Virus record (IMG/VR): IMGVR_UViG_3300046167_000780 | Length of the DNA: 29,120 nt | Direction: 5' to 3' (one strand) | Source of the DNA: an uncultured virus (IMG/VR IMGVR_UViG_3300046167_000780) | Taxonomy: Duplodnaviria; Heunggongvirae; Uroviricota; Caudoviricetes; Demerecviridae | Shown here: piece by piece, positions 1 through 29,120 of the stretch | How positions within the stretch are numbered: position 1 is the first letter of the stretch | Layout of the letters: each line of letters starts with the position of its first letter | Position numbers and translations under genes: made by a program | The notes under the pieces: model-generated | What the model was told of the DNA's origin: nothing | Databases searched by the model: none | Seen by the model: only the letters and a program-made list of their open reading frames with translations

Positions 1-1244
1 CAAGTGACAATTACGCATACCCGTACCTTGTGCATCAGGCGCTTCTCCGAGCTCCATTGCAAGCTTTCGCGAAGCAGTCTCCGCAGCAGACTTAATGTGC
101 CAGAACATAGCCATATTACGTCCTTTCGCCATTGCCGATTCAAACGGAATGTTGTGCCGTTGTAAATAGGCATGAAACCCCATCGCCCCCAAGCCAATTG
201 ATCTCTCCCTCTCCGCACTATAGCGTGCTTTCTCTAATTCATTCGGAGCGTGAGCAATAAAGTAAGTAATTACGTTATCAAGCATTCGTACTAGGTCAGG
301 AATGAAGTCAGGATTGTTACTCCAAGAATCATACTCCTCTAAATTCACACTTGATAGACAACATACTGCGGTACGCTCTTCGTTTGTTGGTAGTGTAATC
401 TCACTACACAGATTAGACTGGTGTACTTGCAAGCCTAAATCTTTCTGACAATCTGGCAATGCTTCCTGTACAGTATCACCAAACATAATGTAAGGCTCTC
501 CAGTCTCAACACGATTCTGAATCAACTTTACCCACAGCGCTTTTGCACTGATAGTCTTGATTACATGCCCAGAGTTAGGATCCACGAGAGGCCAGCTATC
601 ATCAAAGCCCTCATGCTTCGTCGCGCCCTCGATGAGCTCCATGAAAGCATCAGGCACGACCACTCCATGATGCAGATTAGTAGACTTACGGTTAATATCA
701 CCTCCAGTAGGTTTACGAACATCTAAAAACTCCTCGATCTCTGGATGGTTCATTGGTAGATATGCAGCATAGCTTCCTCGACGAGTAACGCCTTGAGAGA
801 ATGCAAGCATCTCTGCGTCAACTACTTTCAAAAAAGGAATAACTCCAGTTGACTCAGACCCCGCTGAGGTCTTAGATCCTACACTACGGACATCGCCCCA
901 GTATCCTCCGACCCCGCCGCCGACCGAAGAAAGAAACGCATTCTCGGTGTAGTGGCCTGTAATTCCTGAACGACTGTCTTCAGCATAGTTAAGAAGCAAG
1001 AGATAGGAAGGCCGCGCTTAGTACCACCGTTCGACAAGATTGGTGTGCTAAACATAAACCATAGCTTACTTGCATAGTCATACAGTCGTTGTGCGTGTGC
1101 TTCGTCATCTGCGAAAGCTTCTGCGGCGCGAGCGAAAGCCTGCTGTGGAGAACCTTCTCCGCCTACAAGATAGCGATCTTGTAAGGTTTTTATACTAAAT
1201 TCGGAAAGATAACGATCTCTCCTAAAATCAATTTCTATATTCAT
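1..1244 (-). CDS. nrdA: Class Ia ribonucleotide reductase alpha subunit; runs off the left edge; interrupted by a 1-nt frameshift at about 988-995
   Basis: The frame starting at 1244 gives ...FMFSTPILSNGGTKRGLPISCF. A second frame from 990 down to 1 continues NYAEDSRSGITGHYTENAFLSSVGGGVGG...SQGVTRRGSYAAYL...GEPYIMF...SNLCSEITL...VCCLSSVNL...RSIGLGAMG, which contains the RNR NLCxEI catalytic motif. No N-terminal ATP cone is evident. Confidence 0.95.
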
Positions 1245-2073
1245 TTATTACTCGCTCAATATCAACAATGTTGTCTTGACCTATAGCGTCATCGCAAAAG
1301 GTCATTAAATCCATCAACTCGTAGTTTACGAGTAATTGTTCACAATTTGCATTCAGTTCTTGAATGTACTTGTATCTGCTATCAAGTGGCACGGCTTCAT
1401 AAATATCCCAAGCACTGCCATATTGCTCGATGAGCTGAACGGCACGCTTTGGGCCGATCCCAGGAATACCAGCAACATTGTCACCTTTATCTCCTGTAAG
1501 ACACTTCATTGAGATGTACATCTCGGGTGGAATGTCATAGTGCTCACGCCAATTGTCTAGTCTTACTTCTTTTCGAGTAACATAAGAGAATCTACCAACA
1601 TTTTCTTGTATCAGTAAGTCCCAGTCACGGTCACTCGAGATGAGCCAAACATACTCTAAATCGTACTTGTCTTTAAACTTCACGAGGTGTGCAGCTAGAT
1701 CGTCTGCCTCTACACCTTTATATCGAAGGACTGGGTAGTCTTCTGCAAGCACTTCGAGGCTTGCTTCGAACTCTTCGAAGAACTCTTGGAATGCAATTCG
1801 TTCTGCTTCTGTCTGTTCTGCGAATTTGTCCTTGCGATTCTGTTTATAATCAGGTGAGATGCCCTTACGATACGAAGATGATCCCCAGTCCGAACAAATA
1901 ATAATTCGTTTGCAATCATAAGATTTTGCTAAGCTCTTTACCGTAGACTGATAATCATACCTAAAGTCTGTACGGCCTTGATGCTTCCAACGAAACGCTA
2001 GGTTTAGTGCATCGACAATTAGAGTAGCGTTTGCTTCATCATTGACCATTTTATCAGTCATGTTAAACGCCAT
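1228..2073 (-). CDS. D15: T5 D15-like 5'-3' exonuclease / flap endonuclease
   Basis: Motifs IVDALNLAFRWKH, GVEADD, ISSDRDWDLL and GDKGDNVAGIPGIGPKRA; position matches T5 gene order. Confidence 0.93.
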   Translation of the reverse strand: MAFNMTDKMVNDEANATLIVDALNLAFRWKHQGRTDFRYDYQSTVKSLAKSYDCKRIIICSDWGSSSYRKGISPDYKQNRKDKFAEQTEAERIAFQEFFEEFEASLEVLAEDYPVLRYKGVEADDLAAHLVKFKDKYDLEYVWLISSDRDWDLLIQENVGRFSYVTRKEVRLDNWREHYDIPPEMYISMKCLTGDKGDNVAGIPGIGPKRAVQLIEQYGSAWDIYEAVPLDSRYKYIQELNANCEQLLVNYELMDLMTFCDDAIGQDNIVDIERVINEYRN

Positions 2074-2509
2074 GTAAAAACTCCACTTTCTCTTCTTTTA
2101 GCCATACATCTGCCAGCAGAATGTAACAGCCTAACCACTCTAAGTACATCCAGTGATCTGTGACTTCAGGAAGAACGTCAGTAACAACAAATACCGCTGA
2201 CCGATTGTATTTGAAAAACAATAAAGGCTCCTGGTTACCGCCTTCTGCTTGTTGTATTAACTTCTTCCACCATTTAATTAAATTGTTTGTTCGTGGGGCT
2301 GTGAAAACTTTATCACTCAAAGGAGAACTTTCATAGTTTTTTACTTCGATACAAAAGCGATTCTTTGCATGAGGTACATATAAGTCTCCTTTGAGGTAGT
2401 CGAGAGCACCAGAACTTGGTACTCTCTCAAACTGTAAGCCTGTTGATTCTCTAAGCAAGTCTCGTACTAGATATTCTCCGCGAGCCCCCTTTGCTCTACT
2501 ATCAACCAT
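2063..2509 (-). CDS. D14: D14-like PD-(D/E)xK nuclease / Holliday junction resolvase
   Basis: MVDSRAKGARGE...ERVPSSGA...KGDL...IEVKNY; lies between D13 and D15. Confidence 0.88.
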   Translation of the reverse strand: MVDSRAKGARGEYLVRDLLRESTGLQFERVPSSGALDYLKGDLYVPHAKNRFCIEVKNYESSPLSDKVFTAPRTNNLIKWWKKLIQQAEGGNQEPLLFFKYNRSAVFVVTDVLPEVTDHWMYLEWLGCYILLADVWLKEEKVEFLHGV

Positions 2510-2720
2510 TTATTTCGTTACCCATTAAGATTTCACCCATCATTTCGTACTTTTCATGATACTCAGCACACTTTGCCAGCTCTTCTTCAATCGCTGCCAT
2601 TATATCCGGATGCTCTCCGATACCCACAGGATTCTGCAGGTAAACCAGCACATTCGCTTTGTGATACCTCACTTTCCCCGCCAGATAGCTCATCATGCTG
2701 TCTGCTATTACGTTCTTCAT
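2502..2720 (-). CDS. Conserved small phage protein (NPVGIGEHPDI motif)
   Basis: ORF with upstream AGGAG; stop overlaps the D14 start; motif recalled from aquatic phage hypothetical proteins. Confidence 0.75.
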   Translation of the reverse strand: MKNVIADSMMSYLAGKVRYHKANVLVYLQNPVGIGEHPDIMAAIEEELAKCAEYHEKYEMMGEILMGNEING

Positions 2721-2790
2721 TATCTCTCTCCTTTATCATGTGGTGTATTAACCGTCTACGATTATGTTGCATACGTCTTACGTGACCCAT
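2587..2790 (-). CDS. Possible small protein with a basic N-terminus, coupled to D13
   Basis: ATG overlaps the D13 stop (TAATG) and fills the 2721-2790 gap, but the ORF overlaps the next gene by 134 nt. Confidence 0.4.
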   Translation of the reverse strand: MGHVRRMQHNRRRLIHHMIKERDNEERNSRQHDELSGGESEVSQSECAGLPAESCGYRRASGYNGSD

Positions 2791-4586
2791 TATTGCTCCA
2801 GTTTGCTGACATTACCTGACTTAACTACTTCTACTTTGTCTAGTAATGGATGTGTCCAACCATGACTTACAACGTAGGTATTTAAATCTTCTTCCAATAA
2901 AACTTCTACTAGCTTCTCTCTGCCGACGTCGTCTAGTACTGCTATAACTTCGTCCAAAAAGAGAATATTAATTTTAGACTTCGAGATACTACTCATGAGC
3001 TTACGTATAGCTATTAGAGTAGCAGTGTTCACCCTTGCCAACTCTCCACTAGAGAGAGCAAGAATATCCACAATGTTACCATTATCAGTGATTTGCACAT
3101 TAAGTTTATCATTTGATACTACGAACTCCAGTGTAAAACGTCCATCGGATAATTCTGCCAGATAGTAATTTGTGAGCTCTTCCAACTCTTTTACCAAATT
3201 CTCTATCTTGTACGCAAGTAATCCATTTGTACTGAAGGCTTTCTTCAATACTTCCAAGTGTCCTGCGGTTGCTCCTTCGAGGTCGAGAAGCTCTTGCAAT
3301 TCGAACAGCTCTGCCTCGAACTCTTCAGTTTGTTCAAGTACTACTTGGATTCTGGTGTTTCGTTTAGTGATCTGCTCATTTTCTCGTGTAAGTCGAATAA
3401 TTCGTTCTTTTGCGTCCGATATTCTTTTCGAAATGCCTTCAGCCCTGCTCTTAAGCTCATCAGGATCCAGCGTAGATGCTGGAAGACTGTTGTCAACGCT
3501 TCGAAACAATTCCTGCCAATCACTTTCAATTTTGCGAGCATGTTGGTACTCTGCATTGTCTCGTTTAATTTGTGATATTCTTCCGTCAATTTCATCTTGT
3601 CTTTCTCTCGCTTCGGCAACTTTCTTTGCCTCTGCATCAATTAATGCCTGTTTAAAAGAAGCATCTACAGATTGTTCACAAGTGGGGCAGTGATCTCCGA
3701 GTTTGCTCAACTTATGTAAAACATTCTTTGACCCCGTTACGACCCCGCTTAAGGTTCCTAACTCACTTTGAAAATCATCATATGATTGTAGTCCAGATAC
3801 TTTACAATTCTGTGCCTCTTCGATATTTATCTTAGCGAGCAGATCTTTGTAAGTATTATTCTGAGAAATTTTTCTATTTTTCTCAGAAATATTTTTAATT
3901 TCAATCATAAGAGTGGCGAGCTCTTGTTCGTCTTCTATGGTCTCAATTGAAATTTCAGACGTAGGCAGTATGGATGTATCACTCAATTTGTTACTTGATA
4001 ACCACTTTTCAATTGTCGCTATCTTCGATTCAATACTATTGAGGTTTAACGTACTCTTTCGAGCTTCTTCTTTGAATAAATCAAAGAGCTTCACATAATG
4101 CTCTAGGTGTAAAAGATCAATGAGAAACTTTTTACGGTTCGTATCTGTTGCAGTAAGAAACTGTAGACTGCTATTTGTGTTTTGATATACCAACTGAGAG
4201 AAGGTTTTAAAGTCGATTCCAATAATATCTTGGAGTGTCTTGTATGTATTGGTCGCTGTATGAGAACTAATATCCTCTCCATTTTCCAGCAGCTTAAGCT
4301 TAATAGTAGACTTACGATCAATAATAACATCATATCTCTTGTCATCCTTCGTAAACTCAAGGTGTATATTATAGCCCTGGTTTACATACCGGTTTGGTAT
4401 ATCTGCTTTTTTAATTCCTTTTGAGTTCTTGTTGTACAGTGCTTCTTCAATAATTAACGGGATGGAGGACTTCCCCATCCCGTTAGTACCAATAAGTTGT
4501 GTCACAGTAGTACTACTTAGATCCAGCTCATTGTCAGCGCCGTAGCTAAAACAATTACTCCATTTCAACTTTTGTAGCGTAATCAT
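2790..4586 (-). CDS. D13: SbcC/Rad50-like recombination ATPase (T5 D13)
   Basis: Walker A GTNGMGKSS, coiled coils with CPTC zinc hook, signature LSSGE, Walker B LFLDE, VSH. Confidence 0.95.
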   Translation of the reverse strand: MITLQKLKWSNCFSYGADNELDLSSTTVTQLIGTNGMGKSSIPLIIEEALYNKNSKGIKKADIPNRYVNQGYNIHLEFTKDDKRYDVIIDRKSTIKLKLLENGEDISSHTATNTYKTLQDIIGIDFKTFSQLVYQNTNSSLQFLTATDTNRKKFLIDLLHLEHYVKLFDLFKEEARKSTLNLNSIESKIATIEKWLSSNKLSDTSILPTSEISIETIEDEQELATLMIEIKNISEKNRKISQNNTYKDLLAKINIEEAQNCKVSGLQSYDDFQSELGTLSGVVTGSKNVLHKLSKLGDHCPTCEQSVDASFKQALIDAEAKKVAEARERQDEIDGRISQIKRDNAEYQHARKIESDWQELFRSVDNSLPASTLDPDELKSRAEGISKRISDAKERIIRLTRENEQITKRNTRIQVVLEQTEEFEAELFELQELLDLEGATAGHLEVLKKAFSTNGLLAYKIENLVKELEELTNYYLAELSDGRFTLEFVVSNDKLNVQITDNGNIVDILALSSGELARVNTATLIAIRKLMSSISKSKINILFLDEVIAVLDDVGREKLVEVLLEEDLNTYVVSHGWTHPLLDKVEVVKSGNVSKLEQ

Positions 4587-5514
4587 TAAATATACCTACT
4601 ATCTGTGGTATCCTCTGCTCTGGTATCTCCAGAATATAAGATAGATACTCTACTAACTCTTCTTGAATGCTCATCTCTTTGTCCATGACAAGAGTAGCCT
4701 CACTACTTCGTTTTACAACTTTCTTGTCAAGAAGTTCGGTGTTCTTGACATTTGCAAGCTCTTGTATATCACCTTCTATCTCATAGATTGTGTGGTGATA
4801 GTCTGTAGGTACCATTTCGTCTGTACTTGACACGGTTTTCCGTATAAGTTGGGGCAGTTCAAACGGTTCCCACATCCACTCCCAATTCTGTGGATTTATT
4901 AATAAGTAGCCGGTGCTGACCTCATTCCGGTGAAACGAGGTTGTCATAGGACTACCTGGATATACAATATTGCGTTGCGTGTTACTATGGGCGTGTAAGT
5001 CGCCTGCAAACACTACTGGAAAGTCCTCAAATCTATCTAAGTCCACTTCGGGCTTGACGTGTGGGGGTATCTCTCCTCGAACATGAGTGAACAGAGGTTT
5101 AGTCTGGTCAAACAGTTCAATAGCATTTTTACGATGAAGATCTGCGTAGGGTAATACTCCAAATCCAAAATCATTGTCATAGTACGACATATCAACTACT
5201 TTTACAAGCGGGTTAATATCTCTGGAAACTTTCTTCAATTGAGTAAAGAAAGTCTTGTTTTTCTTTGTAGCTTCGTGATTGCCATCATAGACAAGAGTTG
5301 GGATACTTACCTTCGAGATAAACTCAAAGTAAAGCTCCAACTCTTCCATGTTCGGCAGACGGTCAAATAAATCACCACCAATAATGTGCATATTGCACTG
5401 CTTTTCTAGTCCGTGGACTTGCTCGAAAAACTTTCTGTAGCGATCAGTAGCCCACTCACGAGGTACATTCTTCTGTCCTAGCTTGATGTGCCAGTCTGCC
5501 GTAAATAAGATCAT
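4555..5514 (-). CDS. D12: SbcD/Mre11-like nuclease (T5 D12)
   Basis: Metallophosphoesterase motifs ADWH, GGDLFD, GNHE, AGDLH, YPGSP. Confidence 0.95.
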   Translation of the reverse strand: MILFTADWHIKLGQKNVPREWATDRYRKFFEQVHGLEKQCNMHIIGGDLFDRLPNMEELELYFEFISKVSIPTLVYDGNHEATKKNKTFFTQLKKVSRDINPLVKVVDMSYYDNDFGFGVLPYADLHRKNAIELFDQTKPLFTHVRGEIPPHVKPEVDLDRFEDFPVVFAGDLHAHSNTQRNIVYPGSPMTTSFHRNEVSTGYLLINPQNWEWMWEPFELPQLIRKTVSSTDEMVPTDYHHTIYEIEGDIQELANVKNTELLDKKVVKRSSEATLVMDKEMSIQEELVEYLSYILEIPEQRIPQIVGIFNDYATKVEME

Positions 5515-6137
5515 CCGATGTTAAACTCATCTTCCAAGGATTCATCAATATCGCCCGCTGCATCTTCACGAATCTCATCGAGAAGAGTCTTCTGGGCGTC
5601 TGGTGTAGGACGAGGCATAACGTCATCCATAGACTTTAGATCTGCAATCGCTGACATCTCGCTTTCGCTAAGAGCACGCTGCTTGCACTTCAGTACTTGT
5701 AACTGGTACTCTACGTTGTAAGGAAGAGGTCCAGTCTTGACACGCTTGAACTTAACGTCCCAACCTGTCTCTGGGTCTGTAGGATCGCCCAGATCTTCTG
5801 CTGCTGTAAGAATGGCTTCGAACAGCTTCTTCTTGAGATTGATGATTTTTACTTCACCGTTGTCAATACACTGCATTGCGTAGCTCCACCCACACTTTAG
5901 GTCGGGGTAGTACTCGCGAATCCAGTCTTTCTCAAGATTGTTGAATCGCTCTTCGTTACGGTCGAAAGACAAGCACTCAAAAGGAATGTTCTTGCCGTTC
6001 TTACCTTCGAGCCAGTAAACGTATCGTGCGAGTACGTCACCTACGAGACGAACTTCGTTGTCTCCATCTCGGTATGCGTAAGAAGTGATTGATGATTTTT
6101 TAGCGCCGCCAGCGGCTTTGTTGAATGATAGTGCCAT
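5511..6137 (-). CDS. D11: T5 D11-like single-stranded DNA-binding protein
   Basis: RLVGDVLARYVYW, LGDPTDPETGWDVKFKRVKTGPLPYNVEYQL and an acidic C-terminal tail; synteny. Confidence 0.88.
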   Translation of the reverse strand: MALSFNKAAGGAKKSSITSYAYRDGDNEVRLVGDVLARYVYWLEGKNGKNIPFECLSFDRNEERFNNLEKDWIREYYPDLKCGWSYAMQCIDNGEVKIINLKKKLFEAILTAAEDLGDPTDPETGWDVKFKRVKTGPLPYNVEYQLQVLKCKQRALSESEMSAIADLKSMDDVMPRPTPDAQKTLLDEIREDAAGDIDESLEDEFNIG

Positions 6138-6538
6138 TAGTGTATGTTCTCCTGTGTGACTTCTTCGTATAGAAAATGAACTTTGTCATTATCTACACGT
6201 AGTAGGCTGTTGTCTTCAAAAAATTCTTGTTCTATCTCGCATTGGAGTAGATCAAGTGTAGTGTCCCCAGTGATTAAATAGTCCGCGTACGGACGCATGG
6301 AAGCTACTGCGAGATACTGGGCAATCTCGCGGTACTCATACTTGTATGCGTTATGAAGCAATACATCTGGATGAAGAAGAAAGGATTCGCCAGTAAAATG
6401 CTTGTCAGCAAATTTATAGATGTCATCATATTTGTTCTTCGGTATCGCCTTCGTTACAAGCATTTTAAAGATAATGAACATCGCCAGTGGACTTCCATCT
6501 GCCGCTTCAAAGATCTTTTTCCAATCGTAGAATAACAT
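6137..6538 (-). CDS. Conserved T5-like hypothetical protein between D10 and D11
   Basis: 133-aa ORF coupled to D11 by TAATG; synteny. Confidence 0.8.
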   Translation of the reverse strand: MLFYDWKKIFEAADGSPLAMFIIFKMLVTKAIPKNKYDDIYKFADKHFTGESFLLHPDVLLHNAYKYEYREIAQYLAVASMRPYADYLITGDTTLDLLQCEIEQEFFEDNSLLRVDNDKVHFLYEEVTQENIH

Positions 6539-6567
6539 ATTATACTCTCATTTGAGGCATTTGTCAA
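6539..6567 (-). promoter_or_regulatory. Sigma70-type early promoter
   Basis: TTGACA (6567-6562), 17 nt, TATAAT (6544-6539), upstream A-tract. Confidence 0.85.
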
Positions 6568-6584
6568 GAAGTATTTTTCTATGT

Positions 6585-7868
6585 TCAAAGCTGTTTAATT
6601 TGATAACCTTGTTTCATGTAGTAGCCCATTCTGTTAGACGCTTGTCTTTGGGCCGTCTTTCCCTTTAAGTGAATATCAATAATTACTGGATCGCGCTTAT
6701 TATCATGTTTCCTAACAACCCGCCCGATAAGTTGGGTAAGTAAGGGTTCATTATTAATAGGAGTGGCAAGTATAAGGCAAGAAAGAGTATTAACGGATAT
6801 ACCTTCACTAAAAATTGCTTGAGTTCCATATAAAACATTCTTATCTCCATGTAAAATTTCGCTTATAAGTTGTTCTCTTTGCTCATGTGGTACCTCGCCC
6901 GTAACACATATAGCTTTTTCACCAGTCAGTTCGGCGCAGCTCTTTAAGAAATGAACTCGATCTGACACCACGAGCACCTTGTGGCCTCGTGCGGCGTATG
7001 CGGCTGCTAACATCGCGACAGAGTGGCGATACTCGTCGTTATTTGCGATAGTATTGACTCGCTTAGCCCAAGGGATGCTGGCCCCATCGGGAAACCTAAC
7101 CTCACTTCTGTATATGTGAATACTTGGCGTGAGGAAATTCTCTTTCGGTGGTTTGAAAATATTCGGGCTGAAGTAGTCTCTGAAGACAACGTGCTTTCCG
7201 TCCTTCCGCTCGATGGTGCCAGACAGTCCAATCTTATACCGAGCATGACTGGTATCAATAATCTTAGCAAATGTTGGCGATGAAACATGGTGCATCTCAT
7301 CTAGTATTATAGTTCCGAATTCTTTTCGGATTTTCTCGATATTCCTATACAAAGTCTGAGTATTCCCGATAACAATAGGGCTATCAAGCTCAAACCTACC
7401 ACTCCCAATAATGCCGGGACTAAATCCATAAACTTTCTCCACTTCTTTGGCCCATTGATTTCGTAGAGGCACAGTATGCGTCACTACAAGTGTTTTTTGG
7501 CCTAATTTTCCTGCAATTGCAAGACCTGTAAAGGTCTTTCCCCAACTTACCCACGCGTTGATGATACAGTTATCATCGAGGGCATTATAGACGTCTTGTT
7601 GACTTTGACGTAAATCAAACTTAAACTCAGGAAAAGTAATGTCAACAGACAGCCGTTTTTCAACAATTTCATAGTCATTTGGTATAAGGTCCGTTCGTCC
7701 GATTGGTATAGATACCAGATTTTCGCGCACCCGTTGCAGATTCTTAATGATCTGTGGAGGGTCATTCGGATTTTGAGAAGGTATCTTGTAAGTAAGCTCA
7801 TCCGAGAGTACCTTTCGATACTCCGGACTACACTCCATAAAAATACGGTTGCTAAGCACTGCTTTCAT
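6585..7868 (-). CDS. D10: SF2 DEAD/H-box helicase (T5 D10)
   Basis: WGKT, ILDEMHH, GLSGT, FSEGIS, QLIGRVVR. Confidence 0.93.
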   Translation of the reverse strand: MKAVLSNRIFMECSPEYRKVLSDELTYKIPSQNPNDPPQIIKNLQRVRENLVSIPIGRTDLIPNDYEIVEKRLSVDITFPEFKFDLRQSQQDVYNALDDNCIINAWVSWGKTFTGLAIAGKLGQKTLVVTHTVPLRNQWAKEVEKVYGFSPGIIGSGRFELDSPIVIGNTQTLYRNIEKIRKEFGTIILDEMHHVSSPTFAKIIDTSHARYKIGLSGTIERKDGKHVVFRDYFSPNIFKPPKENFLTPSIHIYRSEVRFPDGASIPWAKRVNTIANNDEYRHSVAMLAAAYAARGHKVLVVSDRVHFLKSCAELTGEKAICVTGEVPHEQREQLISEILHGDKNVLYGTQAIFSEGISVNTLSCLILATPINNEPLLTQLIGRVVRKHDNKRDPVIIDIHLKGKTAQRQASNRMGYYMKQGYQIKQL

Positions 7869-8527
7869 TAGAGACCCAACTGATCCTTTGCTATGATATA
7901 GTTTTTAACAAAACTACTTCGTACAATATCGTGAATTTCGAAGTCTACTATGTCAAACATATCTGTAGCTTTCAATACGCGAATAAAGTCTCGTAGTCCG
8001 TTCTTTGATAGATCCGCCTGTCGAAAATCTCCGCAGAATATAACTCTACAGCCTTCTCCGACACGAGTAATAATTGAATCTAGCTCATGAAAAGACATAT
8101 TCTGACACTCATCTACAATAATCGTAGCGTTACGTAGAGTAACTCCACGAATAAAAGATGTAGTCATAAAATGTACTAATGCTTTTGTTTTTAAGATTTG
8201 ATACGCATCGCCCCGCTGAAACAGCTCTATACAAATATCTTTGTAAGGCTCTTCATACACTGACGCTTTTTCTTTCTCGGTTCCTGGAAGGAATCCTATA
8301 TCCCGAGTAGGAACTGCACTACGAATTAATACGAGCTTATCATATTCACCTTTAATCATGTCATCAAAGGCAAAATAGCAAGCAATAAACGTCTTGCCTG
8401 TTCCTGCTACCCCATGCAGAACCATGTTCTTGTCGCTTTCAAAAGCTCGAAGCTGGTTCTGGGTGAGCGGTTCAATCTCTTGCAACTCTAAGTTTGCACC
8501 CTGTAAAGTTTTAGATCGTTTACCCAT
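7868..8527 (-). CDS. phoH: PhoH family ATPase
   Basis: HGVAGTGKT, IGFLPG, FIRGVTL, IIVDECQN, CGDFRQADL, DIVRS. Confidence 0.95.
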   Translation of the reverse strand: MGKRSKTLQGANLELQEIEPLTQNQLRAFESDKNMVLHGVAGTGKTFIACYFAFDDMIKGEYDKLVLIRSAVPTRDIGFLPGTEKEKASVYEEPYKDICIELFQRGDAYQILKTKALVHFMTTSFIRGVTLRNATIIVDECQNMSFHELDSIITRVGEGCRVIFCGDFRQADLSKNGLRDFIRVLKATDMFDIVDFEIHDIVRSSFVKNYIIAKDQLGL

Positions 8528-8530
8528 AAT

Positions 8531-9025
8531 TTATACTTTTCTTCGAGTGTCCTCACGACGGTCTTCGGAATACTCGTATAATACCCAAGGTAGGGTTCCA
8601 TAGTGTAAAACCCCAGCATACCGCATATCACTTGCTGGAGGTCTTGGTATTACAAAAGTGTTTTTAACGCCGTCAAGTTTAAGAAGAGACGCTGTATCCT
8701 TTTGTATTATTGACTTTATTCTGTAGTATTTTAGCTTACAAAACTCAGTCTTTTCATAGATGAACGGTATACCATTCGTGTCTATAAAATGCTTTTCTTT
8801 CGATTTGAGTATACCTCGAAAGTTATCAACTTGCTGTTTGAGGGGATGAAGGTTTCTATGAGGACTTTGTAGGCGACGTATGCCCAAAGTATCCCCGCCC
8901 ATATTTCTATCATCTACTATTGCTCCATCTAAGAAGAGTAGCCCGTCTCGTCTATCCCAGTTACCTGAAGGTAGAATATAGACGGGAAACCGTACTTTGT
9001 TAATATTTTTATACTGTATCACCAT
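8531..9025 (-). CDS. Conserved T5-like protein downstream of DNA polymerase
   Basis: Likely start MVIQYKNINKVRFPVY at 9025; the track start at 9205 overlaps pol. Contains GDTLGIRRLQ and a C-terminal TRRKV. Confidence 0.8.
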   Translation of the reverse strand: MVIQYKNINKVRFPVYILPSGNWDRRDGLLFLDGAIVDDRNMGGDTLGIRRLQSPHRNLHPLKQQVDNFRGILKSKEKHFIDTNGIPFIYEKTEFCKLKYYRIKSIIQKDTASLLKLDGVKNTFVIPRPPASDMRYAGVLHYGTLPWVLYEYSEDRREDTRRKV

Positions 9026-11282
9026 ACAATTTTGAGAACTTACCGTTGGAGTAATCTTCGTGGATGATTTCAAAGTCACATCCGATGGGAGCGCCTGGAA
9101 TAGAAAGTCCTCTATCCAGTTGTACAAAGTGTAATAACTTTTCTTTATAATGTTCAATTTCGTCCTCTGGAACTTCGGCAAGAATGGAATCGTGCACAAG
9201 TGCAAATATACGTGCTTTCATTCCCTTTGCTTTAATATATTCTCCCATGTCTATCGCGCCAAGGAGGTTAACATCACTAGCAGCAGACTGTACCAAAAAA
9301 TTAAGACCAGAACGAACGCTATGCGAGCGGATGGCCGCATCGGTGGATTCAACGTTGGGTAGCCTACGCTTCCGACCAAAGAAAGAATATATGAACCCGT
9401 TTTGCTCAATAAATTTTTGATTGTCATCAATCCACGCCTTTAGTTTGTGGAAGGCTCTGAAGTAGTCACTAATAACTTCTTGGGCTTCCGATTTTGAAAA
9501 ATGCTTACCACTGTCTTTTGTTACTTGCTCACTGATCTTTGCAGGCCCCGCTCCGTACATAATACCAAAGGTTACGGCTTTAGCGGCCTGTCTTTTGTCA
9601 GGATATAGCTCTGCTACCTGTTCTACTTCGCAAGGCAAGCGAAATACTTTGTGAGCAATCGTACTGTGGAAGTTCCCCCCGCTACGGAACACATCCATAA
9701 GCGCTTTGTCTTCTGCAAGAATAGCGGCTACATATACCTCTGCTGTAGTCAAATCCATTGCGACAATTTTATTACCAGGAGCTGCTTTGATACAACCTTT
9801 TACAGTAGGGTTGTCCCGAGGCAGCTGCTGCATATTTAGTTTACCACTGCTAGATAAACGACCAGAAGTAGTACCATGTAAGTTAAAGCCCGTACGTAGC
9901 CTACTATCTCTATCCAGTTGTGGGATGATTTTATCGAGATAAGTATTTTTGATTTTGGATTTTTGTCGTATATCCAAGATCCGCTTCGGTACATCCGATT
10001 GAAGCGAGAGCTCTTTAAGCACTTCCGCATCAGTAGAGTCTGCGCCCGTGCCAGTCTTTTTTCCAGTCGGAGAGAGGCCAAGATAGTCAAAGAGAAGACT
10101 ACGAAGTTGCATAGTACTATTGGGATTAAAAGGCTTTCCATTTAATTCTTCAAACCTCCGTATTTTTTCGTTTTCATACAGAGCAGCAATAGCTTCGTCT
10201 ATGTCATCTTGCATAGCTTCTTGACCCACAAGTAACCGCATACGGTCGAAAGGAACACCGTTGTCCTGCGTATCAATCAGGAATCGAGTGCCCGGAATGA
10301 GAATGTTATCGTATACCCACTTTAATTTGTGGTTCTGTTTAATCTTTACAAACTTTTCGAAAATCAAAAGTGTACACAAAGCGTCCATGCCTGCGTAGGT
10401 CTTCATTACATCGAAAGGAATATCTCCCCAGTTAAACTGATCTTTAAGAATACCGTGCTCTTTACGGTAACGGTCAATCCAATCATACATTGGCTTCTCG
10501 TAGTCTCCGTAAGGGGTGTACTTCATAGTCAGTTGCTTCAATCCATGCGTTCCAGGATTCTCGTCTATGAGGTAATGGAGCAACATGGTGTCTTCAAACT
10601 GGGGGAATCGAAAGTGAAAGTGGTACTCAAAGAATGCCATATCGAACTTGGCATTATGGAATACTACTGCTTTCTTGTCGAATAGTTCTTGTAGAAGTCT
10701 TTCAGTTTCATCGTCAAAACAATCGGTGTCAATATAAGCGCCAAACTTGTTATTATAAGCAAGGCTGATACCAAGCATATAGCCGTCACGAGGGTATAGC
10801 CCAGTTGTCTCAGAGTCGAGTGCAACATATCCACATTCTTCTGCGATGGCAGCCCGAATAAACTCATTTGCTTCCTCCGTATCTTGTATACCGAACGCAA
10901 TACTACTATCAATTACTACGTCTTCTTTTTCGTCGTTGATATACTCGAGAATGCTTTGCTTGCCAGACTCCCAGACTTTCTTTGCTTCTGGTTTGAATGC
11001 GAGCATAGCAGGGTTGATAATAGGCAAGAACTTCTCTTCTACACGCTTGCCAGAATACTCAGTGACTGAACTGAGTTTGGTGTAATACTTCATAGCATCG
11101 CTACCAACAAGAATGACCCACTCATAGTCATCTGGGTTCATATCAATGTCGCAGTCTCGCTTGAGTACTTTTTTAATATTAGGATCAGAGCACAACTGAT
11201 ACTGGTCAAAGTCCAGTCCGTCGAACTCTTTTGAAAAATTAGTTTTACTTCTTTTGGTTTCTACTAATGCAACCTTAGGCAT
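9009..11282 (-). CDS. pol: Family A DNA polymerase (T5-type) with 3'-5' exonuclease and an extra N-terminal domain
   Basis: Exonuclease motifs DSETTGL, HNAKFD, YAGMD; polymerase motifs TTSGRLSS, DLTTAE, RQAAKAVTFGIMYG, LVHDSI. Confidence 0.97.
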   Translation of the reverse strand: MPKVALVETKRSKTNFSKEFDGLDFDQYQLCSDPNIKKVLKRDCDIDMNPDDYEWVILVGSDAMKYYTKLSSVTEYSGKRVEEKFLPIINPAMLAFKPEAKKVWESGKQSILEYINDEKEDVVIDSSIAFGIQDTEEANEFIRAAIAEECGYVALDSETTGLYPRDGYMLGISLAYNNKFGAYIDTDCFDDETERLLQELFDKKAVVFHNAKFDMAFFEYHFHFRFPQFEDTMLLHYLIDENPGTHGLKQLTMKYTPYGDYEKPMYDWIDRYRKEHGILKDQFNWGDIPFDVMKTYAGMDALCTLLIFEKFVKIKQNHKLKWVYDNILIPGTRFLIDTQDNGVPFDRMRLLVGQEAMQDDIDEAIAALYENEKIRRFEELNGKPFNPNSTMQLRSLLFDYLGLSPTGKKTGTGADSTDAEVLKELSLQSDVPKRILDIRQKSKIKNTYLDKIIPQLDRDSRLRTGFNLHGTTSGRLSSSGKLNMQQLPRDNPTVKGCIKAAPGNKIVAMDLTTAEVYVAAILAEDKALMDVFRSGGNFHSTIAHKVFRLPCEVEQVAELYPDKRQAAKAVTFGIMYGAGPAKISEQVTKDSGKHFSKSEAQEVISDYFRAFHKLKAWIDDNQKFIEQNGFIYSFFGRKRRLPNVESTDAAIRSHSVRSGLNFLVQSAASDVNLLGAIDMGEYIKAKGMKARIFALVHDSILAEVPEDEIEHYKEKLLHFVQLDRGLSIPGAPIGCDFEIIHEDYSNGKFSKLYGDTV

Positions 11283-12108
11283 ATAATCTATCTCTTAGTT
11301 TTGTAACTTGAGTTTCAGCTAATGCACCCGCATCCATGTTCTTATCACCGAACGCAATATTGCGAGTGTCGAGTCCCACTGACTCACATAGCTCACGTAC
11401 TTTAGCAGCTTGTCCTTGACCTGCTTCATCATTATCGAGGAATACATCAACTCCTTCTACGCCAGATACGGCGAGGACTTGTAACTTTTCTTCTGTTACA
11501 TTCTTTACTCCAAAGCAACACACTGCATTCGTGAGTCCTTTGTCATGTAGATTCATTACATCAAAAATACCTTCTACAAGAATGATGCGTCCTTGTATAG
11601 GCTCTACAACAGGGAACAGCGGCATCTTTGCTCCAGGAGGAGTATTAAGATACTTTGGCTGTTGATCGCCCGTAGTTCTTGATTGAAATGATACTATGCG
11701 TCCTGTACGATCTCGTATAGGAAAGCAAATACGTCCTACAAAATCCTTACCGGAATGTATGAACGCTTCGAATTCTTTATAAGTTGCGGGAGCAATACCC
11801 CGCCAATTACCCATGTAGGGAGCATATCCCTCTGGCATTTGTAAACCCACGCTTTCAGCCCTTACCTCGTCAATCTTCTTCTTTAGGAGCTGACGCCTGA
11901 TTTCCATTTTATTTGCTTTTTCTCCAAAGTGAGTAAAGAGATTGCCCTTGTACTCACAGGAGAAACAGTTGAATATACCAGTTACCTGGTCGATACGCAT
12001 ACTTGGATTACGGTCAGGGTGCTCAGGATTGAGACAACTAACCACAAAATCCCCGCCTTTAGGAATGTATGCGATATCTTTTTGTTTGAGTAAATCTTCT
12101 ACGTTCAA
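11275..12108 (-). CDS. DNA primase (zinc finger + TOPRIM)
   Basis: CLNPEH...NPS...CFSC zinc domain; KYLN, LVEGIFD, FLDNDEAG. Confidence 0.93.
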   Translation of the reverse strand: MNVEDLLKQKDIAYIPKGGDFVVSCLNPEHPDRNPSMRIDQVTGIFNCFSCEYKGNLFTHFGEKANKMEIRRQLLKKKIDEVRAESVGLQMPEGYAPYMGNWRGIAPATYKEFEAFIHSGKDFVGRICFPIRDRTGRIVSFQSRTTGDQQPKYLNTPPGAKMPLFPVVEPIQGRIILVEGIFDVMNLHDKGLTNAVCCFGVKNVTEEKLQVLAVSGVEGVDVFLDNDEAGQGQAAKVRELCESVGLDTRNIAFGDKNMDAGALAETQVTKLRDRLYA

Positions 12109-12392
12109 TAGTTTTCATCCACACCAAAGCCAGCGGATGCTAAAGCATCACCATCCCAATCGTCGAGATAGTTTTCGCCGTCATAATAATCATCCTCTAC
12201 TTCTCCGTTGAGCATTTCGTCACACACATCTTGTGCATACTGATAATAGTCAGCGTGCTCATCATCAAAGAGGTGAAAGTATTTTGATAGTCGAGCGAGT
12301 ACTACATCTGCGTGCTCATAGTCACCAGTGTCCATATCTTTCTCGAGCATATCGAATAGATCCATAATTTTAGGTGTGAGTCTACTATTCAT
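12105..12392 (-). CDS. Acidic hypothetical protein (C-terminal DGDALASAGFG motif)
   Basis: Likely start MNSRLTPK at 12392, overlapping the cytochrome c stop (ATGA). Confidence 0.75.
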   Translation of the reverse strand: MNSRLTPKIMDLFDMLEKDMDTGDYEHADVVLARLSKYFHLFDDEHADYYQYAQDVCDEMLNGEVEDDYYDGENYLDDWDGDALASAGFGVDENY

Positions 12393-12745
12393 TGTGTTGG
12401 AAATCCTTCTTGAACAAATACTCCAATCGTGCCAATCTGACCTTCTGTTAAGCTTTGTGCCCAAGGAATCATCATAGCGGCTTGAGGACCGTCTTTGTGT
12501 CCCATTCTATAGTCAATTAACTTACTGATAATTTCATCAGCAGACTGACCTGCTAGAGTTGGACCGATCCCGCCCTGACCCATAGCACCATGGCAAGTAC
12601 TGCACATAGCCCAGGGCTGACGTATATCTTGGAAACGATCGGTGTTAGATGCAAAAGCAGGAAAGACTGTCCACTCTTGCAACGTATCTTGTGCAATTGC
12701 TGTTGGAGCAACTGCAAGTAGTGCTGTCAATAAAACTTTTTTCAT
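12389..12745 (-). CDS. Secreted class I monoheme cytochrome c (c553/c4-like)
   Basis: Signal peptide MKKVLLTALLAVAPTAIA; heme motif CSTCHG; GPTLAGQ; candidate distal Met in QAAMM. Confidence 0.9.
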   Translation of the reverse strand: MKKVLLTALLAVAPTAIAQDTLQEWTVFPAFASNTDRFQDIRQPWAMCSTCHGAMGQGGIGPTLAGQSADEIISKLIDYRMGHKDGPQAAMMIPWAQSLTEGQIGTIGVFVQEGFPTQ

Positions 12746-13038
12746 CTTCTCATCCTTGCGATGTCTTTCATATGTTGTTCGTCTATGATTGGGACGGCGT
12801 TTGATTTGTGCATTGTTCCGATGCCTTTAACCAAGGATCCTGTATATCGCTTTGGTTCTGGCCTAGCGGTAGATGCAGTTGTTGAGGTATTACTTCTGTA
12901 TTCAGGTGTTTCTCGTCGATAAGGTTTTGGAGCGTTAGATTGAACTGCTCGGATAGCTGGTCGAGCGCTTTTAGTATTGCTCTTTTCCTTTTTACGTCCT
13001 GAAGTTGTGTGTCTGATAGAACCATAAAACATTCCCAT
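12742..13038 (-). CDS. Basic hypothetical protein (KGIGTMHKSNAVP motif)
   Basis: Start MGMFYG at 13038 follows a GGGGA RBS; the longer track ORF runs through the promoter. Confidence 0.78.
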   Translation of the reverse strand: MGMFYGSIRHTTSGRKKEKSNTKSARPAIRAVQSNAPKPYRRETPEYRSNTSTTASTARPEPKRYTGSLVKGIGTMHKSNAVPIIDEQHMKDIARMRR

Positions 13039-13069
13039 AAAATAAAAATCCCCGATGATTGAAGTACAT

Positions 13070-13098
13070 ATTATACAGCAAACAGCGGGGATAGTCAA
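13070..13098 (-). promoter_or_regulatory. Sigma70-type promoter
   Basis: TTGACT, 17 nt, TATAAT, upstream A-tract. Confidence 0.85.
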
Positions 13099-13110
13099 GA
13101 ACTTTTTTTA

Positions 13111-14460
13111 TCAGAGGTCGTCAATATCTTCATCAGTTTTGTGTGAACTAGCTTCTCGCTCCTTAGGAGTAAGAGCTGTCTCAGGACCCATTTTCAAAGA
13201 CTCCCAGTCCATAACAGAACTGAAGGACTTCATACTAGCGGCTCTCATCTTCACACAGTTGAAAGTGATGCACTCGTCTTCTTGATCCCAGGTTTCCAGC
13301 GCGTAAGCTGCGTCCGCTGCATCAAGAATACCTTTGGCAAAGCGAGCTTCGCCTGTAGCATCAGTTTGGTAAGGAGAGAATACTGTGCATTCATACTCCT
13401 GTGCCATGGCTTTCAACGCCTTAGAAACTTCAATCTGTTCCGTCCAATCGTACTGCCCTCCTCGCGAGGGTAGGTTGGATCTTTTGACTTGGTTGATATA
13501 GTCTACAATGATAACACCGGCATCCATTTTGCTGACTTTTTTATCCAGCTCAGCCCGTATCTTTGCGAGAGTGAGTCCCGGATCATATACTACATCTAGC
13601 TGTTGAGTCGGGAGAAGCTCGTGCTGAGTAGTAAGAACCCTATGAAACTCTTGGAAGTCTCGCTTTTCTTTGTATTCTTTCAACCGATCCTGGCCTTGCT
13701 GGAAGCGGCTCGCCCACCAGCCAGCCACTTTCTCCCACTCAATCACAGAAAGATTCTGTGTTCGTAGTCGAGAATATGGCACTCCAGTAGCGATAGAACA
13801 ACACCGTTGCAGTATTGATCTACTATCCATTTCGATCGTGAAATAAATAGCTGAACGTCCAGATTGAAATACGTTGTTTGCAATGTTTGCACACGTAAGA
13901 GATTTACCAGAGCCTCTACGACCGCCGACCAGTACCAAATCTCGGGGGGAGAACTTGATTTCATGGTCGTACTCTGCGTTGAGACCAAGACCAATATATT
14001 TACTGATCTCTTCTTCAGGTTCAAATAGCTCAATACGTTGCATACTTTCTTGAGGAACTTCAAGGTCAACCTTGTCCTCAATGTCCAAAACAATCTGATG
14101 AAGCTCTTGCACTGACTCTTCCGCAGACGAAAAGACTACAGAATTATCAATGTAATTGTCAAGAGAGTTAAGGATTTCCTTCTGAGTATATTCATTCTTT
14201 AGATACTCAAGCAAAGCACCGGCATCAACATCTACGTCTATGCCTTCGATAGCGAAGACTTTATCGCGGGTAGGTCCATGACGAATACTTAACTTGAGAT
14301 CATCGAACGAAGGGAACTCATGAAAGCTCTCGCAATGCTTGTCAATTTGACCATAAAGCGTGTGATACTCTACAGGCAGATACTCTTTACGTAGATAACT
14401 CCACGTTTCAAAGTCAGCCGTAGCGATGCACTGCTTTATTAAAGCACTAGAAATATTCAA
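13111..14460 (-). CDS. D6: DnaB-like replicative helicase (T5 D6)
   Basis: GGRRGSGKS, FTIEM, IIVDYINQV, PYQ, ARFAKGILDAAD; TTG start after a GGGGGA RBS. Confidence 0.93.
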   Translation of the reverse strand: MNISSALIKQCIATADFETWSYLRKEYLPVEYHTLYGQIDKHCESFHEFPSFDDLKLSIRHGPTRDKVFAIEGIDVDVDAGALLEYLKNEYTQKEILNSLDNYIDNSVVFSSAEESVQELHQIVLDIEDKVDLEVPQESMQRIELFEPEEEISKYIGLGLNAEYDHEIKFSPRDLVLVGGRRGSGKSLTCANIANNVFQSGRSAIYFTIEMDSRSILQRCCSIATGVPYSRLRTQNLSVIEWEKVAGWWASRFQQGQDRLKEYKEKRDFQEFHRVLTTQHELLPTQQLDVVYDPGLTLAKIRAELDKKVSKMDAGVIIVDYINQVKRSNLPSRGGQYDWTEQIEVSKALKAMAQEYECTVFSPYQTDATGEARFAKGILDAADAAYALETWDQEDECITFNCVKMRAASMKSFSSVMDWESLKMGPETALTPKEREASSHKTDEDIDDL

Positions 14461-14479
14461 TTAAGTTCCCCCGAACATG

Positions 14480-14503
14480 AAAAAGCTGGGCTATGCACCC
14501 AGC
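14480..14503 (-). terminator. Intrinsic terminator after D5
   Basis: GCTGGG-TGCATAG-CCCAGC followed by TTTTT on the minus strand. Confidence 0.75.
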
Positions 14504-14522
14504 CACTTACACAAAAGTGTAA

Positions 14523-15242
14523 TTACTGAGACTTAGCTGCCTTAGCGGCACCATCATAGTCAGCAGCAGTTAGACCACGGCGAGTCAACATAGTCTTTAC
14601 GCCGCGAGCTGTTTTGCCAATCGCTTCTGCGATAGCTTCAACAGTCATAGAAGCAACATCAACGTCTGCCAAAGGATCTACGTTAGAAGAACCCTTAGTA
14701 GTCTCCTGACGAGGAATCGCCTGGATGTCACCTGAACGAAGAAGGCTAAGAGCCTTACCACGAACACTGTTTACAGAACGGTCAAGAGCTTCTGCAATAG
14801 CTTCGACGAATGCACCGTCGTTAACCATTGAAACAAAAGTAGCCTCTTCAGCTTCTGTGTAAGTACGTACACTCTCTACCTTAGGAGCAGGAGCAACGTG
14901 ACCAGTCAATTCCATAGACAAGATTTTGCCTTGGATAGACTTGGGTGAGAACTCTCCCCCTTCAAAGTGCTCAGCGATTTGAGCATATGTGTACTGACCA
15001 GAATTGTCAGTAACGAAGGCGCGAAGAGTAGCTTCTTGAGTCTCGCTGAACGAACGTCCACCGGCTGCAGAAGCAAGTTCTACGTCGTAACCCATCTTTC
15101 GCAGTTTGCTAGAGATAGAACGAGTAGAGGTTTCAAGCTGGTCTGCTGCTTCTGCAACAGTAGCTTGAGAGACGGGGCTTTCGCCACCGACAAAAGAGGT
15201 AAGCGCTTCAGTGCGCTCATCTGTCCACTTAGGAAGTGCCAT
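14523..15242 (-). CDS. D5: T5 D5-like DNA-binding protein with repeated HTH units
   Basis: Repeats of W/F/Y-T/S-xxxE...IAE...RSI/VxxK; C-terminal KTARGVKTMLTRRGL; synteny. Confidence 0.88.
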   Translation of the reverse strand: MALPKWTDERTEALTSFVGGESPVSQATVAEAADQLETSTRSISSKLRKMGYDVELASAAGGRSFSETQEATLRAFVTDNSGQYTYAQIAEHFEGGEFSPKSIQGKILSMELTGHVAPAPKVESVRTYTEAEEATFVSMVNDGAFVEAIAEALDRSVNSVRGKALSLLRSGDIQAIPRQETTKGSSNVDPLADVDVASMTVEAIAEAIGKTARGVKTMLTRRGLTAADYDGAAKAAKSQ

Positions 15243-15243
15243 A

Positions 15244-15999
15244 TTAATTCTCCAAAAAAGATTTGAGATCGGTAACTATAGTTACGCCAGTATCTCTGGC
15301 TTGTCGTGTTTTAGCAGATTCTGTCCCACCTTCATTGATGAGAAAACCTACTTGTTTTGTTAGACTGGACTTGACCTCATAGCCAGCCGCGTTCAAAGCA
15401 CTAGTAGCATCAGCTTTGCTTTTGAAACTCTTCAAGCGTCCACTAATACATACTGTACCTTTACTCACAACAGGCGGAGTAAGGTCAGAAAAATACCAAC
15501 TACAAGGAATAGTATCCAAGAAGAAAGGTAAGTCACTATCTATCCAATCCAATAGATTGTGTGTAGCTTTTGGTCCCAATCCGGCACGCTCACAAGTGTC
15601 TGCATTTATTTGAGAAATATGATTAATAGTCTCAGACAGCTTTAGTGTTGCCGTTTTTCCGATTAGCGGAATACCAAAAGCAGGTAAAAGAAGCTCAAGC
15701 GGAGCATCGAACGAATTCAAGATCTCCGACATGAGCTTAGATGTCACTTTTTCGGACCCCAACGATGCTAAGATACTATCCCGCGAAGAGGTGTAAATTT
15801 CGGAAGGGCAAGTCCAGCCAAGTTTTTTGATAGACGCAGGGCCGAGACCCTTGATCTTCATAGTTTTGGCAAAGTGTTCCACGGCCTTAGCATTCTGTGC
15901 AGGACACAGATGATTACGGCAGTACAGAGAATCATTTACCCATTCTAATTCACTGTCACAAGAAGGACAGTTAGTAGGGAAGTTGATTTCTTGAAACAT
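15244..15999 (-). CDS. ligB: NAD-dependent DNA ligase subunit B (zinc finger, HhH, BRCT)
   Basis: PTNCPSC...YCRNHLC, IKGLGPA, GIPLIG, BRCT VCISG...SAKTRQA. Confidence 0.92.
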   Translation of the reverse strand: MFQEINFPTNCPSCDSELEWVNDSLYCRNHLCPAQNAKAVEHFAKTMKIKGLGPASIKKLGWTCPSEIYTSSRDSILASLGSEKVTSKLMSEILNSFDAPLELLLPAFGIPLIGKTATLKLSETINHISQINADTCERAGLGPKATHNLLDWIDSDLPFFLDTIPCSWYFSDLTPPVVSKGTVCISGRLKSFKSKADATSALNAAGYEVKSSLTKQVGFLINEGGTESAKTRQARDTGVTIVTDLKSFLEN

Positions 16000-16025
16000 G
16001 GACTACTCCGAAAAAGTGAAAAGAT

Positions 16026-16055
16026 ATTATACGACAGAATTGACCTGAATGTCAA
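16026..16055 (-). promoter_or_regulatory. Sigma70-type promoter for ligB-D5
   Basis: TTGACA, 18 nt, TATAAT; the TGA in the -35 box is the ligA stop codon. Confidence 0.8.
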
Positions 16056-16996
16056 GAACTATTTTTCTCAACGTCCACTCGTCTGACGATTCGTGGAATG
16101 ATCTCCCCACTGCGTATAACCTCAACTGAACAACCTATCTCTAGGTTGAGAGAGCGAATGTACTCAATGTTGTGTAGAGTTGCACGGCTCACGAGTGCGT
16201 CTCCCACTTCGACTGGCTCTAGTATGGCAACAGGACTCACGACACCTGATTTGCCTACTTGCCACACAACATCGAGCAATTCTGTAATCACCCCATCCTT
16301 CTGCTCTTTGAGAGCGAAAGCCCCTCGGGGGTGGTGAGCTGTATATCCCATTCTATAAAAAGCATCGTAGTTATCTACTCTAAACACCTCGCCATCCGTT
16401 GGATAGCCAGTTGCATCGAAGTGAGTGATAACTTCAAAGCCGTTTTGGGCCAAATGGTCCATCGCTTCGGAAAGACGCTCGTACTCTACACCTTGAATAT
16501 CGTAGGCTACAAAGACAAGGTCTTTACACCGAGAACGAAATTCGAGTAGGTCTTTGAGATTGAGCGACCCCGCCGCGAAGTTGCGAGCATTTGTGATCGT
16601 ATCGGGCGCTACGACCTCACCAGTAATTTGGAGTTTTCCTTTTATACTGATGACATTTGGCACTAGCTCTTCCAGCTTTAACGTGATGTCACGACCAAGA
16701 TTGCCGTCACCCCGAGTTAAAGCCTGAGCTATATGGCCGTTGACATATTGCAACGACACTGCCGCCCCATCAAGTTTAGGCGTACGCACCATAGGTGACG
16801 TACTAGATTCTACCGCATTTAAATCAAAAACCTTCTGTAGAGAATACATTTTGTATAGGTGTGGAATACCGTCAGTGACAGTATGCCCTACCGTATCGTA
16901 GTTGTACAATCTGGCTAACGCATCAAACTCTGCATCCGATAAAATCGGTGTGCCAGAGTAGTACATTGCCGAAGCCTTTTCAAGAAAATGTTGCAT
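16052..16996 (-). CDS. ligA: NAD-dependent DNA ligase subunit A (adenylation + OB domains)
   Basis: YYSGTPILSDAEFD, MYSLQK, KLDG, LTRGDG, RNFAAGSL, RATLHN, RSGEIIP. Confidence 0.95.
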   Translation of the reverse strand: MQHFLEKASAMYYSGTPILSDAEFDALARLYNYDTVGHTVTDGIPHLYKMYSLQKVFDLNAVESSTSPMVRTPKLDGAAVSLQYVNGHIAQALTRGDGNLGRDITLKLEELVPNVISIKGKLQITGEVVAPDTITNARNFAAGSLNLKDLLEFRSRCKDLVFVAYDIQGVEYERLSEAMDHLAQNGFEVITHFDATGYPTDGEVFRVDNYDAFYRMGYTAHHPRGAFALKEQKDGVITELLDVVWQVGKSGVVSPVAILEPVEVGDALVSRATLHNIEYIRSLNLEIGCSVEVIRSGEIIPRIVRRVDVEKNSS

Positions 16997-17021
16997 ATAG
17001 TTCCCTCACTCAATAAACAAT

Positions 17022-17050
17022 ATTATACAGAAAAAAGGAAACAAAGTCAA
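17022..17050 (-). promoter_or_regulatory. Sigma70-type promoter for ligA
   Basis: TTGACT, 17 nt, TATAAT. Confidence 0.85.
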
Positions 17051-17053
17051 GAA

Positions 17054-17356
17054 CTATTTTGAGTATAAGTCCTTGATAAGTTCACCGAAGTGTTCTTCAA
17101 TGATTTCCTTACTTTCTGCAAGTGATAAGATTTCGACTAGCCCGACGAAAAGATTTCTCGAATTATCAAAATCAAGAGGCATCGCTATACCCTCACTACT
17201 AGGCTTCCATTCTTCGTCAAAGTCCATATAGTACTTACGAACGTGCAAATACTCTATGCCTCTAAACGCATTGATAGAAAGCCTGACCTGTACCTCCTTG
17301 GCCTCATCGTAATGAATTACCTTCTCATAAATCTCAGGTGCTTGGTATAGTTCCAT
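17054..17356 (-). CDS. PC4/p15-like ssDNA-binding protein
   Basis: VRLSINAFRGIEYLHVRKYYMDFDEEWKPSSEGIAMP matches the PC4 family pattern; T5 synteny. Confidence 0.85.
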   Translation of the reverse strand: MELYQAPEIYEKVIHYDEAKEVQVRLSINAFRGIEYLHVRKYYMDFDEEWKPSSEGIAMPLDFDNSRNLFVGLVEILSLAESKEIIEEHFGELIKDLYSK

Positions 17357-17357
17357 A

Positions 17358-17624
17358 TTAATCTCCGTTTTTTAACACGGAGGCTAACGGTACTACACTC
17401 GTCACATTCTGTGGTTTGAGTAGGCGAAAGGAGTCGGTGTCCCAACAAAAAAGCAAAAGAGTCTGTTCAGATTCCTTTGCTCTGTTTTTCTTTTGTTGAA
17501 TGTAGGGCGTGCTGAAGTCCAACGTACAAACATTGTATTTCAACTTATTACTATTCTCACTTCGATAAGTGATAACAGCATCACCGTACTCATCGACGAG
17601 CCGTGCTAGTTCTTCTTTTTTCAC
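17358..17624 (-). CDS. Conserved T5-like hypothetical protein
   Basis: KYNVCTLDFSTPYI...FCWDTDSFRLL; GTG start after AGGAG. Confidence 0.82.
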   Translation of the reverse strand: MKKEELARLVDEYGDAVITYRSENSNKLKYNVCTLDFSTPYIQQKKNRAKESEQTLLLFCWDTDSFRLLKPQNVTSVVPLASVLKNGD

Positions 17625-17685
17625 AAGTGCTCCTAATGAAGCGGGTTGGCAGAATCTTCTCCCGTGCCGACTTGCTTAGGGTGTG

Positions 17686-17702
17686 AAAGGGGCTTGCGCC
17701 CC
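17686..17702 (-). terminator. Hairpin / weak terminator after D3
   Basis: GGGGC-GCAA-GCCCC then TTTC (GNRA loop). Confidence 0.6.
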
Positions 17703-17707
17703 AAGAA

Positions 17708-18067
17708 TTAGCCGTTTACTGCTGCGATGACACCTGCGAAGTACATTGCTGCTTTACCAGTCAACTTGCTGACGATCTCTTCGTCAACGTCTTGACCTGC
17801 ATCTGACAATGCTGCTGTGAGTGCTTCGATAGCTGCTGCTTTAGATACGCGAGTACTAGTTGCTCCACTCGCCTTTGACGTCCCACCAGAGGCGGGGGCT
17901 TTTTTTACATATACACCTGCTTTGGTAAGAACCATTCGAACGCCATTAGGTGACTCTTCGAACTCTGTTGCAATTTCTGCGACGATCTCCATGCTGTTTT
18001 CTGGAGTTGGGTTTTGTGCTTCATAAGCAGCAATAACCTCTGCTTTCTTCTCGTCTGTCCACGCCAT
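17708..18067 (-). CDS. D3: T5 D3-like DNA-binding protein (possible longer start at 18154)
   Basis: MAWTDE...SMEIVAEIA...SPNGVRMVLTKAGVYVKK...RVSKA...SKLTGKAA. Confidence 0.85.
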   Translation of the reverse strand: MAWTDEKKAEVIAAYEAQNPTPENSMEIVAEIATEFEESPNGVRMVLTKAGVYVKKAPASGGTSKASGATSTRVSKAAAIEALTAALSDAGQDVDEEIVSKLTGKAAMYFAGVIAAVNG

Positions 18068-18146
18068 TTTACGTTTCCTTCTAGTTTGTGATTGTGTTGC
18101 TCCAGGACAACTGCCTGTAGCTTGTAGTTGTGCTTGATAAAATCTA

Positions 18147-18638
18147 TCACCCATCTCGGGCTTTCCACTTTAGGTTGTCACCGTCAGTTTCAAACTTAAT
18201 CATTTTCATTGGGTCATCCTCGATGAAATGAATACTTTTAAATGCGATCTCTAGCATTTGAAAATATACTTGTATTGCTTTGCTACGGAACTCTTCATCC
18301 GGCCATAAGTGAAAAGCATTCCAGTACTCTTTTTCAAATCTACATACTCGCACTTGTTGTTGAAGAATAGGATGCAGGCCCATAAACTTTTGCTGTATAT
18401 CCACACACGCTCGTAGTCTCTGACTGCCGCATATCGGATACCAGTTTGGCATTACTAGCAGGGGAGCTTCAATGCCGTTTTTGAACAAATCTTCTACCAA
18501 TTCTTCCTGTACGGGAATACTCTCAAAATTCTGTGCAAAAGGTTCTTGCTCAAGCAACCAGCCTACGGATTTAGTATACCACGTAGTTGGTGGAAAAGCA
18601 ATAAGTTCTGCGGTTTCTTTTTTGATTCTATTCGTCAT
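18147..18638 (-). CDS. Hypothetical protein, possible ParB/Srx-like fold
   Basis: GIEAPLLV...PICGSQRLRA resembles the ParB-N GxxR motif; this is a weak inference. Confidence 0.7.
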   Translation of the reverse strand: MTNRIKKETAELIAFPPTTWYTKSVGWLLEQEPFAQNFESIPVQEELVEDLFKNGIEAPLLVMPNWYPICGSQRLRACVDIQQKFMGLHPILQQQVRVCRFEKEYWNAFHLWPDEEFRSKAIQVYFQMLEIAFKSIHFIEDDPMKMIKFETDGDNLKWKARDG

Positions 18639-18648
18639 TTAAGATACT

Positions 18649-18677
18649 ATTATAGTTGATATAGCAAAAGAAGTCAA
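18649..18677 (-). promoter_or_regulatory. Sigma70-type promoter
   Basis: TTGACT, 17 nt, TATAAT. Confidence 0.85.
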
Positions 18678-18686
18678 GAAGTATTT

Positions 18687-19382
18687 TTAGATACGTGATA
18701 AGTCGACTCCGTATTTTTCAAGGTGTGCGAGTTTGCCAAGATCATATGCGAGAGAGTAAGCAGAATACCCGCCTGTCTCCACGTTGGCCCACTTCTCTGT
18801 ATCATCTCGTACGTCTTCCATAACATAGATGGCGTAACATTTACTACCGTACTTGTCCTCATAGTTTACGTCTTTGAATCCGGCTCGCTCGGCTTGGTAG
18901 TCGATTGAGAGTTCGTGGTCGACTCGGGCTGGCTTTTGGTAGACTGCTGACCAGACGATTTCTCCGGGCGAGAACGATTCAGCAATGCAAGACTCAGGGA
19001 GTACAGCGATTCCGCTTTCTCTCGCAACTGACGGTACTCCGACTCGCTCAATGAGAGATCTAACGAATCCACTCGATCTAAATAGTCCTGCCGCGATCTC
19101 GGCAAGGGATTCTCCGGAAAGGTATCGTTCAACTGCTTCACGAATTTCTTCATTTGATGCTCCTCGTCCGCGATTCTGCTTTTTACGTAGTTCACGATAC
19201 TCGACTTTATCTTCGTAATCATCTATGATTCTCTGGAGGCGCGTGGTATTGTATGCTATATTTAGCATATCGCACGCAACCTTCTTGGAAATAGGTTGGT
19301 TTCCACTCAACAAATCTATAACTTTCGATATATTGCTCTCGCTCAGGTTCTCGTGGTCTTTCTTTTTGATCTTCCGTACCAA
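18687..19382 (-). CDS. D2: T5 D2-like protein
   Basis: SKKVACDMLNIAYNTTRL, YLSGES..EIA..LFRS, YDLGKLAHLEKYGV; TTG start after GGGAG. Confidence 0.82.
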   Translation of the reverse strand: MVRKIKKKDHENLSESNISKVIDLLSGNQPISKKVACDMLNIAYNTTRLQRIIDDYEDKVEYRELRKKQNRGRGASNEEIREAVERYLSGESLAEIAAGLFRSSGFVRSLIERVGVPSVARESGIAVLPESCIAESFSPGEIVWSAVYQKPARVDHELSIDYQAERAGFKDVNYEDKYGSKCYAIYVMEDVRDDTEKWANVETGGYSAYSLAYDLGKLAHLEKYGVDLSRI

Positions 19383-19449
19383 AGATTTTCTCCCAATTCT
19401 CGTAAAACTTTCTTGTATTTGTAGGACGTTGCTTACTACCCTTGCTCAC
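19219..19449 (-). CDS. Small protein with SKGSKQRP...YENWEKIFG motif; 3' part overlaps D2
   Basis: GTG start 9 nt after AGGAG; motif recalled from short aquatic-phage proteins. Confidence 0.5.
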   Translation of the reverse strand: MSKGSKQRPTNTRKFYENWEKIFGTEDQKERPREPEREQYIESYRFVEWKPTYFQEGCVRYAKYSIQYHAPPENHR

Positions 19450-19669
19450 GTGGGTCATCTCCTATAGACATTCGCAGGTACCAAATAGCTTTTCGGGTAT
19501 CCTGTTCTTTGTTATCTTTGTTGTTTGCTCTCCAGATATATTTGAATGCGTTAAGGCGGCAGTATTCTGCAAATCCTTCTGGCGATGTTGTTTGTCTCAT
19601 CGCATCAATACATTCTACACCCTCACGCTTGTAATGTAAAGGACTATTTACTGGGTCATGTACTTTCAT
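19436..19669 (-). CDS. DUF3310 / T7 gp1.7-like protein
   Basis: DPVNSPLHY..GVECID...NAFKYIWRA..K...D..KAIWYL. Confidence 0.85.
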   Translation of the reverse strand: MKVHDPVNSPLHYKREGVECIDAMRQTTSPEGFAEYCRLNAFKYIWRANNKDNKEQDTRKAIWYLRMSIGDDPREQG

Positions 19670-20355
19670 TCTACAGCCTCAGCTACATCAGGGAAGTGTG
19701 TACTAATAACATCCCAACACTCTTCTGCAATAATCATGTGCTCTTTCTGAGTGCCGTGACCCCGCCGCAGGTCGCAGTAGTGAATCCACGAACGAAGAGT
19801 TCCACTCATGTATAGTGTAGATACTGTGTTGCCTTCTGGTAGCACTGCACGAGCTTGCTCTTTTGCAATACCATTATCTAAGGCCCAACGATACGCTTTC
19901 TTTGACGCATCCAGTACTTTCGCCTGCTTCATGTTCCAGTCTTCATACAAGCGCTCGTTTTGAGACTTGTTTCCACCTTTGCCAAAATCTTCTGAGTCTT
20001 CTAACTCAATACTGTTTTGACGGTTAGCAGGATCTTGCAGTCGTGCTTCACGATAGTAAAAGTCTTCTGCAATTGCATAACGCTGGCTAAACTCTTGAAA
20101 AGAAAAACTACGGTGGCGCAACATCTGTCGAGCAATATCTCGAGTGGTGCGAATCTCCATAGTAATACTTACCATCTCGAAAGGAGACCAGTGACCATGC
20201 TTGATAAGGTATCGCAATAGTCGTGGTGCACTCTCGTGGTGGTTTTGATTCTCTGGGTTACTCACCCGTGCTGCATAGGCTACCAACTCTTCTGCGGTAT
20301 GGCAACCTGTTGCAATGTTAGGCTTTGTAAGCCCTACTAATTCTACTCTACTCAT
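19666..20355 (-). CDS. thyX: Flavin-dependent thymidylate synthase
   Basis: HWSPFE, RQMLRHRSFSFQEFSQRY, KEQARAVLP, TQKEH. Confidence 0.96.
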   Translation of the reverse strand: MSRVELVGLTKPNIATGCHTAEELVAYAARVSNPENQNHHESAPRLLRYLIKHGHWSPFEMVSITMEIRTTRDIARQMLRHRSFSFQEFSQRYAIAEDFYYREARLQDPANRQNSIELEDSEDFGKGGNKSQNERLYEDWNMKQAKVLDASKKAYRWALDNGIAKEQARAVLPEGNTVSTLYMSGTLRSWIHYCDLRRGHGTQKEHMIIAEECWDVISTHFPDVAEAVE

Positions 20356-20951
20356 TTCGCTGTAATCCTCTGTTCGTAGTCAGCAAGAGACTCATCCCAC
20401 CAATCGGGACGCTCTCGGTGTGACCAACTGGCAAAAGTAGCCTTGTCAAGATGATAATAGTCACGGTAAGACTGTATTGGATCATCGTAGTTCTTGAGGA
20501 TCTCAGGCATCGCAAGTCCAAACGTGGTGAACCCCACTCGTTTAATATTGACTGGGTCGGGTAGTTTGTTGACGACTTGCCAGAACGATTTGTGTTCTTT
20601 GCCATATCGGTATCTAAATTCCTCTGCTAGAGCATGGGCATAACACCATGTCCACTCGTAGTTGTCTAACGATGATCTTGTCCATATCGTGCAGGGATGA
20701 TTGTACATCATACCAAGATATGGGGTTAGTTGTCTTTCCTCCGGCTTGAGAGGCTTCTCAAGTTTTTTGTATTCATTGAGTACTGCGGCTTCGTCTTTCT
20801 CGAGAGCACGAGGTACAAATCCGAGTAGAGTATCTACCCATATCGCAGTACATAAAAGCTGTGCAGCCTCGAGTATCATCTTGTTAACGTGCTTGTCAAC
20901 GTGATACTCGGCGCACTTATCCAAATCTTTGTCAAGGTAAAATAAATTCAT
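20352..20951 (-). CDS. Pyrimidine-dimer DNA glycosylase-like (DenV/Pyr_excise-related) protein
   Basis: MNLFYLD...AEYHVDKHVNKMILEAAQLLCT...NHPCTIW...EFRYRYGKEH...YRDYY. Confidence 0.8.
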   Translation of the reverse strand: MNLFYLDKDLDKCAEYHVDKHVNKMILEAAQLLCTAIWVDTLLGFVPRALEKDEAAVLNEYKKLEKPLKPEERQLTPYLGMMYNHPCTIWTRSSLDNYEWTWCYAHALAEEFRYRYGKEHKSFWQVVNKLPDPVNIKRVGFTTFGLAMPEILKNYDDPIQSYRDYYHLDKATFASWSHRERPDWWDESLADYEQRITAK

Positions 20952-20957
20952 GTAAGT

Positions 20958-20986
20958 ATTATACTCGTTTCAGGACTAAATGTCAA
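20958..20986 (-). promoter_or_regulatory. Sigma70-type promoter (leaderless configuration)
   Basis: TTGACA, 17 nt, TATAAT, then 6 nt to the ATG. Confidence 0.85.
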
Positions 20987-20991
20987 GAAGT

Positions 20992-21558
20992 TTATCGTAG
21001 TTTGCTCAGTATAAAACTTGGATCTGTATACATGTAAGGATCCTTCTCATGATTGTCTTCTTTTCCTTCCTCGATGAACCAGTCAGTGATATGCCCATTT
21101 TCTACTACTGCTGCATATCTCCAAGAGCGTCGGCCAAAGCCAAGATTATCTTTGTCTACAATCATTTGCATTTCTTCTGTAAACTTTGCGTTACCATCAG
21201 GAATTACTTGTATGTGCTCGAGGTTTTGGTCTTTTGCCCACGAGTTGCATACGAATGCATCGTTTACTGTGAAGCAGTAGATTGCATCAATACCAAGCTC
21301 AAAGAATTGTGGTGCAAGTCGCTCAAACTCTGGTAGTTGGTAGGTGGAACAGGTTGGCGTGAAAGCGCCTGGCAGGGAGAACATTAATACTCGCTCTCCT
21401 GCAAATAAATCCCATGTAGTTATGGGAAGCCACTCGAAGTTTCCGTCATTCAGAATTCGAGTTTGAAATGTTGTAGAAGGTACCATGTCTGGTAGTGAAC
21501 GCCAGTAGCCTTTCTCTTCGTACTGAGCGCGTTCGTGTTCTGTGCAATAAATAGTCAT
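20992..21558 (-). CDS. Peroxiredoxin (Prx5/PGdx type)
   Basis: FSLPGAFTPTCS with the peroxidatic Cys; VNDAFV; PDGN; GFGRRSWRYA. Confidence 0.93.
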   Translation of the reverse strand: MTIYCTEHERAQYEEKGYWRSLPDMVPSTTFQTRILNDGNFEWLPITTWDLFAGERVLMFSLPGAFTPTCSTYQLPEFERLAPQFFELGIDAIYCFTVNDAFVCNSWAKDQNLEHIQVIPDGNAKFTEEMQMIVDKDNLGFGRRSWRYAAVVENGHITDWFIEEGKEDNHEKDPYMYTDPSFILSKLR

Positions 21559-22128
21559 TTATGCCTCACTGTAGGTTAGGTTTAAATCTGCGTGATGTTG
21601 TTCATCGCGTCGAATATAACGAACCATGTCAGACAGCTTAGCTTCTGGAAGTAGGTCGTAGTAGTCAATCGCGATCTGTGGTGCAGGTACATCTTCGATG
21701 CGTCCTGCTTCAATCTCTGCGAGGTAATCAGTATAGCTTCGTACTGCTTCCTCTTCAAAATAATGTATCATAAGATGCGCTGTACTTGGTGCAAATATGT
21801 ACATTACTAGATAATAGTGCCAGAATATCAACTGTGCCAGTACGATGAGACCCCGCTCCAGCTTTGTAGGCTGCACTATTTCCATGAAAAACATAAGATG
21901 CTTACGTTCGTTTTCTGCTTCCGCAAGCATCTCATGAATCTTACTGCCTTGTCCTTTCTTCAAGCCACGAAGGCTTGATAAATGTGTTAGCATTCCAGCA
22001 ACCATTCCAGGCACGCCTGCAACAGTTTCCAGAACTATAGCTCTGTGACCGTATCGCTTACGAAAGAACATATCTGCCGTAAAGCGAAAAAACTTTGTCA
22101 TAGACTTTGCTACAATTTTATTAGACAT
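21559..22128 (-). CDS. aox: Alternative oxidase (diiron ubiquinol oxidase)
   Basis: LETVAGVPGMV, EAENERKHL, YFEEEAVRSY, IRRDEQHH: all four Glu and two His diiron ligands are present. Confidence 0.93.
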   Translation of the reverse strand: MSNKIVAKSMTKFFRFTADMFFRKRYGHRAIVLETVAGVPGMVAGMLTHLSSLRGLKKGQGSKIHEMLAEAENERKHLMFFMEIVQPTKLERGLIVLAQLIFWHYYLVMYIFAPSTAHLMIHYFEEEAVRSYTDYLAEIEAGRIEDVPAPQIAIDYYDLLPEAKLSDMVRYIRRDEQHHADLNLTYSEA

Positions 22129-22567
22129 TCTCAAGTCTTGCCATTAATCTTTCGGCTCGATTTCCAACTTGGCGATGCCATAGTGAGTCTCGGCCTTCTA
22201 TTCCTGCTGTAGTCCAGTCACCGACTTCAAGTGCGGCATTGAACTTCTTAAACTTCGAGAGACGAGGACGTCCAAGATTGAACATCATATTTACGAGTAT
22301 CTCTTGTACTTCACCTGGGAAAGCACACCATACGTCTGCTCCGTAGAGTGCTACACACTCACTTACAGCCACATCGAGATCGCTGTTAAAACACTCAATG
22401 ACTCGCTCGACAGAAACTGGCTCTCCGACTTCGTATCCGTGCTCTGGATCTGACTCAAGCACGAGATGTCCCACTCCGAAGGTCTTGTACCCAAGATGGT
22501 CCAAATAAATTTCATAGACGACTCCCTCATCAATCTTTAACTGTTCATATACAGATTCTTTGTTCAT
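22121..22567 (-). CDS. T4-type (GH24) lysozyme
   Basis: LKIDEG..YEIYLDHLGYKTFGVGHL has the E-D-T catalytic spacing; NMMFNLG, DSLWHRQVGNRAERL. Start MNKES at 22567. Confidence 0.9.
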   Translation of the reverse strand: MNKESVYEQLKIDEGVVYEIYLDHLGYKTFGVGHLVLESDPEHGYEVGEPVSVERVIECFNSDLDVAVSECVALYGADVWCAFPGEVQEILVNMMFNLGRPRLSKFKKFNAALEVGDWTTAGIEGRDSLWHRQVGNRAERLMARLENV

Positions 22568-22683
22568 TATATTGCTCCAAACTCTGAAAAAATCAAAGCT
22601 ATCGTGGCGATTGTCCACATTATAAGAAAATAGTTTCCATATCTATTTACTGGATTCCATATGCTGTTGTTTCTTATTTTCAT
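22567..22683 (-). CDS. 38-aa single-TM membrane peptide coupled to the lysozyme
   Basis: MKIRNNSIWNPVNRYGNYFLIMWTIATIALIFSEFGAI*; TAATG overlap with the lysozyme start; below the track cutoff. Confidence 0.55.
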   Translation of the reverse strand: MKIRNNSIWNPVNRYGNYFLIMWTIATIALIFSEFGAI

Positions 22684-22752
22684 TACTTCTGGTTCTCTGT
22701 TGCCCTTTTTGAGGGTCTGTTTGTTAGAGCAACTTGGATAAAGGCGTCGCTC

Positions 22753-22911
22753 CTATAAGCCTTCTTCATCATCTACTTCGAGAACACCCGTGTCGATTAG
22801 GTACTGTACTGTATTCTCTATGCCCTCTCGTCTTCCAAGATGGAAGGCCGTTTGAGATCCTCCCCAGAGGCAAACCGCAAACACGATGGCGGCTGTGGTG
22901 TAATCAAGCAT
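22753..22911 (-). CDS. 52-aa membrane-anchored small protein
   Basis: MLDYTTAAIVFAVCLWGGSQTAFHLGRREGIENTVQYLIDTGVLEVDDEEGL*; AGGAG RBS; first ORF after a promoter. Confidence 0.75.
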   Translation of the reverse strand: MLDYTTAAIVFAVCLWGGSQTAFHLGRREGIENTVQYLIDTGVLEVDDEEGL

Positions 22912-22944
22912 ACAAATCTCCTATGTAATTTCGTAGATGTGTAT

Positions 22945-22973
22945 ATTATACTGAAAAACGGAACGCATGTCAA
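22945..22973 (-). promoter_or_regulatory. Sigma70-type promoter (left member of a divergent pair)
   Basis: TTGACA, 17 nt, TATAAT. Confidence 0.85.
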
Positions 22974-23038
22974 GAAATTTTTTCAGTCATGTCACTCATA
23001 ACTACCATTCATATTTTGCTACCAAAGAAAAATACTTC

Positions 23039-23067
23039 TTGACTTTCGATGGAATATCACCTATAAT
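23039..23067 (+). promoter_or_regulatory. Sigma70-type promoter (right member of a divergent pair; leaderless configuration)
   Basis: AAAAATACTTC then TTGACT, 17 nt, TATAAT, then 7 nt to the ATG. Confidence 0.85.
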
Positions 23068-23074
23068 ATACAAC

Positions 23075-23260
23075 ATGAAAGAATATCAGAAGAAACCTTG
23101 GACTCACGAAGAGCGTAACCTCCTCCGCAATCAATATTATTGCAAGGACGAAGAAGAGCTTCTCGAAATGTTTCCAGGGCGTTCAATGAATAGTATTCGT
23201 AAACAAGTAAGCTATCTACGCAAACGTGGGTGGTCTTTTATTCGCAAAGGAGTTTTTTAA
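23075..23260 (+). CDS. Small Myb/SANT-like HTH protein
   Basis: KKPWTHEERNLL...FPGRSMNSIRKQVSYL; start at 23075, downstream of the promoter. Confidence 0.75.
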   Translation: MKEYQKKPWTHEERNLLRNQYYCKDEEELLEMFPGRSMNSIRKQVSYLRKRGWSFIRKGVF

Positions 23261-23497
23261 ATGGCAAAGAAGAAAAGAATGGGTAAGTCAAACACTACAA
23301 GCCAAGGCCTGCGTCGTAGCAGCCGTGGATGTCGCTCTCTTACTCCAATTCAACGTCTACGTAACCAGCAAGAAGCATGGTTGAAAGGTAAGCGTGTGAT
23401 GCTCGTCATTGACGATGCAGGTCATAAAGCAGAAGCTCAAGCTGTATGGGGGCTACCTCCCATGCTTCGTAAAAAGGAAAGTAATGCCGAAAGTTAA
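23261..23497 (+). CDS. Very basic hypothetical protein
   Basis: AAGGAG RBS; K/R-rich; AWLKGKRVMLVI...VWG. Confidence 0.75.
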   Translation: MAKKKRMGKSNTTSQGLRRSSRGCRSLTPIQRLRNQQEAWLKGKRVMLVIDDAGHKAEAQAVWGLPPMLRKKESNAES

Positions 23498-23675
23498 GGT
23501 AAGAAACAATAACGTAGAGAGCGCACTACGTGTGTTTAAAAAGAAATGCGCTGACATCGTGTGGGAGTACCGTCAACGACAGGAGTACGTCCCAAAAACT
23601 GAAAAACGGCGGCTGGCAAAGAAAGCCGCTATCGCTAGAGGTAAGAGGAAGAAAAATGATACCAAGCAATTTTGA
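23484..23675 (+). CDS. rpsU: Ribosomal protein bS21
   Basis: MPKVKVRNNNVESALRVFKKKC...EYRQRQEYVPKTEKRRLAKKAAIAR aligns by eye with E. coli S21 ([23 protein letters not shown]...[25 protein letters not shown]); AAGGA RBS. Confidence 0.88.
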   Translation: MPKVKVRNNNVESALRVFKKKCADIVWEYRQRQEYVPKTEKRRLAKKAAIARGKRKKNDTKQF

Positions 23676-24039
23676 ACTTGCAGGCGATTTCATGGAAGCC
23701 TTTGGTCAGGAAGTACAAGTTCAACCAACTTGGCCTGACTTCAGCACTCGTGAACTACGTCTAGAGTTAATTCGAGAAGAATATGAAGAACTGGAAGAAG
23801 CTATTGAAAATAATGACCTCGTGGAGGTTGCCGACGCTCTTACAGATCTGTTATATGTTATCTATGGGGCTGGTCATTCATTCGGGATTGACCTTGATGA
23901 ATGTTATCTTGAAGTTCACCGGAGTAATATGAGTAAGCTCGGTGCTGACGGACGACCGCTCAAGCGTGAAGATGGTAAGGTTATTAAAGGGCCGAACTTC
24001 TTTGAGCCAAACCTAAAAGATATTTTAGTAGAGGCGTAA
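23656..24039 (+). CDS. MazG-like / PRA-PH-family nucleoside triphosphate pyrophosphohydrolase
   Basis: LRLELIREEYEEL...VEVADALTDLLYVIYG...EVHRSNMSKL...DGKVIKGPNF. Confidence 0.88.
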   Translation: MIPSNFELAGDFMEAFGQEVQVQPTWPDFSTRELRLELIREEYEELEEAIENNDLVEVADALTDLLYVIYGAGHSFGIDLDECYLEVHRSNMSKLGADGRPLKREDGKVIKGPNFFEPNLKDILVEA

Positions 24040-24167
24040 TGGATATAGGTCTATTAGGTATACTTGCCGTCTTTATGTGCCCTATGGTATTTGGCGGCAT
24101 TACCATGTATTACTCACATAAAACTATTCACAGAGAAACTTTAGAAAGGTGGAAAAAGTATGATTAA
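24039..24167 (+). CDS. 42-aa membrane peptide
   Basis: MDIGLLGILAVFMCPMVFGGITMYYSHKTIHRETLERWKKYD*; TAATG coupling; fills the gap exactly. Confidence 0.7.
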   Translation: MDIGLLGILAVFMCPMVFGGITMYYSHKTIHRETLERWKKYD

Positions 24168-24498
24168 GCAGATAGGTTTTGCAATCTATGATTTATACCA
24201 ATTCTTTTTTAGTCTGAAAGTCAATCCATTAAGGCACATACCGAATGAACTTGTACAGTTTATTCTCATGTTTTACTTATCAGTGATGTGGTCAGTAGTG
24301 TTTACTTTCTGGGCAGGGTACACTTGGATGTATGGTATTTATAGTGTGGGAGGCCACCTCATGGTGCTTGCTGCATTCTTTATCACTGTTGCTATATTTC
24401 ACGATGCAGAAAAGAATGGACACTTGTGGGTACAACGAAGCAATCTACCCCCAGTACCCAAGCGTCGTATTGTTTGGGATACAGAGAGGGAAGGATAA
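24160..24498 (+). CDS. Two-TM membrane protein (NPLRHIP motif)
   Basis: Two hydrophobic segments; coupled to iscU by TAATG. Confidence 0.78.
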   Translation: MIKQIGFAIYDLYQFFFSLKVNPLRHIPNELVQFILMFYLSVMWSVVFTFWAGYTWMYGIYSVGGHLMVLAAFFITVAIFHDAEKNGHLWVQRSNLPPVPKRRIVWDTEREG

Positions 24499-24872
24499 TG
24501 TACTCAGATAAAGTAATAGATCACTACGAAAATCCTCGCAATGTTGGAAAGATGAATAGAGAGGATAAGGATGTTGGTACAGGTATGGTCGGAGCACCTG
24601 CCTGTGGTGACGTTATGCAGTTGCAGATAAGAGTAGAAGATGGAATCATCGAAGATGCGAAGTTTAAAACTTATGGCTGTGGTAGTGCTATTGCTTCTAG
24701 TTCTTTACTCACCGAGTGGGTCAAAGGCAAAAGTTTGGAAGAAGCCGGGCGAATCACTAATACAGACATCGCAAAAGAACTTATACTTCCTCCAGTAAAA
24801 ATACATTGTAGTGTGTTGGCAGAAGATGCTATAAAGGCTGCAATTAAAGATTATAATGAAAAGGGGCAGTAA
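24498..24872 (+). CDS. iscU: Fe-S cluster scaffold IscU
   Basis: MYSDKVIDHYENPRNVG, GAPACGDVM, KTYGCGSAIAS, LPPVKIHCSVLAEDAIKAA: three Cys ligands plus the HscA-binding LPPVK motif. Confidence 0.97.
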   Translation: MYSDKVIDHYENPRNVGKMNREDKDVGTGMVGAPACGDVMQLQIRVEDGIIEDAKFKTYGCGSAIASSSLLTEWVKGKSLEEAGRITNTDIAKELILPPVKIHCSVLAEDAIKAAIKDYNEKGQ

Positions 24873-24879
24873 GCCCCTT
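24861..24879. terminator. Hairpin at convergent gene ends (possibly bidirectional terminator)
   Basis: AAGGGGC-AGTAA-GCCCCTT overlaps both stop codons. Confidence 0.6.
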
Positions 24880-25069
24880 ATTCGTAACCGCTCTTACCCC
24901 GCCGCAGCTTTTCTCGTCTTTCTACTGTTTTTAAGTCCATCATATCTGATGCTTTCATAGCCCATACCCAGGGAAAGAGTCCATGTACTATCAACACAAA
25001 TGCTACTGATACTGCGAACCATAGATGCTCGAAGTACGTTTCCTGTATTTGCTTCAGATGCTTAAACAT
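24878..25069 (-). CDS. DUF6356-like small membrane protein
   Basis: FKHL....ETYFEHLWFA...LIVHGLFPW pattern; AGGAG RBS. Confidence 0.7.
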   Translation of the reverse strand: MFKHLKQIQETYFEHLWFAVSVAFVLIVHGLFPWVWAMKASDMMDLKTVERREKLRRGKSGYE

Positions 25070-25145
25070 CGTCTTCTCCTTTTACTATCCACCAGAGTGC
25101 CATGATTAACAATGCACTCGCGATAAATACTGTATCAAAAAGCAT
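25062..25145 (-). CDS. 27-aa hydrophobic peptide
   Basis: MLFDTVFIASALLIMALWWIVKGEDDV*; AAGGAG RBS; overlaps both neighbours. Confidence 0.6.
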   Translation of the reverse strand: MLFDTVFIASALLIMALWWIVKGEDDV

Positions 25146-25329
25146 GGTCGCTCCTTTCTATGTGAGTATTGTTCTCTTGAAGAAGTCCCTTCTCCCAGTT
25201 AAATACTACTTCCTGTGCATAGTGAATACTATGCTTTCGTACATCTACTGTACCAAATAAGTCTCCGTTTTTATACAAGTGCACATACAATCCGCCGTCA
25301 TCTTGCATAATCTCTGCATCTCTCATCAT
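25135..25329 (-). CDS. Hypothetical protein
   Basis: ATG overlaps the upstream TGA; AAGGAG RBS. Confidence 0.72.
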   Translation of the reverse strand: MMRDAEIMQDDGGLYVHLYKNGDLFGTVDVRKHSIHYAQEVVFNWEKGLLQENNTHIERSDHAF

Positions 25330-25641
25330 GCCCACCACTCCTTCATAACTGCTACGGTGAGCATAAACCAGCTGACCGTGTTTAACATTATCAATGCACG
25401 GTCACGCCATATCACTGATACCCAAATCCATAATACGATGCCTATCCATCCTAGATATAAATCGTACATTCTATACTCTACACCCTGCTGCTCGCATCAT
25501 CAACGATGCCATAACAAAGAGGCTCGCAACCCATTTTAGATACCAATGAAAGTCTTCGGGCCACCAAGTTCTATCTGGCTTCGATATTCCCATAGCACGG
25601 ATCATAGGATTTCCAACTCCGCCATTTCCTTCTTTTTCCAA
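25326..25641 (-). CDS. DUF6552-like three-TM membrane protein with an apparent 1-nt insertion at about 25483-25485
   Basis: WYLKWVASLFVMASLMMRAAG continues in another frame as VEYRMYDLYLGWIGIVLWIWVSVIWRDRALIMLN...KEWWA*, whose stop overlaps the next start. Confidence 0.72.
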
Positions 25642-25724
25642 CTTCACTCTCCAATAATACACTTTTTTCTGTTTTGTTCACACTGTACAATACGCCAAGC
25701 CATATACCTACTCAAAAATGGTAT

Positions 25725-25753
25725 TTTACTTATGCCAAAAAGTGTGATAAAAT
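25725..25753 (+). promoter_or_regulatory. Putative extended -10 promoter for the structured element
   Basis: TTTACT, 17 nt, TAAAAT with TG at -15/-14; upstream A-tract. Confidence 0.55.
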
Positions 25754-25759
25754 ATATCA

Positions 25760-26065
25760 ATAATTGATAGACAATCAAGTCAATCATACTTCTCACCAAC
25801 CAACAGCGTAGGAAGTATCGTTGTAGTAATTACTGCGTTTAGAGTTGAAGGCGTTAGCCTTTCCACTCGGTACCCAGTATATTACAAATAGCTACTTTCA
25901 AGCTGTAATAATCCCACTTCTAATTGACTACTAATCATGGTGTCAATTACGACAAACCAAAATGACCCGGATAATCAAATAATTCTAAGACGGGTCAAAA
26001 CATTCAAACTGCTTTACTACAATTACGTCTTCTTTTATGCAATTCGGCCAAACCGAAATTTTTTT
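25760..26065 (+). ncRNA. Candidate ~300-nt multi-hairpin structured RNA (alternatively a DNA cis element or origin)
   Basis: Six or more successive stems plus a 9-bp long-range closing helix; G-U compatibility favours the + strand; flanked by a promoter and a hairpin + T7. Confidence 0.55.
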
Positions 26066-26085
26066 AAAGGGTCTTAAAAACCCTT
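26043..26085. terminator. Tandem hairpins; the first is followed by T7 on +
   Basis: TTCGG-CCAAA-CCGAA-ATTTTTTT and AAGGGT-CTTAAAA-ACCCTT. Confidence 0.5.
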
Positions 26086-26091
26086 ACTTCT

Positions 26092-26238
26092 TTACAACAA
26101 TTTATGTCTAATTCTTTCAAATAGGGTATAGAATGGATAAATTATCACGCCTACAGTACAGATTGCTACTAGTGTTAGAACCATACTAGCTAAACCGTAG
26201 CCCAACCATACTGCTATAGTCGGTAGTATTTCAATCAC
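26092..26238 (-). CDS. 48-aa membrane protein
   Basis: GTG start after GGGG; long hydrophobic stretch. Confidence 0.65.
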   Translation of the reverse strand: MIEILPTIAVWLGYGLASMVLTLVAICTVGVIIYPFYTLFERIRHKLL

Positions 26239-26464
26239 GTTGTGACCCCGCCACCGCTTTTTGCCAAGCAATGGTGAACTGCTCTTCTGCCCTAGCATTT
26301 TTAAAATTAATACGATTGTGATAGGGATCGAGATTACACTCAATATCTTCTAGCTCACAAATCGCAGCAGCTCTCCCAAACGACGGGGTCGAAGTAAATT
26401 GAGTACTCGGCCCATAATACTGCTTATCTTCCATCTCTTCTTCATAGTATCCACCGCACATCAT
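26231..26464 (-). CDS. Hypothetical protein
   Basis: ATGA overlap with the upstream gene; GGAGG RBS. Confidence 0.7.
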   Translation of the reverse strand: MMCGGYYEEEMEDKQYYGPSTQFTSTPSFGRAAAICELEDIECNLDPYHNRINFKNARAEEQFTIAWQKAVAGSQRD

Positions 26465-26814
26465 AGACCTCCTGGGTACTCGCTGTTCTCGAAACTTGCT
26501 GTTAACCCCGCCACTGCTTTTTCCAAGTTTCGTAACGCTGTCTTGGGACTTTTCTCCAAGCCAGCCAGAGACGCAACTTCAATTCCAAGATCCTCACAGA
26601 TATTGTTAACGATTTCCACTTTTGTGACAGGACTTTCACCAGTCTTTGATACATACACTTCTCTCCTGTATACGCCTTCTCTGCTGAGTTTACCAATTAT
26701 TGATTTTGTACTACGCCCTAGCTCTTCTGCTAGTTTATCTACTGTTTCTCGTGTTGGGTCTAAAATATACGCTGAAATCATTGCTTCAGTTTGCTGTTCA
26801 GTATAGTTCGACAT
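26461..26814 (-). CDS. A2/D3-like HTH DNA-binding protein, paralog 1
   Basis: MSNYTEQQT...PTRETVDKLAEELGRSTKSIIGKLSREGVY; GAGGA RBS. Confidence 0.8.
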   Translation of the reverse strand: MSNYTEQQTEAMISAYILDPTRETVDKLAEELGRSTKSIIGKLSREGVYRREVYVSKTGESPVTKVEIVNNICEDLGIEVASLAGLEKSPKTALRNLEKAVAGLTASFENSEYPGGL

Positions 26815-26986
26815 TCTTGTGTTTCCTCTTACGGTTGTATTTAGTTTTATCTTGGTGTACGGAGGGACGATTGAAATTGTACTTCGCCACGGGGTTGGCA
26901 GCGAGTCTCTCACACTGCCCGCTACAGTACCATACATCTAGTACTGCAGTAAACTCTTTCCCGCACTTTCTACACTTCCGTTTCAT
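26798..26986 (-). CDS. CxxC...CxxxC zinc finger fused to a basic NPVAK...YNRKRKHK tail
   Basis: MKRKCRKCGKEF...YCSGQC then NPVAKYNFNRPSVHQDKTKYNRKRKHK. Confidence 0.7.
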   Translation of the reverse strand: MKRKCRKCGKEFTAVLDVWYCSGQCERLAANPVAKYNFNRPSVHQDKTKYNRKRKHKNVELY

Positions 26987-27275
26987 CTTCCTCGCTCCAA
27001 GGGGTGAATACTATATCTCCTGAGTCCACATTGATACCAATACCAGATGAGTACTCTAAATAACCTACTTCTACATTATCAATACTGCCTAAAGCATGAG
27101 CATAGCGACGTAAATAGATATTATACTCTGCTTCTAGTGCAGCAGCTTTCTCTTCTATTTTGTCTACAAGTGCAAACGCTCTGTTTAAATTATCATACAC
27201 TTCATCAAGCTCTGCCTTCCTTTCGTCAAGCTGAGTTTGAAGTGACTTATCTTCTGGAAATTTCAAAACTTTCAT
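26970..27275 (-). CDS. Coiled-coil hypothetical protein
   Basis: GGGAG RBS after a promoter; heptad-rich sequence. Confidence 0.78.
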   Translation of the reverse strand: MKVLKFPEDKSLQTQLDERKAELDEVYDNLNRAFALVDKIEEKAAALEAEYNIYLRRYAHALGSIDNVEVGYLEYSSGIGINVDSGDIVFTPWSEEDETEV

Positions 27276-27298
27276 ACATTTCTCCCAATTAAGTTATA

Positions 27299-27327
27299 AT
27301 TATACTGGTTCTGAAGAAAAATGTCAA
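27299..27327 (-). promoter_or_regulatory. Sigma70-type promoter
   Basis: TTGACA, 17 nt, TATAAT. Confidence 0.85.
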
Positions 27328-27352
27328 GGTATTTTTTAGGTGAGGTAGGCAT

Positions 27353-27375
27353 AAAAAAGCCCGTATGAAACGGGC
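27353..27375 (-). terminator. Intrinsic terminator
   Basis: GCCCGT-TTCAT-ACGGGC followed by TTTTTT. Confidence 0.88.
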
Positions 27376-27600
27376 AACGGACTTGCTATGTCGAATAAGT
27401 GTGGAAGCCCCAACCATGCTCTACCCACTGTCCACCAAGTGATCTGTTTCCGAGCCAATCACCAAAACGCACGCCTACATCATATCGCTACTAGGAAGCG
27501 CCTACGCTAATAACACCGGATAGTAGGCTCGGCGACGAGGGTAGTCAGCAACGGCTGGAGCAAATCGGCTCATGTTGCTACCGCTATACCTCGATTTGAA
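27353..27600 (-). ncRNA. Candidate ~245-nt stand-alone structured ncRNA, family unrecognised
   Basis: Own promoter and terminator, no convincing ORF, a long G-U-rich helix (27561-27528 with 27439-27407) enclosing three hairpins. Confidence 0.72.
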
Positions 27601-27605
27601 TAGAT

Positions 27606-27635
27606 ATTATACTCGCTGAGAGCATCAAAAGTCAA
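27606..27635 (-). promoter_or_regulatory. Sigma70-type promoter driving the candidate ncRNA
   Basis: TTGACT, 18 nt, TATAAT, upstream A-tract. Confidence 0.8.
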
Positions 27636-27820
27636 GAATTATTTTTCGCAACTTCTGAAATAGTTTCCCAGCGTTTGTGTCCAGTAGCATAGCTATTGTA
27701 CTCAATAACCAACGCATCCGCATTCATGTGCAGTACTGGTCTAGGTTCTACTTGTGCTCTGCTAAAGTGCAGAGAGATACGATTAGATATCGTCTTCGGG
27801 TCGTCTCGTAGGGCATACAT
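27632..27820 (-). CDS. Hypothetical protein
   Basis: GGAGGAG upstream; stop codon lies inside the next -35 box. Confidence 0.62.
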   Translation of the reverse strand: MYALRDDPKTISNRISLHFSRAQVEPRPVLHMNADALVIEYNSYATGHKRWETISEVAKNNS

Positions 27821-27992
27821 AAATGTCTTTCTCCTCCCAGGTTATGTCAAATCCTTTACCGTGTACAGGCATTCTCGCAAATACACGTCCACCTTGTGTA
27901 GCTTCCATCACTACATCGCATTTAGCCCACTCAGGGTTTTCCCACAAAAATACATCAAGGTGATGTCTTAGGCTGTCTACTGATATTCTCAC
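27783..27992 (-). CDS. Hypothetical protein
   Basis: GTGA overlap with the upstream gene. Confidence 0.65.
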   Translation of the reverse strand: MRISVDSLRHHLDVFLWENPEWAKCDVVMEATQGGRVFARMPVHGKGFDITWEEKDIYVCPTRRPEDDI

Positions 27993-28171
27993 CAGATTAA
28001 CCCCTCGTCTTGCATATCAAATAGTATACGTTGCACTTGAAGCTCATCAAATGCCCACTGGTACTCTAGCTCTTCACGAATGCCACCAACAAACACCGTG
28101 TTTTGGCCTGTCGCGAGAGTAGAGGTGTGACGGTCAACGACCGCCATCATTTCGTATAGTGATAACAACAT
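27989..28171 (-). CDS. Hypothetical protein, possible small winged helix
   Basis: TAATG coupling; C-terminal VQRILFDMQDEGLI resembles a wHTH end. Confidence 0.65.
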   Translation of the reverse strand: MLLSLYEMMAVVDRHTSTLATGQNTVFVGGIREELEYQWAFDELQVQRILFDMQDEGLIW

Positions 28172-28494
28172 TAACCTACCAACGCTTCGATCATGAACTG
28201 AAGGTCTACTTTAGTCATTTTGTTGAGCGAAGGTAGCTCACGACCGATTGCATTTTGTACCTTTGCAACCAGCTCTGCCTTCATGATGACAGGCTCGCCA
28301 CGCTTAGTTACACGCTCTGTCTTCTGGTATACACCAAGTGCAGAAAGCTTTGCAATGATAGAGCGAGGTGTCTTGTTGAGTCGCTCAGCCAGGGCGTCTA
28401 CAGTTTCGCGTGTAGGCTCGACGGCGTACTCGTCAGTTAAAATAGTGATGTCTGCGTCTGAGTAGTTAGCAGATGATTTTGCAGTTACGTCCAT
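28171..28494 (-). CDS. A2/D3-like HTH DNA-binding protein, paralog 2
   Basis: NYSDAD...PTRETVDALAERLNKTPRSIIAKLSALGVY; GGGAG RBS; start at 28494. Confidence 0.8.
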   Translation of the reverse strand: MDVTAKSSANYSDADITILTDEYAVEPTRETVDALAERLNKTPRSIIAKLSALGVYQKTERVTKRGEPVIMKAELVAKVQNAIGRELPSLNKMTKVDLQFMIEALVG

Positions 28495-28540
28495 AATTTT
28501 TCTCCCGAAAATTTGTTTAGTGTTCCAATTCAATATAGAT

Positions 28541-28569
28541 ATTATACTACCGAGGGGCAATAAAGTCAA
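28541..28569 (-). promoter_or_regulatory. Sigma70-type promoter
   Basis: TTGACT, 17 nt, TATAAT. Confidence 0.85.
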
Positions 28570-28580
28570 GAAGTTTTTCA

Positions 28581-28907
28581 TCATTCTGCCCAAAAAATTT
28601 CTTCTTCGTCACCAGCGTCTGCCGCCATTTCCATTACAGCTTCGCACTCTGCATCGCTGTGGCATACAACGAACTCCTCTGAGCGTAGATCAAAAGCAAT
28701 TTGGTACACGGCTTTAGGGTCTGGAGATACTTCGAACCAGAACTCGTCACCGTAGTATGCGTCAAACAGCTCTTCCAGCGTGAGATCTGCATCTTCTGCT
28801 TCACAGTTTTCGCGTGTGTCAGCAATAAAGTTGTGCCACTCAAGAGCATTGTACATCTTGCACTGCTGGTCTGCGATGTCAAAGGTAACGGCGATAATCT
28901 GGTTCAT
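28581..28907 (-). CDS. Very acidic hypothetical protein
   Basis: GAGGAG RBS; start MNQIIAV at 28907; D/E-rich. Confidence 0.78.
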   Translation of the reverse strand: MNQIIAVTFDIADQQCKMYNALEWHNFIADTRENCEAEDADLTLEELFDAYYGDEFWFEVSPDPKAVYQIAFDLRSEEFVVCHSDAECEAVMEMAADAGDEEEIFWAE

Positions 28908-28935
28908 TTTTTGTCTCCTCTCATTCAATGTAAAC

Positions 28936-28964
28936 ATTATACTACCACGGGCAACTCAAGTCAA
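28936..28964 (-). promoter_or_regulatory. Sigma70-type promoter
   Basis: TTGACT, 17 nt, TATAAT. Confidence 0.85.
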
Positions 28965-29120
28965 GAACTATTTTTCCGAATTGGTCATAAAGCCAACGCA
29001 CCCGAATTCCGGGGGGCGGGTCGCGAATTTTTGCTGTCAAGAAATATTTGCCCAAATTTTCCAAAAATATTTACAATCGTCGCGGGGTAGCCTCGGTTTG
29101 CCACAATTAGCCATAATTAT

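Follow-up and report, generated by a model that had tools for sequence, protein, structure and literature searches.

A conserved RNA gene with two exclusive folds and a phased DNA tail in marine T5-like phages, possibly a mimic of an opening promoter

Introduction

The element described here has its closest counterparts among RNAs that bind bacterial RNA polymerase and among origins of replication that are primed by transcription (ColE1 RNA II, T4 oriE and oriF) or that work as single-strand promoters and origins (Frpo, sso). The tools known to us that phages employ against host RNA polymerase are proteins. Among the polymerase-binding RNAs, 6S RNA is the nearest in build: as outlined in PMC8876501, it has a core of about 190 nt with an interrupted closing helix between its 5' and 3' parts, a long interrupted arm, A/C-rich single strands and a 5' arm of about 40 nt, all of which are shared by the present element. 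The gamma-proteobacterial 6S release hairpin, as sketched in PMC3988568, combines the 3' strand of the bubble with the 3' strand of the closing helix, and the helices termed P0 and P3 below are built in the same way. Ms1 and CoRP, which the relevant part of PMC11077062 describes as actinobacterial RNA-polymerase-binding RNAs, longer than 6S RNA, structured and missed by 6S searches, indicate that other classes of polymerase-binding RNA exist; their hosts differ, and polymerase binding by the present element is a prediction.

T5 and its relatives provide further points of comparison. The eight stable RNAs of T5 (RNAI, III, IV, 1, 2, 2H, 3 and X), of unknown function, come from the same phage family, lie in the tRNA region and have other folds. 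The T5 injection-stop signal is presented, in the part of 10.1101/866236 that concerns it, as a set of DnaA boxes and repeats situated at the terminal repeat's inner end, and the T5 origins are described in the corresponding passage of PMC3632103 only as multiple and internal. Searches of the literature for phage-encoded 6S-like RNA and structured phage RNAs, at the level of listings, returned none for this element; the survey PMC10690425 comprises RNA models of 30-151 nt and could include a piece of it.

Results and Discussion

Phage setting and retention of the island

The window, i.e. the whole stretch of 29,120 nt that was analysed, is part of a T5-like (Demerecviridae-like) phage, with genes for a polymerase, a primase, helicases, a split ligase and D5- and A2/D3-like proteins; the polymerase shares 44-45% identity with its counterparts from cultured Vibrio and Aeromonas Demerecviridae. 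The best 80 genome matches of its IscU protein are nearly all from Gammaproteobacteria (78-83% identity, no single lineage), which points to a gammaproteobacterial host. The non-coding island lies directly downstream of, and convergent with, a gene for an A2/D3-like DNA-binding protein (26461-26814, minus strand; phrog_1725, E 1.7e-4), which synteny identifies as its constant neighbour; the left neighbours vary.

Altogether, 168 matches including the window were collected, 155 of them long enough and 122 distinct; clustering at 90% identity gave 63, and 62 were used after L188, a false pattern match without a model R1 match, had been dropped. The 38 viral sequences compared share a mean identity of 50%. 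A search with the neighbouring A2-like protein found 16 loci, all with the island. In an independent, protein-started test of the best 80 of 235 A2-like loci, 53 match model R1 at E<=1, 10 end too soon past the gene to be informative and each of the remaining 17 has a promoter-like site and a rod in the corresponding position, i.e. the island is retained in 70 of 70 informative loci, many of which are close relatives. One copy each is present in the window and in the genomes G008 and G007. Model R1 misses a divergent subfamily (L542, L552, L555, L558, L559, L562, L570, L574, L577 and others) with a shorter 5' arm, the same rod and its own pair of mutually exclusive helices; in several divergent homologs the rod base bears a perfect TATAAT, which the predicted fold pairs in some of them.

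No match to the island was found by blastn among 50,697 cultured phage records. Model R1 found none in five cultured Demerecviridae genomes (a first look without candidates, and a weak test), and its best E in an unfiltered search of 49 kb of T5 was 0.22. The loop motif of hairpin P4 (below), used as a search pattern, returned 94 loci, 30 with an R1 match at E<=1 and no clearly new family. The Rfam comparison that had been proposed for the island yielded no match, either at the gathering score or at E<=10, and ARAGORN and Rfam detected no tRNA or tmRNA in it. The island is a new structured family, well aligned over 122 distinct sequences, that fits no catalogued RNA family.

Promoter and 5' end

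The unit is headed by a conserved sigma-70, T5-type promoter (25713-25753, plus strand), near-invariant in alignment A1 and composed of an upstream A-tract, a weak -35 element TTTACT (25725-30), a conserved spacer, a TG and the -10 element TAAAAT (25748-53). The extended -10 promoter reported originally is thus present, as TTTACT-17-TG.TAAAAT (25725-25753), and is conserved among relatives; the promoter pattern matched 48 viral stretches and at least 119 from metagenomes. Other early promoters in the window follow the consensus, in contrast to the weak -35 and TG of this one. According to the section of PMC5982834 on this point, promoters of the latter kind were tied to 6S sensitivity by one study and not by two, and because these studies disagree, promoter style adds little to the case for a 6S-like role.

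Judging from the distance to the -10 element, transcription would start at about 25759-60. The predicted 5' end (25759-25785, plus strand) opens with a T5-like sequence and includes a weak hairpin, and the start motif also stands behind the T5 promoter P-H207. On the minus strand, a possible divergent extended -10 promoter (25751-25778) overlaps the island promoter and could serve the leftward small genes.

Rod and earlier hairpin chain

Compared with shuffled sequence on both strands, as suggested with the original prediction, the island folds beyond chance, more strongly on the plus strand (z -6.75) than on the minus strand (z -3.41), and 0 of 100 shuffles equal it on either. In a scan of 21.5-29.1 kb with 150-nt windows, the two lowest plus-strand z-scores (-4.2 and -4.6) fall in the island; on the minus strand, coding windows reach z -4.7.

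The largest component is a rod, P2, of about 100 nt (25803-25906, plus strand; median 105 nt and 37.5 bp across homologs), whose shape is kept and whose sequence is free save for a central core. In a sequence-only alignment (n=28), this core (25831-37/25873-79) is 95.6% paired, with 36 double changes and 0/500 shuffles reaching its covariation; the basal and core helices are fully kept in L001 and L002. Since the rods are too divergent, RNAalifold recovers only 6 core pairs from the sequence-only alignment, and plain alifold none from 38 rows.

The island had been read as a chain of hairpins, four of them closed into a multibranch domain by a 9-bp long-range pair. All of the listed stems, and the 9-bp complementarity (25821-25829/26014-26022), are present in the sequence, but only some are conserved among relatives. 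The stems 25921-25949 and 25963-25997 are kept, as is 25842-25868, which forms the apical tip of the rod. Hairpin 25786-25818 retains only 7/8, 7/8 and 4/8 of its pairs in L001, L002 and L005, respectively, and among the 28 rows aligned its eight pairs are canonical in only 8-25. Hairpin 25880-25910 retains 6/10, 6/10 and 5/10; the arms of these unconserved hairpins belong, in the predicted fold, to the rod or to the closing helix. The long-range pair is kept at 7/9, 7/9 and 4/9, which leaves the multibranch domain without support; as a search pattern it found 109 loci, none homologous to the island. The proposed terminator stem (26043-26057) has 3/5 pairs in each of the three relatives, and a conserved intrinsic terminator is lacking.

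Closing helix and alternative hairpin

The rod is enclosed by an interrupted closing helix, P0, with its 5' strand at 25779-25798, followed by a conserved AAC, and its 3' strand, defined by covariation, at 25938-25953 (plus strand). The 5' strand ends 37-41 nt from the predicted start in all 62 homologs. Of the 48,949 column pairs in an unguided covariation scan, 25794:25942 came third, and it led those that are mostly canonical. P0 is 79.9% paired with 35 double changes and 0/500 shuffles (sequence-only alignment; the shuffles ignore relatedness), as against 19-47% pairing in slid controls. In the alignment fitted to the model, three of its inner pairs are canonical in 60/62, 58/61 and 57/61 sequences; pair 41-331 is canonical in 60/62, with five pair types. 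The cognate duplex beats the non-cognate mean in 50 of 62 cases and falls in the top tenth in only 9, a modest effect. The homolog alignment called for by the original prediction did reveal covariation, in the rod core and the closing helix.

Beyond the rod, a single strand (25907-25917, plus strand) presents a -10-like hexamer, here AATAAT, and then CCC; such a hexamer is present in 18 of 59 homologs, and the bases of the junction are invariant. Next comes the alternative hairpin P3 (25918-25952, plus strand; 64.5% paired, 1/500 shuffles on covariation), which forms in 37 of 62 open-state folds. P0 and P3 exclude each other because both use the 3' strand 25938-25953. Forcing P0 gives folds a median of 3.25 kcal less stable than those in which its 5' strand is free, and the closed state lies within 1 kcal of the minimum in 11/62. 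P0 is conserved and yet not the energy minimum; it is therefore presumably kept by selection and would mark a switch or a protein-stabilised state.

Hairpin P4 (25963-25997, plus strand) is recognised by sequence conservation, in particular of its loop motif GATAATYWAATA (25970-81). Its column covariation is not significant (67% paired, 34/500 shuffles); its cognate duplexes average -7.4 kcal against -5.2 kcal for non-cognate ones.

Transcription of the island and the question of RNA versus DNA

Seawater RNA contigs span the island in 4/4 runs examined, for example at 25774-26009 and 25746-26022 without differences from the window sequence, these contigs being unstranded, drawn from runs chosen for containing the stretch and accompanied by coverage of much of the phage as well. 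Part of the 1-kb stretch occurs in 20 of 22 runs listed, 15 of which are recorded as RNA, and the runs with the stretch are marine; contig depth does not allow genes to be ranked, and small-share runs outside the four examined are left out of the count. Two of the RNA contigs begin before the predicted start, at 25746, and lower-depth ones run on beyond 26022. Contig ends mark no fixed break at the island.

With RNA energies, the plus strand folds better than the minus strand in 18 of 21 sampled homologs (median z -6.6 vs -4.6), and this, together with the fact that the fold begins at the predicted start and that the 5' strand of P0 keeps its distance of 37-41 nt from it, speaks for RNA. With DNA energies the plus strand wins in only 9 of 21, and the RNA and DNA tables of ViennaRNA loop energies do not separate the two cases. 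The tip loops of the rods (n=62; C-GNYA-G 15, C-GNA-G 10, GNRA 3, UUCG 0) and the low share of G-U (6.6%) hint at DNA; GNA loops are stable in DNA. A reverse transcriptase, as would accompany a retron msr-msd or another RT-linked RNA, is absent from the 51 ORFs of the window and from 106 ORFs picked from 184 listed for G008 and G007, plus one extra; hence no maker of a DNA copy of the island was found among the ORFs scanned. The proposal of an undescribed structured phage RNA on the plus strand is upheld by the conserved promoter, the covarying pairs, the plus-strand preference in 18/21 and the RNA contigs over the island. The island is a genuine gene for a structured RNA that has two states; it is present throughout the clade and ends in a tail of phased DNA.

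This tail (26014-26110) consists of a 10-bp-phased AAT(T/C) array and a T-run (26059-65). In 47 tails, 71 motif pairs are spaced at 10 bp and 36 at 20 bp, and indels keep the phase: among 71 sequences scored, lengths change in steps of about 10 bp, and peaks fall at 23-24 and 33-35. As phasing with the helix is peculiar to double-stranded DNA, the 10-bp spacing identifies the tail as a DNA-level element. Because similar arrays precede ordinary tandem strong promoters 3-4 kb from the island, the tail may be a bend or a protein-binding site rather than an origin repeat.

Candidate functions

The reading tentatively preferred here, with somewhat less than an even chance of being correct, is that the island encodes a stand-alone, non-coding phage RNA, about 240-300 nt long, which would imitate a sigma-70 promoter in the act of opening and, like 6S RNA, bind the holoenzyme of the host RNA polymerase. 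The rod would take the place of upstream DNA, the -10-like hexamer would be presented by the strand at the 3' base of the rod and the 5' arm would serve as template; the weak closing helix would melt, and the alternative hairpin would catch its 3' strand, comparably to the 6S release hairpin. In nutrient-poor hosts, this would allow the phage to park the host polymerase or to redirect it. The phased AATT tail would act as a DNA element of its own, ending or insulating the unit. The fuller version, in which such a mimic with a release switch, carried by an entire clade of marine T5-like phages, sequesters the host polymerase or times its release, possibly with the same fold priming DNA replication, is a little more doubtful. 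As in 6S RNA, the core is 175-208 nt long and closed between its 5' and 3' parts, and a release hairpin can be drawn from the 3' bubble strand and the closing 3' strand. The -10-like hexamer stands at the rod base in 18/59 homologs against 7.2±2.5 in shuffled sequence, in a window chosen after looking and among related rows; a wider first test gave a weak 26/62 against 18.9±3.6, and the 41/59 homologs without the hexamer count against the mimic. A pyrimidine 13 nt 5' of the rod, again in a window chosen after looking, occurs in 44/59 with a background of 50%. Several comparisons with 6S RNA come out negative. The RF00013 (6S, SsrS) covariance model, which finds 5/5 marine gammaproteobacterial 6S genes, does not match the island, model R1 does not match five host-type 6S RNAs, and host 6S sequence motifs are absent from the island. 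The junction is lopsided (median 7 nt vs 32 nt), unlike the large, roughly balanced 6S bubble, the arm is about 105 nt against about 70 nt in host 6S folds, the closed state, unlike that of 6S RNA, is usually not lowest in energy (median +3.25 kcal), and only the island is phage-encoded and has an extra P4 domain and a phased DNA tail. A T5-like phage itself needs host RNA polymerase, which likewise counts against a decoy, as do the two RNA contigs that start upstream of the predicted start.

A close rival, unlikely in itself and still credible, is a transcription-primed replication-origin module, in which transcription from the promoter would yield a folded RNA acting as primer or activator, or the displaced plus strand would fold as single-stranded DNA, the two-state switch would control hybrid formation as in ColE1 RNA II and the AATT array would bind an initiator or bending protein, as at T4 origins. 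An origin or single-strand signal had been offered originally as the alternative to an RNA; of that proposal, the recurring AATT stands, as a conserved 10-bp-phased DNA array, and the origin itself is what competes with the promoter mimic. The promoter indeed leads into a conserved site, present once in the window, G008 and G007, retained in all 70 informative loci and adjoined by a periodic array whose phase is kept by indels, and the DNA-type tip loops and low G-U fit the same picture. The promoter, the folded transcript or strand, the two-state fold and the adjacent periodic AT-rich array resemble primed and single-strand origins; unlike these, the island has no G-rich hybrid-forming tract, no initiator gene found nearby and no -35/-10 pair inside the rod, and it belongs to a double-stranded lytic phage. 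When 49 kb of T5 were searched with a profile of the promoter and 5' end, the best match (28 bits; the next has 12, and three scanned members score 60-86) fell within the gap that precedes the gene for the origin-binding helicase. The leader before this gene resembles the island in its T5-type promoter and first 14 nt, but homology of the leader body was not detected and this promoter style is common in Demerecviridae; one T5-leader pattern was also written after the T5 sequence had been seen, and the relation may be regarded as a lead only. AATT arrays also occur upstream of ordinary tandem promoters near a terminus-like region and may be generic bends or UP elements. No origin-binding protein was recognised among the ORFs scanned and no DnaA box in the island, GC/AT skew follows the coding strand only and is uninformative, and the two strands differ in folding only when RNA energies are used.

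A riboswitch-like or protein-sensing attenuator, in which a ligand or protein would stabilise P0 and gate antisense transcription into the convergent A2-like operon, would account for a weak covarying helix that competes with a stronger local hairpin, for the invariant junction bases, for the constant convergence with the A2-like gene and for the lower-depth RNA contigs beyond 26022; with no conserved terminator or antiterminator, no plus-strand gene downstream and no Rfam riboswitch match, it is improbable. Ranked next, and improbable to a similar degree, is a decoy or scaffold that would act in trans on another protein, for instance RNase III, a defence protein that senses RNA, or a protein of the phage. 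The long imperfect rod with its small conserved core, the conserved single-stranded motifs and the precedent of the stable T5 RNAs agree with such a role, which leaves the two-state design and the fixed 5' arm length unexplained; moreover, the island is unlike the six T5 RNAs folded, none of which is found by model R1. Chance folding, a mini-gene or a T5 injection-stop signal is very improbable. Covariation in P0 and the rod core argues against chance, and the MTxIIK-stop frame seen in P4 of many homologs was rejected as a mini-ORF, with start and stop both present in only 30/62. Like the T5 injection-stop signal as portrayed in 10.1101/866236, the island is non-coding, near A2-like genes and furnished with repeats of a similar-looking unit; it differs in its promoter-driven covarying fold and its place outside the pre-early-like block. 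Identity with that signal is excluded, as the island has no DnaA box and an iss-like motif lies elsewhere, this motif and the pre-early-like block being about 3-5 kb away in G008.

If the promoter-mimic reading is true, RNA-based takeover would be a new route, by which a virus acts on host RNA polymerase through an RNA and not a protein. If the island is instead an origin module, it would offer a defined handle on the start of replication in the T5 family, still loosely mapped according to the part of PMC3632103 cited above. Either way, a structured family is retained in every informative relative.

Further observations on the phage and its relatives

The window carries auxiliary genes at 20992-22134, 24426-24872 and 12389-12745 (peroxiredoxin, alternative-oxidase-like protein, IscU and a small protein whose CxxCH motif resembles those that bind heme). 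On the minus strand at 25340-25662, a small membrane-protein-like ORF seems, by eye, to be interrupted near 25470 and to continue in another frame. A second gene-free unit on the minus strand (27350-27600) lies between a consensus promoter and a terminator and folds no better than chance (z -0.64); it is well conserved in 4 of 16 close loci and has a longer non-coding counterpart at L382:8300-8640.

The same 10-bp AATT arrays stand before tandem strong promoters at 28916-29120 of the window, 69476-69950 of G008 and 13500-13950 of G007; the promoters number two or three, have no intervening gene and border a pre-early-like block. In G008, this kind of block (L382:9560-12200) shows a higher synonymous GC content, an A2-like ORF and, by eye, a phosphatase-like ORF, and ends in a motif like the repeats of the T5 injection-stop region; no A1-sized ORF was seen in it. 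The T5 leader (NC_005859 58930-59545, L487:34930-35545; also L491 and L494-L496) holds folded, swappable modules, and an insert of about 95 nt is present in 2 of the 5 relatives shown, with no convincing Rfam match. Among the late genes of G008, a glutamine riboswitch (RF01739, 50.8 bits) occurs at L382:17941-17995, which is the same as L379:47-101 through a contig-end overlap.

Follow-up and report, generated by a model that had tools for sequence, protein, structure and literature searches.

The minus strand of the window (the whole stretch of 29,120 nucleotides of uncultured viral DNA analyzed here, IMG/VR record IMGVR_UViG_3300046167_000780) encodes, in a gene of its own, a structured non-coding RNA about 245 nucleotides long. 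Comparison with 45 homologues indicates that this RNA is a member of a previously undescribed family, whose known members all come from one uncultured clade of marine T5-like phages. The family fold consists of a stem domain (P1), a pseudoknot and three hairpins (P3, P4 and P5), with helices kept by compensatory changes. We propose, with moderate confidence, that the molecule is most likely an early RNA that acts in trans as a protein decoy or scaffold. The original prediction, made from the window's letters, had described a stand-alone structured RNA of this length with its own early-type promoter and terminator, and the covariation found among the 45 homologues agrees with that description. 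To our knowledge, few phage-encoded structured RNAs with genes of their own are understood.

The gene unit is delimited by recognizable transcription signals. Its near-consensus sigma-70 promoter (27635-27606, minus strand) comprises a -35 hexamer TTGACT (27635-27630), an 18-nt spacer and a -10 hexamer TATAAT (27611-27606), with 11 of 12 positions matching the consensus; an A/T-rich tract lies upstream of it. The RNA start is predicted 7-9 nt past the -10 hexamer (27596-27601) and the 3' end within the T-run of an intrinsic terminator (27375-27353), giving a predicted minus-strand transcript of about 245-246 nt (27598-27353). The terminator consists of a six-pair stem GCCCGT/ACGGGC (27375-27359) and T6 (27358-27353). 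Among the homologues its stem shows compensatory changes and its U-tail measures U6-U7. The next unit on the same strand (27327-26970) starts with a promoter of its own, TTGACA-17-TATAAT (27327-27299), which matches the consensus at 12 of 12 positions and precedes a 101-aa gene (27275-26970); a downstream promoter was present in all 40 short-form sequences uncut by a contig end. The original prediction had called the consensus promoter, the textbook terminator and the separate promoter of the next gene, and all three calls were borne out. The same promoter block as that of the RNA gene occurs in 72 of 72 related loci, a count that is partly ascertainment because the loci were found with that promoter.

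The RNA gene lies among small early genes, each with a strong sigma-70-type promoter, in a window that also holds T5-like replication genes. Directly upstream is a gene for a 62-aa protein (27820-27632, minus strand), a homologue of which precedes the RNA slot in every readable short- or long-form locus. The stop codon TGA of this open reading frame (27634-27632) falls inside the -35 hexamer of the RNA promoter and no terminator was found between the upstream gene and that promoter; therefore, transcripts of the upstream operon can also yield the RNA as their 3' end. The 62-aa protein belongs to no Pfam or PHROG family. Its AlphaFold model (pLDDT 91.4) contains one helix and three strands, and a Foldseek comparison of the model with the PDB returned nothing at E <= 0.001 (best E 0.31). 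We considered this protein as an RNA-binding partner and set the idea aside, as neither the family searches nor the fold comparison offered a basis for it. A tblastn search with the downstream 101-aa protein gave no match. The RNA likewise belongs to the early block in relative G002, where some 4.5 kb separate it from the terminase genes on the opposite strand, and in a 48-kb relative the RNA gene is single copy.

Homologues were collected with a promoter pattern, which returned 9 viral and 63 metagenome loci. The 56 distinct downstream sequences comprised 45 full short-form RNAs, 3 truncated ones, 5 long-form sequences and 3 that were protein-coding, the 45 distinct full-length homologues coming from marine viral and metagenome contigs of the uncultured T5-like clade. 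A covariance model built from the window sequence alone gave 58 matches in 66 sources, with at most one per locus, and when viral contigs were searched for the P5 loop together with the 3' block, only 6 emerged, each recovered by other searches too. On a covariance-model alignment, 96.7% of the 953 cells of the core helices were paired vs 78.3% in shuffles, the paired percentages of S2, P3, P4 and P5 being inflated because the model itself aligned the sequences to the structure. Both sides were altered in 21 of 29 core pairs. Doubly changed cells numbered 183 vs 55.4 +/- 8.4 in shuffles, and none of 500 shuffles was as high, although such controls overstate significance because the homologue sequences are related. 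In slid controls of the core model only 39-46% of cells were paired. The 5' domain (model R2, alignment A11) had 95.3% of its cells paired and 7 of 19 pairs altered on both sides, a result that none of 500 shuffles reached. RNAalifold recovered P4 and the terminator on an unfitted alignment (A3). This collection of homologues and its covariation are what the original prediction had named as a check, and they speak for a conserved RNA structure.

All elements of the proposed fold lie on the minus strand. The P1 domain (27593-27536) is closed by P1 itself, CGAGG (27593-27589) with CCTCG (27540-27536), which continues across a UA/C internal loop into the upper pairs UAG/CUA (27586-27584 with 27544-27542). 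Above these the window has P1b, CGGTAGC/GTTGCTG (27583-27577 with 27552-27546), and the invariant hairpin P1c, GAGC/GCTC (27571-27568 with 27561-27558). The P1b/P1c module is optional and other family members have a pentaloop cap instead. One U separates P1 from the H-type pseudoknot (27534-27500), in which S1, CGCCG/CGGTG (27534-27530 with 27518-27514), is crossed by S2, GCCTAC/GTAGGC (27528-27523 with 27505-27500). All six S2 pairs are altered on both sides. For S1 this is true of two of five pairs, and one pair alternates between GU, AU and GC; the support comes from few events, namely 4 doubly changed cells on the MAFFT alignment. S1 was left out of the covariance model and still pairs, at 96.8% there and 97.3% on the unfitted MAFFT alignment. 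The crossing arrangement can be formed by 45 of 45 RNAs vs 516 of 9000 shuffles. The P3 hairpin (27495-27474) pairs CCTAGT with AT-G-TAGG around one bulged base, carries a CGAUA-like loop motif and is 94.4% paired with six of six pairs altered on both sides; it is optional and missing in 17 of 38 distinct core sequences.

Between the pseudoknot/P3 region and P4 lies a junction CGUGC(G/A)(U/G)UU.. (27473-27463) with an invariant CGTG. P4 (27462-27439) is a hairpin with stem GTGAT/ATCAC (27462-27458 with 27443-27439), 100% paired and with three of five pairs altered on both sides, whose loop of 14 nt carries a conserved UURGCNCG core and, 3' of it, is rich in A. The P4/P5 junction GGAC (27433-27430) is apparently unpaired and was found, by eye, in every compared homologue; the MAFFT lists of invariant positions miss some of its columns because in three rows the alignment is off by one position. 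P5 (27428-27401) has a lower stem GTGG/CCAC (27428-27425 with 27404-27401) with three of four pairs altered on both sides, an internal loop, and an upper stem AGC/GCT (27420-27418 with 27408-27406) whose first pair is AU in 13 sequences, CG in 13 and GC in 10. The near-invariant 9-nt apical loop AUGGUUGGG (27417-27409) caps it. The conserved, apparently unpaired 3' block ACTTATTCGACATAGCAAGTCC (27400-27379) stands just before the terminator. The 3' block is diverged in the L023-type group and missing in 3 of 45 sequences (L032, L087 and L066), where the terminator and the preceding block have been exchanged wholesale. Sequence-conserved unpaired segments are thus the CGUG junction, the P4 loop, GGAC, the P5 loop and the 3' block; conservation of the promoter and loop elements is partly circular because all homologues were ascertained via the promoter or a conserved loop. 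Pairing of the junction CGUGC with GCNCG of the P4 loop would give a candidate second pseudoknot; its two strands hardly vary, and changes at the middle N lack a compensating partner.

This fold differs substantially from the one first proposed. The original prediction placed a long irregular helix between 27561-27528 and 27439-27407, and RNAfold indeed returns such a helix as the minimum free energy (MFE) structure (-80.5 kcal/mol). Among 40 distinct homologues, that helix was 67.7% paired vs 67.0% in shuffled controls, with 7 pairs altered on both sides vs 6.9 expected. Its stability is also ordinary: shuffled sequences averaged -77.8 kcal/mol (z -0.52), 49 of 200 shuffles were at least as stable, and the antisense strand scored z -1.14, so that the thermodynamic z-scores of neither strand are informative. 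The proposed 5' stem CAAATCG/CGATTTG is incompatible with P1, which covaries, and with P1c; it is disrupted in L052, L074 and L075, and forms without P1c lack it altogether. The predicted small hairpins fared unevenly. GTGATT/GATCAC (P4) and GCCTAC/GTAGGC (S2) covary and stand, whereas CGCT/AGCG clashes with the covarying P3. The 'second GTAGGC copy' invoked for alternative folding turned out to be the 3' strand of P3, and the other suggested alternative, CCGAGCC/GGCTCGG, is a complementarity specific to the window's lineage. From the long helix only CCAGCC (P1 internal loop) and GGUUGG (P5 loop) retain pairing potential. This potential (pairs 57-61 with 209-214) is kept via one-sided C/U and G/A changes, and the mosaic variants L051, L085 and L040 have lost it; it may be a tertiary contact. 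The earlier secondary structure is therefore mostly wrong, and the conserved fold is no rod. The nested part of the comparative fold reaches -47.5 kcal/mol vs -80.5 for the MFE structure, and a fold so far above the minimum would have to be favored by folding during transcription, by tertiary contacts or by a partner. A lesson for annotation is that a rod-like MFE fold, however obvious it looks in a region of this kind, can be an artefact.

Searches against known RNAs and genomes support the novelty of the family. No Rfam 15 family reached its gathering score in the window. In an E-value scan of 451 nt (27250-27700) the best row was Trp_leader, whose 22.9 bits fall short of the cut-off of 41 and which covers the terminator only. 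ARAGORN found no tRNA or tmRNA gene in the window and none in 8 related loci. That the original prediction did not recognise the RNA as tRNA, tmRNA, SRP or RNase P agrees with these empty searches, and the novelty that had been made dependent on the Infernal/Rfam comparison stands. A look-alike of a tRNA D-arm in the window's P5 was dismissed: it is unconserved in the family, and ARAGORN was empty. The RNA gene had no blastn match among 50,697 GenBank phage records, and GTDB genomes gave no match to a pattern with 22 specified bases. Models R1 and R3 hit none of five cultured Demerecviridae (T5, pVp-1, vB_AdhS_TS3, phi 3 and KKP_3711) in a search that had no positive control, so that its empty result says little. 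We know of no report of a structured RNA with its own gene in T5-like phages, and none was among the matches listed in full-text literature searches. The P5-loop string and two contig numbers were absent from 6 supplementary files of PMC10690425, a set that does not include its alignments, and the RNA may overlap with one of that source's 29-151-nt motifs.

Part of the stretch also occurs in public sequencing runs. Among the matches listed, 20 runs from 17 studies hold part of it, 15 of them recorded as RNA. The material of the four runs examined consists of contigs assembled from RNA-labelled libraries, which can contain DNA. Contigs covering or bridging the gene are X13 (27381-27569), X12 (27429-27857), X1 (27529-27747) and X5 (27529-27679). 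Word depth of contigs inside the gene was 140.5 and 51.6 in X1 and 24.5 in X5 vs 7-11 in the flanks, contig depth being a quantity that cannot rank genes, and the contig breaks are variant junctions (27529, 27469) rather than transcript ends. Stretches left uncovered by contigs carry no information.

The element might in principle not work at the RNA level, being instead a DNA element (an origin or an array of protein-binding sites), a gene for a small protein, or an intergenic spacer with structure by chance. An MFE no better than that of shuffled sequence on either strand would suit this, as would the short open reading frames present, e.g. two of 40 aa at 27388-27510 (plus strand) and 27336-27458 (minus strand). 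Pairing retained while both sides of 21 of 29 core pairs changed argues the other way, as do the promoter and terminator that flank the element. The G-U pairs suit the minus strand only; S1 pair 10-35 is G-U in 21 of 38 sequences, which would be a C-A mismatch on the opposite strand. A conserved open reading frame is absent from both strands in 45 of 45 homologues, where frames, starts, lengths and sequences vary, and 1-nt indels, which also separate close relatives, break all frames in the P5 loop and elsewhere. The original prediction had named conservation of a peptide frame as an outcome that would count against a non-coding RNA, and the homologues gave the opposite result. We consider a non-RNA explanation very improbable; it is already largely refuted by the covariation and the comparison of open reading frames.

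As to function, the host RNA polymerase would make the RNA at high level immediately after infection, and the terminator hairpin and U-tail would stabilize it. The molecule would then act in trans, with a rigid P1-pseudoknot stack and the P4 and P5 hairpins offering their conserved loops to a partner. It may most likely bind and hold a host or phage protein as a decoy or scaffold, a mechanism read from the anatomy of the molecule only. 6S RNA is comparable as an abundant, stand-alone structured RNA of about 200 nt that holds a protein in trans, as we infer here. It binds sigma-70 holoenzyme, which uses it as template for product RNA. It differs in forming a long irregular rod whose ends pair and whose center opens into a large bubble, whereas the present RNA combines local hairpins with a pseudoknot. 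The rod-like helix is unconserved here, and no row for 6S, which has an Rfam family, appeared at E <= 10 in 27250-27700; the short 6S matches noticed earlier are thus chance, as had been suspected. Phage pseudo-ToxI is a pseudoknotted RNA that serves as an anti-defence decoy by binding a host protein. In the type III antitoxin RNAs (ToxI) a pseudoknotted unit binds an endoribonuclease toxin; the present RNA has one supported pseudoknot. ToxI and pseudo-ToxI come closest in mechanism to a protein decoy, but they consist of ~36-nt tandem repeats, in contrast to a single multi-domain molecule of ~245 nt with no Rfam match. Tandem Repeats Finder (27200-27800, minimum score 30) reported 0 arrays when ToxI-type repeats of ~34-36 nt were sought. 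The pRNA of phi29 is a structured phage RNA of similar size with a strong promoter that works within a protein machine. It differs from the present RNA, which belongs to a T5-like phage, neighbors early genes rather than a packaging ATPase, lacks an Rfam match, and has as its sole loop complementarity the unconserved CCGAGCC/GGCTCGG. The large ornate RNAs GOLLD and ROOL and the candidate structured RNAs that PMC10690425 catalogues from IMG/VR are likewise orphan phage or metagenome families supported by covariation; GOLLD and ROOL are much larger and the present RNA matches neither in Rfam.

The main rival to a protein decoy or scaffold is base-pairing by the 3' block. The RNA would be an Hfq- or ProQ-dependent sRNA whose unpaired block (27400-27379) serves as seed for a host or phage mRNA, while the structured 5' part would confer stability or a second function. 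The block is conserved in sequence while neighboring stems vary, and right after it comes an intrinsic terminator ending in U6-U7, a 3' end typical of Hfq-type sRNAs. The promoter within the end of the upstream open reading frame fits as well, and since no terminator follows that gene, the RNA would resemble 3'-UTR-derived sRNAs with an internal promoter. Hfq-dependent phage and prophage sRNAs and anti-sRNAs show the same promoter, U-tailed terminator and unpaired stretch beside the terminator, but the present RNA is much larger, and its covarying, pseudoknot-containing structure of roughly 200 nt goes far beyond what such sRNAs need. The candidate seed also appears dispensable, as it is missing in 3 of 45 sequences and diverged in the L023-type group with the rest of the RNA kept. 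The complement of neither the 3' block (up to 3 mismatches) nor the P5 loop occurs meaningfully elsewhere in the 29-kb window. We judge this reading unlikely. Less likely again, in our estimate quite improbable, is a cis-acting element, whether a riboswitch or attenuator, a put-like polymerase modifier, or a structured 3' end that stabilizes and insulates the upstream operon. The element does have an early unit on either side, transcripts that read through from the promoters upstream of it (28964, 28569) must traverse it and stop at its terminator, and a pseudoknotted aptamer followed by a terminator is the usual layout of riboswitches. However, the RNA has its own near-consensus promoter, the downstream gene has a full-consensus one in the window, and all 40 uncut short-form sequences have a downstream promoter. 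No known aptamer matched even at E <= 10, and in L032, L087 and L066 the terminator and block were exchanged without a conserved alternative pairing. HK022 put acts in cis on the transcribing polymerase, so that downstream terminators are read through. The position right after an early promoter is compatible with such a role, but with a strong terminator and then a new promoter behind the RNA there would be little need for it. The cis reading is further weakened by sister phages in which an unrelated RNA substitutes.

In those sister phages the slot is occupied by a ~540-nt RNA under the same early promoter. These long-form RNAs are not homologous to the family model, scoring at best 5.8 bits (E 0.76) with filters off. 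That two unrelated RNAs, one of them large, can fill a single slot suggests that phage early regions carry a class of RNA cargo overlooked by annotation centred on proteins. Returning to a protein decoy or scaffold as the preferred function, the strong comparative support, compact pseudoknot core, modular evolution and strong early promoter make the RNA a tractable candidate in which to look for an interaction, RNA-protein or RNA-RNA, that is new and operates as infection begins. A more speculative extension, which we hold doubtful, is that the slot after the 62-aa gene is an exchangeable RNA cassette and that both RNAs are counter-defence or host-takeover decoys for host nucleic-acid-sensing or RNA-binding proteins. 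The peripheral modules P1b/P1c, P3 and the 3' block have been gained, lost or swapped between lineages, and if the cassette interpretation were true, this swapping would be the imprint of an arms race in which RNA rather than protein was the weapon. Family members also include mosaics of 5' and 3' halves, and such a race would have left its trace in them as well.

Analysis of the minus strand confirmed the gene anatomy of the original prediction. The element (27353-27598, minus strand, approximately 245 nt) has its own promoter at 27635-27606 (TTGACT and TATAAT separated by 18 nt, agreeing with the consensus at 11 of 12 positions) and ends at 27375-27353 in a G+C-rich terminator hairpin (GCCCGT/ACGGGC) followed by T6, both as originally read. 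The separate promoter proposed for the following gene is likewise present on the minus strand directly after this terminator (27327-27299, 12 of 12 consensus positions) and serves the gene at 27275-26970. Upstream, a 62-amino acid minus-strand ORF (27632-27820) has its stop codon inside the -35 hexamer of the element. Since no terminator lies between the two, the RNA can arise both by initiation at its own promoter and at the 3' end of transcripts that begin further upstream. The comparisons described below establish the element as a real, previously uncatalogued structured RNA gene, as had been predicted, although the fold originally proposed for it proved to be wrong.

A search with an exact 23-mer recovered two IMG/VR contigs approximately 91% identical to the window in a three-sequence alignment, differing by 1-nt indels and by a compensatory change in the terminator, and more diverged loci were reached through the flanking proteins. 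The promoter block and the bases transcribed first are common to all of these loci, so this block was used for a further scan, which returned 9 viral and 63 metagenome loci. The 73 promoter copies (window counted) precede 56 distinct downstream sequences: 45 short-form RNAs that are complete, three short forms truncated by contig ends, five long-form non-coding stretches and three protein genes. Between the start and the T-run, the complete short forms measure 188-262 nt and the long forms 488-541 nt. A scan with the P5 loop and 3' block yielded only six contigs, each also recovered by the other searches. As the same block heads long-form and protein-coding stretches, it represents a general early promoter of the clade, a shared cassette that stands outside the RNA family, and its conservation at the element is partly due to ascertainment. 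In the related loci L026, L037, L041, L068 and L073, an identical block including the AAATC start drives an ordinary protein-coding gene.

Thermodynamic prediction reproduced the original fold. RNAfold returned the 5' stem and the long irregular helix (27561-27528 with 27439-27407) at -80.5 kcal/mol; dinucleotide shuffles averaged -77.8 ± 5.2 kcal/mol (z = -0.52), 49 of 200 folded at least as well, and the antisense strand gave a z of -1.14. The rod is what any sequence of such composition yields. When its 30 pairs were examined on an unfitted full-length alignment, 67.7% of cells paired, compared with 67.0% for shuffles, of which 37 of 500 were as high; changes on both sides affected seven pairs, compared with 6.9 expected, a number that 315 of 500 shuffles reached; and many pairs were broken in 40-80% of sequences. 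The long helix was therefore ruled out as a conserved structure, with both pairing and double changes at shuffle level. Its strands correspond instead to the 3' strands of P1 and P1b, to S1, and to the 5' side and loop of P5 in the arrangement described next.

Plain MAFFT alignment followed by RNAalifold recovered only P4 and the terminator, each with compensatory changes; an alignment from sequence alone misaligns the variable helices. The architecture was drawn from inspection of the variants, with strands checked against window coordinates. On the minus strand, the 5' domain comprises P1 (27593-27589 with 27540-27536), a UAG/CUA pairing (27586-27584 with 27544-27542), P1b (27583-27577 with 27552-27546) and the P1c hairpin (27571-27558). 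An H-type pseudoknot follows, formed by S1 (27534-27530 with 27518-27514) and S2 (27528-27523 with 27505-27500), and then the hairpins P3 (27495-27474), P4 (27462-27439) and P5 (27428-27401) and an unpaired 3' block (27400-27379). The unpaired CGUG junction, P4-loop core, GGAC and P5 loop are invariant or nearly so. The nested part of this fold reaches only -47.5 kcal/mol in the window, which implies that the conserved fold is reached kinetically or gains stability from the pseudoknot, from tertiary contacts or from a partner.

A fixed-rule search found the crossing S1/S2 arrangement in 45 of 45 RNAs versus 516 of 9000 mononucleotide shuffles; across these RNAs S2 takes at least ten helical forms and S1 seven. 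A core covariance model, built from the window's own 27395-27542 with nested helices only, gave 58 matches in 66 sources with at most one per locus; two truncated short-form loci matched in part, and long-form and protein-coding loci did not match. Pairing statistics were computed on 38 distinct rows of the core-model alignment with S1 added as a pseudoknot. Standard pairs occupied 96.7% of 953 cells versus 78.3% in shuffles, 21 of 29 pairs had changed on both sides, doubly changed cells numbered 183 versus 55.4 ± 8.4 and the covariation score was 0.410 versus 0.152, each value unequalled in 500 shuffles. When the partners were slid by 1-3 columns, only 39-46% of cells paired and the score fell to 0.025-0.066. 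The pairs with changes on both sides were distributed over S2 (6/6), P3 (6/6), P4 (3/5), lower P5 (3/4), upper P5 (1/3; AU 13, CG 13, GC 10) and S1 (2/5, plus one alternating pair: GU 21, AU 10, GC 7). S1 had no place in the model; when the 22 distinct pseudoknot sequences were aligned with MAFFT alone, 97.3% of its cells paired (23-48% when slid), with four doubly changed cells versus 0.7 expected and 0 of 500 shuffles as high, so that the support for S1 consists of few events. A 5'-domain model (27533-27598) gave 44 matches, 18 of them distinct and the capped minimal forms lying outside its reach, in which 95.3% of cells pair and 7 of 19 pairs have changed on both sides (0 of 500 shuffles as high). 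Alignments derived from models lean towards structure, and the sequences are related. As the G-U pairs fit the minus strand only, the structure is a property of the RNA (or single strand) made from that strand.

The fold is modular. P1 is capped by a pentaloop in the minimal forms L060, L043, L062 and L063 (L-numbers denote related loci or contigs), extended by P1b alone in L045 and by P1b and P1c in the window, and carries other inserts in the L025-, L074- and L023-type RNAs. P3 is missing from 17 of the 38 distinct cores, and in L032, L087 and L066 other sequence takes the place of the 3' block and terminator. Three contigs of 47-53 kb (L051, L086 and L092) join a 5' half identical to the window to an L062-type 3' half with a P5 loop 1 nt shorter, and L085 is a near-identical version. 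Such mosaics point to recombination between co-occurring phages inside the RNA gene. The mosaic junctions are also sites at which metatranscriptome contigs break.

Rfam includes 6S, pRNA, ToxI, put, Hfq-type sRNAs and GOLLD/ROOL. The Rfam comparison that had been recommended (Rfam 15, gathering score) gave no match in the window or five related loci; when 27250-27700 was scanned by E-value, the top-ranking model was Trp_leader (22.9 bits versus a cut-off of 41), which aligned to the terminator alone. ARAGORN detected no tRNA or tmRNA in the window or related loci, in agreement with the original reading. A blastn search of 50,697 GenBank phage records returned nothing, as did a search, run without a positive control, of T5, pVp-1, vB_AdhS_TS3, phi 3 and KKP_3711 with the family covariance models R1 and R3, and the conserved 3' pattern occurs in no GTDB genome. 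The longest ORFs on either strand of the 45 RNAs differ in frame, start and sequence, and 1-nt length changes occur in the P5 loop and elsewhere; judged by these sequences the element is not coding. Full-text literature searches listed no such RNA for T5-like phages. A sub-motif could be included in a catalogue of approximately 8,500 IMG/VR motifs of 29-151 nt (PMC10690425), although six of its supplementary files yielded no match.

The source of the window is a distant T5 relative. The window encodes a split NAD-dependent ligase, a D5-like regulator, a primase, a DnaB-like helicase, a DNA polymerase, an SbcCD-like nuclease and a flap-type exonuclease. Identity of the polymerase to cultured Demerecviridae (from Aeromonas, Vibrio and enterobacteria) is at most 45.1%, and that of the ligase subunit is at most approximately 47%. 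In a 48-kb relative (G002), the RNA gene is single copy and lies in a leftward early block downstream of small genes; approximately 4.5 kb upstream, coding switches to the other strand, which carries the terminase, portal, capsid and tail genes. The small genes upstream of the RNA gene include those for polynucleotide-kinase-like (phrog_415, E 1.6e-23) and exonuclease-like proteins (L101:3801-4289(-) and L101:3088-3804(-)); an RNA/DNA end-repair function at this position may or may not be related to the RNA. A homologue of the 62-amino acid protein occurs in every short-form and long-form locus with a readable gene. It matched no family, and its confident AlphaFold model matched no solved fold at E ≤ 0.001.

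Among the sequencing runs listed, 20 from 17 studies contain part of the stretch, 15 of them recorded as RNA. In the contigs of four runs the gene is covered and bridged with a word depth higher inside than in the flanks, a depth that cannot rank genes and may derive from DNA. The gene combines a conserved, strand-specific, modular RNA fold and several unpaired motifs conserved in sequence with a strong early-type promoter and a stabilising terminator. We infer that the RNA probably builds up early and works in trans, with its stems as a scaffold, which would leave them free to covary, and its conserved loops and junctions as recognition surfaces. The simplest partner for these would be a protein, in which case the RNA would be a decoy or scaffold. 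The chief alternative, a base-pairing sRNA acting through the 3' block, has against it that three variants do without this block and that the window contains no target for it. Readings in which the element acts in cis lose weight because it has a promoter to itself, a further promoter follows downstream and terminators have been swapped.

Sister phages carry something else in this slot, which is recognised by the 62-amino acid gene homologue and the shared promoter block after it: an unrelated non-coding stretch, 488-541 nt long, that ends in a terminator of its own (L030:368-906(-), L029:366-906(-), L059:419-906(-), L069:81-619(+) and L094:367-906(-)). These stretches gave no match to Rfam, no tRNA or tmRNA and no match to R3 (best 5.8 bits). 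RNAalifold predicted 141 pairs, nine of them changed on both sides among only five close sequences, and the 3' module is variable. The long form is probably a second new structured RNA.

Several features of the neighbouring minus strand were also observed. Two early proteins of 140 (28171-28593) and 158 amino acids (26461-26937) flank the RNA region and look paralogous by eye from their translations; both match Pfam IF2_N below cut-off, and their weak PHROG matches diverge (a D5-like regulator and a DNA-binding protein family, respectively). Near 25470, between the ORFs 25471-25662 and 25135-25338, the window carries an additional base, missing from four relatives (GCAGCAGGGTG versus GCTGC-TGGTG), giving two ORFs where the relatives have one small hydrophobic-protein gene; this reflects either a frameshift or an error of assembly. 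The ORF-poor stretch at approximately 25700-26050 is 80-86% identical to relatives L003-L007 and may be another structured RNA or a leader upstream of a small membrane-protein gene. By eye, some of its hairpins are altered on both sides between relatives (for example GACCCG/CGGGTC versus GACCG/CGGTC and AATTGAC/GTCAATT versus AATTCAC/GTGAATT), and a GAAGGC-TAAC-GCCTTC hairpin is invariant.
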